Assembly (NCBI GenBank): GCA_963704725.1
Contig: OY969934.1
Span: 1,408,001 to 1,472,000 of the forward strand
Source: an uncultured Actinomycetes bacterium
GTDB lineage: Bacteria; Actinomycetota; UBA4738; HRBIN12
Direction of reading: 5' to 3'
DNA length: 64,000 nucleotides
Shown: in pieces, positions 1 to 64,000 of the stretch
Layout of the letters: every line of letters begins with the position of its first letter
Position numbering within the stretch: position 1 is the first letter of the stretch
Position numbers and translations under genes: made by a program
Notes under the pieces: generated by a model
Seen by the model: the letters and a program-made list of their open reading frames with translations, nothing else
Told to the model about the DNA's origin: nothing
Databases searched by the model: none

Positions 1-2
1 CC

Positions 3-1118
3 ACCGCCCCGACCGCGACCGGGCTGCTCGACATCCTGCCCGAGGGATACGGGTTCCTGCGGACCTCCGGGTTCCTGCCGGGCCCGCAGGACATCTACGT
101 CTCGCTGTCGCAGGTCCGTCGGTTCATGCTGCGCAAGGGCGACACGGTCACCGGCAAGGTGCGCCAGCCGAAGGACAGCGAGAAGTACTTCGCGCTGCTG
201 CAGATCGACACCGTGAACGGCGTCGACCCCGAGACTGCGAAGGCCCGGCCCGTCTTCGAGAAGCTGACGCCGCTGTTCCCGCACGATCGGTTCCGGCTGG
301 AGACCGGACCGACCGACGTGACCGGCCGCATCATCGACATGGTCTCCCCGATCGGCAAGGGGCAGCGGGGGATGGTCGTCTCCCCGCCGAAGGCCGGCAA
401 GACGACCGTGCTGAAGAACATCGCAAACGGGATGATCGCCTCGAGCCCGGACACGCACGTGATCATCCTGCTCGTCGACGAACGGCCCGAGGAGGTCACG
501 GACTGGCAGCGCACGGTGTCGGCGGCGGAGGTCGTCTACTCGACCTTCGACAAGCCGCCGGACCAGCACATCCAGGTGACCGAGCTCGTGCTCGAGCGGG
601 CCAAGCGTCTGGCCGAGATGGGCAAGGACGTCACGATCATCCTCGACTCGATCACCCGGCTCGCGCGCGCGTACAACCTCGCCGCGCCGGCCTCGGGCAA
701 GATCCTGTCGGGGGGCATCGACTCGACGGCCCTGTACCCGCCGCGGCGGTTCTTCGGCGCCGCCCGCAACATCGAGGAGGGCGGCTCGCTCACGATCATC
801 GCGAGCGCGCTCGTCGAGACCGGCTCCCGGATGGACGAGGGTATCTTCGAGGAGTTCAAGGGCACGGGGAACATGGAGATCCGCCTCGACCGCCAGATGG
901 CCGAGAAGCGCATCTTCCCCGCGATCAACGTCGAGGCCTCCAGCACGCGCAAGGAGGAGCTGCTCCTGCCGACCGAGGAGCTCGCGCTGGTCTGGCGGCT
1001 CCGACGGGTGCTGCACGCGCTCGAGCCGGGCGCCGCGCTCGAGCTCCTCACCGACAAGATCCGTCAGACGAAGTCCAACGAGCAGTTCCTGAGGGAGATC
1101 GCCAAGGCCCCGTCGTAA
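3..1118 (+). CDS. rho: Transcription termination factor Rho (5' partial)
   Basis: The frame is open from the window start. It contains the RNA-binding motif GLLDILPEGYGFLR, the P-loop SPPKAGKTT, LLVDERPEEVTD and FEEFKGTGNME. Confidence 0.98.
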   Translation, partial: TAPTATGLLDILPEGYGFLRTSGFLPGPQDIYVSLSQVRRFMLRKGDTVTGKVRQPKDSEKYFALLQIDTVNGVDPETAKARPVFEKLTPLFPHDRFRLETGPTDVTGRIIDMVSPIGKGQRGMVVSPPKAGKTTVLKNIANGMIASSPDTHVIILLVDERPEEVTDWQRTVSAAEVVYSTFDKPPDQHIQVTELVLERAKRLAEMGKDVTIILDSITRLARAYNLAAPASGKILSGGIDSTALYPPRRFFGAARNIEEGGSLTIIASALVETGSRMDEGIFEEFKGTGNMEIRLDRQMAEKRIFPAINVEASSTRKEELLLPTEELALVWRLRRVLHALEPGAALELLTDKIRQTKSNEQFLREIAKAPS

Positions 1119-1167
1119 GCTGAAGGGCCGTTCGCCTCAAGCAGCGCGAGGCGCGATAGGCGGGACC

Positions 1168-1199
1168 CAGGAACGGCTTCGCTCTCGAAGCCGTTCCTG
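1168..1199 (+). promoter_or_regulatory. Perfect 14-bp hairpin in the rpmE 5' leader (candidate r-protein leader or rho terminator)
   Basis: CAGGAACGGCTTCG-ctct-CGAAGCCGTTCCTG lies just upstream of the rpmE RBS and has no U-tract. Confidence 0.45.
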
Positions 1200-1218
1200 A
1201 GAACAAGGAAGGAGCGAC

Positions 1219-1506
1219 ATGAGACAGGGGATCCATCCCGAGTACCAGATCGCGACCGTGCACTGCTCCTGTGGCAACACGTTCCAGACCAGGAGCACGA
1301 AGTCGGAGCTTCGTGTGGAGATCTGCTCCAATTGCCACCCGTTCTACACGGGCAAGCAGAAGCTCGTCGACGCCGGCGGCCGCGTGGAGCGGTTCCAGCG
1401 CCGGTACGCCAAGCAGCAGGAGCAGCAGAAGGCCGCCGTGAGCGCCCGGAGAGCGTCCGCGCCGGCGCCGTCCGCCGAGCCCGAGCCGGCTCCCGAGCAG
1501 GGCTGA
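1219..1506 (+). CDS. rpmE: 50S ribosomal protein L31, zinc-binding type, with Ala/Pro-rich C-terminal tail
   Basis: [28 protein letters not shown]; RBS AAGGAG. Confidence 0.97.
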
Positions 1507-1541
1507 CCGCGATGTCCGAGCGGGCCTGACCGTCGGCCGGC

Positions 1542-2441
1542 ATGGCCGACGAGCCGACGACGCCGAACCACTTCTACGGCGGCCAGGCCGTGGTCGAGGG
1601 CGTCATGATGCGCGGCCGCGACGTGTGGGCCGTCGCGGTGCGAAAGCCGACGGGCGCGATCCACGTCGAGTCGCACGACATCGACTCTGTGATGCAGCGA
1701 CACCCGATGCTGGGCAAGCCGTTCCTGCGCGGGGTCATCGCGCTCGGTCAGGCACTCGGGATCGGGTTCCGGGCGCTGTCGATCTCCGCCCGCGAGGCCG
1801 CGCCCGAGGAGGAGCGGCTCAGCTCTCGGCAGATGGGCCTGTCGATGGCGATCGCCGGCATCTTGTTCATCGGAGTGTTCATCGTCCTGCCCGCCGCGAC
1901 CTTCCGGTGGGTGGGCCGGCACATCGACTCGAGCCTGCTGGTGAACGTGCTGGAGGGCCTGTTCCGCGTGGCGCTGTTCCTGGCCTACCTCATCGTGATC
2001 GGGCGGGCCAAGGACATCCGCCGCGTGTTCGCCTACCACGGCGCCGAGCACAAGACGATCGCGGCGTTCGAGCACGACGAGCCGCTCGTCCCCGATCGCG
2101 TCGACCGCTACTCGACCCTCCACGTGCGCTGCGGGACGAACTTCCTCCTGCTGGTCATGGTGATCACGATCTTCGTCTTCGCCCTGTTCGGGAACCCCGG
2201 GATCTGGTGGCGGATCGGCTCGCGGATCGCAGCCATCCCGATCATCGCCGGGCTGGCTTTCGAGCTGCTCCGGCTGGGGGCCAGGTTCCCGACGTCGATG
2301 GCCATGCGCGTCGTGATGACGCCCGGGCTGTGGCTGCAGAAGATCACGACGCAGCCGCCGGACCGCGACCAGATCGAGGTCGCGATCGCCTCGTTCAACG
2401 AGGTGCTCCGCCGCGAGGCCGAGCCGACCGGCGCGGCCTGA
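1542..2441 (+). CDS. DUF1385 family membrane protein
   Basis: YGGQAVVEGVMMRG, YHGAEHK, HVRCGTNF, PGLWLQKITT; usual position downstream of rpmE. Confidence 0.9.
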   Translation: MADEPTTPNHFYGGQAVVEGVMMRGRDVWAVAVRKPTGAIHVESHDIDSVMQRHPMLGKPFLRGVIALGQALGIGFRALSISAREAAPEEERLSSRQMGLSMAIAGILFIGVFIVLPAATFRWVGRHIDSSLLVNVLEGLFRVALFLAYLIVIGRAKDIRRVFAYHGAEHKTIAAFEHDEPLVPDRVDRYSTLHVRCGTNFLLLVMVITIFVFALFGNPGIWWRIGSRIAAIPIIAGLAFELLRLGARFPTSMAMRVVMTPGLWLQKITTQPPDRDQIEVAIASFNEVLRREAEPTGAA

Positions 2442-2534
2442 TCGCATCCGACGATCCCAGCGCAGGTGCTTGCATCGGCTCCTGCCCCGTGTAGCGTCCT
2501 GGGGGTCCCCCCAGCGTTCCGAGGAGGCTTCCCC

Positions 2535-3332
2535 ATGGCCGCCACCAGGCTCGACCATCCCGTCTTCATCTCGGCCGACCAGATCCGCCGGCGCGAGTTC
2601 GTCACGACCCGGCGCGGCTACGACCCCGATCAGGTCCGCATCTACCTGGAGGAGCTCGCCGAGCAGGTCGACCTCATGGCCTCCATGATCCGCGAGGCCC
2701 GGCTGGAGGCGGACTCGGCGCTCCGTGCCGGCTTGCAGCCCGCCGACCCGTACGAGCGGCTGGCCGCGCGTGTGGCCTCGGTCCTGCGTGAGGCGGACGA
2801 GACCGCCGACCGGCTGCGGGTCGAGGGCCAGCGCGAGGCTGAGCGGATCACGATCGAGGCGCGAACGGATGCCGACCGGATCCGAACGGACGCGCAGGCC
2901 AAGGCGGAGCAGGCCCGGACCGAGGCCGAGCGAGCGTTGCGCGACGCCCGCGATCAGGCCGATCGCACGATCTCGGGGCTCGCCACGCGCCGGGAGGCGC
3001 TGGTCGAGCAGCTCGCGCAGATGCAGGAGCGGCTCCTCGGCGTGGCTCGCGAGCTCGAGGCCGCCATCGAGTCGCCGATGCAGGCGGACGACGCCGCCGG
3101 GGGGGACACCGAGGAGGTCTCGCCCGAACGGGTCGTCGACGTCCGCGGGCCCGAGGACCCGGGCGGGGACGTTCGCCGGATCGTGGCCGATGACATCCTC
3201 GAGGGGCTCGACGACCCCGCGTACGAGGAGCTCTGGGACGGGGCCGACGCGATGCAGCTCGAGGTCCCGAACATCCCGCCGCTCGACCTGTCCTGGGGCG
3301 ACGGCGACGACGAGCGCAACGGCTCGTCCTAG
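2535..3332 (+). CDS. DivIVA domain coiled-coil protein
   Basis: N-terminal ISADQIRRREFVTTRRGYDPDQV matches the DivIVA motif, followed by a long coiled coil and an acidic tail; GAGGAGG RBS before ATG 2535. Confidence 0.8.
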   Translation: MAATRLDHPVFISADQIRRREFVTTRRGYDPDQVRIYLEELAEQVDLMASMIREARLEADSALRAGLQPADPYERLAARVASVLREADETADRLRVEGQREAERITIEARTDADRIRTDAQAKAEQARTEAERALRDARDQADRTISGLATRREALVEQLAQMQERLLGVARELEAAIESPMQADDAAGGDTEEVSPERVVDVRGPEDPGGDVRRIVADDILEGLDDPAYEELWDGADAMQLEVPNIPPLDLSWGDGDDERNGSS

Positions 3333-3379
3333 CCCACGCCGCACGGGGCGCCACCTGCTCGTCCCGGGATAATCTCGGC

Positions 3380-4459
3380 ATGGACTTCGACGCGCGTCTC
3401 ACGGACGTCGAGGACCGCTACGAGCGGGTGCAGGCCGAGATGGCCGAACCCGGCGCCACGGCGGACCTCGACCGGTTGCGGCGGCTGGGCAAGGAATTCG
3501 CCGAGCTGCAGGAGATCGTCGCGCCCTACCGGGAGCTACGGCAAGCCCGGGCCCAGGCCGACGAGGCGCGATCGCTGGCCAAGGACGAGCGGGAGCCGGA
3601 GATGGCGGCGTTCCTGCGCGAGGAGGCCGACGCCGCCGACGCGCGGGCGGCGGAGATCCGGACCCGCCTCGAGGGACTGCTCGTACCGAAGGACCCCAAC
3701 GACGACAAGGACGTCGTCGTGGAGATCCGGGCCGGGGCGGGGGGCGAGGAAGCGTCGCTGTGGGCTGGGGAGCTCTTCGAGCTCTATCGCCACTACGCGG
3801 ACCGGCGTCGGTGGAAGACCGACGTGCTCTCGGCCTCGCCCTCGGACCTCGGGGGGTTCAAGGACGTCGTGCTGGAGGTGCGCGGCAAGGGTGCCTACTC
3901 GCGGCTGAAGCACGAGTCCGGCGTGCACCGCGTCCAGCGCGTGCCGGTGACCGAGTCCTCGGGCCGCATCCATACCTCGACCGCCACCGTGGCCGTGCTC
4001 CCCGAGGCCGAGGACGTCGAGGTCGAGATCCGGCCGGAGGACCTCCAGATCGACGTGTACCGCTCCTCCGGTCCGGGAGGACAGTCGGTGAACACGACGG
4101 ATTCCGCGGTCCGGATCACGCACAGGCCGACCGGGATCGTCGTGGCCTGCCAGGAGGAGCGGTCCCAGCTGCAGAACCGGGAGAAGGCGATGCGGTACCT
4201 ACGCGCGCGGCTGCTCCAACGCGCGCAGGAGGAGGCTGCGGCCAGGGAGGCGGCGACGCGCCGGTCGCAGGTTGGGACGGGCGAGCGGGCCGAGAAGATC
4301 CGCACGTACAACTTCCCCGAGAACCGCGTGACGGACCACCGTGTGAAGGTCACGCTCCACCAGCTGCAGAACGTCCTGGCCGGCGACATCGACGAGTTCG
4401 TGGACGCGCTGCTCGCCGCGGAGCGCGCGGCACAGCTCTCCGGCGACGGCGAGGGCTGA
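3380..4459 (+). CDS. prfA: Peptide chain release factor 1
   Basis: GGQ motif (SGPGGQSVNTTDSA), PVT anticodon-mimic motif, IRTYNFP. Confidence 0.98.
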   Translation: MDFDARLTDVEDRYERVQAEMAEPGATADLDRLRRLGKEFAELQEIVAPYRELRQARAQADEARSLAKDEREPEMAAFLREEADAADARAAEIRTRLEGLLVPKDPNDDKDVVVEIRAGAGGEEASLWAGELFELYRHYADRRRWKTDVLSASPSDLGGFKDVVLEVRGKGAYSRLKHESGVHRVQRVPVTESSGRIHTSTATVAVLPEAEDVEVEIRPEDLQIDVYRSSGPGGQSVNTTDSAVRITHRPTGIVVACQEERSQLQNREKAMRYLRARLLQRAQEEAAAREAATRRSQVGTGERAEKIRTYNFPENRVTDHRVKVTLHQLQNVLAGDIDEFVDALLAAERAAQLSGDGEG

Positions 4460-4464
4460 GGCAG

Positions 4465-5295
4465 GTGCGCCCCGCGGAGGTCCTGCGCCGCGCCGCCGAC
4501 TACCTCGACCGCCACGGCGTCGAGAGTCCGAGGGAGAACGCCGAGCTCCTCCTGATGCACGTGCTCGAGACCGACCGGGCCGGCCTCTACGCGCGGACCG
4601 AGGGGCTCGACACGCGCCAGGCCCGGATCTTCGGACGGGCGCTGTGCCAGCGCTGCTCGGGCACGCCGTTGCAGCACCTCACCGGCGAGCAGGCGTTCTG
4701 CCGGCTCCGGCTCGAGGTGCGACCCGGCGTGTTCGTGCCCCGGCCGGAGACCGAGGTGCTGGTCGAGCACGCCCTGCGGGCTCTCGGCGCGGCGGAGGAC
4801 CCCGTCGTCGTGGACGTGGGAACGGGGACCGGCGCGATCGCCCTGGCCGTCAAGCACGAGCGCCCCGACGCGTCCGTGTTCGCGACGGACGTCTCGCCCG
4901 AGGCGGTGGAGTTGGCCCGGACGAACGCCCAACGGCTCGCGTTGGACATCCGCGTCCTGCAGGGCGCCCTCCTCGAGCCGTTGCCGGCCGAGCTGCGGGG
5001 GTGGGTCGACCTGGTCGTCAGCAACCCTCCCTACGTGACGACGCAGGAGTACGCCGACCTTCCCGCCGAGGTGCGGGCGGACCCGGAAGGTGCCCTCGTC
5101 GGCGGCCCGGAGGTCCATCGCCGGATCGCGGACGAGGCGTCGAGGTGGCTCCGCGACGGCGGGGTCCTCGCGGTCGAGATCGGCGCGCAGCAGGCGGCGG
5201 TCGTCACCGAGGGCCTCGCGGGCGACTACGGCGACGTCCGCGTCGAGCGCGACCTGGCCGGCCGCGACCGGGTGGTCGTCGCCCGGCGGGTCTGA
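4465..5295 (+). CDS. prmC: Release factor glutamine methyltransferase (HemK)
   Basis: PRPETE, DVGTGTGAIA and SNPPY motifs; directly downstream of prfA; GTG start inferred. Confidence 0.95.
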   Translation: MRPAEVLRRAADYLDRHGVESPRENAELLLMHVLETDRAGLYARTEGLDTRQARIFGRALCQRCSGTPLQHLTGEQAFCRLRLEVRPGVFVPRPETEVLVEHALRALGAAEDPVVVDVGTGTGAIALAVKHERPDASVFATDVSPEAVELARTNAQRLALDIRVLQGALLEPLPAELRGWVDLVVSNPPYVTTQEYADLPAEVRADPEGALVGGPEVHRRIADEASRWLRDGGVLAVEIGAQQAAVVTEGLAGDYGDVRVERDLAGRDRVVVARRV

Positions 5296-5304
5296 GCGCG
5301 TCCG

Positions 5305-5904
5305 GTGCTTGATCCGATCGAGGACGCGGCCCGCGCGGCGCTCCGGGGCGAGCTGGTCGTGCTCCCCACCGACACCGTGTACGGCGTCGGCACCCGGCCC
5401 GACGATCCCGCCGCCACGGCCCGACTGTTCGAGGCGAAGGGCCGGCCGCGCGACCTCGAGCTGCCGGTGCTCGTGCCCTCCGTCGCGGCGGCTCGCGTGA
5501 TCGCCGAGGTGGGTGGGCGGGCCGAGGCCCTGGTCACCCGGTTCTGGGCCGGGCCGCTGACGATCGTGCTCCCCCGTGTGGGAGCGAGTCGGTTCTGGCA
5601 GCTCGGGGGTGATGGAGGCACGATCGGGGTGCGGATGCCGCATCATCCGCTCGCGCTCGCCGTCCTCGCCCGGACGGGACCGCTCGCGGTGACGAGCGCG
5701 AACCGCTCCGGACGGCCGACGCCGTCGTCCTGCGACGACGTCGCGCGGGTGTTCGGCGACGCCGTCGCCGTGTACCTGTGCGCCGCATCGCCGCTCGGCG
5801 GGTCGGCCTCGACCGTCGTCGACCTCGCGCACGGCGATGCGCGGATCCTGCGCGCCGGCGCGGTGGCGGGGCCGGACGTGCTGGCCGCGCTCGCCGAGGG
5901 CTGA
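5305..5904 (+). CDS. tsaC: L-threonylcarbamoyladenylate synthase (TsaC/Sua5/YrdC)
   Basis: PTDTVYG, KGRP, TSANRSG, STVVD. Confidence 0.93.
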   Translation: MLDPIEDAARAALRGELVVLPTDTVYGVGTRPDDPAATARLFEAKGRPRDLELPVLVPSVAAARVIAEVGGRAEALVTRFWAGPLTIVLPRVGASRFWQLGGDGGTIGVRMPHHPLALAVLARTGPLAVTSANRSGRPTPSSCDDVARVFGDAVAVYLCAASPLGGSASTVVDLAHGDARILRAGAVAGPDVLAALAEG

Positions 5905-5941
5905 GCTCGGGGACGCCGGGACGCGGGTAGACTCGCGGCCC

Positions 5942-6526
5942 ATGGCGTCGATCCTCGTCGTGTGCACCGGCAACGTCTGCCGGTCGCCGATCGCCGAGGG
6001 CGTGATCCGCTCCCTGCTCGTCGACCGGTTCGGCGTGGAGGCCCCGAGCGTCGCCTCGGCCGGCACGACCGGTTGGGAGGGCTCGCCCGCCGACCCGGGA
6101 TCGGTCGCCGCCGCCGCCGAGCTCGGAGTGGACATCTCCGGCCATCGCGGCCGGCTCCTGACCGAAGAGCAGCTCGACGCGAGCGAGCTGGTGGTCACGA
6201 TGGGTGCCGGGCACCGCGACCGGATCGTCTGGGACGTCCCGCGGCTCGATTCGCGAACGTTCACGCTCAAGGAGCTCGTCCGGCTCCTGGAGGCCCTCCC
6301 TGCCGCCCAGGGACGACCGGCGCTCGCCGATCGTGTCGCGGAGGCGGACGCGCTGCGCCGGGGCGGGTTCGGCGGCAACCGGCGAGACGAGGATGTGGCG
6401 GATCCGCTCGGCATGTCGCTCGAGACGTTCCGGGCGGTCGCGGCGGAGCTCGAGGCGTGGTCCGAGCGCCTCGTGGCGGGGCTGTTCGGCCCCGTTCCCG
6501 CGCGGGCCGAGGCCGAGGGCGGCTGA
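5942..6526 (+). CDS. Low-molecular-weight protein phosphatase (LMW-PTP/YwlE-like)
   Basis: P-loop VCTGNVCRSPIAE and catalytic DVADP. Confidence 0.9.
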   Translation: MASILVVCTGNVCRSPIAEGVIRSLLVDRFGVEAPSVASAGTTGWEGSPADPGSVAAAAELGVDISGHRGRLLTEEQLDASELVVTMGAGHRDRIVWDVPRLDSRTFTLKELVRLLEALPAAQGRPALADRVAEADALRRGGFGGNRRDEDVADPLGMSLETFRAVAAELEAWSERLVAGLFGPVPARAEAEGG

Positions 6527-6527
6527 C

Positions 6528-6974
6528 GTGCGCGTCGCGCTCGCGTGCGACCACGCGGGCTTCCCGCTGAAACGGGCGCTCGCCGCCTTCCTCGCGGAGG
6601 AGGGCCACGAGGTGCTCGACTTCGGCACCGACTCGGAGGAGCCGGTGGACTATCCGGACCTGTGCGCCGCCGCGGCTCGTGCCGTCGTGCAGGGGCGCGC
6701 CGATCGCGCCGTCGTGGTGGGGGGCTCGGGCCAGGGCGAGCAGCTCGCGGCGAACAAGGTCCACGGGATCCGGGCCGCCCTGTGCAACGACGTGTACCTC
6801 GCCGAGCTCTCGCGCCGCCACAACGACGCGAACGTGCTCGCGATGGGCGGCCGGATCGTCGCCGCCCCCCTGGCGAAGGAGATCGTTCGCGTGTGGCTCG
6901 CCGCACCGTTCGACGGCGGTCGCCACGCCCGGCGGCTCGAGCAGGTCGCACAGATCGAACGGGGCGAGCGATGA
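6528..6974 (+). CDS. rpiB: Ribose-5-phosphate isomerase B
   Basis: DHAGF, DYPD, GGSGQGE (actinobacterial Glu type), RRHNDANVL, GGRHARR. Confidence 0.95.
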   Translation: MRVALACDHAGFPLKRALAAFLAEEGHEVLDFGTDSEEPVDYPDLCAAAARAVVQGRADRAVVVGGSGQGEQLAANKVHGIRAALCNDVYLAELSRRHNDANVLAMGGRIVAAPLAKEIVRVWLAAPFDGGRHARRLEQVAQIERGER

Positions 6975-7088
6975 CGTCGCGCGATCTCGGTCCCGCGAGG
7001 CGGTGACGGGCCGCTCCGGCAAGGACCCGGTTGCGTCCTCGGAGGGGTCTCGCCGGCGGCACCTCAGGCGGTAGCATCGCCCGAGAGC

Positions 7089-8345
7089 GTGGTCCGTTCC
7101 TACCTGCTGGTCTTCGTCGTGAGCGCGGGTGTGACCTTCGCGGCCACGCCGCTCGTCCGGCGCGTCTCCCTCCTCCTCGGGTGGATCGACCACCCTTCCG
7201 ATCGCAAGATCCATCCCCGGCCCACCCCGACGGCCGGGGGCCTGGCCATCTATCTCGGCATCGCCGCCGGGCTCGTGGTCACGCGCTTCGTCCCGTTCCT
7301 GGACGACCTGTACCAGACGAGCTCGGACCTGGACGCGGCGGCCATCGCGGGCACCTTGATCGTCACGCTCGGCGTGATCGACGACACCAAGGGCGTGACC
7401 GCTCTTGGCAAGCTGACGGGACAGGTCCTCGTCGCGGGCGTGGTGGTCCTGCTCGGCGTGCAGCTCCTGTACTTCTACTTCCCCGGCCAGGGCGTCCTGT
7501 CGAACCCTCCCGACCTCGCCGTGCCGCTCACGATCGTGTGGGTGCTGGCGATGGTGAACGCCGTCAACCTGATCGACGGCCTCGACGGGCTCGCCGCCGG
7601 CATCGTCGCCATCGCCGGGGCGGCGTTCTTCGCGTACATGGTCCGCTCGCCCGGCGGCGACGTGGAGGCGTCGACGGCCGCGCTGCTGTCGGCGATCGCG
7701 GCGGGCTCGGCGATCGGGTTCCTCCCGTGGAACTTCTACCCGGCGAAGATCTTCATGGGGGACTCCGGCGCGCTCCTGCTCGGGCTGATGCTCGCGATCG
7801 CCACGATCTCCGGCGTCGGCCGCAACCTCGAGGGCCCCACGGGCGGCGACCTCGCCGTCATCGCCATCCCGGTGGCGCTCCCCCTGTTCGTGCTCGCCGT
7901 GCCGTTCCTCGACGTCGTGCTCGCCATCAGCCGGCGCATGCGCCGGGGGATCGGGATCTCCCACGCCGACAAGGAGCACATCCACCACCGGCTGCTCGAC
8001 ATCGGGCACTCGCACCGGCAGGCGGTGCTCCTGATGTACCTGTGGTCGGCGCTCATGTCCGGCTGCGCCCTGACCGTGGCGTTCGTGGACGGCCGGCTGC
8101 TCGTCGCGGCCATCCTGGTCGTTGCGCTCCTCGTGGCGACGGTGCTGCCGAGGCTGGTGCGCGATCGCCGGCCGCGAGGCAGCGACGCGCCGGCCGACCA
8201 GGGCAACGGCACGGGGTCCCGGCACCGCCGCCGCCGGGGGCGCCCGGTCGTGGTATCGGGCGGAGGACCGACCCATCCGGATCGCCCGGCGGCCGAGGGC
8301 GAGCCGGGCGACGCGCCGCCGGCCCCGGCCCGCGACGCCTCCTGA
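7089..8345 (+). CDS. wecA: Polyprenyl-phosphate GlcNAc-1-phosphate transferase (WecA/TagO, MraY family)
   Basis: IDD, NAVNLIDGLDGLAAG, FMGDSG and HIHHRLL motifs; multiple TM helices. Confidence 0.88.
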   Translation: MVRSYLLVFVVSAGVTFAATPLVRRVSLLLGWIDHPSDRKIHPRPTPTAGGLAIYLGIAAGLVVTRFVPFLDDLYQTSSDLDAAAIAGTLIVTLGVIDDTKGVTALGKLTGQVLVAGVVVLLGVQLLYFYFPGQGVLSNPPDLAVPLTIVWVLAMVNAVNLIDGLDGLAAGIVAIAGAAFFAYMVRSPGGDVEASTAALLSAIAAGSAIGFLPWNFYPAKIFMGDSGALLLGLMLAIATISGVGRNLEGPTGGDLAVIAIPVALPLFVLAVPFLDVVLAISRRMRRGIGISHADKEHIHHRLLDIGHSHRQAVLLMYLWSALMSGCALTVAFVDGRLLVAAILVVALLVATVLPRLVRDRRPRGSDAPADQGNGTGSRHRRRRGRPVVVSGGGPTHPDRPAAEGEPGDAPPAPARDAS

Positions 8346-8546
8346 TCCCGTCCGAGTCGGCTCGGCGAGGCCCGGGGCGTTGGCCGGCTCGTACAAGGTG
8401 TGGTCGGGAACTCGTCGCGACGGGCCGTGACCGCGCCCGGCCGTCGCTGGGTGATAATCCCCGGAGGGGTGGGTCATAATCGGGCTCTCTCGGCCGCCGG
8501 CGCTCGATGAGCGCCGCGGTGACGCGTCGAGTACGAAGGGGGCGGT

Positions 8547-9671
8547 GTGGCGGAGGTCGACGTTCGGCTCGACCGCGTGACCAAGGACTTCGGCGACGCG
8601 ACGGCCGTGGACGATCTCTCGCTCGACATCGCCGAGGGCGAGTTCTTCAGCATGCTGGGGCCGTCCGGCTGCGGCAAGACGACGACCCTGCGGATGATCG
8701 GGGGTTTCGAGGAGCCGTCGCGCGGCACGATCTACCTGGGCGGCCGGGACGTGACGGACCTGCCGCCCTACCGGCGTGACGTCAACACCGTGTTCCAGTC
8801 CTACGCGCTCTTCCCACACCTGGATGTGTTCGAGAACGTCGCGTTCGGCCTGAGGAGGAAGAAGGCGTCGGGGTCGGACATCAAGTCACGGGTCGACGAG
8901 GCGCTGCGGCTCGTGGACCTGCGAGGGTTCGAACGACGCAGGCCCTCGCAGATGTCGGGCGGCCAGCAGCAGCGGGTGGCGCTGGCCCGGGCTCTCGTCA
9001 ACCATCCCAAGGTGCTCCTGCTCGACGAGCCGCTCGGCGCGCTCGACCTGAAGCTTCGCAAGCAGATGCAGCTCGAGCTGAAACGCATCCAGCAGGAGGT
9101 CGGGATCACGTTCATCTACGTGACCCACGACCAGGAGGAGGCGATGACGATGTCGGATCGTCTCGCCGTGATGCGGCTCGGCAAGATCGAGCAGATCGGG
9201 GAGCCCGAGGAGGTCTACGAGAGCCCGCTGACGCAGTTCGTCGCCGGCTTCCTCGGGGCGTCGAACCTGCTCGAGGGCGATCTCAAGGAGCACGTCGACG
9301 GGATCTCCACGGTCCTGCTGTCCGGAGGCGACCTCGTTCGGCTGCCCTCGGATCGGGCGCCCTTCGAGCCCGGCACGGGGGTGCTGGTCGGGGTTCGCCC
9401 CGAGAAGATCACGATCGGCCCGGAGGACCCCTCGCCCCCTCCGAGCGGCTGGAACGCCGTCTCCGGGCTGCTCCGGATGTCGACCTACATCGGGGTCAGC
9501 CACCAGTACAAGGTCGAGGGTCCGGGGGGCCACGAGCTCACCGTCTGGGTCCAGAACCTCGGCGTCGAGTCCGCGCCGCGTCCCGGGGAGCGGGTGCGGC
9601 TGTCCTGGCAGTTGCAGTACACGTTCGCGGTTCAGCCGCAGGCCGGGCTGACGGATGAGGAGGAGCAATGA
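8547..9671 (+). CDS. potA: Polyamine-type ABC transporter ATP-binding subunit
   Basis: GPSGCGKT, MSGGQQQRVALARAL, LLLDEPLGALD; C-terminal TOBE-like region. Confidence 0.9.
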   Translation: MAEVDVRLDRVTKDFGDATAVDDLSLDIAEGEFFSMLGPSGCGKTTTLRMIGGFEEPSRGTIYLGGRDVTDLPPYRRDVNTVFQSYALFPHLDVFENVAFGLRRKKASGSDIKSRVDEALRLVDLRGFERRRPSQMSGGQQQRVALARALVNHPKVLLLDEPLGALDLKLRKQMQLELKRIQQEVGITFIYVTHDQEEAMTMSDRLAVMRLGKIEQIGEPEEVYESPLTQFVAGFLGASNLLEGDLKEHVDGISTVLLSGGDLVRLPSDRAPFEPGTGVLVGVRPEKITIGPEDPSPPPSGWNAVSGLLRMSTYIGVSHQYKVEGPGGHELTVWVQNLGVESAPRPGERVRLSWQLQYTFAVQPQAGLTDEEEQ

Positions 9672-10984
9672 GCGAGTTCCAGGGGCGATCGACGCCCGAG
9701 GGCCGGATGCAGGAGATCATGCGCCGTCGCCTCACCCGGCGCAGCCTCCTGAGGGGGGCGGGCGCCGGCGTGGCGGGCATCAGCTTGGCCTCCTTCCTCG
9801 CCGCCTGCGGGAGCGGGGACGGCGGCTCCGGCGGCGGTGGCGACGGTGGCGACGGCGGGACGGACCCGAGCCAGATCTTCTCGACACCCGACGCGGAGCA
9901 GCACGTCGAGTTCGCCAACTGGCCGCTGTACATCGACAAGGCGAAGGACGACAGCGGAACCGTGTTCAATCCCTCGCTCCGCCAGTTCACGGACGACACG
10001 GGCATCAGCGTGAACTACCTGGAGATCATCCAGAGCAACGAGGAGTTCTTCGCCCGGATTCAACCCGTGCTCGCCGCCGGCGACTCGACCGGCTACGACA
10101 TCATCGTCATCACGAACGGGCGGCAGCTCACGGCGCTGATGGCCAACGAGTGGGTCCTGCCCCTCGATCCGGCCAAGCGTCCGAATTTCGACGCCAACGG
10201 CGCGGCCTGGGCCAAGAGCCCGATCTACGACCAGGGGAACGCGCACTCGATGGCGTGGCAGTCCGGGATCACGGGGATCGCCGTCAACCATGATCTCGCC
10301 ACCGGCGAGATCACGAAGATGGAGGACCTGCTCGACTCCAGCAAGCTGCCCGACGCGAGCGTGGGGATGATCTCCGGCGACGCCGCGGACTGGACGATGA
10401 TCAACCTGGGCATCGACCCGACGACGTCGGGACCGGCGGAGTGGCAACAGGCCGCCGACTGGCTGAGCCAGCTCCGCGAAGCGCCGACGTTCCGCAAGTT
10501 CTACGACCAGGGCTACGCCGACGACATGACGTCGGGGAACCTCGGGGCCACGATGGCGTGGTCGGGCGACGTCCTGTACTACGCGCAGTGGGCGGGCTAC
10601 GACAACCTCGAGTTCGTGTTCCCCGAGGGCGGCGCGCTGCTGTGGATCGACAACATGATGATCCCGGCCGGGGCCCAGCATCCCGTCAGCGCGTACACGC
10701 TGATGGACTACGTGTACAAGCCCGAGATCGCCGCGATGATCACCGAGTTCGTCCTGTACATGTCGCCGTGCCCGTCGACGAGCGACGTGATCTCGCAGGA
10801 TGCGGACAAGGCGGAGGCGGACGGCTCGAAGGGGCTCGCCAACAAGCTCCGCCTCACGGCCCAGAGCCCGTTCCTGTATCCGGACGATGCGTTCCTGGCG
10901 AAGACGTCGTTCGGGTTCAGCGATTGGACGGACGAGGCGGCCTCCGAGTGGGACTCCATCTTCAACTCGGTCATCTACGGCTGA
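9668..10984 (+). CDS. potD: Polyamine-type ABC substrate-binding lipoprotein with Tat signal
   Basis: TRRSLL Tat motif, lipobox LAAC, NWPLYID, AWSGD, PEGG.LWIDNM. Confidence 0.82.
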   Translation: MSEFQGRSTPEGRMQEIMRRRLTRRSLLRGAGAGVAGISLASFLAACGSGDGGSGGGGDGGDGGTDPSQIFSTPDAEQHVEFANWPLYIDKAKDDSGTVFNPSLRQFTDDTGISVNYLEIIQSNEEFFARIQPVLAAGDSTGYDIIVITNGRQLTALMANEWVLPLDPAKRPNFDANGAAWAKSPIYDQGNAHSMAWQSGITGIAVNHDLATGEITKMEDLLDSSKLPDASVGMISGDAADWTMINLGIDPTTSGPAEWQQAADWLSQLREAPTFRKFYDQGYADDMTSGNLGATMAWSGDVLYYAQWAGYDNLEFVFPEGGALLWIDNMMIPAGAQHPVSAYTLMDYVYKPEIAAMITEFVLYMSPCPSTSDVISQDADKAEADGSKGLANKLRLTAQSPFLYPDDAFLAKTSFGFSDWTDEAASEWDSIFNSVIYG

Positions 10985-11009
10985 GGATGCTCGGAGCGGC
11001 GGGCCGTCG

Positions 11010-11915
11010 ATGAGCGCCGATGCGCCTCCCGTCGTGCGCGGAGGCGGCGGGTCGGTCCGCAAGCGACTGATCCCCTACGCGCTGGCCTCCCCCGGCCTGG
11101 GATGGCTCGTCGTCCTGTTCCTCCTGCCCATGGTGTTCATGGTGACCACGGCGCTGTCGAGCGGCGGACTGATCTCGGGCGGCTTCCACTTCGCCTGGGA
11201 CTGGAGCAACTTCGAGGCCGTCTCGGAGAACCGCGCCTACTACGTGCGCTCGATCGAGTACTCGTTGCTGACCACGGTCTTCGCGCTGCTGCTGTCGTAC
11301 CCGCTCGCGTACTGGATCGCGTTCCACGGCGGCCGGTTCAAGTCGACGCTGCTCTTCCTGGTCCTGCTGCCGTTCTTCGTGTCCTACGTGGTGCGGACGG
11401 TGCAGTGGCGATTCATCCTGGCCGACCACGGGATCCTGTTCGGGCCGCTCAAGAACCTCGGGCTGCTCCCGGACAACTTCCACGTCCTGGCCACGTCGAT
11501 CTCGGTCGTCGCGGGCATGACCTACAACTTCCTGCCGTTCACCATGTTCCCGCTCTATGTCGCGCTCGAGCGGATCGATGGGTCGCTGGTCGAGGCGGCG
11601 AAGGATCTGTACGCGAGCAAGAGGCAGGCCTTCCTCAAGGTCGTGCTGCCGCTCTCGCTCCCCGGCGTGTTCGCGGCGTCGCTGCTGACGTTCGTCCCCG
11701 CCACGGGCGACTACGTCGAGGCGGAGATCCTCGGGTCCCCGAGCACGACGATGATCGGGAACATCATCCAGCGCAAGTTCCTGGTGGAGCTGAACTACCC
11801 GCAGGCGGCGGCGCTCTCGATCGTGCTCATGATCGGGATGCTGGTCCTGGTGAGCATCTACGCGCGGGTCCTCGGGACGGAAGAGGTCGCCTCGGCGGCC
11901 GCGGCGGGACCATGA
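11010..11915 (+). CDS. potB: Polyamine-type ABC transporter permease
   Basis: TM helices, EAA loop (LVEAAKDLYA), YNFLPF..PLY. Confidence 0.85.
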   Translation: MSADAPPVVRGGGGSVRKRLIPYALASPGLGWLVVLFLLPMVFMVTTALSSGGLISGGFHFAWDWSNFEAVSENRAYYVRSIEYSLLTTVFALLLSYPLAYWIAFHGGRFKSTLLFLVLLPFFVSYVVRTVQWRFILADHGILFGPLKNLGLLPDNFHVLATSISVVAGMTYNFLPFTMFPLYVALERIDGSLVEAAKDLYASKRQAFLKVVLPLSLPGVFAASLLTFVPATGDYVEAEILGSPSTTMIGNIIQRKFLVELNYPQAAALSIVLMIGMLVLVSIYARVLGTEEVASAAAAGP

Positions 11916-12775
11916 GCGCGGTCGCGACGGCACCGGTGACCCCGACGGCGGCCGACCGCCCGCCCCTCAACGAGCCGAGGAAGCGGGTCACCAGGTTGGT
12001 GCTGCCCGTCTACGCCGTCGTCATGATGGTCTACCTGGCGAGCCCGATCTTCCTGATGATCCTGTACGGGTTCAACAACGTCCCGAACCCGCCCGGGCGC
12101 CAGGCATCGAGGTTCTACGGGTGGACGACCCAGTGGTGGAGGAACCTGTTCGACGTGCCCGAGCTCAGCGCGGCGCTGCGGCACTCGATCAGCATCGCGA
12201 TCCCGAGCGCGATCGTGGCGACGCTCATCGGTACGCTGCTCGGGCTGGTGTTGGGCCGCTATCGCTTCAAGGGGCAGGCACCGACGATGTACGTGATCTT
12301 CCTGGCGATCGCCGTCCCCGAGATCGTGCTGGGGTCCTCCCTCCTCAGCGGGTTCGTCAAGGCCCAGACGCCGCCGCTCGGGTTCTGGACGCTCATCCTG
12401 TCCCACATCACCTTCAGCATCCCGTTCGTCGCCGTGACCGTGCGGGCCCGGGTGCAGGGGATGGACCGATCCCTGGAGGACGCGGCGCAGGATCTGTTCG
12501 CGAGCCCGGTCGTCGCGTTCTTCAAGGTCACCCTGCCGCTCATCCTGCCGGGGATCCTGGCGGGGGGGATGCTGGCGTTCGTCCTGTCGCTCGATGACTT
12601 CGTCATCTCGAACTTCGTCTTCGGCAGCTACGTGACGTTCCCCATCTGGGTGTTCGGCGCGACCCGGATCGGCCTGCCTCCACAGGTCAACGTGATGGGG
12701 ACGCTGCTGTTCGCGGCGGGCATCATCCTGGCCGTGATGACGGCGCTGCTGCAGCGGCGCGAGGCGAAGGCGTAG
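11912..12775 (+). CDS. potC: Polyamine-type ABC transporter permease
   Basis: LEDAAQDL, LSLDDFVIS; ATGA overlap with the upstream permease. Confidence 0.85.
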   Translation: MSAVATAPVTPTAADRPPLNEPRKRVTRLVLPVYAVVMMVYLASPIFLMILYGFNNVPNPPGRQASRFYGWTTQWWRNLFDVPELSAALRHSISIAIPSAIVATLIGTLLGLVLGRYRFKGQAPTMYVIFLAIAVPEIVLGSSLLSGFVKAQTPPLGFWTLILSHITFSIPFVAVTVRARVQGMDRSLEDAAQDLFASPVVAFFKVTLPLILPGILAGGMLAFVLSLDDFVISNFVFGSYVTFPIWVFGATRIGLPPQVNVMGTLLFAAGIILAVMTALLQRREAKA

Positions 12776-12800
12776 TTCCCGCGGCCGGGACCCTCAACGC

Positions 12801-12818
12801 TCGTGAAAACCTTCACAA
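12801..12818. promoter_or_regulatory. Rex operator (ROP)-like site upstream of the atp operon
   Basis: TCGTGAA-AACC-TTCACAA, one mismatch from the consensus TTGTGAA-N4-TTCACAA. Confidence 0.7.
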
Positions 12819-12867
12819 GCGACACCCGAAACGGCCTTCTACCAGGGCAAACGGGTCGGTCCGACCT

Positions 12868-12896
12868 TTGACGGCCGATTGGGCCACGTCTATACT
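12868..12896 (+). promoter_or_regulatory. Housekeeping sigma promoter of the atp operon
   Basis: TTGACG-N17-TATACT, 9 nt before ATG 12906. Confidence 0.75.
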
Positions 12897-12905
12897 CACG
12901 CTCCC

Positions 12906-13136
12906 ATGCCCGAGCCTGAGCCGAGGAACGCATGGTCCGGCATGGGGGTCGGTTGGGCGATCGCCAGCACGATCGTGGCGGGCATCGCCGCGGTGGGCGG
13001 CCTCGGGTACCTGGTGGACCTGCTCGTCGGCACGGACCAGCACGTCTTCGCCGGGTTGGGGTTCCTGATCGGCGGGTTCGGCGGCATGTACGTGGTCTTT
13101 CTCAGGTGGGGGAGGGGGAACGGCGAGGATGGTTGA
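12906..13136 (+). CDS. AtpZ/AtpI family small membrane protein
   Basis: Two TM helices with GGLGYLVD; first gene of the atp operon. Confidence 0.75.
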   Translation: MPEPEPRNAWSGMGVGWAIASTIVAGIAAVGGLGYLVDLLVGTDQHVFAGLGFLIGGFGGMYVVFLRWGRGNGEDG

Positions 13137-13539
13137 GCCCGAGCGCGAGCTCGTTCGCCGGGCTTCTCCGTTCATCCCCGTGGCGATCGCCGTCGCGTTC
13201 GGCGTGGGGGCGGTGGCCGCCGGAACGGACGCCGCCTGGTCGGCCTCGATCGGCGTGGCGGTCGTGGCCGCGAACTTCGTGGCGAACGCCCTGTCCATCG
13301 CCTGGGCGGCCAGGATCTCGCCGACGCTCGTGGCGGCCGTCGCGCTCGGCGGGTTCTTCCTGCGGATGGCCGTGATCGTGATCGCCCTGGTACTGCTGAA
13401 CACGCTCGGATGGTTCTCGCCCACCGCGTTCGCGCTCACGGTGGTTCCGGCCACGGTCGTGCTGCTCGTGTTCGAGGCCCGCGCACTCGGCGGCCGGATG
13501 CAGGCCGACCTGTGGTCGTTCGACGAGGCCCGACGTTGA
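13129..13539 (+). CDS. atpI: ATP synthase protein I
   Basis: Four-TM protein immediately before atpB. Confidence 0.75.
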   Translation: MVEPERELVRRASPFIPVAIAVAFGVGAVAAGTDAAWSASIGVAVVAANFVANALSIAWAARISPTLVAAVALGGFFLRMAVIVIALVLLNTLGWFSPTAFALTVVPATVVLLVFEARALGGRMQADLWSFDEARR

Positions 13540-14333
13540 TCGGCGCGATCCTCGGCGCCGAGTTCGAGCCCCCCAGCACCAAGGACTTCGTCTTCGGATG
13601 CTGGGGCGGCGAGATCGACATCCTCGGATTCCACATCTGCCTGAACTTCATCACGTTCCTGGTCCTGCTCACGTTCATCACGTTTCTGGGCCTGTTCTAT
13701 TTCGGCCTGCGCAAGCCTCGGGTCGTGCCCGGCAGGTTCCAGGCACTCATGGAGATGTCGATCGGGTTCGTCCGGGAGCAGATCGCGGTCCCCATGCTCG
13801 GCCCGCAGGCCGACCGGTACCTCCCGCTGCTCGCGTCCTTCTTCTTCTTCATCCTGATCGGCAACATGTTCGAGGTGATCCCCGGCTTCAACTTCTCCGC
13901 CAACAGCCGGGTGGCGACCCCGCTCACGCTGGCGATCATCTCGTGGGTCGTCTACAACGGGGCGGGGATCGCGAAGCACGGGTTCCTCGGCTACCTCAAG
14001 CACACGTGCATCATCGACGAGGCGCCGGCCATCCTCCGCTACACGCTGATGCTGCTGATCGAGTTCGTCTCGAACATCATCGTGCGGCCGATCACCCTGA
14101 CCGTCCGACTCGCGGCCAACTTCCTCGCCGGTCACTTCCTGCTGGCGATCTTCTTCCTGGGGACGGTCTTCTTCCTCCAGGACGGACCGAAGACCTGGGT
14201 CCTGGTGGCGTTCTCGTTCCCGCTCTCCATCGTGGTCGTCGGTTTCGAGATCTTCGTCTCGATCCTGCAGGCATTCATCTTCACGATCCTCACCGCCTCC
14301 TACATCGGGCAGGCAGTGGCTGAGGAGCACTAG
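13536..14333 (+). CDS. atpB: F0F1 ATP synthase subunit a
   Basis: VPGRFQ, RPITLTVRLAANFLAGH, LQAFIFTILT; TTG start overlaps the atpI stop. Confidence 0.95.
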   Translation: MIGAILGAEFEPPSTKDFVFGCWGGEIDILGFHICLNFITFLVLLTFITFLGLFYFGLRKPRVVPGRFQALMEMSIGFVREQIAVPMLGPQADRYLPLLASFFFFILIGNMFEVIPGFNFSANSRVATPLTLAIISWVVYNGAGIAKHGFLGYLKHTCIIDEAPAILRYTLMLLIEFVSNIIVRPITLTVRLAANFLAGHFLLAIFFLGTVFFLQDGPKTWVLVAFSFPLSIVVVGFEIFVSILQAFIFTILTASYIGQAVAEEH

Positions 14334-14594
<261 letters not shown>

Positions 14595-14605
14595 GAGGCG
14601 AGGTC

Positions 14606-15178
14606 GTGTTCCCAGGCGCAACCTTCATCCTCGCCCAGGCCGCTGAGAGCGTCAGCGACAAGGAAGACCTGTATCCGCACGCGAGCGAGCTCATCGTCGG
14701 CGCGATCTGTTTCGCCATCCTGTTCTTCTTCATGTGGAAATGGGTGGTCCCGCAGGCCAACAAGATGCTCGAGGCGCGTCGCGAGAAGATCCAGGGCGAC
14801 CTCGAGCATGCCGAGCAGACGCGCTCGGAGGCCGACCGCATGCTGGCCGACTACCGCGACCAGCTCTCCGGCGCTCGAGACGAGGCGAACCGGATCATCG
14901 AGGAGGCGCGCAAGACCGCCGACCAGCTCCGGCGGGACCTCCAGGCCAAGGCCGAGCAGGAGTCGCAGGTCATCGTGGCGCGCGCCCAGGACGAGATCCG
15001 AGCCGAGCGTGACCGCGTCCTTCAGGAGCTCGGCTCCCAGGTCGGCCAGATCGCCCTCGAGCTGGCCGGGCGCGTCGTAGGACGCTCGCTCGACGAGCAG
15101 GGCCACGAGCGTCTGGTCGACGAGTACATCGAGCTCGTCGGCGGCGCGGCCGGCAACGGCGCCTCGAAAGGGGAGTAG
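14606..15178 (+). CDS. atpF: F0F1 ATP synthase subunit b
   Basis: N-terminal TM followed by a charged coiled coil; operon position. Confidence 0.95.
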
Positions 15179-15721
15179 GTGGCCGAGCGCGACGAGTTGG
15201 TCCGGGGCTACGCGGAGGCCCTGTTCGCCGTGGCGGATGCCGAGGAGGAGCTCGGCGCCGTGGAGGACCAGCTCTACGCGTTCGGCAAGCTGGTCGAACG
15301 CGACGCGAAGGTTCGAGACGCCCTGGCCGACCCCGCGCTCCCGGTCGAGAACAAGAAGGGCCTGATCCGCGACCTCCTCGGCGAGCGGGCCAACCCCGTC
15401 GCGGTCAACCTCCTCGGCCTGATCGTCGACCTCGAGCGCGGCCGCGACATCGGTCACATCGTCGAGGGATTCGTGGCCGTCGCGGCGGAGCGCCGCAAGC
15501 ACCAGCTGGCCGAGGTGCGCTCCGCCGTGCCGCTGGACGCCGCGCGGCGCGAGCAGCTCGCCGCCGCCCTGTCCAAGGCCACCGGCCGGACGGTCGAGGT
15601 CAAGGTCGTCGTCGACCCCAGCGTGATCGGCGGCGTCGTCGCCCGGCTCGGGGACGAGGTCTTCGACGGCACGATCCGCACCCGGCTGCGCGAGGTGCGC
15701 GAGCGGCTGGCCGGCACCTGA
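15179..15721 (+). CDS. atpH: F0F1 ATP synthase subunit delta
   Basis: [29 protein letters not shown]. Confidence 0.95.
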
Positions 15722-15756
15722 GGCAACCCCAGACCGACGAAGAGGAACGAGGAGCG

Positions 15757-17430
15757 ATGGCGCTGAACATCGAAGCGTTCGACCCGAAGCGGATCGCCGA
15801 GGCCCTGCGGCGCAACGTGGAGGGCTGGACCCCGTCGGTCGAGCGCGAAGAGGTGGGCCGGGTCCTCCTCGCGGGCGACGGCATCGCGCGGGTCAAGGGC
15901 CTGCCGAACGCGATGGCCAACGAGCTGCTCGAGTTCCCCGGCGGCGTCCTCGGCCTGGCGTCCAACCTGGACGAGGACGACATCGGCTGCATCATCCTCG
16001 GCGAGTCCGAGCACATCGAGGAGGGGGATCTCGTCAAGCAGACGGGGCGGGTCCTCTCGGTGCCGGTGGGGGACGGGTTCCTCGGCCGGGTGATCGACCC
16101 GCTCGGCAACCCCATCGACGGGAACGGGCCGATCCAGGCGGCCGATCGGCGTATCCTCGAGGTCCAGGCGGCGAACGTGATCGATCGCCAGCCGGTGAAG
16201 GAACCGCTGCAGACCGGGATCGCGGCGATCGACGCGATGACGCCGATCGGGCGGGGCCAGCGCGAGCTCATCATCGGCGACCGGCAGACGGGCAAGACCG
16301 CGATCGCGATCGACGCCATCATCGCCCAGCGCGACAACTGGGCGAGCGGCGACCCCAAGCGGCAGGTCCGGTGCATCTACGTCGCGGTCGGCCAGAAGGC
16401 GTCGACCGTGGCCGAGGTCGTGGAGACCTTCCGCGCCAACGGCGCCCTCGACTACACGGTGATCGTGAACGCGTCGGCCTCCGACCCGGCGCCGTTCCAG
16501 TACATCGCGCCGTACTCGGGCGCGGCCCTCGGCGCGTACTGGATGTACGAGGGCCTGCACGCCTTGGCGGTCTACGATGACCTGTCGAAGCAGGCCACCG
16601 CCTACCGGACGCTGTCGCTGCTGCTGCGGCGGCCGCCCGGACGCGAGGCCTATCCGGGCGACGTGTTCTACCTGCACTCGCGGCTGCTCGAGCGCGCCGC
16701 CAAGCTCTCGGACCGGCTTGGCGGAGGTTCGCTCACCGCGCTGCCGATCATCGAGACCAAGGGCAACGACGTGTCGGCGTACATCCCCACCAACGTCATC
16801 TCGATCACGGACGGCCAGATCTACCTGGAGCCCGACCTGTTCTTCGCCGGCGTGCGGCCCGCGATCAACGTCGGCATCTCGGTGTCGCGGGTCGGCGGCA
16901 ACGCCCAGATCAAGGCGATGAAGAAGGTGGCCGGGCGGCTGCGCATCGACCTCGCGCAGTACCGGGCGCTCGAGGCGTTCGCCCAGTTCGGCTCCGAGCT
17001 CGACAAGGCCTCGCAGCGCCAGCTGGCGCGGGGCGCTCGGGTCGTCGAGATCCTGAAGCAGCCCCAGTACCGGCCGGCGTCCGTCGAGCGCCAGGTGGTG
17101 GCGATCTGGGTGGGGACGGGTGGGTACCTCGACGACCTGGTGGTGGAGGACGCGAGGCGCTTCGTCGACGAGTTCCTCGACCGGCTCGCCGCCGGGACCA
17201 AGGTCCTGGACTCGATCCGCGAGTCCGGGGATCTCTCGGACGAGACCGAGGCCACGTTGAAGCAGGCCATCGAGGACTTCACCCATGCCTTCGCGGCCAC
17301 GGATCCCGACGCGGGAAGCGAGCACGGGGCGGGCCCCGGCGGCGCGCGCGATGCGATCCGCGAGGACGTCGGGTGGGAGCGAATCTCCTCCCACGACGAC
17401 GTCGACGACGCCGAGGTTCCGGGCGAGTAG
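15757..17430 (+). CDS. atpA: F0F1 ATP synthase subunit alpha
   Basis: [30 protein letters not shown]. Confidence 0.99.
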
Positions 17431-17433
17431 CGG

Positions 17434-18321
17434 ATGGGTGCGCAGCTCCGGGTCGTCCGCCGGCGGATCCGCTCGGTCCAGTCGACGATGAAGATCACGC
17501 GGGCCATGGAGCTCATCGCGGCCTCGCGCATCGTGAAGGCCCAGCAGCGTGTGATCGAGGCCCGGCCCTACGCCGACCTGCTCACGTCGGCCATGGAGGA
17601 CGTCGCCCGGCAGACCGGGTTCCTCGTCCACCCCCTGCTGGAGGAGCGGGAGCACCCCGAGCGGGCCGGGGTCCTCGTGATGACCTCGGACCGGGGGCTC
17701 TCGGGCTCGTACAACGCCAACGTCCTCAAGCGGGCCGAGGCGGTGCTCGGCCGCGTCCGGCGCGCCGGCCACGAGCCCGTGATCTACGCAGTCGGCAAGA
17801 AGTCGATCGGGTACTTCCGGTTCCGCGCGGTGCCGGTCGAGGCGTCGTGGTCCGGTTTCTCGGAGGTGCCGAACTACCCGGCCGCCGAGGAGATCGGCGC
17901 GCGATTGATCCGGGACTTCGCGGAGCGCCGGATCGACCAGCTCTTCGTCGTCTACACCGATTTCCGGACGTCGTTCACGTTCCGCGCCACGGACAAGCGG
18001 TTCCTGCCGATCGCGCCCGAGGAGGTCGGTCATCCGGAGGGCCCGCCGAGCGCGGAGTACCTGTTCGAGCCGGAGCCGGCGGAGATCCTCGACGACCTGC
18101 TTCCCCAGTACGTCGTGACGAAGATCTTCTTCGCGCTGCTCGAGTCCGCGGCGTCCGAGAACGCGGCGCGCCAGCGGGCCATGGCCGCCGCGACCGACAA
18201 CGCCGAGGAGCTCATCAAGGTGCTTACCCGGCAGGCCAACCGGGCCCGCCAGGACGAGATCACCACGGAGATCATGGAGATCGTGGGCGGCGCCGAGGCG
18301 CTCGCGCACGCAGAGGAGTGA
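17434..18321 (+). CDS. atpG: F0F1 ATP synthase subunit gamma
   Basis: KITRAMELIAAS, SDRGLSG, NRARQDEITTEIMEIVGGA. Confidence 0.98.
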   Translation: MGAQLRVVRRRIRSVQSTMKITRAMELIAASRIVKAQQRVIEARPYADLLTSAMEDVARQTGFLVHPLLEEREHPERAGVLVMTSDRGLSGSYNANVLKRAEAVLGRVRRAGHEPVIYAVGKKSIGYFRFRAVPVEASWSGFSEVPNYPAAEEIGARLIRDFAERRIDQLFVVYTDFRTSFTFRATDKRFLPIAPEEVGHPEGPPSAEYLFEPEPAEILDDLLPQYVVTKIFFALLESAASENAARQRAMAAATDNAEELIKVLTRQANRARQDEITTEIMEIVGGAEALAHAEE

Positions 18322-19752
<1,431 letters not shown>

Positions 19753-19754
19753 CC

Positions 19755-20153
19755 TTGGCCACGATGGACGTGCACCTCGTCACGCCCGAGCGGGAGGTGT
19801 GGACCGGCCGGGCCCAGATGGTCGTGGCCAAGGGGGTCGAGGGCATGGTGGGCATCCTGCCCGGCCACGCCCCGCTCCTGATCCGCCTCGCGATCTCGGA
19901 GATGAAGCTCCAGCTCGAGGACGGGAGGTGGGAGTTCGCGGTGGCGGACGGGGGGTTCCTGCACGTCACGACCGGCGAGGAGGGAACCCGCGTCGACATC
20001 CTGGCGTCCCACGCGCAGATGGCGGGCGAGATCGACGCGGTCGCGGCGCAGGCCCGTGTGGCGGAGCTCGAACGTCAGCTCGCGCAGCACGCGGACGCGG
20101 GAGCCGCGGTCGAGCTGGCCAAAGCCCACGCCCGGGCGAACCTGCGCCGGTGA
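19755..20153 (+). CDS. atpC: F0F1 ATP synthase subunit epsilon
   Basis: LVTPER, GILPGHAP, GGFLHV; start is TTG 19755 or ATG 19764. Confidence 0.95.
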   Translation: MATMDVHLVTPEREVWTGRAQMVVAKGVEGMVGILPGHAPLLIRLAISEMKLQLEDGRWEFAVADGGFLHVTTGEEGTRVDILASHAQMAGEIDAVAAQARVAELERQLAQHADAGAAVELAKAHARANLRR

Positions 20154-20197
20154 GGGTCCTGGGGGCCGCGCTCCCGCGGCCCTAGGATGGGAGGCAC

Positions 20198-21469
20198 ATG
20201 GATCGACTCCTGGTGACGGGGGGGACGAGCCTTCAGGGTGTCGTGCCCATCGCCGGCGCGAAGAACTCGGCGCTGAAGCTCATGTCGGCCGCGCTCCTTG
20301 CTCGCGGTCGGACCACGATCCACAACGTCCCCCGGATCCAGGACTGCGTGACGATGGTCGAGGTGCTCGAGGGTCTGGGCGCCGCGTGCCTGTGGGAGGA
20401 CGGCACGCTCGTCGTCGATACGACCTCGGTGGAGCCGCTCGAGACCCCTTACGAGCTGGTGAGCCGGATGCGCGCCTCGATCCTGGTCCTCGGCCCGCTC
20501 CTGGCCCGGTTCGGCCACGCGCGGGTGGCGATGCCCGGCGGGTGCAACATCGGATCGCGCAAGATCGACCTCCACGTCCGCGGCCTCGAGAAGATGGGCG
20601 CGCGCTTCTCCTCCGAGCACGGCTATCTCGAGGGGACCACCGCCGGTCTCCGCGGCGCGATCATCTCGCTCGACTTCCCGAGCGTCGGGGCGACCGAGAA
20701 CGTGATGATGGCCGCCGTCGCCGCGCGGGGCACGACCGTCATCGAGAACGCCGCCCGCGAGCCCGAGCTCTCGGACCTCGCCGCCTTCCTGTCGTCGATG
20801 GGGGCCAGGATCGAGGGGGTCGGAACCCCCACCGTGGAGATCGAGGGCATCGACGAGTTCCGGCCGACCGAGCACACGGTCCTGCCGGACCGGGTGGAGG
20901 CCGGCACGTTCGCCGTCGCGGCGTGCGTCACGGGCGGCAGCGTGGTGTTGGACGGCGCCCGCAGCGATCACATGGACCTGGTCTTCTCCAAGCTCGCGGA
21001 CGCGGGGGCCGACGTGCTCGCGGTCGAGGGCGGCGTGGCGGTGTCCATGGAGCGCCGGCCCCGCGCCGTCGACCTCGTGACCCTGCCGTACCCGGGCTTC
21101 CCCACGGACCTGCAGCCCCAGATGATGGCGCTGCTCGCGATCTCCGACGGGACGAGCATCGTCACCGAGAACGTGTTCGAGAGCCGGTTCATGTTCGTCG
21201 ACGAGCTGAACCGGATGGGCGCCGACATCCGTACCGAGGGGCACCACGCCGTGATCCGCGGGGTCGACCGGCTCTCGGCCGCTCCCGTGCGCGCCCTGGA
21301 CATCCGAGCCGGCGCCGCCATGGTGATCGCCGCGCTCTCGGCCGACGGGGTGACCGAGATCAACGACATGTACCACGTCGATCGCGGCTACCAGGACTTC
21401 GAGGCGAAGATGACCGCGCTCGGCGCCCGGGTCCGTCGCGAACGCCAGCTCTCGCCCGCCCTGTCGTGA
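20198..21469 (+). CDS. murA: UDP-N-acetylglucosamine 1-carboxyvinyltransferase
   Basis: [22 protein letters not shown] (catalytic Cys present), [12 protein letters not shown]. Confidence 0.97.
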
Positions 21470-23190
21470 CCCGCGCGCGTCTCGGCGCGCTTCTCGGCGT
21501 GTGCGCGCTCGTGTGGATCCCGGCGTCGACCGTCCCCTCCCGCGCCGACCTCGCGGCCGCCAAGGAGGCCTACGTCTTCCTCGTCGAGGGCGTGGCGTTG
21601 CCCGACCTCCTGCCGATCCCCGGCGGCGGCGTCGCCCTGCTGAGCGGCGGCGCCGACCTCCCCGGGCGGCTCCGATCCCTGGCCCGCGACCCCGCGGTCC
21701 ACGTCGTGGACCTCGGCTCCCTCGAGGGACCGGGCACCGGGGACGCGGCCGTCCCCGTCGTGGACGGCGACCGGCTCCTGCGGGCCTGGGACGCGATCCG
21801 GGCCGAGCTCCGCGCGTCGAGGGCGACCCGCGTGCTCCTGGTGATCGCCTCGACGACCCCCCCGAGCGGGTATCCGGCCCCGGTCACGCCGATCGCCCTG
21901 GCTGCGGGCGACCCAGCGACGCTCCTGCCGGCGGGCCCCGGGCCGGTGGCCGTGGTGGGGAGCGAGCTGCACGCGCTGACCTCGGACTCCACCCGGCGAA
22001 CCGGCGTCGTCGTGGGAGCGGACGTCGTCCCGACCGTTCGGGCGTTCCTCGGCCTGCCCGAGGGGGACGACGGGTTCCCCATCCGTTCCACCGACGACCC
22101 GTGGCCGTTCGAGCTGCACGAGCGGTACCTGGCGCAGCGGCAGCTCTACGTGCCGATCGGGACGGCGGCGGCGCTGTACCTCACCGCCGCCGGCCTGCTC
22201 GGGGTCGCGTTCCTCGTCACCCGCCGGCGGGTCCCGCAGGGGTGGCGGCGGGTGGCCGCCTGGGGGACGCTCTCGGTGCCGATGCTGGCCACCGGGATGC
22301 TCGCGGCCGGACACCTCCCCGACCTGTCCTATGCCACCGCCGTGCCGATGATCGCGATCGTCACGGTGTTCGGGACGATGGCGTTCTCGCCGCTCGAGCG
22401 GGCGGACCCCACGCTGATCCCGGCGGGGATCGGCGCCGCCGTCCTCGGCCTCGGCGTCGTCGAGGCCATCCTCGGCTGGTCGGGGATGCTCACGCCGTTG
22501 CTGGGGGGCTCCCAGCTCGACGGCGGCCGCTTCTACGGCCTGCCGAACGTGGCGATCGGCCTCCTGGTGGGTGCCGCGCTGTGGGTGGCGCAGCGGCTGC
22601 GAACGCGCGACGGCTTCGTGCTCCTGTGCCTGCTGGGGCTGTTCGCCGGGCTCCCGTTCGTGGGTGCGAACCTCGGCGGCGCGGTGACCGCCTTCGCCGC
22701 CGCCGGGCTGTGGCTCGCCGTCCGCCGGCGGGAACGCCTGGGCGCGTGGCGGGGCGCCGGCGTCGCGCTCGGCGTGACGGCGGTCGGCGCCGCGGTGATC
22801 CTGGTGGCGCACGCGATCTCGCCGGTCCAGACGCACGTCTCCCGACTCGAGCAGAGCGGTGGCGGGGTCGGCGGCATCCTGGACAAGGTCGGCGATCGTC
22901 TCCAGGTCGGGTTCGACCTGATCGCGCGGAGCCCGGCGGCGCTCGTTCCCGTGCTCGGGCTCCCCGTCGTGCTGTTCTTCGTGCTGCGGCCGCCCGCCGT
23001 GATCGCCGCCACGTTCGAGCGGTGGCCGGCGTGGCGGGACGCCGTGCTGGTGACGATCCTCGCCGGGATCGTCGCGTACGTGGTGAACGACTCCGGCCCC
23101 GCGGCGGCCGGCCTGGCCTTCGGTCTCGGCCTGGGCGGGATGCTGGCCGTGTCGCTCCTCGCCGTCCGGGGCAAGATGGAGGGGCCATGA
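21466..23190 (+). CDS. Uncharacterised multi-pass membrane protein with N-terminal extracytoplasmic domain
   Basis: Signal peptide, soluble domain, then about 10 TM helices with polar motifs [15 protein letters not shown] and NDSG; GTGA overlap with murA. Confidence 0.7.
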
Positions 23191-23984
23191 GCGCCGATCA
23201 GGTCCCGCCGCGGCCCGACGGCGTGCTCCCCGTGCCGCCGCCGCCCGCTCGCGCCGCCGGGAGCGGGATGGGCGGCCGCCCCACCGCCACCTGGAACCTG
23301 TGGGAGGCCGTCGGGATCTACGTGCTGGCCCTGTTGATCGGCGGCATCGCCGCGGTTCCGGTCCTGGCGCTCCTGGGCGAGACCGACGCCGCGGACCTGT
23401 CCGCCTCGGCCGTCGCCGCGATCGTCACCGTGGGGGTTCTCCTGGCCTGGCTCACCCACTCGCACCGGACGTGGCGAGAGGTGATCGGCCTTCCCGCTCC
23501 GGGGACCTGGTGGCGCGAGATCCGGTCCGCCGTGGGGTTTGGCCTGCTGCTCTACCCCGTGATGGCCTTCGGGGTGGGTCTCGTCGTGAGCGCCCTGCTC
23601 TCCGCCGTTTCCGGACACACGGCGCAGACCCCGGAGCAGGTGCCGCCCGATCTGCCGGCGCTGGGGGTGGCGGTGGCCGTGCTCTACGCCATCGTGATCG
23701 CCCCGATCCACGAGGAGCTCTTCTTCCGCGGCATCTTGTTCCGGGCGGCCGGGGACCGGTACGGTCTCGTCGCCGGGCTGCTCGTGTCGGGGCTCGGCTT
23801 CGCGCTGATCCACTACGTCCCCGATCCCTGGCAGGACGCGCTGCTCTTGATGGGCGTGATGTTCTTCAACGGGATGGCGCTGGCGTGGTGGTACGCGCGG
23901 AGGGGGACCATCGTGGCCTCGATGGTGGCGCACATGACGTTCAACGTGATCGGCCTGACCCTGATCCTGGCGCTGGGGTCGTAG
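23187..23984 (+). CDS. CPBP (CAAX/Abi) family intramembrane glutamic endopeptidase
   Basis: EELFFRG, FALIH, AHMTFN. Confidence 0.9.
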   Translation: MSADQVPPRPDGVLPVPPPPARAAGSGMGGRPTATWNLWEAVGIYVLALLIGGIAAVPVLALLGETDAADLSASAVAAIVTVGVLLAWLTHSHRTWREVIGLPAPGTWWREIRSAVGFGLLLYPVMAFGVGLVVSALLSAVSGHTAQTPEQVPPDLPALGVAVAVLYAIVIAPIHEELFFRGILFRAAGDRYGLVAGLLVSGLGFALIHYVPDPWQDALLLMGVMFFNGMALAWWYARRGTIVASMVAHMTFNVIGLTLILALGS

Positions 23985-24022
23985 GTCGGCCGCGGGATGG
24001 TCCGAGAGGGGAGAGGGGATCG

Positions 24023-24457
24023 ATGGCGCTGTTCCCGAGCGAGGAGTGGGTCTCGGTCTACCGGGATCGCATCAACGGGTCGGCCGACTACCGTGACGCC
24101 GCCGCCACCTGGGAGGGCGCGGTCGCGTTCGTCTTCGAGGCCGAGCCCGACCACGGCGTGCCGCAGGACCTGTGCGCGTACCTCGACCTGTGGCACGGCG
24201 AGTGCCGGCGGGCGGCGATGCTCGGGGCCGACGACACCGGAGAAGCTCCCTTCGTGATCCGGGCGCCGTACTCCCGGTGGAAGGAGGTCGTGCGCGGCGA
24301 TCTCGACCCGGTCAAGGGCATGATGCAGGGCAAGCTGAGGTTGGAGGGGGACCTGGCGACGATCGTGCGGTACGTGCGGGCGGCCAACGAGCTCGTCCAC
24401 CTCACGATGCAGGTGCCGACCGAGTTCCTCGACGAGCGGCCCACCGCGACGGCCTGA
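24023..24457 (+). CDS. SCP2 sterol/lipid-binding domain protein
   Basis: FPSEEW at the N-terminus; LDPVKGMMQGKLRLEGDL. Confidence 0.85.
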   Translation: MALFPSEEWVSVYRDRINGSADYRDAAATWEGAVAFVFEAEPDHGVPQDLCAYLDLWHGECRRAAMLGADDTGEAPFVIRAPYSRWKEVVRGDLDPVKGMMQGKLRLEGDLATIVRYVRAANELVHLTMQVPTEFLDERPTATA

Positions 24458-24461
24458 TCCC

Positions 24462-25502
24462 GTGCGCGCGGTCGTCTTCCGGGGGCCGGGGGTCGTCGAG
24501 GTCGCCGACGTCCCCGAGCCCGAGCTGCTCGATCCGCGGGACGCGATCGTCCGGGTCTCGACCGCCGCGATCTGCGGATCCGACCTGCACTTCTTCCACG
24601 GGAAGGCGCCGCTCGAGCTGGGCGACACGATGGGCCACGAGGCGGTGGGGTTCGTCGAGCACGCCGGTGACGGACTCCGGCGCGCCTGGGCCGGCCGCAG
24701 GGTCGTGGCCGCGTTCAACATCGCCTGCGGGACGTGCTGGTTCTGCGCCCACGGCCAGAGCCAGCTCTGCGAGGACGCGCGCATCCTCGGGGCGGGCCTG
24801 TTCGGCGGCGCCCTGGGCGGCGCGCAGGCCGAGCTCGTGCGGATCCCCGACGCCGACGTGAACCTGCTCGCGGTCCCCGACGACGTCGAGGACGAGCGCG
24901 CCATCTTCGTGGGCGACGTGCTCTCGAGCGCGTTCCACGCGGCCACGGTGGCGGCGATCGAGCCCGGCGAGACGGTCGCCGTCCTCGGGGCGGGCCCCGT
25001 CGGGTACCTGGTCGCCCAGGCCGCGATGACCCACGGGCCGGCCGAGGTGATCTCGATCGACCTCGAGCCTGACCGACTCGCCCTGGCCGAGGCCTCGGGC
25101 GCCGTGCCGGTGAACGCCCGCGAGCGCAACCCGCAGAGCGCCGTGTTCGAGCGGACCGGCGGCCGGGGCGCGGACGTCGTGATCGAGGCCGTCGGAACGG
25201 CCACCGCCTTCGAGGAGGCGCTCGAGGTGGTGCGCCGGGGCGGGCGGGTCGTGGTCGTCGGCGTCTACGCGAGCGAGGTCGTCCAGGCGCAGCTCGGTGT
25301 GTGGTGGGCGCGCGCCCTCGACGTGCGGTTCACGGGCCTGTGCCCCGTGCACGGCGTGTGGGAGCGGGCGATGGCCGAGGTGCGACGCCGGGCGATCGAT
25401 CCGCTCCCCCTCGTGTCGCACCGGCTCTCGCTCGAGGAGGCGCCGAAGGGGTACGAGCTCTTCGACGAGCGGCGGGCGACGAAGGTCCTGCTCGCGCCGT
25501 GA
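24462..25502 (+). CDS. Zinc-dependent alcohol dehydrogenase (MDR family)
   Basis: ICGSDLH, GHE, CGTCWFC..C structural Zn site, GAGPVG. Confidence 0.93.
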   Translation: MRAVVFRGPGVVEVADVPEPELLDPRDAIVRVSTAAICGSDLHFFHGKAPLELGDTMGHEAVGFVEHAGDGLRRAWAGRRVVAAFNIACGTCWFCAHGQSQLCEDARILGAGLFGGALGGAQAELVRIPDADVNLLAVPDDVEDERAIFVGDVLSSAFHAATVAAIEPGETVAVLGAGPVGYLVAQAAMTHGPAEVISIDLEPDRLALAEASGAVPVNARERNPQSAVFERTGGRGADVVIEAVGTATAFEEALEVVRRGGRVVVVGVYASEVVQAQLGVWWARALDVRFTGLCPVHGVWERAMAEVRRRAIDPLPLVSHRLSLEEAPKGYELFDERRATKVLLAP

Positions 25503-25915
25503 CGCCGCCCATGCTGCTCGCCGACGACGAGCCGAACGCGTTCGCGGGGATGCTGGCCGGGCTGATCGAGGCGAACCTGGCCCGCCACCCGCGTCGCGCC
25601 TCCCTGCTGCGCCCGGCCACCGTGGAGCTCGAGGCCACCGACGCCGGCGTGGCGGTGGCCGTCCGTACCCGGCGGGGCGAGGTTCGGATCGCGAACGGGC
25701 CGGCGAACCCCGGGTTCGACGTCCGCATCCGCGCCGGCGGCCAGGACCTGCTCGCGCTCGCGGCGGCGCCGCTCCTGCTCGGGTACCCGAACCCGCTGCG
25801 ACGGGACGGCCGGGCCGTTCTCGGTGGTCTGGCGCGGGGGCGGATCCGCGTCCATGGGCTCCTGCGCCATCCGGTCGTCCTGTCGCGGTTCGCCCGGCTG
25901 CTCTCGGTGACGTGA
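25499..25915 (+). CDS. Hypothetical protein, possibly SCP2-like fold
   Basis: Good GC3 frame, overlaps both neighbours, LARGRIRVHGL resembles an SCP2 C-terminus. Confidence 0.6.
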   Translation: MTPPMLLADDEPNAFAGMLAGLIEANLARHPRRASLLRPATVELEATDAGVAVAVRTRRGEVRIANGPANPGFDVRIRAGGQDLLALAAAPLLLGYPNPLRRDGRAVLGGLARGRIRVHGLLRHPVVLSRFARLLSVT

Positions 25916-26487
25916 TGGATACGTCGGCGACGATCCTTCCCGCCCCGCCTGTCCGGGAGCGGAGGTTCCTGCCGGCGCTCGTCGTCCTCGTCGTCCTTCT
26001 CGGCGTGGTGTTCGGCGGGTACGTGGCGGCGGCGGCGCTCTCGTCGCCCGCGGGTTCCCCCGTGGACGTGGCCGGCCTGGTCCGCATCCGGCCCCTGTCG
26101 GGTTGGGAGCTGGCGCGCCGCTTCGGGGATCCGCCGGGGGTCCGGCTGACGCGGGGGAGTGCCAGCCTGGACGTGGCGGCCGGGGCGTTCTCGGGACCGT
26201 CGGCCGAGCTCCTGGAGGGGTACGTGCGGGAGGTGATCGAGGCGCAGGGCGACCAGGTCTCGGTCTCGCGGGTCGAGACGGTCTCGCTCGTGTCGGGGCT
26301 GGAGGGATCACAGGTCTCCTACGTCGGGGTGTTCGGCCGGGGCCAGACGCCGATCGAGGGCCGGCTCACCGCGGTGGTCTCCGCATCGGGCGTCGGGGTG
26401 GTCTTCGACGGCTGGGCCCCGAACGGGCTGCTGCGGTACGCGCAGGAGGACCTCCAGACGATGATCGAGCGCGCGGAGGTGGCGTGA
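25915..26487 (+). CDS. Hypothetical single-pass membrane protein
   Basis: One N-terminal TM helix then a soluble domain; coupled to the PrsW gene. Confidence 0.65.
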   Translation: MDTSATILPAPPVRERRFLPALVVLVVLLGVVFGGYVAAAALSSPAGSPVDVAGLVRIRPLSGWELARRFGDPPGVRLTRGSASLDVAAGAFSGPSAELLEGYVREVIEAQGDQVSVSRVETVSLVSGLEGSQVSYVGVFGRGQTPIEGRLTAVVSASGVGVVFDGWAPNGLLRYAQEDLQTMIERAEVA

Positions 26488-27695
26488 TGGCGGTCGCGCC
26501 GGCGCCCCCGAGGATCCGAGCCGGCTGGGGCGGGCAGGCCTCGCTGTTCCAGACACGCCAGCCCGCCTTCTGGCTGTACGCGGCGATCGTCGCCGTGACC
26601 GGCTCGTACGCGTGGCAGGAGCAGCGCCTGTTCAGCGAGCTCTCGCCGTCGGGGTGGGCGCTGTCGTGGCTCCTGCTGCTCGTGTACGCGCTGCCGCTGT
26701 TCCTCGGGATCTACCTGCTGGACCTGTACGAACGCGAGCCCCTGTCCCTGGTGCTCGGGGCGCTCGTGTGGGGCGGCGTGGCCGCGACCGTCCTGTCGGC
26801 GCTGGCGAACCAGGGGTGGGGGCTGGTCGTGGCCCGGCTGGCGAGCCCGGAGTTCGCGTCGCGCTGGACGGCGGCGCTCACGGCGCCCTTCGTCGAGGAG
26901 ACGACGAAGGTGGCCGGCGTCGTGCTGATCTACCTCATCGCCCGTCGCGAGATGGACGACGTGATGGACGGGTTCGTGTACGGCGCGATGGTGGGGCTCG
27001 GCTTCGCCGTCGTCGAGGACGTCTTCTACTTCGTCGCCATCTTCGGAGGCTCGCCGGCCGGTGTGATCGCCGGGTTCTACGTCCGGATCGTCTCGAGCGG
27101 CCTCTACGGGCACGTCCTGTACACCGGGCTGTCGGGGATGGGGGTGGCGTACTTCACCTCGCGCGCCGGCGAGGAGCCTTTCCACCGAAGGCTGCTCGTC
27201 GCGACCCTGCTCTTCGCCGCCGGCGTCGGCGGCCACTTCCTGTGGAACTCGCCGCTGCTCAACTTCTTCCCGGGCAGCGTGCAGGGCCCGGTGGATTGGC
27301 TCCGGATCCCGCTCGCGGCGGCGGTGAAGGGATTGCCGCTGCTCGCCTTCGTGGTCGTCCTCGTCGCGCTGGCGCATCGGCGGGAGCGCGTCTGGCTCGG
27401 CGCCGCGCTGAGATCGGAGGCGGATACGCCGGCTCTGTCGCGGACCGAGCTGGGCATCCTCCTCGACGCGGGCGCCCGACGACGTTCGCGACACGACATG
27501 CGCGTGCGGGCGGGAGACGGCGCGGCCCGGCTGCTCAGGCGGCTGCAGCGGGAGCAGGTCAACCTGGCCATGGTCCGGTCGCGCGTGGCGGAGGGCGACG
27601 ACCCGGCGCTCGTCCGGCAGCGCCAGCTGTGCAAGTCGCTGCGGGACGCGCTGTTCGCCATCCCGGGCGCCGCGCCCGCGGCGGACGCACCCTGA
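26487..27695 (+). CDS. PrsW family intramembrane metalloprotease
   Basis: PFVEETTK, FAVVED, HVLYT, HFLWN. Confidence 0.9.
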   Translation: MAVAPAPPRIRAGWGGQASLFQTRQPAFWLYAAIVAVTGSYAWQEQRLFSELSPSGWALSWLLLLVYALPLFLGIYLLDLYEREPLSLVLGALVWGGVAATVLSALANQGWGLVVARLASPEFASRWTAALTAPFVEETTKVAGVVLIYLIARREMDDVMDGFVYGAMVGLGFAVVEDVFYFVAIFGGSPAGVIAGFYVRIVSSGLYGHVLYTGLSGMGVAYFTSRAGEEPFHRRLLVATLLFAAGVGGHFLWNSPLLNFFPGSVQGPVDWLRIPLAAAVKGLPLLAFVVVLVALAHRRERVWLGAALRSEADTPALSRTELGILLDAGARRRSRHDMRVRAGDGAARLLRRLQREQVNLAMVRSRVAEGDDPALVRQRQLCKSLRDALFAIPGAAPAADAP

Positions 27696-27726
27696 CGCCA
27701 CCCCGAGCCGCGCGTAGGCTCCGGCC

Positions 27727-28665
27727 GTGAACCTCGTCGACGGCGTTCGCGGCGGGGATCCCCGGGCCATCGCCCGGGCGATCTCGATGGTGGAGGACGG
27801 CGCCGAGGGTCTGGCCGAGCTCTCCGCGGCCCTCTTCCCACACACCGGAAGGGCGGCCACGATCGGGCTCACGGGGTCGCCGGGGGTCGGCAAGTCGACG
27901 CTCGCGGCGGAGCTGGTGCGCGTGGCGCGGGAGCACGGCCGGACCGTCGCGGTCCTCGCGATCGACCCCACGTCCCCGTTCAGCGGCGGCGCGCTCCTCG
28001 GCGATCGCCTCCGGATGCAGGCGCATGCCACCGACCCCGGCGTGTTCATCCGCTCGATGGCGACGCGCGGGCACCTCGGCGGGATGGCCCTGGCGGCGCC
28101 GGAGGCGGTCCGGATCCTGGATGCCTCGGGTCACGACGTCGTGATCGTCGAGACCGTGGGTGTGGGGCAGGCCGAGGTGGACGTGGCGGCCGCGACCGAC
28201 ACCACGCTCGTCGTCGTCTCGCCGGGGTGGGGCGATCAGGTGCAGGTGGCCAAGGCGGGGATCCTGGAGGTGGCGGACGTCTTCGTCGTGAACAAGGCCG
28301 ATCGCGAGGGGGCGGACGGGGCCGCCCGTGACCTCGCGCAGATGATCCGCATGGGGGCCGAGCTCGCCTGGACGCCGCCCGTGGTGAAGGCCGCCGCGGC
28401 AAGCGGCGAGGGCGTCGAGGGCGTGTGGGAGGCGATCACGTCCCATCGGGCCCACCTCGAGGCGACGGGCGCTCTCGGCGCGGGCCGCCGCGAACGACTG
28501 GTCCACGAGGTCGAGAGCCTTGCCGCGGAGCGGTTCCGCGTCCGGATGCGCGAGCGGCTCGACGCCGACCCCACGCTCGCGGACGACCTGGCGGAGCGCA
28601 GGGTCGATCCGTACCGGGCCGCGGATATCCTGGTGGATCGGCTCCGGCAGAGCCTCGAGACGTAG
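27727..28665 (+). CDS. meaB: Acyl-CoA mutase-associated GTPase MeaB
   Basis: [38 protein letters not shown]. Confidence 0.95.
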
Positions 28666-28675
28666 GAGCGCGGAC

Positions 28676-30319
28676 GTGGTCGAGCAGCGCGAGCGTCGCA
28701 CCCCCGGCGCGGCGGGCCCGGATGAGGTCCGAACGCTGTCCGGCGAGCCCCTCGAGCCCGTGTACACGCCCGAGGACCTGGCGGGGTTCGATCCGGAGCG
28801 CAAGCTGGGCGATCCGGGCGCGTACCCGTTCACGCGGGGGGTGTACCCCACGATGTACCGGGGCCGGATGTGGACGATGCGCCAGTTCGCCGGCTTCGGG
28901 ACGCCGGCGGAGACGAACGCCAGGTACCGGTACCTGCTCGAGCACGGCCAGGGTGGGCTCTCGGTCGCGTTCGACATGCCGACGCTCATGGGCCGGGACT
29001 CCGACGACCCGCGCGCCGAGGGCGAGGTGGGCCGGTGCGGCGTCGCCACCGACACGCTGGAGGACTTCGACGACCTGTTCGCCGGCATCCCCCTCGGCGA
29101 CATCAGCACCTCGATGACGATCAGCGGCCCGGCGGTGATCGTCTTCGCGTACTACCTCGCGGCGGCGGAGCGCCAGGGCGCGTCGTGGGAGGGACTCGAC
29201 GGCACCCTGCAGACGGACATCCTGAAGGAGTACATCGCCCAGAAGGAGTGGATCTTCCCGCCGCGGCCGCACCTCCGGCTGATCGGCGACCTCATGGCGT
29301 TCTGCCTGGAGCGCACCCCCCGGTTCCATCCCCTCAGCGTGTCCGGGTACCACATCCGCGAGGCGGGGGCGAACGCGTGGCAGGAGCTCGCGTACACGCT
29401 CGCCGACGGGTTCGCCTACGTCGAGCTCGGGCAGCAGCGCGGCCTGGACGTCGACCGGTTCGCGCCGGGGCTGTCGTTCTTCTTCAACGCGCACGTCGAC
29501 TTCTTCGAGGAGATCGCCAAGTACCGCGCCGCCCGCAGGATCTGGGCCCGGTGGCTGCGCGAGCGGTACGGCGCGACCGACGAGTCCTCGATGCGGCTGC
29601 GGTTCCACACGCAGACGGCGGGGGTCTCGCTGACCGCCCAGCAGCCCATGAACAATGTCGTCCGCACGGCCGTCGAGGCGCTCGCGGCGGTGCTCGGCGG
29701 GACGCAGTCGCTCCATACGAACGCGCTCGACGAGGTCCTGGCGCTGCCCACCGAGGAGGCGGCCAAGCTCGCCCTGCGCACCCAGCAGATCATCGCGTAC
29801 GAGAGCGGCGTGGCGGACGTGATCGACCCGCTCGGCGGCTCGTACTTCGTGGAGACGCTGACCGATCGGATGGAGGAGCTCGCCGAGGCCGAGTTCGTTC
29901 GCATCCAGGCGATGGGGAACGGCTCGATGCTCGAGGGCGTGCTGGCGGGGATCGAGCGCGGGTACTTCCAGCAGGAGATCGCGGAGTCGGCGTTCCGCGA
30001 GCAGGAGCGGTACGAGCGCGGGGATCTCGTGAAGGTCGGGGTGACCCACTTCGTGGAGGAGGGGGAGGCGCCGATCGACGTCCTCGAGATCGGCCCCGAC
30101 GTCGAGCGCGAGCAGGTCGAGCGGATCCGCGACGTCCGCACGCGGCGGGACGACGACGCGGCGGGCGCGGCGCTGGAGCGGCTCTCGGCTCTGGCGGCCA
30201 CGGACGAGAACCTCGTCGAGCCGCTGGTGGCGTGCGCCCGGGCCCTGTGCACCGAGGGCGAGATCGTGGCGGCGCTCCGCCGGGTCTTCGGCGAGTACAC
30301 GGAGACGCCCCGCTTCTAG
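28676..30319 (+). CDS. icmA: AdoCbl-dependent acyl-CoA mutase large subunit, isobutyryl-CoA mutase type
   Basis: [21 protein letters not shown] (Phe), KEYIAQKEW (Gln), SGYHIREAG; no C-terminal DxHxxG domain. Confidence 0.8.
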
Positions 30320-30398
30320 CTCGCCGGGCGATCCGCCCGGGGCCGGCGCTCGAAGACCTTGCGAGCGGGCCCACTGGTCCTTCCTGCAGTTCGTGCCT

Positions 30399-30429
30399 GT
30401 TGCAGCTCGATGCAGCAACTCGGTAGACT
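30399..30429 (+). promoter_or_regulatory. Promoter with overlapping candidate Fur-family operator for the NiCoT gene
   Basis: TTGCAG-N18-TAGACT; inverted repeat GTTGC-N11-GCAAC at 30399-30419. Confidence 0.55.
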
Positions 30430-30492
30430 CGTGCCCCCGAGCCCGCCCGAGGATGGCCCGACATGGTTCCGCGGGTTCGCGAGGGAGACGCG

Positions 30493-31410
30493 ATGCTCCG
30501 ACAACTGATCTCGGCGACCGACGCGGAGGCGTTCCGGATCGGGCTCGTCGCGACCACGTTCGGGTTCGGGCTCCGCCACGGCATCGACTGGGACCACATC
30601 GCGGCGATCACGGACATCACGACCTCCCAGGAGACCGGCCGGGTGTCGATGCTGTTCGCGACGCTGTACGCGCTCGGGCACGCGCTGGTCGTCTTCGTCC
30701 TCGGGGTCGCCGCGATCACCCTGGGAGACCTGCTCCCGAGCAGCGTCGACTCCATGATGGAGCGGATCGTGGGGGTGACGTTGATCCTCCTGGGGGTCTA
30801 CGTGTTCTTCGCCCTGATCCGGGACCGCAGGGACTTCCGCATGCGGAGCCGTTGGATGCTGATCTTCGCCGGGGTCCGGGCCGGCTCCAGGTGGGTCCGC
30901 TCGCGCGTCGGATCGGCCCCCTCCCGGCCCGCCCTCGAGCCGCTGGAACACCAGCACGAGCACGTCTCGGGGACCCCTCACCACAGCGCGGTCGAGTCGC
31001 CCAAGCAGGCCGCGGCCACCCTCACGGCCGGTCCGCACGAGCACCTGCACCATCACGTCGGCGCCAAGGAGAGCGACGCGTTCATGAACTACGGCAAGGG
31101 CACGTCGTTCGTCGTGGGGATGATCCACGGCGTGGGCGCCGAGACCCCGACGCAGATCCTGATCTTCCTCGCCGCGGCCGGCGGGGGAGGGGTGACCGGG
31201 GGCGTGCTGCTGCTGTTCGTGTTCCTGGCCGGCCTGTTCGCCAGCAACTCGATCATCGCCCTCGCGTCGACCTACGGCTTCCTGGCCGCGGGCCGGAGCT
31301 TCCGGGTGTACGCGACCGTCGCCGTGCTGACGGGGACGTTCAGCCTCGTCATCGGAATGCTGTTCGTGGTCGGCAAGGGGACGTTCCTGCCGGCGATCTT
31401 CGGGGGCTGA
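30493..31410 (+). CDS. Nickel/cobalt permease (NiCoT/HoxN-RcnA-like)
   Basis: GLRHGIDWDHIAAI (variant of HAxDADH), LGHALVV, His-rich loop, GMIHGVGAE. Confidence 0.82.
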   Translation: MLRQLISATDAEAFRIGLVATTFGFGLRHGIDWDHIAAITDITTSQETGRVSMLFATLYALGHALVVFVLGVAAITLGDLLPSSVDSMMERIVGVTLILLGVYVFFALIRDRRDFRMRSRWMLIFAGVRAGSRWVRSRVGSAPSRPALEPLEHQHEHVSGTPHHSAVESPKQAAATLTAGPHEHLHHHVGAKESDAFMNYGKGTSFVVGMIHGVGAETPTQILIFLAAAGGGGVTGGVLLLFVFLAGLFASNSIIALASTYGFLAAGRSFRVYATVAVLTGTFSLVIGMLFVVGKGTFLPAIFGG

Positions 31411-31431
31411 ACGCCTCGACCTCTGCGAGCG

Positions 31432-31875
31432 TCAGCCGGAAGCGGCGAGCTCGCGGCGACAGTCGGCACACAGCCCGCCGATCGCGAAGTGCGTGAGGTC
31501 GGGCTGGAACCCGTGGTGGCGCTCGATGAGCCGGACCAGCGCCTCGGCCTCGTCGATGGAGAGGTCGTCCTCGGCGCCGCAGTGGGAGCACGTGAGGTGG
31601 ACGTGTCCGGCGTCCTCGGCGCGGTGGTACTCGGCCCCGCTTTCCATGTGGGCGTGGGCCAGCACGCCGACCTCCTCCAGGAGCGAGAGCGTCCGGTAGA
31701 TCGTCGAGGCGTTCACGCCCGGCATCTCGCCCTGGACCTTCCGCGCCAGCGCGGTCGGCGAGATGTGGCCGTGGGTCCGCATGATCTCGGCCACGATGGC
31801 TCGCCGCTGCGGCGTCATCCGCAGGCCCCGGTCGCGAAGGACCTCGATGACGTCGAGGGTTGTGCGCTGGGCCAT
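31432..31875 (-). CDS. Fur family transcriptional regulator, Nur-like
   Basis: RMTPQR, STIYRTL, HAH, HVHLTCSHC, HFAIGGLCADC; the HAH and HFAI motifs match Streptomyces Nur as I recall it. Confidence 0.9.
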   Translation of the reverse strand: MAQRTTLDVIEVLRDRGLRMTPQRRAIVAEIMRTHGHISPTALARKVQGEMPGVNASTIYRTLSLLEEVGVLAHAHMESGAEYHRAEDAGHVHLTCSHCGAEDDLSIDEAEALVRLIERHHGFQPDLTHFAIGGLCADCRRELAASG

Positions 31876-31884
31876 CACGGGCCG

Positions 31885-31913
31885 AGAGTAGCAGCAGGCT
31901 GTTGCAGGTGCAA
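31885..31913 (-). promoter_or_regulatory. Leaderless promoter of the Fur-family gene with operator-like palindrome in the spacer
   Basis: Minus strand TTGCAC-N17-TACTCT-6nt-GTG/ATG; spacer contains GCAACAG-C-CTGCTGC. Confidence 0.55.
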
Positions 31914-31970
31914 CGAGGCGCCGCCTCCTCGTGCGGGAGCGCGCCACGCGGTCTGCGAGGATAGGCGGCC

Positions 31971-32744
31971 ATGGGAGAGCTGGTGCGGGTCGAGATCGAC
32001 GGCGCGGTCGCCACGATCCGGATCGACCGGCCGCCGGCGAACGCGTTCGCCCGCCCCGTGTCGCTCGAGCTGGGCGAGGCGGCGCGGGCCGTGGCCGCCG
32101 ACGACGCCGTCCGATCGGTCGTGGTGTGGGGCGGCGATCGGATCTTCGGCGCGGGGGCGGACATCAAGGCGATGGTCGGGTACGGACCCGACGAGGCGGC
32201 GACCGACGTGGGTGCGCTCGAGGACGCCTGCCGCGCGCTCGAGGCCGTTCCGAAGCCCGTGATCGCGGCGGTGAACGGGTTCGCGCTCGGTGGAGGCTGC
32301 GAGGTCGCGCTCGCCTGCGACCTCCGCTTCGCGGCCGCCGACGCGCAGCTCGGCCTCCCCGAGATCACGCTCGGGATCATCCCCGGGGCCGGGGGCACGC
32401 AGCGGCTGCCCCGGCTGATCGGTCTGGCCAGGGCGCGCGACCTCATCCTGTCCGGACGGCGGGTCGGGGCGGAGGACGCCCTCGCGATGGGCCTCGTCGA
32501 CCGGGTGTTCGCGGCCCCGGACGTCTATCCGGCCGCGCTCGAGGAGGCCCGGCGGTTCGCCGACGGACCCACCACGGCGTACGCCGCCGCGAAACGGGCC
32601 CTGGCCGCGGCGGGCGAGCTCTCGCTCGCGGCGGGTCTGGGGGTGGAGCGCGAGGTCTTCCTCCCGCTGTTCGCGACGCGGGACCAGAAGGAAGGCATGC
32701 GGGCCTTCCTGGAGAAGCGGGATCCACGGTTCGAGGGGAGGTAG
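31971..32744 (+). CDS. Enoyl-CoA hydratase/isomerase (crotonase)
   Basis: AGADIK, ALGGGCE, PEITLGIIPGAGGTQRL. Confidence 0.93.
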   Translation: MGELVRVEIDGAVATIRIDRPPANAFARPVSLELGEAARAVAADDAVRSVVVWGGDRIFGAGADIKAMVGYGPDEAATDVGALEDACRALEAVPKPVIAAVNGFALGGGCEVALACDLRFAAADAQLGLPEITLGIIPGAGGTQRLPRLIGLARARDLILSGRRVGAEDALAMGLVDRVFAAPDVYPAALEEARRFADGPTTAYAAAKRALAAAGELSLAAGLGVEREVFLPLFATRDQKEGMRAFLEKRDPRFEGR

Positions 32745-32746
32745 GC

Positions 32747-33238
32747 GTGAAGGTCAGGCAGGCGACGCCCGAGGATGTTCCGTCGCTCGTGGCGCTCTTC
32801 CAGGAGCTCGACCGGATGCAGGCCGACTGGCGCGTGTTCACGCCTCGTCCGGGCTTCTACGACGAGGTGGGGTCGCGGTACCGCGAGGCCATGAACAGCG
32901 AGGAGGCCGTGGTCCTGGTGGCCGCCGACGACGACGGCGAGGTCGTGGGGATGGCGTTCGGTGAGACACGGATCCCGTCTCGGTTCTCCGACGAACGGGC
33001 CCTCGAGCTCTCAGCCGTGGTGGTGCGGGCGGGGTATCGAGGGCGCGGCGTGGGGCGCGAGCTGGTGGAGGAGACCGCGCGCTTCGCCGGCGACCGCGGC
33101 ATCGCCTGGATCGAGCTCAAGACGTTCTCGCCCAACCGGGGAGCCATGGAGTTCTGGGAGAACCTGGGGTTCGAGCCCAGGGTGGTCCAGCTCACCACCA
33201 CCACAGGTGACCTGCTCGAACGCCTTTCCGAGGGCTGA
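32747..33238 (+). CDS. GNAT family N-acetyltransferase
   Basis: YRGRGVGREL, NRGAMEFWENLGF. Confidence 0.88.
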   Translation: MKVRQATPEDVPSLVALFQELDRMQADWRVFTPRPGFYDEVGSRYREAMNSEEAVVLVAADDDGEVVGMAFGETRIPSRFSDERALELSAVVVRAGYRGRGVGRELVEETARFAGDRGIAWIELKTFSPNRGAMEFWENLGFEPRVVQLTTTTGDLLERLSEG

Positions 33239-33369
33239 TCCGCGCCCCGCCGGCGGCTGCTCCGGCCTTCGACCGCCCCCTCGGGAACGAACCGGGTCCC
33301 CGGTTGGTTCGAATACCTGACGACCCGCGGCGACCTCGCGGGTCCGTGTGGGGAACCGAGGAGCGTGCG

Positions 33370-33579
33370 ATGGCAGAGTCGGCATACCGCGGAGCCCGCG
33401 TCCGCGAGCTCCCTCGGGCCAACCGAACCTACCCCGGCGGCCGGACGTGCTCGGCCGAGGGCTGCGCCACCAAGCTGTCGATCTACAACAAGTGGGACTA
33501 CTGCTGGCAGCACGAGCCGGTGCACGAGTACATCTCCCGCGGCAAGCGGCGCAGCCGCAAGGAGATGGAGGCGGCGTAG
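33370..33579 (+). CDS. Small basic protein with CxxxxC...CxxH putative Zn site
   Basis: RBS GAGGAG; CSAEGCATKLSIYNKWDYCWQH; good codon usage. Confidence 0.75.
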   Translation: MAESAYRGARVRELPRANRTYPGGRTCSAEGCATKLSIYNKWDYCWQHEPVHEYISRGKRRSRKEMEAA

Positions 33580-33613
33580 CCCACGGTCGCGAGAACGCGA
33601 CCAGGATCGTCCC

Positions 33614-33644
33614 CCGGAAGCCCCCCTCGGCGGGGGGCTTCCGG
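33614..33644. terminator. GC-rich hairpin, probable terminator
   Basis: CCGGAAGCCCCCC-tcggc-GGGGGGCTTCCGG, a 13-bp perfect stem after the stop codon. Confidence 0.6.
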
Positions 33645-33729
33645 CCTAAGGAGAAGGTCTCGTCAAGGATCGGTGCGGCGTTCCCGACAACCTGGGAGAG
33701 ACCGCTCCCCCCGACCGAGCGGGCCGGCC

Positions 33730-33906
33730 ATGCCGCAAGATCTCGACGGTGGACCCGAGATGCGTGAGGCCGAGTGTCCGTTCTGCGAGCAGGTGGTCCT
33801 CGTGTACGAGGAGCCGCCGCGCTGCCCGTTCTGTGCGTGCCCGCTGGACGAGGACCGGATGCGCACCTACATCTGGCCCGACGAGGAGCCCTCGCCCTCG
33901 GAGTGA
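33730..33906 (+). CDS. Small acidic zinc-ribbon protein (2x CPFC)
   Basis: CPFC-x12-CPFC; high GC3. Confidence 0.65.
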   Translation: MPQDLDGGPEMREAECPFCEQVVLVYEEPPRCPFCACPLDEDRMRTYIWPDEEPSPSE

Positions 33907-34121
33907 TCGCCGGCCAGTACCGCCTGGGCGATCGCCTTCGCCTCCGGCAATCGCTCCCGATCGACGAACAGCCGGACGCCGTGCTCCCAGATCTGGCTGA
34001 GGAACCCCGGCGCCTTGTACCACCACACGATCCCCGCGGCCTCGAGGCGGGCCGCGATGGCCTCGGCGTGCTCGTGCGTGTACTGCCCGAGGTGCACGGT
34101 GTGCACGTCCCGGTCCGTCAT
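33867..34121 (-). CDS. Small hypothetical protein (DUF2007-like)
   Basis: AEAIAARLEAAGI..GVRLFVD; ATGA overlap with the pabB stop. Confidence 0.65.
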   Translation of the reverse strand: MTDRDVHTVHLGQYTHEHAEAIAARLEAAGIVWWYKAPGFLSQIWEHGVRLFVDRERLPEAKAIAQAVLAGDHSEGEGSSSGQM

Positions 34122-35893
34122 GGCACCAGGATGCCGGGACGCCATCCTCGGATCGAGCTGACCAGGGCGACCTCCTCCGCTCCTTCGAGCTCGGCGATCG
34201 TCACCGGGCGCTCGGCGAGCGCGCCCTCCCGGACCAGCGCCGTTCGGTAGGAGCCCGGGAGGAGTCCCGCGTCGAGCGGCGGCGTGACCCATCGTCCCCC
34301 GATCCGAACGGCCAGGTTCGCGATCGTCGACTCGGTCGCCTCGCCGCGGGCGTTCACGAGGATCACGTCGTCGACGTCCGGCCGGCGCTCGCGCCGCCGG
34401 TCGTATGGGGCGCGCCTCGTGGTCTTGTGGAACAGCCAGACGTCGCGGGGGTCGACCGGATCGTCGTCCAGGGCCAGACGGAGGGGACGGTCTGTGGCCT
34501 TCGGGAGCTCGGCGAGCTCCACGGCGATCCGGCCCTCCCGGCCCAGCGTGAGCCGCACGCGGACCGGTCCGCCGCCCCCGTCGGCCACCGCCCCCTTCAT
34601 CGCGGCCACGGCAGCCTCCGGGTCGAAGCGGAACCCGAAGTACCGGGCGGACGCCTCGAGGCGCTCGAGGTGCTCGGGCAGGTGACGGAACCCCTCCCCC
34701 GGATCGTGGCGGAGGGCCTCGAACAGCTCGAACCGCGGACGCGCCGCCGTCAGCACCCGCGCCTTCGCCCGCACCTCGTCGTGCTCGAGGTCGGCGGACG
34801 AGTCGAACGTGATGCCGCCGCCAACCCCGTACTCCGCCTCCCTCGAGGACGAGTCCACCACTACGGTGCGGATCGCCACGCTGAAGATCGCGCGCGGCTC
34901 GCCGGAGGCGGGCGGCGCGAGGAGGCCGATCGCGCCGCAGTACACACCGCGGGCCGAGTCCTCGAGGTCGCGGATGATCCGCATCGTGCTGACCTTGGGC
35001 GCCCCGGTGACGGAGCCGCTCGGGAACAGGGCGCGGAACATCTCCACGAGCGGGGTGCCCGCGACGAGGTCCGCCGACACCGTCGAGGTGAGCTGCCACA
35101 CGGTCTCGAAGCGCTCGGGCTCGAACATCCCCGTGACCTCGACCGAGCCCGGCCTCGCGACCCGCCCGAGATCGCTGCGGATGAGGTCGACGATCATCGC
35201 GTTCTCGGCGCGGTCCTTCGGCGACGCGACGAGTGCCGCCGCCGCCCGCTCGTCCTCCGCGAGCCAGCGACCGCGCGCGGCCGTTCCCTTCATCGGCCGC
35301 ATGGTGATCCGGTCGCCGTCCACGCGGAAGAAAAGCTCGGGGGACGCCGAGAGCACGCCGAACCGCCCCGCGCCGAGGTGGGCCGCGAACGCGCCCCGCT
35401 GGGCGAGCGCGAGGTCGCGGTACAGACCGCGAGGATCGCCGGCGATCCTGGCGCGGAGCCGGATGGTGTGGTTCACCTGGTACGTCTCGCCGGCCGCCAC
35501 GAGCTCGTGGATCCCGGCGATCGCCTCGTCGTATCCGGCGCGCCCGACCGACGGCTGCCACGCCGACCCGTTCTCCGGCGGCTCGGTCGCGGGTGGCTCG
35601 AGGCCGGCTACGGACTCCCGGCCCTCGAACAGGGCGAACCACGCGAGCGGCAGGTCGTGGAACGGATCCGCGGGCGATCGTTCGCGCACGGTCAGCGCCG
35701 GATCGAGCCCCGGTGCCGCCTCGTAAGCCACGAATCCGGCCACCCACAGGCCGCGCGCCGCCGCGGCCTCGGCCGCGTCGATCAGCCCGGCGACCTCCTG
35801 CGGACGGCGGGCCTCGAGGACGCCCACGGGTCCGACGAGGCGGAACGCCCGCTCCGCGCCCGGGGTGAGGTCGTCGAACCTCGCCTCGATCAT
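34118..35893 (-). CDS. pabB: Aminodeoxychorismate synthase component I fused to ADC lyase (class IV aminotransferase)
   Basis: [29 protein letters not shown]; C-terminal HKTTRR, ESTIAN, LLPG. Confidence 0.9.
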
Positions 35894-35915
35894 CGGTCCT
35901 CCGTGGGAGCGCGCG

Positions 35916-36875
35916 TCAGCCGGTGCGGCCGCGGATCTCCTCGATGAGCTGCGGCACGACGACGAGGGCGTCGCCGACGATGCCGAGGTCGGCCATCCGG
36001 AAGATCGGGGCGTCCGGGTCCTTGTTGATGGCGACGATCCGCTTCGAGGACTTCATCCCCACCACGTGTTGGGTCGCGCCGCTGATGCCCACGGCGATGT
36101 ACACCTCGGGGCGGACCGACTTGCCGGTCTGCCCGATCTGGTAGCTGTACGGAACCCACCCGGCGTCGACCACGGCCCGGCTCCCACCCACGGCAGCCCC
36201 GCCGATCGCCGCGGCGAGCCGGTCCAGCAGCGCGAAGTTCGCCGGCTCCTGCAGCCCGCGGCCCCCGGCGATCACGACCTTGGCCTCCTCGAGCTTCGGC
36301 CCGGCCGCGGCCTCCTCGTGACGCTCGACCCGCCGGGCCGCACGGAGGTCGGGGGGGATCTCGACGTGGACCGGCACGAGGGTGGCGGCGCCGCCCACGC
36401 GCTCGGCCGGGAACGACTTGGGCCGGACCAGCACCAGCGTCGGCGCGGGCCCCTCGAGGGCCACGTCGACGATCCGGCTGCCGCCGAAGATCTGGGTCTG
36501 GGCCTGCGCCGGGCCGGACAGATCTGTGGCGTTGCTCATCAGCGCGCAGCCGAGCCGGGCCTGGAGGCGGCCGGCCACGTCGCGCCCGTCGTGGCTGGTG
36601 GAGAAGAGGATCACGTCGGGGCCGTGCTCGCGCGCGAGCGCCTCGAGCGCGTGGGCCTGGGGCCGGCCCAGTCCCTCGTCGTACGCGGGATCCTCGCTGG
36701 CGTAGACGGTCCCCGCTCCGTGGGCGCCGAGCTCGTCCGCGGCGCCCGTCGCCCCGGGGCCGAGGGCCACCGCGGCCACGACGTCGGCGAACGCGCGGGC
36801 CTTCGTCAGGAGCTCGAGCGCGGACGTCCTCGGCCCGCCGGTCCCGATCTCCGCGTAGACCCAGGCGGTCGTCAC
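35916..36875 (-). CDS. etfA: Electron transfer flavoprotein alpha subunit
   Basis: [32 protein letters not shown]. Confidence 0.95.
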
Positions 36876-36876
36876 G

Positions 36877-37644
36877 TCAGATCACCTTCGCCTCGGCCAG
36901 GACGTCGGCCAGGCGCCGCACGGCGTCGACGCCGGCGGGCAGGATCTCCCCGGCGCCCTTCTCGGGCGCCCGCGCCGCGCCGGTCACCCGCTGCGTGGGC
37001 GAGACGTCGGCGGGCGTCAGCCCGAGGTCGGCCAGCGCGAGCTGCTCGAGGGGCTTCGTCTTGGCCGACATGATTCCCTTCAGGGTGGGGTACCGGGGCT
37101 CGGCGGCGCTCCCCGTGACGGTGGCGAGCGCCGGGAGCGGGCATTCCACGACGTCGTACCCCTCCTCGGTGAGGCGCTCGATGCGCAGCGTCGTCCCGTC
37201 GAGCTCGAGCCTCCGCGCGAACGTCGCGCTCGGCACGCCGAGGAGCTCGGCCACCGTCATGGGGAGCGTGCCCGTCGAGCCGTCGGTGGACTCGGCGCCG
37301 GCGAGGACGAGGTCGAACGACCTCCGCCCGACCGCCGCGGCCAGCACCCGCGCGGTGGCGAGGGCGTCGGCGCCGCGAAGCACGGCGTCGGACACGAGGA
37401 CGCCACCGTGCGCGCCCATCGACAGGCCCCGCCGGATGGCCGAGGCCGCGACCTCCGGGCCCATCGAGACGAGCGTGACCTCGCCGCCGTGCGCCTCGAC
37501 GAGCTGCAGGGCCGCCTCCACCGCGTACTCGTCGCCCGGGTCGAGCCCACCCTCGACGCCTTCGCGGATCAGCAGGAGGTCGTCGCCGAGAGATGGCGTG
37601 CCCTGCGGCTCGGGCACGTACTTGACCAGGACCACGACCTGCAC
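36877..37644 (-). CDS. etfB: Electron transfer flavoprotein beta subunit
   Basis: VLVKYVP, DEYAVEAAL, EPRYPTLKGIMSAK; GTG start inferred. Confidence 0.93.
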   Translation of the reverse strand: MQVVVLVKYVPEPQGTPSLGDDLLLIREGVEGGLDPGDEYAVEAALQLVEAHGGEVTLVSMGPEVAASAIRRGLSMGAHGGVLVSDAVLRGADALATARVLAAAVGRRSFDLVLAGAESTDGSTGTLPMTVAELLGVPSATFARRLELDGTTLRIERLTEEGYDVVECPLPALATVTGSAAEPRYPTLKGIMSAKTKPLEQLALADLGLTPADVSPTQRVTGAARAPEKGAGEILPAGVDAVRRLADVLAEAKVI

Positions 37645-37743
37645 CGGCTCGACCCTCGCTCCCGACGACTGCGGCGAGGATACCCGCCGGGTGCGCTCCG
37701 CGGCCGCCCGGTGGGTCGTCCGGCGTGCCGTAGCATCGTCGCG

Positions 37744-38817
37744 ATGTCCGGACCCGGATCCGTGCTCGTCGCGATGTCCGGCGGGGTCGACTCGTCGGTC
37801 GCCGCGTGCCTGCTCCTCGAGCAGGGCTACGACGTCGTGGGCTCCCACATGCGGCTCGTGCACCTCGAGGGCGTCGAGCACGGGTGCTGCGGCCCCGCCG
37901 CGCGCGCCGACGCGGAGGTCGTCGCCCGGATCGCGGGGATCCCCTTCGAGATCGCCGACATGACCGTGGAGTTCGACGCGGCGGTGATCAACGACTTCGT
38001 GGCCGAGCACGAGGCGGGACGAACGCCGAACCCCTGCGCGCGGTGCAACGCCGAGATCAAGTTCGGCGCGTTCCTGCGGCGAGCAGAGGAGCTCGGCGTC
38101 GACTTCGTGGCTACGGGCCACTACGTCCGGAGCTCACGCGACGAACACGGCGCCCGGCACCTGCTTCGGGGCGTGGACGCGAGCAAGGACCAGTCGTACA
38201 TGCTCCACATGCTCGGCCAGCGCGAGCTGGCCCGGTCGCTGTTCCCGCTGGGAGCCCTGGCGAAGGCCGAGACGCGAGCGCTCGCCGAGCGGTTCGCCCT
38301 TCCCGTGGCCGCGAAGCCCGACTCGCAGGAGCTGTGCTTCGCGCCGAGCGGGGACGCCGGGGCGTTCCTCCGCGGGATCGCCCCCCACCTGATGCGCGAG
38401 GGCGAGATCGTCGATCCGGACGGGCGCGTGCTCGCGACGCATCCCGGCGCCGCCGCGTTCACCGTGGGGCAGCGCCGGGGGCTCGGCGTTTCGGCGCCCG
38501 AGCCCCGGTACGTCCTCGAGGTGGACGCGGCTGCGAACCGAGTGGTCGTTGGGCCCGGCGAGCTGCTGGCGCGTCGCGGGCTGGTGGCCGACCGCGCCCA
38601 CTGGGTCTCGGGCGAGCCGCCCGCCGGGCCGTTCGAGGCGGAGGTTCGCCTTCGGTATCGGGGGGACGACGTCCCCGCCGTGGTCGAGGCCAGGGGCGAG
38701 CGCCTCCGCGTCGAGCTCCGGACCCCGCAGCGCGGCGTCGCCCCCGGACAGAGCGTGGTCGTCTACCGGGGCGACGAGATGCTCGGCGGCGCCCGCATCG
38801 TCGAGTCGATCCGCTGA
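37744..38817 (+). CDS. mnmA: tRNA 2-thiouridine(34) synthase
   Basis: AMSGGVDSS, TPNPCARCN, ATGHY, KDQSY, DSQELCF, PGQ. Confidence 0.97.
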   Translation: MSGPGSVLVAMSGGVDSSVAACLLLEQGYDVVGSHMRLVHLEGVEHGCCGPAARADAEVVARIAGIPFEIADMTVEFDAAVINDFVAEHEAGRTPNPCARCNAEIKFGAFLRRAEELGVDFVATGHYVRSSRDEHGARHLLRGVDASKDQSYMLHMLGQRELARSLFPLGALAKAETRALAERFALPVAAKPDSQELCFAPSGDAGAFLRGIAPHLMREGEIVDPDGRVLATHPGAAAFTVGQRRGLGVSAPEPRYVLEVDAAANRVVVGPGELLARRGLVADRAHWVSGEPPAGPFEAEVRLRYRGDDVPAVVEARGERLRVELRTPQRGVAPGQSVVVYRGDEMLGGARIVESIR

Positions 38818-38935
38818 CGCCGCCGGGTTGCGGCGGCCGAGCGGGGCCGCCTACGCTCCCCGTCCGCGGCGCCCGAGCCGGGCTCCCGGGGAGGGTCTCG
38901 GGGCAAGGCTAGTATCAGGCTCCGGGAACGGGTGA

Positions 38936-43661
<4,726 letters not shown>

Positions 43662-43665
<4 letters not shown>

Positions 43666-45188
43666 GCGAGGTGCGCGCCTCCGACCGCGAGATCGTCGCC
43701 GTCCGGAACCTGCTGCGATCGATGTCCTCGGGACGCCAGGCGTTCGCGCTCTACCCGGCCGGGCACCCCAAGCGGGTAGAGGCGTCTCGGGCGTTGCTCG
43801 ACCTCGTCCGCAAGCTCCGCGAGGAGCGCGCCGGGGACCCCGTCCTGTTCGCGACCGACGGCAACTTCTACCTCGGGCCGACGCTGCTGGCGTGGGAGAC
43901 CCTCACGCTGTACGGGCTCGCCCACGCCTTCGCCGAGGCCGGCGTCCAATCGCTCGAGTTCCTGCCGGGTCCCGGCGAGGCCGACATGGACGCCCTGTTC
44001 CGGCTCCTGTCCGGGGAGCCGGACGCGCGGGCGGAGCTGCACACGGTGAGCGTGAACCGGGCGGGTCCCGCGGCGGCCGAGCCCTCCGTCGAGGCCACGA
44101 TGACGGAGTTGCTGCAGAGCTACGCGGCCGGCCTGGACCTGCTGCGGCAGACGGCGGCCCGGGTGCTCGCCGGGCGCCCGGCCGACATGGACGCGACGGT
44201 CCGCTTGACCGAGCACATCGCCGACCTCATCGCCTCCGATCCCGGACAGGCCCTGCTGCTGACGACGGTGAAGTCGTACGACGAGTACACGTACCACCAC
44301 ATGGTCAACGTGTGCATCCTCTCGCTGGCCCTGGCCCGGGCCATCGGGCTCTCGCGCGAGCACGCGATCGCGCTCGGCATCGGCGGGCTGCTGCACGACG
44401 TCGGCAAGGTCAAGGTCCCGGCCGACATCCTCCAGCACGACGGCGCGCTGGACGAGGAGCAGTGGCGGATCATCCAGCGCCATCCGGTCGACGGCGCCGG
44501 ACTGGTGCTGATCACCAGCCGCAACGCCTACCACCCGGCGGTTGCCACCGTGCTCGAGCACCACGCTGCGTACGACGGCTCGGGGTATCCGACCCTGTCG
44601 GGACGGCGCTCGCCGTCGCTGCCCGCGCGGATCGTCGCCGTGGCCGACTGCTTCGACGCCGTGACGAGCAAGCGCTCCTACCGTAAGCCGGAGGAGCGCC
44701 GCCAGGCGCTCAGCCTGCTGCAGGCCGGCGCGGGGCGGTCGTTCGACCCGCGGGTGGTCCGCACGTTCGTCCGGATGGTGGGGATCTTCCCGGTCGGGTC
44801 GCTCGTCCGCCTGTCGAGCGGCGAGGTGGCGGTCGTGGTGCGCAACCACGAGCGTCTCCTGGCCCGGCCCATCGTCCAGCTCGTGCTGGACCGGGAGGGC
44901 CGCGAGGTCCGGGGCGAAGAGGCCGACCTCGCCGAGACGAACGAGGCCGGCGCGTTCCTTCGGACCGTGATCCGCAGCGTCGATCCCGTCGAGGTCGGCA
45001 TCGACATGCTCTCCCTCCTCGCGTCGAACCGCTTCGACATCCCGCCGCCGGAGGACACCGGGCCGGGGCTGGTCCACGAGCCGGCGCCGACCGAGACCCC
45101 GCCCGACGGCTACGTCGAGGCCCACGGGGTCGCGCACCTCGACGACCTGCCGATCGATCCCGACGCGGGCCCGGCGCCACAGGAGTGA
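43662..45188 (+). CDS. HD-GYP domain protein (putative cyclic dinucleotide phosphodiesterase)
   Basis: DEYTYHH, LHDVGK, HP..G, HH..DGSGYP, ADCFDAVTSKRSYR, FDP. Confidence 0.9.
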
Positions 45189-45207
45189 GCCACTAGACTG
45201 ACCGGCC

Positions 45208-45498
45208 ATGCCGGTCGAGATCGACATCGAGCACGTCGCGAAGCTGGCGCGCCTGGAGTTGACCCCCGAGGAGCGCTCGAGGCTGCACGACCAGCTCGGC
45301 GCGATCCTGGAGCATGCCGCGAAGGTCGGCGAGGTGGCGGCGGACGACGTCCCGCCCACCGCCTACGCCATCCCCCGCGTGAACGTCCTGCGGCCCGACG
45401 AGCGCGCGGAGTCGTTGTCGCTCGCCGACGTCCTCGCGAACGCGCCCGAGCCCGAGGACGACCGGTTCAGGGTGCCGCGGATCGTGGAGGTCGAGTGA
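45208..45498 (+). CDS. gatC: Asp/Glu-tRNA amidotransferase subunit C
   Basis: [21 protein letters not shown]. Confidence 0.95.
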
Positions 45499-46967
45499 CC
45501 GAGCTCTGCGATCGCACGGCGACCGAGCTCATCGTCGGGCTCGACGCGGGTGAGATCTCGAGCGCGGAGATCACCGCGTCGTGCCTGGCTCGGATCGACG
45601 CCGTCGACGAGCGCGTGCACGCGTTCCTGGCGCGGACCGACGATCTGGCCCGGGAGCAGGCGGCGGCGGCGGACTCGCGGCGCTCGACGGGCTCGACGCC
45701 GCCGGTCACGGGGATCCCGATCGCGCTCAAGGACGTGCTGTCGACCCGCGGCGTCCGGACGACGTGCGGGTCGAAGATCCTCGAGAGCTACGTGCCGCCC
45801 TACGACTGCACGGCGTGGGACCGGCTGCGGGCGGACGGCGTGGTGCTGCTCGGCAAGACCAACTGCGACGAGTTCGCGATGGGCTCCTCGAACGAGAACT
45901 CCGCGTTCGGCCCGGTGCACAACCCGTGGGACTTCGACACCGTGCCGGGCGGCTCGAGCGGCGGGAGCGCCGCGGCCGTCGCCGCCGGCGAGGCCGTGTG
46001 GGCCCTGGGAACCGACACCGGCGGATCGGTGCGGCAGCCGGCGTCGCTGTGCGGCGTCGTCGGGCTCAAGCCCACGTACGGGCTCATCAGCCGGTACGGG
46101 CTCATCGCGTTCGCCTCGTCGCTCGACACCGTCGGCACGTTCACCCGGTGCGTCCGCGACGCCGCCCTGCTGCTCTCACGGATCGCCGGCAAGGACCCCA
46201 TGGACGCGACGAGCCTGGAAACGCCGCGGCGCGACTACGCGGAGGCGATCGACGCGGGGGTCGCGGGACTGCGGTTCGGCATCGTGCGCGAGGCGTTCGG
46301 CGAGGGAGTGGAGCCCGGGGTCCGTTCGAGCGTGCGGGCGGCGATCGACCGGCTGTCGGGTCTCGGGGCGTCCGTGGGCGAGGTGTCGCTCCCGCACGTC
46401 GACTACGCGCTCTCCGCCTACTACCTGATCGCGCCGTCCGAGGCTTCGTCCAACCTTGCCCGCTACGACGGGGTGCGGTACGGGCTCCGCGTCCCGGGCG
46501 GCGATTCGGTCGAGATGATGACGAGGACGCGAGGCGCCGGGTTCGGTCCCGAGGTGAAGCGCCGGATCATGCTCGGCACGTACGCGCTGTCGGCCGGGTA
46601 CTACGAGGCGTACTACGGCCAGGCCCAGAAGGTCCGCACGCTGATCATCCGCGACTACGAGTCCGCGTTCGCCGAGTTCGACGTGCTCGTCTCGCCGACG
46701 TCGCCGACCACCGCGTTCCCCATCGGTGCGAAGATCGACGACCCGCTCGCGATGTACCTGAACGACGTCTTCACGATCCCGGCCAACCTGTCGGGGATGC
46801 CGTCGATGTCCATCCCCAGCGGCCTGGACTTGCGGGGCCTCCCCGTAGGGTTGCAGCTCACGGCGCCGGTGCTCCAGGAGGATCGGCTGCTGCGCGCGGC
46901 CTTCGCGCTCGAGCAGGCGATCGGGTTCGACGCGCGGCCCCCGCTCGTGGTCGACGCCGCGGCCTAG
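45495..46967 (+). CDS. gatA: Asp/Glu-tRNA amidotransferase subunit A
   Basis: Amidase signature [37 protein letters not shown]. Confidence 0.97.
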
Positions 46968-46969
46968 CC

Positions 46970-47449
46970 TCACTCCGAGCGGGGCACCTCGAGCAGCGGG
47001 CCGCGAGCTCGCAGAGCGGCCTCGATCTCGTCGAGATGCTCGCCGCGGTGCTCCCAGCGGCCCGCGGAGATCGGGCTGTCGGGGTCGCGAGGGTACATCC
47101 GGTCGAGCGGCAGCTCCGCCACGCGCGCGTCGGTCTGCTCGGCGACCTGCAGTGCGAGCTCGGCGGCGTCCCTGGGCTGGATGGCGTGGATCAGCGGACG
47201 GGTCGAGTCGTTGAGCCAGTCCCCCTCGGGCTCGGCGTCTCCCGGCGCCCATGGTTCGCCACGATCGATCTTCTCGGCGAGGACGAGAACGCGGATGTCC
47301 CAATACGCGATGTGTCCGAGAACGCCGGCGACGGTCCAGAACTCGTTCACGGGAGCGGTGAGGGTCTCCTCGTCCAGCCCCTCGACGAGTGCACGCATGC
47401 GCTCTCGCTCGCGGGTGTTCGCATCGACGTGGGAGCGATCGTCAGCCAT
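46970..47449 (-). CDS. DinB/MDMPI superfamily protein
   Basis: WTVAGVLGHIAYWD ... HRGEHLDEI metal-binding His triad. Confidence 0.8.
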   Translation of the reverse strand: MADDRSHVDANTRERERMRALVEGLDEETLTAPVNEFWTVAGVLGHIAYWDIRVLVLAEKIDRGEPWAPGDAEPEGDWLNDSTRPLIHAIQPRDAAELALQVAEQTDARVAELPLDRMYPRDPDSPISAGRWEHRGEHLDEIEAALRARGPLLEVPRSE

Positions 47450-47488
47450 GCACGGATCTTACGCACCACCGCCGACACGCCCACGTCG

Positions 47489-48463
47489 CTAGGCCACGGC
47501 CTCCTCGGGCTCGGCCTCGATCACGACGGGTTCCTCGCGCCGGGCCGCGCCTCCGGTCGAGATGATGATCGCGATGGCGATCACGACGATCGCGCCGGCG
47601 AGGAAGGTGCGGATCGTGATGGTCTCGTCGAGGACGAGCCACCCCAGGAACACGGCCACGACCGGGTTCACGTACGCGTAGGTCGAGACGAGCGAGGTCC
47701 GCGCGTTCCGCAGGAGCCAGACGTACGACGTGAACCCCACCCACGAGCCGACCGTCACCAGATAGGTCAGGGCGACGAGCGAGCGCGCCGAGAACGCGTC
47801 GACCCGGATCGACGACGCCTCCCCGCGGAGCAGCCCGAGCAGCAGGAGCGCCGCGCCGCCGATCATCATCTCCATGCCGGCGCCCACGAGCGGACGTCTC
47901 GGCAGCGGCGCCGTGCGCGAGTACAGCGACCCGCTGGTCCACGAGATCGAGGCGCCGACGGCGACGAGCATGCCGGAGACCGGCGCCCCGCCCTCGAACG
48001 CCGTCCCGCCGATCAGCGACGCGGCGCCGGCGAAGCCGAGCACGAGCCCGAGCACGGTGAGCCAGCCGACCCGGTGCCGCAGCAGGATCCGGTCGACGAG
48101 CGCCATCCACAGCGGAACGAGGCCGATGATGAGCGCCGTGATGCCCGAGGGGATCGTGCGTTCGGACAGCACCACGAGCCCGTTGCCACCGGCGACCAGC
48201 GCGAGCCCCACGATCGCCGCCGATCGCCACTGCTCGGACCCCGGTCGGTCGCCCTCGGCGTCGCCCCGACGGACCGTCACCATGTACAGGACGGCGCCGG
48301 CGACGAGGAACCGGGCGCCGGCGGCCAGTAGCGGCGGCAGGGTCTCGTTGGCCACGCGGATCGCGAGGTACGTGGTTCCCCAGATCACGTAGACGGCGGA
48401 CAGCGCCGTCCAGATGAGTGCGGCGGCCGGCCGGCCGCCACCGCGCTGGCCCGTCGTCGCCAT
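47489..48463 (-). CDS. EamA/DMT family transporter (YedA-like)
   Basis: YVIWGTTYLAIR, YAYVNPVVAVFLG; 10 TM helices. Confidence 0.9.
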   Translation of the reverse strand: MATTGQRGGGRPAAALIWTALSAVYVIWGTTYLAIRVANETLPPLLAAGARFLVAGAVLYMVTVRRGDAEGDRPGSEQWRSAAIVGLALVAGGNGLVVLSERTIPSGITALIIGLVPLWMALVDRILLRHRVGWLTVLGLVLGFAGAASLIGGTAFEGGAPVSGMLVAVGASISWTSGSLYSRTAPLPRRPLVGAGMEMMIGGAALLLLGLLRGEASSIRVDAFSARSLVALTYLVTVGSWVGFTSYVWLLRNARTSLVSTYAYVNPVVAVFLGWLVLDETITIRTFLAGAIVVIAIAIIISTGGAARREEPVVIEAEPEEAVA

Positions 48464-48617
48464 GCCGAGCACCTTAGAGGCGCCGTTCCCATGCGTCACG
48501 GGCTTCGATCCGATCGCCGGTTACCAATTGGTCGGTCGTTCCCAGGACCCAACAGACAACGGCCGGCCGCGCGATCCCGTGAGACCGGTCGGCGGGGTCC
48601 GGTAGTCTTCGCCCGAC

Positions 48618-50072
48618 ATGGCCGAGTACGAGTCCGTGATCGGTCTGGAGTGCCACGTCGAGCTCTCGACCGACACGAAGATGTTCTGCGGGTGCCGCAA
48701 CGTGTTCGGCGCCCCGCCCAACACGAACGTCTGCCCGGTGTGCCTCGGTCTGCCCGGTGCGCTCCCCGTGCCCAACGAGAAGGCGATCGAGTACATCGTG
48801 CGGATCGGCCTCGCCCTGAACTGCCGGATCGCGCCGGACTCGCTGTTCCACCGGAAGAACTACTTCTATCCGGACATGCCGAAGGACTTCCAGATCAGCC
48901 AGTACGACCTGCCGATCTGCGTCCAGGGGCACGTCGACGTGGAGGTCGACGGCGAGCGCCGGCGGATCGGGATCACCCGCGTCCACATGGAGGAGGACAC
49001 GGGCAAGACGACGCACGTGGGGCAGACCGGCCGGATCGGGCAGGCCGACTACGCGCTCGTCGACTACAACCGGGCCGGCGTTCCGCTGGTCGAGGTCGTC
49101 TCCGAGCCCGACATCCGCACGCCCGAGGAGGCCCGGGCGTACCTGACCGAGCTCCGCGCGACGCTCGAGGCCCTCGGCGTGTCCGACGTGCGGATGGAGG
49201 AGGGGTCGCTGCGCTGCGACGGGAACATCTCCACGCGACCCGCCGGCTCGCCGGTCCTGGGGACGAAGGTCGAGATCAAGAACCTCAACTCGGTCCGCTC
49301 CCTCGAGCGGGCGCTGCGGTTCGAGGAGCAGCGGCAACGGAAGGCGCTCGAGGCCGGCGAGTCGCTGGTGCAGGAGACGCGCCATTTCGAGGAGGAGGCG
49401 GGGACGACGCACACCCTCCGCTCCAAGGAGGAGGCGTTCGACTACCGCTACTTCCCCGAACCCGACCTGCCGCCGCTTGCGCCCGAGCCGGGCTGGGTGC
49501 AGGAGATCCGTGCGTCGATGCCCGAGCTCCCGGCGGCCCGGCGCGAGCGATACGTGTCCGCGTTCGGCCTCAAGCCGGAGCAGGCCCGCATCCTGGTCTC
49601 GTCCGCGGCCACCTCGCGGTTCTTCGAGGAGACCGTCGCCCTCGGCGCCGAGCCGGGCCCGGCGGCCAACTGGATCACGCAAGACCTGGCCGGCCTGCTG
49701 AACAAGGCGCGGATCGAGGCCGGCGACGGCAAGGTCACGCCGGGTCACGTCGCCGACCTGGCTCGGCTCGCGGGCGAGGGGGCGATCAGCCCCACGGCCG
49801 GCAAGCAGGTGCTGGAGGAGGCCTTCGAGACCGGCGACGCGGTGGCGGCGATCGTCGAGCGCAGCGGCCTGCGGCAGGTCACCGACACCTCGGCGCTCGA
49901 GGCGTGGGTGGACGAGGCGATCGCCGAGAACCCCGGGCCGGTCGAGCGGTTCCGCGGCGGCAAGCCGGAGGCGATCAACGCCCTCATCGGCCCCGTGATG
50001 CAGAAGTCCCGGGGCTCGGCGAAAGCGGACCTCGTCCGCGAGCTGCTGCTCCGACGTCTGTCGGGAAGCTGA
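48618..50072 (+). CDS. gatB: Asp/Glu-tRNA amidotransferase subunit B
   Basis: IGLECHVEL, RKNYFYPD, HMEEDTGK, YRYFPEPDL. Confidence 0.98.
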   Translation: MAEYESVIGLECHVELSTDTKMFCGCRNVFGAPPNTNVCPVCLGLPGALPVPNEKAIEYIVRIGLALNCRIAPDSLFHRKNYFYPDMPKDFQISQYDLPICVQGHVDVEVDGERRRIGITRVHMEEDTGKTTHVGQTGRIGQADYALVDYNRAGVPLVEVVSEPDIRTPEEARAYLTELRATLEALGVSDVRMEEGSLRCDGNISTRPAGSPVLGTKVEIKNLNSVRSLERALRFEEQRQRKALEAGESLVQETRHFEEEAGTTHTLRSKEEAFDYRYFPEPDLPPLAPEPGWVQEIRASMPELPAARRERYVSAFGLKPEQARILVSSAATSRFFEETVALGAEPGPAANWITQDLAGLLNKARIEAGDGKVTPGHVADLARLAGEGAISPTAGKQVLEEAFETGDAVAAIVERSGLRQVTDTSALEAWVDEAIAENPGPVERFRGGKPEAINALIGPVMQKSRGSAKADLVRELLLRRLSGS

Positions 50073-50085
50073 GCCGAGGCGGCCG

Positions 50086-51357
50086 GTGAGGGTCGACCGC
50101 ACCCCCCGGGCCAAGCGCTACCCGTGGTGGCAGCTGATCCTGCTCGGCCTGGCCGGGCTCATCGAGGCCATCCTGCGTCCGATCGGGCGGATGTGGCGCT
50201 CGGACCAGCCGCTGGAGCGGTACGGGCTGGCCCACTTCGCCAGCGTCGCCGGCGACACGTTCGTGGCCTTCGCCCTGGCCGGCTCGGTCTTCTTCGACGT
50301 CCCGGTCGGCCAGGCCAAGGGCAAGGTCGCGCTGTACCTGGCGCTGACGATGGCCCCGCTCGCGGTGGCCGCTCCGGTGCTGGTGCCGCTCCTGGACCGG
50401 GCCGGCCCGCGGCGCGCGATCTCGTTCGTCGCCGCGGTGGCGCGCGCGGGCGTCGCGGTCTACGCGGCCTCGCGCTTCCACACGCTCCTGCTGTACCCCT
50501 CCGCGTTCCTCCTCCTCGTGTTCTCGAAGGTGCACGCGATCACGAAGAACGGGCTCTCGATGGCGTACGCGGGCCCGAACGAGGGTCTGGTCCGGGCGAA
50601 CGCGCGCCTGGGACGGATCGGCGTGGGCGGGGCGCTCCTGGCCACGGGCCCCGCCCTCGGGCTGCTGCAGCTCGGCGACGCGAAAGCGGTGCTGTACGGC
50701 GCGGCGGCCGTCTACGCGGTCGCCGGGTTCCTCAACCTGCGCCTGCCGAACCCACACGTCCGAGGCGGCAAGGCCGAGGTCACCCGGACCGGCTCGATCT
50801 CGGCGCTGACCGCGCCGGCGATCGGGGCCGCCGGGCTGCGCGCCGCGACCGGCTTCCTGCTGTTCGCGCTCGCGTTCACCCTTCGCGGCGGCGACAACCC
50901 CACGTGGTGGTTCGCGGTCCTGGCCGGGGCGGGCACGGCGGGCGGGTTCGTCGGCGACCTCCTCGCGCCGCGGCTCCCCTCTTCGGTCCGGGAGGAGGCC
51001 GTGGTCGTGGGCTGCGTGATCGGGGCCGGCGTGGGGGCCGTGCTCGCCTTCGTCGCCTTCTCGCTCCCCGTGCTGCTCGTGTTCGCCGTCGCGGTCGGGG
51101 CCTCGGCCGAGCTCGGTCGGCTCGCGTTCCAGAGCCTCATGCAGCGGCTGGTCCCGGGCGGCGCCCACGGCCGAGTCTTCGTCCGGTACGAGGTGATCTT
51201 CCAGCTCGCCTGGGTGGTCGGGGCGCTGATCCCAGCGATGCTGCCCATCGACTTCCGCGGCGCGTTCCTCATCCTGGCGGGGCTGTATCTCGTAGCAGGT
51301 ATTGGTTATCTGACGCCGGACGTGGTGGCCCGGCGGCGGAGACGGCCGGCGACCTAG
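50086..51357 (+). CDS. MFS-type membrane protein
   Basis: About 12 TM helices; AGSVFF..GKVALYLALTMAP pattern typical of an actinobacterial MFS group. Confidence 0.75.
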   Translation: MRVDRTPRAKRYPWWQLILLGLAGLIEAILRPIGRMWRSDQPLERYGLAHFASVAGDTFVAFALAGSVFFDVPVGQAKGKVALYLALTMAPLAVAAPVLVPLLDRAGPRRAISFVAAVARAGVAVYAASRFHTLLLYPSAFLLLVFSKVHAITKNGLSMAYAGPNEGLVRANARLGRIGVGGALLATGPALGLLQLGDAKAVLYGAAAVYAVAGFLNLRLPNPHVRGGKAEVTRTGSISALTAPAIGAAGLRAATGFLLFALAFTLRGGDNPTWWFAVLAGAGTAGGFVGDLLAPRLPSSVREEAVVVGCVIGAGVGAVLAFVAFSLPVLLVFAVAVGASAELGRLAFQSLMQRLVPGGAHGRVFVRYEVIFQLAWVVGALIPAMLPIDFRGAFLILAGLYLVAGIGYLTPDVVARRRRRPAT

Positions 51358-52094
51358 GCGTTCCCGAAGCGGGCCAGGGCGCGCGCCGCGTCGGCGGGGT
51401 TCGCCTCGGCCCAGGCGGCGAGCTCGGTGTTGAGCTCGGCGTAGGACTGGGTGAGGTCGTCGCTCGTGCCGGCGAGCTCCGACGCCTCCTCGACGAGGGC
51501 GGGCAGGTCGGCGAGCTGGCCCGACAGCACGGCGTCCGCGATGTCGGTGACCGAGCGGGCGTACTCGGCGGTGAGGCCGAACGCATCGAGCGCGTCCTCC
51601 CGCGCCGCCACGAGGTCTGGGTCGGCCGGCTCGAGCGGGCGCTGTCGCTGCTGCGAGGCCTCGGCGTCGTCGCCGAGCGTCTCGGCCTGGTCGAGGAGGG
51701 TCCGGGCGTCGGCCTTGGACGCGTCGAGGTCGCGGGCGACGAGGTCCGCCTGGAGCGCGGCGACGGTGGCGGCGATCCCGGTGAGCTCGGCGGCGAGCGC
51801 GGCCTCGTCCGTCGTCGCGTAGGCGAAGGTCTGCAGGTCGTCCTGGTTCGCGCCGGATCCGTCGTGGTCGTCCCCAGCTCCCTCTGCGTTCGCCTCGGGG
51901 GAGGAGGATGGGTCGTCCGATGCCTCGACGGGGACCGGCGTGGGGGTGGGGAGGTCGATCGAGCGCGTCATGGTCGGTCGTCCGGCCGGCGAGCGGCTCG
52001 GCGGCACCCCGGCTCCGGACTCGCCGGACGCCCCCGCGGCGCACGCGGAGGCCAGGAGGGCGGCGGTCGCGGCGAGCGCCAGGAACCGGTGCAC
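51354..52094 (-). CDS. Hypothetical acidic lipoprotein
   Basis: Signal peptide with lipobox LASAC, Pro/Ser linker, helical acidic domain. Confidence 0.7.
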   Translation of the reverse strand: MHRFLALAATAALLASACAAGASGESGAGVPPSRSPAGRPTMTRSIDLPTPTPVPVEASDDPSSSPEANAEGAGDDHDGSGANQDDLQTFAYATTDEAALAAELTGIAATVAALQADLVARDLDASKADARTLLDQAETLGDDAEASQQRQRPLEPADPDLVAAREDALDAFGLTAEYARSVTDIADAVLSGQLADLPALVEEASELAGTSDDLTQSYAELNTELAAWAEANPADAARALARFGNA

Positions 52095-52208
52095 CTTCAG
52101 AGCATCGGCCGTCGGAGGCTCCGATTCAGGGTTCTCTCGGGCGGGCGGAGCTGCGGTAGGCTCCGCCGGGATCGGACGATCGCGACGGACACGAGGGAGG
52201 ACGGCGGG

Positions 52209-52523
52209 ATGGCGGAGTGGTTCGACGTCGGGAAGGCCGGAGAGCTGAGCGACGGCGAGATGAACTCCTACGGCGCCGGCGGACGCCAGATCGCCATCGC
52301 CAACGTCGAGGGCGACCTCCACGCGTGGGACGACGTCTGCACGCACCAGCAGTGCTCGCTCGCGGAAGGCGAGCTCGATGGGACCATCGTCGAGTGCCCC
52401 TGCCACGGGAGCCAGTTCGACATCATGACGGGCGAGGCGGTGCAGGGCCCGGCCGTCGACCCCGTGGACGTCTTCGAGGTCCGCGAGGAGGACGGCTCGC
52501 TCCAGGTGCTCGTGGACGAGTAG
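52209..52523 (+). CDS. Rieske-type [2Fe-2S] ferredoxin
   Basis: CTH...CPCHGSQFD; RBS GGAGG. Confidence 0.93.
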   Translation: MAEWFDVGKAGELSDGEMNSYGAGGRQIAIANVEGDLHAWDDVCTHQQCSLAEGELDGTIVECPCHGSQFDIMTGEAVQGPAVDPVDVFEVREEDGSLQVLVDE

Positions 52524-53743
52524 TGGCAGCGATCGTCATCGTCGGTGCGGGAGAGGCCGGCGCGACGGCCGCCGGGTCGCTCCGCGACCGGGGGTTCGAC
52601 GGGGACGTCGTCCTCATCGGGGAGGAACCGGTCCCGCCCTACGAGCGGCCCCCGCTGTCCAAGGAGTACCTGCGCGGCGAGTCGGAGCACCAGCTCGTCC
52701 GGCCCGAGACGTGGTGGTCGGATCACGAGATCGACGCCAGGTTCGGGGTCCGGGCGGAGCGACTCCTCGCGTCCGAGCGCGCGATCGAGCTCGCCGGCGG
52801 CGAGCGCGTCCCGTTCGATCAGCTCGTGATCGCCACCGGCTCGCGGAACCGGCGGTTCGACTGGCCGGGGCTGGACCTGCCCGGCGTGTTCGACCTCCGG
52901 TTCGCGCCGGACGCCGACGCGATCCGGGCCGCGGCCAAGGGCGCCTCGAAGGCTGTCCTCGTGGGGATGGGGTTCATCGGCGCCGAGGTCGCCGCGTCGC
53001 TCCGGCACCTCGGGCTCGACGTGACCGTGATCGAGTTCTTCGGCACGCCGCTCGAGCGCGTCCTGGGGCCCGAGCTCGGCGGCGCGATCGAGGCGCTGCA
53101 CCGCGACCACGGCGTCGAGATGATCTTCCGCGACGCCGCCGAGCGGTTCGAGGGCGACGGGCGGTTCGAGGCCGTCGTGTCCACGCAGGGCCGGCGGGTG
53201 GAGGGCGACTTCGCCGTCGTCGGCGTCGGCGTCGAGCCCGTGACGGAGGTGGCGGCGTCCGGAGGCATCGCCGTCCAGAACGGCATCCCGGTCGACGTCG
53301 CACTGCGGACCGCCGTCGAGGGCGTGTGGGCGATCGGCGACGTGGCTCGCCACGACCACCCCGTCTTCGGGAGCGTCCGCGTCGAGCACTTCGACAACGC
53401 GGTGAAGATGGGGGAGCACGTCGCCGGCAACCTCCTCGGGGCCGGGGCCGTGTTCGACGACGCCCACTGGTTCTGGTCCGACCAGTACGACGCCGAGATC
53501 CAGATGGCCGGCTACGCTCTCGAATGGGATCGCACGGTGATCCGGGGGAGCATCGCGGAGCGGGCGTTCACGGCGTTCCTCCTGAAGGAAGGCCGGTTGC
53601 TCTCGACGTTCAGCATGAACCGCAAGCACGAAGTGCGTCGCTCGATGCCCCTCATCGCGGCGTCGGTGCATCCCGACCCGGCGCTGCTCGCCGATCCGGA
53701 GTTCGACCTGCGCAAGCTCCGACCGCCGAAGGACCACGTGTGA
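52523..53743 (+). CDS. FAD-dependent ferredoxin reductase
   Basis: GAGEAG, PYERPPLSK, GMGFIGAE, WFWSDQYD. Confidence 0.92.
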   Translation: MAAIVIVGAGEAGATAAGSLRDRGFDGDVVLIGEEPVPPYERPPLSKEYLRGESEHQLVRPETWWSDHEIDARFGVRAERLLASERAIELAGGERVPFDQLVIATGSRNRRFDWPGLDLPGVFDLRFAPDADAIRAAAKGASKAVLVGMGFIGAEVAASLRHLGLDVTVIEFFGTPLERVLGPELGGAIEALHRDHGVEMIFRDAAERFEGDGRFEAVVSTQGRRVEGDFAVVGVGVEPVTEVAASGGIAVQNGIPVDVALRTAVEGVWAIGDVARHDHPVFGSVRVEHFDNAVKMGEHVAGNLLGAGAVFDDAHWFWSDQYDAEIQMAGYALEWDRTVIRGSIAERAFTAFLLKEGRLLSTFSMNRKHEVRRSMPLIAASVHPDPALLADPEFDLRKLRPPKDHV

Positions 53744-54044
53744 TCTAGCCCAACGTCACCCACGCGCCCTGCGACCCGAACCGGCAGCGCGCGCGGGCCG
53801 ACGCGCGCCGCGCCTCGATCGCGCGGGCCGTCGCGTGGAGGAACGGCCGGCGTTCCCTCCTCGACCGGCTCCTCCGCCGCCGCGGTCCGGCGCTCGAGCT
53901 CACGGCGGAGAGCCTCCGTCCGTGTCCGGGCGAGGACGTGTGCCACAGCCTGCAGCTCTGACCGGCCGGGGCCCGAAGCGGCCGATGATAGGCTGGCCGA
54001 CCACGTCCGAGATGCGCCGGACGAGCCCCCCGAAGGAGCGGACG

Positions 54045-55199
54045 ATGAACCGACCCGAGATCATCCTCGCGCCCGGACCCACGCCGATCCCGCCGGAGGT
54101 CCTGCTGGCGCAGGGCAGTCCGCTCGTCTATCACCGGGGGCCGGGGTTCGGCGGGCTGATGCGCGGCGTGACCAAGCGGCTGAAGGAGCTGTACCGGACC
54201 GATCGCGCCGACGTGCTCCTCATGACGTCGTCGGGGACCGGCGGCCTCGAGTCGGCGATCCAGAACGTGCTCTCACCCGGTGACGAGGTGCTCGTCCCGC
54301 TCGCCGGCTTCTTCGCGGAGCGGTGGAAGAAGCTCGCCGAGTCGCACGGCCTCGTCGTGCGGACCGTCGAGTACGACTGGGGCCGCCGCGTCGACCCCGC
54401 CGACGTCGCGGCCGCGCTCGCCGAGCACCCCGTCAGGGCCGTGCTCCTCACGCACTCCGAGACCTCCACCGGCGTGATCCAGCCGATCGAGGAGCTCGCG
54501 CGCGTCGCGAACGAGGCCGGCGCGTTGGTGATCGTCGACGCCGTGTCGAGCCTCGGCGCGGTGCCGTTCGCCTTCGATGCGTGGGGGATCGACGTCGCCG
54601 TCGGCGGGTCGCAGAAGGCCCTCAGCGCGTCGCCCGGGATCGCGTTCGTGGCGATCTCCGAGCGCGCCTGGTCGGCGCACGAGAGCGCGACGATGCCGCG
54701 GTTCTACTTCGACTGGAGCGCCTACAAGCGGTTCGCGGAGCTGCCGGAGCCGGAGAGCCCGTGGACCCCGGCGATCAGCGTCATGCAGGGCCTGGCGGCG
54801 GCGCTCGACCTGTACTTCCAGGACGGGGTGGAGGCCGCCATGCGGCGACACCGGATGCTCTCGCGCGCCGTGAAGGAGGGCGTGCAGGCGCTCGGGCTCG
54901 ACCTGTTCGGGGAGGGGCTGGAGCAGAACTGGACCGTGACCGCGATCCGGGCGCCGGAGGGGATCGACGCCGACACGATCAGCGACCGGATCCGTGCCGA
55001 CTTCGGCTGCGTGCTCGCTCCGGGGCAGGGCCCGCTCAAGGGCAAGGTGTTCCGGATCGGGCACTTCGGGTACTTCAGCGAGCTCGACATCGTCCGGGGG
55101 CTCGCCGCGCTCGAGATGACGCTGGAGCGGCTGGGCTACCCGGTGAAGCGAGGGGCGGCCGTCGGCGCGGCCGAGGGCGTGTTCCAGGAGCCGGCGTGA
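54045..55199 (+). CDS. Class V PLP aminotransferase (serine-pyruvate/phosphoserine type)
   Basis: APGPT, SSGTGGLES, HSETSTG, DAVSS, GSQKAL, RIGHFG; coupled to serA. Confidence 0.9.
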   Translation: MNRPEIILAPGPTPIPPEVLLAQGSPLVYHRGPGFGGLMRGVTKRLKELYRTDRADVLLMTSSGTGGLESAIQNVLSPGDEVLVPLAGFFAERWKKLAESHGLVVRTVEYDWGRRVDPADVAAALAEHPVRAVLLTHSETSTGVIQPIEELARVANEAGALVIVDAVSSLGAVPFAFDAWGIDVAVGGSQKALSASPGIAFVAISERAWSAHESATMPRFYFDWSAYKRFAELPEPESPWTPAISVMQGLAAALDLYFQDGVEAAMRRHRMLSRAVKEGVQALGLDLFGEGLEQNWTVTAIRAPEGIDADTISDRIRADFGCVLAPGQGPLKGKVFRIGHFGYFSELDIVRGLAALEMTLERLGYPVKRGAAVGAAEGVFQEPA

Positions 55200-56779
55200 G
55201 GGTCCTGGTCACCGAGAAGCTCTCCGACGCCGGGCTCGAGCTGCTCCGACGTGACTTCCAGGTCGACGTCCGCCCCGAGCTTGCCGCCGAAGGCCTGGGC
55301 GGGGAGATCGCGCCGTACGACGCGCTCATCGTGCGGTCGCAGACCCGCGTGGACGCCGACGTGTTCGCGGCCGGCGAGAACCTCAAGGTCGTGGCCCGGG
55401 CGGGGATCGGCCTGGACAACGTCGACGTCGAGGCGGCGACGCGCCGCGGCGTGATGGTCGTGAACGCGCCCCAGTCCAACGTCGTCTCGGCCGCCGAGCA
55501 CACGGTGGCGCTCCTGCTGGCCCAGGCCCGGAACATCCCCAAGGCCGATCGGGACCTGAAGGCCGGCCGGTGGGAGCGGTCCGCGTACCAAGGTGTCGAG
55601 CTGCAGGGCAAGACGCTCGGGGTCGTGGGTCTCGGCCGCGTGGGCGCCCTCGTGACGCAGCGGTGCGCCGCGTTCGGGATGCGGATCATCGCGTTCGACC
55701 CCTACGTCCAGAAGGAACGGGCCAAGGAGATGCGCGTCGAGCTGATGCCGACGCTCGAGGCGCTCCTCGTCCAGGCGGACTTCGTGACCGTGCACCTCCC
55801 GCGGACCCCGGACACGGAGGGGCTGATCGGCGAGCGGGAGCTCGCGCTGGTCAAGGAGGGCGTGCGCATCGTCAACACCGCTCGCGGCGGGATCGTCGAC
55901 GAGGCCGCGCTGGCCAAGGCGATCGAGGACGGCCGCGTGGGCGGCGCCGCGCTCGACGTCTTCGAGACCGAGCCGACCACCGAGTCGCCGCTGTTCGCGT
56001 TCGACCAGGTGGTGGTGACCCCGCACCTCGGCGCCTCGACGGCCGAGGCGCAGGACAAGGCCGGCACCTCGGTCGCCGAGATGGTCCGCCTTGCGCTCTC
56101 GGGCGAGTTCGTCCCCCACGCCGTGAACGTGTCCGCGGGGGCCGAGGTCTCCGAGACGGTCAAGCCGTTCCTGCCGCTCGCGCAGAAGCTCGGGGCGCTG
56201 CTCACGGGTCTCGCCGGCGGCGCGGTGCGGGGGGTCGAGGCCCAGTACCTGGGCCGGATCGCCGAGGCCGACACGCGGGTGTTGACGCTCGCCATCGTGA
56301 AGGGCGTGCTGTCCGGCGTGGTGTACGAGCCCGTCTCGTTCGTGAACGCGCCGATCATCGCGGGGGAGCGCGGCGTCTCCATCACCGAGATGCGGTCCAC
56401 GGTCTCGAGCGACTATGTGAACCTGGTCCACGTGCGCGCTGACACGGACGAGGGACCCGTCAGCGTGGCCGGCACCCTGGTCGGCAAGCGCAACGCCGAG
56501 CGCGTCATGCAGGTGAACGACTACGACATCGAGATGGCTCCGGCGCCCTTCATGCTGTTCTTCACGTACGACGACCGGCCCGGCATCATCGGCAAGGTGG
56601 GCACGATCCTCGGCGAGGCCGACATCAACATCGCGACGATGGACGTCGGCCGCCCGGTGCGCGGCGGGACGGCGCTCATGGGCCTGACGCTCGACAGCCC
56701 CGTCCCCGTCGAGGTCCTCGACCGGATCCGCGCCGAGACCGGCGCCGGCCCCACCCGGTTCATCGTCCTGTCCGACTAG
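55196..56779 (+). CDS. serA: D-3-phosphoglycerate dehydrogenase
   Basis: RAGIGLDNVD, GLGRVG, TPHLGASTAEAQ, ACT domain DRPGIIG. Confidence 0.96.
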   Translation: MRVLVTEKLSDAGLELLRRDFQVDVRPELAAEGLGGEIAPYDALIVRSQTRVDADVFAAGENLKVVARAGIGLDNVDVEAATRRGVMVVNAPQSNVVSAAEHTVALLLAQARNIPKADRDLKAGRWERSAYQGVELQGKTLGVVGLGRVGALVTQRCAAFGMRIIAFDPYVQKERAKEMRVELMPTLEALLVQADFVTVHLPRTPDTEGLIGERELALVKEGVRIVNTARGGIVDEAALAKAIEDGRVGGAALDVFETEPTTESPLFAFDQVVVTPHLGASTAEAQDKAGTSVAEMVRLALSGEFVPHAVNVSAGAEVSETVKPFLPLAQKLGALLTGLAGGAVRGVEAQYLGRIAEADTRVLTLAIVKGVLSGVVYEPVSFVNAPIIAGERGVSITEMRSTVSSDYVNLVHVRADTDEGPVSVAGTLVGKRNAERVMQVNDYDIEMAPAPFMLFFTYDDRPGIIGKVGTILGEADINIATMDVGRPVRGGTALMGLTLDSPVPVEVLDRIRAETGAGPTRFIVLSD

Positions 56780-56835
56780 CGTTTCGTCTCGAAGGGCTTC
56801 CGGCGCGGCCCCGGTCCGTGCTAAAATTCTTGGCT

Positions 56836-56970
56836 AATGAGGCGACTCCTGGTGATCGCGAGGGATCGGAGCGGCGTCACGCCGCTCCCGGCGGCCGTCT
56901 GACGGCCGCGCTCGCCGCCCGGCGAGCTTTCGGATCACCCGCACCTCGTTCACTCGAAGATCAGGAGTCG
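56836..56970 (+). promoter_or_regulatory. Structured 5' leader / translational attenuator of the MFS operon
   Basis: Three tandem perfect hairpins closed by GGTGATC/GATCACC; CGACTCCTGGT is complementary to the SD region ATCAGGAGTCG. Confidence 0.65.
56837..56902 (+). CDS. Putative leader peptide MRRLLVIARDRSGVTPLPAAV
   Basis: ATG lies 9 nt after the -10 box TAAAAT (56822-56827); the ORF is embedded in a structured leader and overlaps the anti-SD. Confidence 0.55.
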   Translation: MRRLLVIARDRSGVTPLPAAV

Positions 56971-56974
56971 TTCG

Positions 56975-58219
56975 ATGCGCACCACCACCACCACAGCATC
57001 CAGGAGCGCCGTCCGCCGGCTCGCCCTGGCCCGCCTGATCTCGCTCACGGGCGGCGCGGCCGCGTTCGCGGCGCTGAACTTCACGATCTACGACCGCACG
57101 CACTCGCCCGCCTGGCTCTCGGCCTCCCTGCTCCTGACGTTCGGGGTGGGCGGGCTGTTCGCACCGCTGGGAGGTGCCCTGGGCGACCGCTTCGACCGTC
57201 GACGCGTGATGATCGCCTCCGATCTCGCCGGGATGGTGTGCTTCGGAGCCATGGCGTTCGTCCGGGATCCGGGCGTGCTGCTCGCGATCGGGTTCGTCAC
57301 CGCGGTCGTCGAGTCGCCGTTCTGGTCGGCCTCGGCCGCGGCGATCCCCAACCTGGTCGCCGAGCAGGATCTGGCGTGGGCCAACGGTCTCGTCCAGATG
57401 GGCGGCAACGCCGGGATCATGCTCGGGCCCGCCATCGGAGGCGCGGTGCTCGCCGCCACAGGTCCGGGCCCGGTCTTCGCCGCCAACGCGGTCTCGTTCG
57501 CCATCTCCGCGGCCCTCGTCGCGACGGTGCACGGGCGCTTCTCCGAGGAGCCCGGCGCGCACGCCGACGAGCACCGCGGTCTGCGGGCCGGGTTCGTGTT
57601 CATCGCGCGGGACCGCGTGCTGCGCACGATCGTGCTGGCGTGGGTCGTGTTCGTCCTCGGCCTGGGCATGGTCATGGTGGCGGACGTCCCGCTCGCGGAG
57701 CTGTTCGGCACGGGCGCGACCGGCTACGGCCTGATCTTCGCGGCGTGGGGGGCCGGGTCGGTCCTCGGATCGCTCTCGGGCCGGTGGCTGAACGAGCGGA
57801 CCGAGCTTCCGGCCCTGGTGGTGGGCACCGTGGTGATCGCGGTCACGACCGCCGGCGTCTCGGTCTCGCCGTGGTTCGCACTCGTGCTCGGGCTCGTGCT
57901 GCTGGCCGGGATCGCCGACGCGTTGACGATGGTCGCCGAGACCGGGATCCAGCAGCGCCGCACGCCGGACGCCGTCCGCAGCCGCGTCTCGGCGGCGTCG
58001 GAGGCCGTGATCCACCTCGCGCTCGCGGGCGGATTCGTGCTCGGGGGGCCCGCGCTGCAGGCGCTCGGGCCGCGCGGCGTCTACGCGGTGGGTGGGGGCC
58101 TCGGGCTGGTCGGCGCGACGGTGCTGTTGCCGATCCTGCGCGGCGGCCGTCCCGGCGCGCCGGTGCCGGTTGCCGGCGAGCCCGCCCCGGCCGAGATGGT
58201 GCTCGAGGGGGTTTCGTGA
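56975..58219 (+). CDS. MFS transporter (DHA3/MefA-like)
   Basis: Motif A GALGDRFDRRRVM, AAIPNLV, QRRTPDAVRSRV. Confidence 0.9.
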   Translation: MRTTTTTASRSAVRRLALARLISLTGGAAAFAALNFTIYDRTHSPAWLSASLLLTFGVGGLFAPLGGALGDRFDRRRVMIASDLAGMVCFGAMAFVRDPGVLLAIGFVTAVVESPFWSASAAAIPNLVAEQDLAWANGLVQMGGNAGIMLGPAIGGAVLAATGPGPVFAANAVSFAISAALVATVHGRFSEEPGAHADEHRGLRAGFVFIARDRVLRTIVLAWVVFVLGLGMVMVADVPLAELFGTGATGYGLIFAAWGAGSVLGSLSGRWLNERTELPALVVGTVVIAVTTAGVSVSPWFALVLGLVLLAGIADALTMVAETGIQQRRTPDAVRSRVSAASEAVIHLALAGGFVLGGPALQALGPRGVYAVGGGLGLVGATVLLPILRGGRPGAPVPVAGEPAPAEMVLEGVS

Positions 58220-59457
58220 GCACTCGCCCCCGCACGGCCGTTCGCCGGCTCGCCGCCGGCCGCCTCATCTCGGTGACCGGCGGCGCGGCGGCCTACACGG
58301 CGCTGAACTTCACGGTGTGGAACGTGACCCGCTCCCCGTGGATGCAGTCGCTGTCGCTGCTGCTCACGTTTGGCGTCTCCGGGTTCCTGCAGCCGTTCGC
58401 CGGCGCGCTGGGGGATCGGTTCGACCGGCGCCGCGTGATGGTGCTGTCCGAGGGGATCGCGGCCGCGTTCTTCACGGCGATGGCCTTCGTCCACGACCCG
58501 GGGATCCTCATCGCGCTCGCGTTCGGGTCGGCGATCGCGGAGCTGCCGTTCCTCACCGCCTCCCGGGCCGCGATCCCGAACCTCGTGGAACGGCCCGAGG
58601 ACATCTCGTGGGCCAACAGCCTCCTGACGGTCGGCATCCACGCCGGCATCGCGGTGGGGCCGCTGATCGGCGGTGTCCTGCTCGGGCTGGCAGGGCCGCA
58701 GTGGGTCTTCGGGATCAACGCGATCTCGTTCGCCGTCTCGCTGCTGATCACGCTCACGGTGCACGGACGGTTCCAGCAGGATCGCGAGGCGAGCGAGGAG
58801 CACGGCGGCCTCGCGGCCGGGATCACGTTCCTGCGGCGCGACCCCGTGCTGCGGCGCCTGTCCGCGGCGTGGTTCGTGTTCGTCCTCGGGATGGGGATGA
58901 GCATGGTCGCCGACGCTCCCCTGGCGACGTCGTTCGGCGCGGGTGGGATGGGCTTCGGCCTCCTGATCGCCTGCTGGGGGGGCGGCTCGGTGCTCGGGTC
59001 CGCGGCGGGCCGCTGGATGAACGCCCGGACCGAGCCGGTGTGGCTCGTGATCGGCTCGTTCGGGATCGCGGCCACGGCCTTCGGCGTGGGGTTCGCGCCG
59101 GTGTTCCCGTTCGCGCTCGGGGCGCTGCTGGTGATGGGGATGTGCGACGGCCTCACGATCGTCTCGGAGAACAGCATCATGCAGCGCCGGACCCCGGACG
59201 CGGTGCGGAGCCGGACGATGGCCGCGTTCGAGGCCCTGCTCTCCATCGGGCTCGTGGTGGCGTACCTGGTCGCCGGACCCGTGCTCGGCGCCGTCGGCCC
59301 GCGGTGGATCTACCGGATCGGCGGGCTGTCCGCGGCGGCGGCGGCCATCATGCTGGTGCCGATGCTGCGGCTCCGGCGGGTGGAGGAGCAGGCACCTCCG
59401 GAGGTCGCCGTACCGGCTCCGGAGGCGACCGAGGTCGCGACCGAGCAGGTCTCGTGA
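58216..59457 (+). CDS. MFS transporter (DHA3/MefA-like), paralogue of the upstream gene
   Basis: Same motifs (RLISVTGG.AA, GALGDRFDRRRVM, QRRTPDAVRSR); GTGA overlap. Confidence 0.9.
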   Translation: MSTRPRTAVRRLAAGRLISVTGGAAAYTALNFTVWNVTRSPWMQSLSLLLTFGVSGFLQPFAGALGDRFDRRRVMVLSEGIAAAFFTAMAFVHDPGILIALAFGSAIAELPFLTASRAAIPNLVERPEDISWANSLLTVGIHAGIAVGPLIGGVLLGLAGPQWVFGINAISFAVSLLITLTVHGRFQQDREASEEHGGLAAGITFLRRDPVLRRLSAAWFVFVLGMGMSMVADAPLATSFGAGGMGFGLLIACWGGGSVLGSAAGRWMNARTEPVWLVIGSFGIAATAFGVGFAPVFPFALGALLVMGMCDGLTIVSENSIMQRRTPDAVRSRTMAAFEALLSIGLVVAYLVAGPVLGAVGPRWIYRIGGLSAAAAAIMLVPMLRLRRVEEQAPPEVAVPAPEATEVATEQVS

Positions 59458-59487
59458 CCACGCGCCGCAGGAGCTGAGCGCCACGGC

Positions 59488-59503
59488 TTGAACGGTCGTT
59501 CAA
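59488..59503. promoter_or_regulatory. Perfect palindrome, TetR-type operator candidate
   Basis: TTGAACG-GT-CGTTCAA, 22 nt before the GTG of the oxidoreductase. Confidence 0.55.
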
Positions 59504-59525
59504 ACCCGTGGTTCGATACGGGTCC

Positions 59526-61136
59526 GTGGCCTCGAACTCCTACAGCGCGATCGTGATCGGCGGCGGGCACAACGGGCTCGTCGCCGCGGCCTACCTGGCC
59601 AGGGCCGGGGCCCGCGTCGTCGTGTGCGAGGCCCGGCACAAGACCGGCGGGGCCGCCGCCACCGATCAGCCGTGGCCCGACTACCCCGAGTTCAAGGTCA
59701 CGACGCTCTCGTACGTCATGAGCCTGATGCCGGACACGATCCTTCGCGACCTCCGGCTCGAGCGGCACGGGTACCGGGTCCACCCCGTCGGGCCGTACGT
59801 CGTGCCCGTGTCAGACGGGCGGGTGCTCATCGAGTACGACGAGCCGGCCCGCAACCGCGAGCAGTTCGCCCGGTTCTCCAAGCGGGACGCCGACGCCCTC
59901 GAGCGCTGGGACGCGTGGATCGGCGGGTTGGCCGCGGTGCTGGGGCCGCTCCTCATGACGACGCCGCCGAGAGTGGGGTCGCGCCGGCCCGGCGACCTGT
60001 TCGATCAGCTCCGGCTGGCGTGGCGCGTCAAGGGCCTGAACGTGCGGACCGTGGGCGAGGTCACGCGACTGATGACGATGTCGATCGACGACCTGCTCCG
60101 GCGGTTCTTCGAGTCCGAGGAGGTCATCGCCACGATGTCGATCAACGGGCTGATCGGGACGTGGGCGGGGCCTCGGGAGCCGGGCACCGGGTACGTCATG
60201 GCCCACCACTCGATCGGCGACGTCGGCGACGGCACGCTCGGCTCGTGGGGCGTGCCCGAGGGCGGGATGGGCGCGGTCGCGGAGGCGCTCGAGCGGAGCG
60301 CGCGATCCTTCGGCGCCGAGATCCGGACGAACGCCCGAGTCGAGCGGGTGCTGATCCGGGACGGCCGCGCGATCGGCGTCGCCCTCGACGGTGGCGAGGA
60401 GCTCCGCGCGCCGATCGTGGTCACCGCGTGCCACCCTCAGATCACGTTCCTGCGGCAGATCGATCGCTCGGAGCTGCCGAGCGAGTTCGTCCACGACCTC
60501 GAGCACTGGTCGAGCCGCTCGGGCGTGGTGAAGATCAACCTGGCGATCTCGAAGCTCCCGGTGCTCGCCGCCGATCCCGAGTGGAAGGACTTCAGCGGCG
60601 GGTTCGAGATCGCGCCCTCGATCGAGGATCTCGAGCGTTCCTTCGAGGAGGCGAGGGCGGGTGTGCCGTCCACGTTCCCGTTCAGCGACGGCGTGATCCC
60701 CACGACGCTCGATCCGTCGCTCGCGCCGCCGGGAGCTCACATCGTCTCGCTGTTCACGCAGTGGGTGCCGCACACGTGGTCGCAGGAACCGCACCGCGAC
60801 GAGCTCGAGGCGTACGCCGACCGCGTGATCGCCGCGTACGAGGACGCGGCGCCGGGGTTCCGCGAGTCGATCGTGGCCCGCCAGGTGCTCGGCCCGCACG
60901 ACCTGGAGACCGAGTGGGGCCTGATCGGCGGGAACATCTTCCACGGCGAGCTCTCGGCCGACCAGCTCTTCCACATGCGCCCGGCGCCCGGGTACGCGGA
61001 CTACCGCACACCGATCGCCGGCCTGTACCAGTGCTCGAGCGCGACCCACGCCGGCGGAGGCGTCTGCGGCATCCCCGCCTACAACTGCGTGCGCGAGATC
61101 CGCCGCGACCGGGCACGTCGGAGGATCCGTCGATGA
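59526..61136 (+). CDS. FAD-dependent oxidoreductase, phytoene dehydrogenase/PYROXD2-like
   Basis: GGGHNGLVAAAYLA, PEGGMGAV, GGNIFHGEL, HAGGGVCG. Confidence 0.88.
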   Translation: MASNSYSAIVIGGGHNGLVAAAYLARAGARVVVCEARHKTGGAAATDQPWPDYPEFKVTTLSYVMSLMPDTILRDLRLERHGYRVHPVGPYVVPVSDGRVLIEYDEPARNREQFARFSKRDADALERWDAWIGGLAAVLGPLLMTTPPRVGSRRPGDLFDQLRLAWRVKGLNVRTVGEVTRLMTMSIDDLLRRFFESEEVIATMSINGLIGTWAGPREPGTGYVMAHHSIGDVGDGTLGSWGVPEGGMGAVAEALERSARSFGAEIRTNARVERVLIRDGRAIGVALDGGEELRAPIVVTACHPQITFLRQIDRSELPSEFVHDLEHWSSRSGVVKINLAISKLPVLAADPEWKDFSGGFEIAPSIEDLERSFEEARAGVPSTFPFSDGVIPTTLDPSLAPPGAHIVSLFTQWVPHTWSQEPHRDELEAYADRVIAAYEDAAPGFRESIVARQVLGPHDLETEWGLIGGNIFHGELSADQLFHMRPAPGYADYRTPIAGLYQCSSATHAGGGVCGIPAYNCVREIRRDRARRRIRR

Positions 61137-62278
61137 GGGAGCCCTACTCGTTCCGGTTCTACACGGCGTCGTGGTACCGCCGCTCGCCGTACTGGCAGCG
61201 GACGGTCGAGGCCGGCTGCACGAGCTGGGACCTCTACAACCACATGCTGATCCCGACGCTGTACGACGACGACGAGACCGAGTACTGGCACTTGCTGAAC
61301 CACGTCACGCTGTGGGACGTCGCGGTCGAGCGGCAGGTGGAGATCACCGGGCCCGACGCGGCGCGGTTCACCCAGCTCCTCACGTGCCGGGACCTCTCGC
61401 GCTGCGAGGTGTTGCAGTGCAAGTACGCGCCGATCATCGCGCCGAGCGGCGGCATCGTGAACGACCCGATCCTGCTCCGCCTGGGCGAGAACCACTTCTG
61501 GCTCTCGCTCGCCGACTCGGATGCGCTGCTGTACGCGCTCGGGGTGCAGGCGTTCGCCGGGCTCGACGTGCAGATCCACGAGCCGGACGTCTCGCCGCTC
61601 CAGGTCCAGGGACCGATGAGCACCGACGTGATCCGGGACCTGTTCGGCGAGCAGGTCTCGGGTATGCGCTACTACCGGTGCTGGGAGGGCGAGCTCGACG
61701 GCATCCCCGTCGTGGTGTCGAGGACGGGGTGGACCGGCGAGGTCGGCTACGAGATCTACCTGCGGGACGGTTCCCAGGGGGTCGACCTGTGGGACCGCGT
61801 GATGGAGGCCGGCCAGCCGTACCGGATCCGCCCCATCGCGCCGAGCGACCAGCGCCGCCTCGAGGCCGGGATCTTCAACTACGGCAACGACATGACGGTG
61901 CAGGACACGCCGTACCACGTCTCGGGGATGGAGCGGCTCGTCGAGCTCGATGCGGACTTCATCGGCAGGAACGCGCTCGCGCGGATCGCCGAGGAGGGCG
62001 TCGACCGCAAGCTCGTCGGCGTTGAGTTCGGCGGCGAGCCGTTCCGCATGTGGCTCGACGACTTCTGGCCGGTGGCCGCCGAGGGCAACGTCGTGGGCCG
62101 CCTCACGAGCGCGAGCCACTCGTTCCGCCTGAGGAAGAACCTCGGCTACGCCTGGGTGCCGATCGCCCTGGCCGAGCCGGGCCATGACCTCGAGCTCGTC
62201 TCCCCCGACGGACCCGTGGCGGCGGTCACGGCCGCGCTGCCGTTCTGGGATCCCGCCAAGGAGGTTCCGAAGGGCTGA
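61133..62278 (+). CDS. GcvT-family THF-dependent methyltransferase, DmdA-like
   Basis: YNHMLIP, LWDVAVERQVEITGPDA, NDPILLRL, SRTGWTGEVGYEIY, YGNDM. Confidence 0.85.
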   Translation: MREPYSFRFYTASWYRRSPYWQRTVEAGCTSWDLYNHMLIPTLYDDDETEYWHLLNHVTLWDVAVERQVEITGPDAARFTQLLTCRDLSRCEVLQCKYAPIIAPSGGIVNDPILLRLGENHFWLSLADSDALLYALGVQAFAGLDVQIHEPDVSPLQVQGPMSTDVIRDLFGEQVSGMRYYRCWEGELDGIPVVVSRTGWTGEVGYEIYLRDGSQGVDLWDRVMEAGQPYRIRPIAPSDQRRLEAGIFNYGNDMTVQDTPYHVSGMERLVELDADFIGRNALARIAEEGVDRKLVGVEFGGEPFRMWLDDFWPVAAEGNVVGRLTSASHSFRLRKNLGYAWVPIALAEPGHDLELVSPDGPVAAVTAALPFWDPAKEVPKG

Positions 62279-62323
62279 CGGCGGGCCGGTGCACGAGTCC
62301 CTCGCCTTCGGGATGATAGGGAC

Positions 62324-62866
62324 GTGGATTCCCTCGGAGGATCGCTCCTCATCGCCGGGCCCGGGCTGTGGGACCCCAACTTCCGTCGCACCGTGGTGCT
62401 GATCGGGCACCACGACGAGGAGGGGGCGGTCGGCGTGGTGCTGAACCGCGCCACCGAGGTCGAGGTGGCCACCGCGGCGCCCCCGCTGGCCGGGCTGGTG
62501 GGACCGGGGGAGCGGCTGTTCGTGGGCGGGCCGGTGCAGCCGCAGTCGGCCGTGGTCGTGGCCGACTTCGAGCACCCGGAGCGGGCCCAGGTCGTGGCGT
62601 TCGGGTCGATCGGCTTCCTCCCCGACGAGCTCGAGCCGGAGGACGTCGGAGAGCTCCGCAACGCCCGCGTGTTCGCGGGCTACGCCGGCTGGGGTCCCGG
62701 CCAGCTCGAGCAGGAGCTTGCGGAGGGCTCGTGGATCGTCGAGCCCGCCCGCCCCGACGACGTCTTCACGCCGGCCCCGGAGGAGCTGTGGAGCGAGGTC
62801 GTCCGGCGCAAGGGCCCGGAGTTCCGGCTCGTCGCCACGATGCCGCTCGACCCGTCGACGAACTGA
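62324..62866 (+). CDS. YqgE/AlgH family protein
   Basis: DPNFRRTVV, GVVLNR, GGPV, GYAGWGPGQLEQE. Confidence 0.93.
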   Translation: MDSLGGSLLIAGPGLWDPNFRRTVVLIGHHDEEGAVGVVLNRATEVEVATAAPPLAGLVGPGERLFVGGPVQPQSAVVVADFEHPERAQVVAFGSIGFLPDELEPEDVGELRNARVFAGYAGWGPGQLEQELAEGSWIVEPARPDDVFTPAPEELWSEVVRRKGPEFRLVATMPLDPSTN

Positions 62867-62872
62867 CCCGCC

Positions 62873-63100
62873 GTGACCTACGCGAACATCCTGGTGCGTC
62901 GAGCGGAGGGCGGTGTCGAGACCTTCGGGGACCTGGACGCCGCGCGGAAGGTCGCCCGCGACGGCGACGTCATCGTGAAGGCCCACCGAGGCGGACACGT
63001 CGAGTACGAGGCGGCCGTGAGCCGATCGGGCGGGCTCGTGTTCGTCGACCAGCCCCCGGGCTGGAAGCCCCGCATGCCGGTGTACCGCGGGCCCGGCTGA
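62873..63100 (+). CDS. Small hypothetical protein
   Basis: 75-aa ORF with high GC3 that fills the gap; no recognisable motif. Confidence 0.5.
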   Translation: MTYANILVRRAEGGVETFGDLDAARKVARDGDVIVKAHRGGHVEYEAAVSRSGGLVFVDQPPGWKPRMPVYRGPG

Positions 63101-63155
63101 CCGCCAGGACCCGGCGACTTAATGCATGTGCTGAGCATGAAGTAATGTGCTCCAC

Positions 63156-63383
63156 ATGAAGATGATCCAGATCCGAAACGTCCCCGACGACGTGCATCGG
63201 ACCCTGAAGATGCGCGCCGCCGCCAGCGGGCTCTCGCTGTCGGATTACCTCCTGCAGGAGATCGAGTCGAAGGCTCGGCGGCCGACGATCGAGGAGGTGC
63301 TGGCGCGGATCAAGGAGGCGGGATCGGTCCACCCGGCCGAGGACAGCGCGAGCGCGATCCGCTCGATCCGCGACGCCGAGTGA
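63156..63383 (+). CDS. vapB: FitA-like ribbon-helix-helix antitoxin (VapB)
   Basis: IQIRNVPDDVHRTLKMRAAASGLSLSDYL; overlaps the PIN toxin gene. Confidence 0.85.
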   Translation: MKMIQIRNVPDDVHRTLKMRAAASGLSLSDYLLQEIESKARRPTIEEVLARIKEAGSVHPAEDSASAIRSIRDAE

Positions 63384-63778
63384 TCGTCCTCGACGCATCC
63401 GCGGCGGTCGATCTCGTCCTCGATACCACCCCGCATTCGACCGAGGTGGCGGCGCATCTCCTGGAACACGCCGGCGAGGTTCACGCCCCGCACCTCCTCG
63501 ACGCGGAGGTGGGCCACGCGTTGCGTCGGTTCATGCTGCGTGATGCGATCGTGCCGGCGCGAGCCGAGCGAGCGGTCGAGTTCCTGCAGGATCTCGGCAT
63601 CATCCGGTACTCGCACGTGGGACTGCTCCCACGTGCGCTGAACCTGCGACGGAATCTCACCGTCTACGACGCCCTGTACGTTGCTCTCGCGGAGTTGCTC
63701 GAGGCTCCCCTCATGACGCGAGATGCGCGCCTCGCGCGATCGGCTCGCCGGCTCGTCGAGGTCGTCCTCATCCCATGA
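63380..63778 (+). CDS. vapC: PIN-domain toxin VapC
   Basis: IVLDASA, AEV, YDALYVALAE, TRDARL. Confidence 0.92.
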   Translation: MIVLDASAAVDLVLDTTPHSTEVAAHLLEHAGEVHAPHLLDAEVGHALRRFMLRDAIVPARAERAVEFLQDLGIIRYSHVGLLPRALNLRRNLTVYDALYVALAELLEAPLMTRDARLARSARRLVEVVLIP

Positions 63779-64000
63779 CCGAGTCCGTGGGCTTCGACCG
63801 CGCCGCGGAGTTCTACGACCGCAGCCGTTCGATCTCCGACGAGGCCATGGCGCGGACCGTGGAGATCCTCCGGGCCGAGCTCCGTGGCCGCGGGCGCGTC
63901 CTCGAGGTCGGCGCCGGACACCGGGCTGCTCACCATCCCCCTCCACCGCGCGGGCGTCGAGGTCGTCGCTCTCGACCTGTCGGCCCCCATGCTGGGCAAG
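63775..64000 (+). pseudogene. Class I SAM-dependent methyltransferase, 3' partial, with apparent +1 frameshift near 63919
   Basis: MTESVGFDRAAEFYDRSR..VLEVGAG continues as TGLLTIPL..VVALDLSAPML only in the +1 frame. Confidence 0.7.

Follow-up and report, generated by a model that had tools for sequence, protein, structure and literature searches.

A conserved leader RNA with a short upstream open reading frame precedes tandem MFS transporter genes in actinobacteria

In a 64,000-nucleotide stretch of actinobacterial DNA, here called the window, two paralogous MFS transporter genes lie in tandem behind a short upstream open reading frame (uORF) whose early codons are complementary to the Shine-Dalgarno (SD) sequence of the first transporter gene. 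The question raised by this locus is whether the arrangement constitutes a regulatory switch and, if so, what a ribosome on the uORF would sense. We find that the leader is a real, conserved cis-regulatory RNA family that is uncatalogued in Rfam 15. Support is strong for its fold and for its coding character; the signal to which it responds and the substrate of the transporters we infer. The features of the locus are listed below; the TAAAAT box, the uORF, and all coordinates of the initial annotation were borne out on the window sequence.

55196..56779, + strand: serA (TIGR01327, above cutoff); context, outside the element
56819..56827, + strand: predicted promoter, an extended -10 element TG-c-TAAAAT (family consensus TGc-TACACT)
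56833..56836, + strand: predicted transcription start and 5' leader of 3-4 nt, from promoter spacing and RY pattern
56837..56902, + strand: uORF of 21 codons (family range, 4-27), encoding MRRLLVIARDRSGVTPLPAAV
56842..56853, + strand: 5' arm of helix P1, the anti-SD, in uORF codons 3-6 (pair probability 0.72-1.0; co-varies with the 3' arm)
56851..56857, + strand: 5' arm of helix P2, partner 56933-56939, overlapping the end of P1 in the window
56868..56888, + strand: hairpin inside the uORF, variable and absent from the 13-codon class
56891..56909, + strand: hairpin with the uORF stop codon at its loop (window fold)
56910..56927, + strand: conserved hairpin P4 (97.7% of cells paired, 52 loci)
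56933..56939, + strand: 3' arm of P2 (window fold, 52-locus pairing)
56940..56959, + strand: C-rich linker (family mean, 14.5 C versus 5.9 G at -45..-15)
56960..56977, + strand: 3' arm of P1, with the SD AGGAG (56963-56967) and the MFS1 start codon
56975..58219, + strand: MFS1, 414 aa, DHA3/H+-antiporter-like (EntS/Tet(V)/Tap/Mef(A) neighbourhood; TIGR00900, Pfam)
58216..59457, + strand: MFS2, 413 aa, paralog of MFS1 (53% identical), with a GTG start that overlaps the MFS1 stop

Distribution of the leader and the transporters behind it

To determine how widely the leader occurs, relatives were collected by a genome scan with an alignment of the window protein and 37 of the 120 listed matches. 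This gave 217 related stretches, of which 80 were retained, representing 74 loci, 70 of them labelled Actinomycetota. Conservation of the uORF and its anti-SD, which the initial annotation had set as a test of its reading, is apparent: the architecture of -10 box, ATG, and anti-SD ahead of the first MFS gene is present at 70 of the 74 loci and in the window, or 71 of 75 sequences. The full leader is missing from two loci at contig edges (L015, which retains the 3' half, and L063), from one with a 5'-broken gene (L052), and from L058, the sole miss with an intact 5' end, where the MFS gene lies directly behind another gene with no leader. A covariance model built from 52 loci, promoter columns included, recovered 17 of 19 held-out leaders at E<=1 and 12 at E<=0.01. 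The same model found no other copy of the leader in the 64-kb window, and in 1.2 Mb every match below E 0.3 was at an MFS leader.

The family also appears to be new to the databases and literature that we searched. Rfam 15 gave no match in the window at the gathering threshold, the best at the leader having an E value of 3.8, and no match at the leaders of the 9 loci scanned out of 74; two Rfam matches at the leader with E of about 4 were judged to be chance. Literature searches within the Creative Commons articles of PMC and bioRxiv turned up no account of the leader, nor of any antibiotic-sensing SD switch of leaderless type that acts on an MFS gene.

From their sequence relationships both transporters are predicted to be efflux-type, DHA3-like pumps, closest to the H+-antiporter model and under the cutoff of every named family. 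MFS1 carries the Pfam domains MFS_1 and MFS_3 and matches TIGR00900 with an E value of 8e-51, yet at 173 bits against a cutoff of 320. Against the NCBIfam models all scores are below cutoff (bits/cutoff: Tet(V), 58/640; Tap, 39/625; Mef(A), 27/675; EntS, 100/324), with the EntS-type metabolite exporter model scoring above the drug-pump models. A characterised relative was sought in the PDB, with no match, among plasmids, with no match at 1e-20, and in the Atlas, with none. The efflux protein of cmlA also belongs to the MFS. Because its GTG overlaps the MFS1 stop, MFS2 is probably translationally coupled to MFS1 and under the same switch.

The MFS gene is surrounded by metabolic genes in a core region that is syntenic, and the sole resistance-like neighbour seen was an APH(6)-like kinase, below cutoff, at two loci of one clade. 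The leader lies ahead of whichever paralog comes first in the operon. In 55/71 leaders serA is within 400 nt of the uORF, and a 3' element of serA was considered. The leader accompanies the MFS gene into nine neighbourhoods without serA, which rules out that assignment and argues that the leader belongs to the transporter.

Promoter, uORF, and fold of the leader

A promoter is predicted from the conservation of an extended -10 box among the 71 leaders. In the window the box is TAAAAT at 56822-56827 with TG ahead of it, as in the extended -10 type, and TGnTAnnnT is strict in 68/71 leaders, with a weaker form in 3/71. The distance from the box to the uORF ATG is always 8-10 nt, and exactly 9 nt in 62 leaders, while in a control, other TGnTAnnnT sites in the same loci had an ATG 8-10 nt downstream in 1/74. 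A sigma-70 scan of 56600-57100 with a scanner that demands a -35 match returned no promoter, and a terminator scan of the same interval found none. No AT-rich WhiB7-type site was evident by eye upstream of the -35 region.

The predicted transcript would leave little space in front of the uORF. An SD-like word (GGAG or GAGG) is found upstream of the uORF ATG in 0/71 leaders, and relative to that ATG, position -3 is a purine in 66/71 and position -2 a pyrimidine in all 71. Taken with the RYN preference at transcription starts described in 10.1101/834739, this pattern fits a start three bases before the uORF AUG; since the window has C at -3, G56833 is the likelier transcription start there. In this lineage a short leader may be nothing unusual: among other long ORFs in the same loci the commonest -10-to-start distance is 6 nt (17/54), followed by 9 nt (11/54), as counted from crude gene calls with orthologues not merged. 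PMC4633059 reports that leaderless initiation in mycobacteria both requires an RTG right at the 5' end and needs nothing more, and by that rule initiation from an AUG at +4 could be weak; in PMC9094748, genes whose start site lies within 5 nt are left out of the leadered set. We predict a near-leaderless, SD-less start for the uORF, with its AUG at +4.

The uORF is selected as an open reading frame and hardly as a peptide. Its length varies from 4 to 27 codons, with 12/71 having only 4-5; one exceptional uORF of 72 codons comes from a record that also carries a frameshifted MFS gene. Across seven ORF lengths, and as TAG, TGA, or TAA, the in-frame stop nonetheless falls in a single alignment column in 45/52 loci, and a stop in the uORF frame lies 66-89 nt ahead of the MFS start in 63/71 leaders, compared with 4 and 2 when the other two frames are read. 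Leu4 is encoded by CTC in 55/56 (background, ~45%) and Val6 by GTG in 48/48 (background, ~47%), near-invariance which suggests that base pairing, and not the amino acid, holds these codons. Fusion of the uORF to the MFS gene by readthrough or frameshifting was rejected, as the two stand in any of the three relative frames and 70/71 leaders have a stop between them.

The leader is folded well beyond expectation, with the segment 56830-56990 at -85 kcal/mol (z = -5.3; 0/200 shuffles as stable) and z < -2 in 67/71 of the family. In all 71 leaders the first 4-6 codons of the uORF pair with the SD and the spacer or start region of the MFS gene 90-155 nt downstream, and in 50/71 minimum-energy folds the uORF AUG itself is paired with the MFS start region. 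That the early uORF codons sequester the MFS SD, as the initial annotation proposed, is upheld both in the window, where CGACTCCTGGT at 56843-56853 pairs with ATCAGGAGTCG at 56960-56970 over 11 bp with pair probabilities of 0.89-1.0, and across clades, where a leader's own arms pair better than swapped ones. For 24 distinct 5' words, own arms gave -21.5 kcal/mol and swapped arms -15.4 (0/10000 permutations). With one member per clade from 24 clades the values were -19.6 and -14.4 kcal/mol (0/2000 permutations in each of 50 draws), and among the 11 divergent clades they were -17.6 and -10.8.

Alignment-based measures give a more graded picture. Over the 52 closer loci, the three helices that we named have 89.8% of their cells paired and 30 cells altered on both sides (0/500 shuffles), counts that lean towards the named structure because it was named by hand; the number of pairs with a two-sided change is not above shuffles (181/500). 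RNAalifold on the 52-row alignment recovered P1 and gave the interior a weak alternative. Single-position, tree-aware covariation showed nothing, with at most 5 independent pairs, using a tree made by a quick method and omitting 2 of the 71 rows with broken MFS frames.

Other structural proposals of the initial annotation met with different outcomes. Its three hairpins are near-perfect in the window and form there with per-pair probabilities of 0.78-1.0; the uORF stop overlaps or adjoins a hairpin loop in 45/71 folds. The helix GGTGATC/GATCACC said to enclose them, our P2, is conserved in the family (90.3% of cells paired in 52 loci; two-sided changes in 2/5 pairs), but in the window it is absent from the minimum-energy fold, as GGTGATC (56851-56857) overlaps the anti-SD arm and competes with the last 3 bp of P1. 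An alternative helix or pseudoknot, AATGAGG/CCTCGTT, is present in the window but reaches 7 bp in 1/71 only, with matched arms no better than mismatched ones (p = 0.20), and is not conserved as a family feature. The C-rich linker is a candidate 30S standby or Rho loading site.

What the switch may sense

To explore how a ribosome could act on this fold, we modelled its presence at successive uORF codons. Across the 71 leaders, a ribosome placed on codon 1 lowers the energy needed to open the MFS start region from a median of 14.9 to 8.7 kcal/mol. This median reduction stays near 6 kcal/mol through codons 1-7, is 4 at codon 8, and is absent from codon 10 onwards, with little computed switching in about 10/71 leaders, as read from rounded values. 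In the window the edge of opening shifts from codon 9 to codon 11 with the assumed ribosome footprint. In the model a stalled ribosome would release the SD, which is the logic put forward initially and the likely one. The uORF start is cheaper to open while the 3' arm has yet to be made, at 10.3 kcal/mol, than once it is there, at 15.3 (7.2 versus 16.3 in the window), which suggests that the decision is taken during transcription. We hold with high confidence that a uORF-dependent translational switch exists, whatever its signal.

A mechanism consistent with these observations can be outlined. Transcription would begin about 3 nt before the uORF AUG, leaving no room for an SD, and a ribosome would load at the 5' end while the leader was still being transcribed. 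Once this ribosome had moved past codon ~8-9, or had come off after a 4-5-codon ORF, the 5' arm would pair with the MFS SD and start, the inner helices bringing together arms about 100 nt apart, as folding and covariation indicate. P1 is computed to bury the uORF start as well, which would lock the mRNA off, and by analogy with toiL, Rho may terminate inside the untranslated gene. A ribosome held on codons 1-8 is instead computed to cover the anti-SD, so that the SD would be free and MFS1 and the coupled MFS2 would be translated. The natural trigger would be start-codon or early-elongation arrest by translation-inhibiting antibiotics, or similar general translation stress, with pleuromutilin, lincosamide, streptogramin A, and tetracycline as candidate inducer types.

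Antibiotic-type arrest is favoured because neither an amino-acid run nor an arrest motif is conserved and uORFs can be as short as 4 codons. The precedent of uORFs that sense arrest at the start, namely toiL, cplR, vmlR2, and vmlR, together with an efflux-type output, makes antibiotic or translation stress the best guess; retapamulin, lincosamides, and tetracycline are described as inducers of such uORFs, toiL (PMC12121999), cplR and vmlR2 (PMC10201436), and vmlR (PMC9226507). The tie to antibiotics is indirect, as no characterised pump is close, the EntS-type exporter model outscores those of the drug pumps, and the gene has core metabolic genes around it, with the APH(6)-like kinase as its one resistance-like neighbour. 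On balance we lean towards a largely sequence-independent attenuator that would sense arrest at or just after a near-leaderless start, triggered by antibiotics and with an efflux-type output. A more specific version, which we offer tentatively, is a one-shot co-transcriptional sensor of initiation in which the helix would lock both starts unless a ribosome dwells on the AUG 3 nt inside the transcript, the near-fixed 77-nt spacer from stop to start acting as a timer that would give the ribosome time to leave before the SD emerges. If this were true, antibiotics that arrest ribosomes on the start codon would be sensed by a leaderless-type device that needs no control codons, and the leader would point to an unrecognised family of inducible pumps for antibiotic efflux, encoded in the core genome of uncultured actinobacteria that are widespread.

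Among other explanations, an unlikely one requires no stall: MFS output would track 70S occupancy of the near-leaderless start, reporting the supply of free 70S ribosomes or the step from initiation to elongation. It would be served by the same anatomy, the peptide is not conserved, and the preponderance of the 9-nt spacing contrasts with the 6 nt that is commonest for other genes; a review describes how small leaderless ORFs can alter downstream translation (PMC9031893). However, P1, once formed, buries the uORF start, as the frequent pairing of the AUG and an added cost of 5 kcal/mol attest, and an elongating ribosome would presumably leave codons 1-8 long before the SD had been transcribed.

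Somewhat less probable again is the same switch driven by scarce charged Arg- or Lys-tRNA, or by slow decoding of AGG and CGA (11% and 7% of Arg codons), with a stall at codons 2-5. All 71 uORFs have Lys or Arg within codons 2-5, inside the modelled opening window, and 68/71 have Arg. Codon 2 is AAA, AAG, AGA, or AGG in 62/71, compared with 4.5% of 288 SD-led genes from crude calls, and A at +4 is retained even when unpaired (30 A-C oppositions among 69). The constant presence of Lys or Arg hints at some peptide or codon specificity that the arrest model does not explain. Nevertheless, Lys and Arg stand in for each other freely, Arg is missing altogether from three uORFs, no tandem run is seen, and the two closest relatives of the window have Asn or Asp at codon 2. 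Induction of an exporter-type gene upon starvation is hard to rationalise, and an A-rich second codon may merely help initiation.

Opening of the fold by a ligand, an RNA-binding protein, or temperature, with the uORF incidental, is improbable. The stable multi-helix fold and the conserved hairpin P4 would suit such a device, and actinobacterial riboswitches are described as often hiding the SD (PMC1262725). Against it stand an ATG that never varies and keeps its distance from the promoter, a stop that remains in frame, and a leader interior that varies in length and sequence, with no conserved unpaired pocket seen and no Rfam match.

The two signals named in the initial annotation, branched-chain amino acids (BCAA) and macrolides, both fared poorly. 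A BCAA attenuator like actinobacterial ilvB leaders or the leuA LEU element is very improbable. The LLVI of the window does fall within the opening window, in most uORFs two of codons 2-8 specify Leu, Ile, or Val, and the LEU element likewise pairs Leu codons with the SD (PMC1262725). But runs of at least 3 Leu/Ile/Val occur in 6/71 uORFs and five have none of these codons at positions 2-8, and Leu4 and Val6 serve as pairing bases with almost no synonymous change. The gene downstream encodes an MFS transporter and not a BCAA function, no terminator was found in 56600-57100, the alternative helix is not conserved, and mutation of the control codons is described as having no effect in ilvB (PMC1262725). 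We give least credence to a macrolide-specific leader arrested at RDR, a motif that the window has and whose stall, by the geometry described in PMC12583479, would put codon 10 in the P site, a borderline position modelled to open the SD with a 15-nt upstream footprint but to leave it closed with 12 nt, because RDR occurs in 2/71 uORFs and R/K-x-R/K in 8/71 (2/71 in the first 10 codons), even though the transporter is distantly related to Mef(A). An antibiotic signal in the broader, start-codon form remains our best guess.

The family lends itself to further use. A series of uORFs of 4-27 codons on one fold separates the needs of the RNA from those of the peptide, and the leader, at 100-160 nt, is a compact system with which to ask if actinobacteria translate from an AUG lying a few bases in from the 5' end, and if a start of that kind can sense antibiotics. 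Should an inducer be found, the uncharacterised MFS clade would gain a likely substrate, and translation inhibitors could be detected in actinobacterial hosts with the leader as a small reporter.

Comparison with known systems

The arrest-sensing mechanism that we favour has its precedent in the toiL uORF of topAI in E. coli, described as pairing with a downstream ribosome-binding site that is unmasked by a stall at the start of or within the uORF, with several antibiotic classes active, as proposed here (PMC12121999). toiL has its own SD, a long leader, and a toxin-antitoxin operon, whereas the present uORF is SD-less, has 4-27 codons, and precedes MFS genes; the likeness is one of mechanism, and homology is not claimed. 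The uORFs of the ARE-ABCF genes cplR, vmlR, vmlR2, and lsaA resemble ours in being very short (MR[I/M], MK[L/Q], MIN), in being thought to sense arrest after initiation, and in that SD sequestration is part of their control, but as described they are SD-led, occur in Firmicutes, and involve an intrinsic terminator (PMC10201436, PMC9226507), whereas here no terminator was found and the anti-SD is formed by the first codons themselves.

The leader does not belong to the BCAA leaders or LEU element, to the +X+ macrolide leaders of the ermD/tlrB type, or to the polycysteine class. Mycobacterial polycysteine sORFs such as Ms5788A are likewise actinobacterial and located at the 5' end, where a stalled ribosome blocks an SD-hiding duplex, but these leaderless sORFs carry tandem Cys codons and an AUG or GUG at +1 (10.1101/834739); our uORFs have a predicted AUG at +4 and no control-codon run, with Cys in 1/71 and nowhere the two or more consecutive Cys codons of that class. 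In the cmlA attenuator, and those of cat and ermC, a leader peptide governs access to the SD, and the cmlA gene encodes an efflux-type membrane protein; these systems are described as SD-led, with a conserved drug-specific stall sequence and alternative stem-loops (review, PMC8876359), none of which is conserved here. The LEU element upstream of leuA has a base stem of uORF Leu codons and SD, much as P1 is built, but it needs a Leu run and a pseudoknot (PMC1262725), and neither is conserved in our leaders. Finally, the whiB7/wblC uORF is Ala-enriched and is described as working by transcription antitermination, in contrast to the SD pairing seen here, yet like the present family it is actinobacterial and variable in sequence, and it responds to antibiotics as well as to amino-acid starvation (PMC10274678).

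Early codons, spacer and the start of MFS1

Across all 71 leaders (70 related loci plus the window), codons 2 to 5 of the uORF (window 56840-56851 and its homologues) include Lys or Arg, and the A at uORF position +4 is retained even where it is unpaired. The distance from the uORF stop to the MFS start (window 56903-56974 and its homologues) has a median of 77 nt, be the uORF 4 codons long or 24. One possible role for this stretch is to time the release of the ribosome; another is to keep the two ORFs far enough apart to prevent re-initiation. Just after the start of MFS1 lies a CA-rich stretch encoding a Thr run (window 56978-56998); CA repeats downstream of a start codon are said, in a passage of one review (PMC9031893), to boost translation.

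Genes and records accompanying the leader

Three tandem MFS paralogs share a single leader in one operon at L005, L011, L014, L016-L020 and L049. The window holds a third, distant MFS gene (50086-51357), 5.6 kb upstream, which matches TIGR00900 weakly and has no copy of the leader. At two loci, a resistance-like gene lies immediately 3' of the leader-controlled MFS:

L073:2195-3055 and L067:11290-12147, gene for an aminoglycoside kinase resembling APH(6), which scores 131 bits against an NCBIfam cutoff of 325

In L073 the kinase start is preceded, at a distance of 7-10 nt, by a separate -10-like hexamer. Unrelated to the leader is a c-di-GMP-I-GGC riboswitch at L053:2254-2340 (minus strand), which exceeds the Rfam gathering score. 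The L045 and L052 records bear the label Ca. Velamenicoccus (Omnitrophota) and are possibly misbinned contigs; L045 has the leader, and its MFS nests with actinobacterial sequences in the tree.

A palindrome upstream of the leader's -10 box

At 22 loci, a palindrome ends 29-30 nt upstream of the -10 hexamer:

L001-L014, L016-L021, L048 and L049, GTGA-N6-TCAC at 29-30 nt (for example, L003 about 3010-3025)

Its position is shifted in L022, L037 and L041, and 25 of the 71 leaders have it within 110 nt of the -10 box; both orientations are seen, and the window lacks it. The palindrome resembles the consensus CRP/GlxR site and may add a second layer of control, at transcription.
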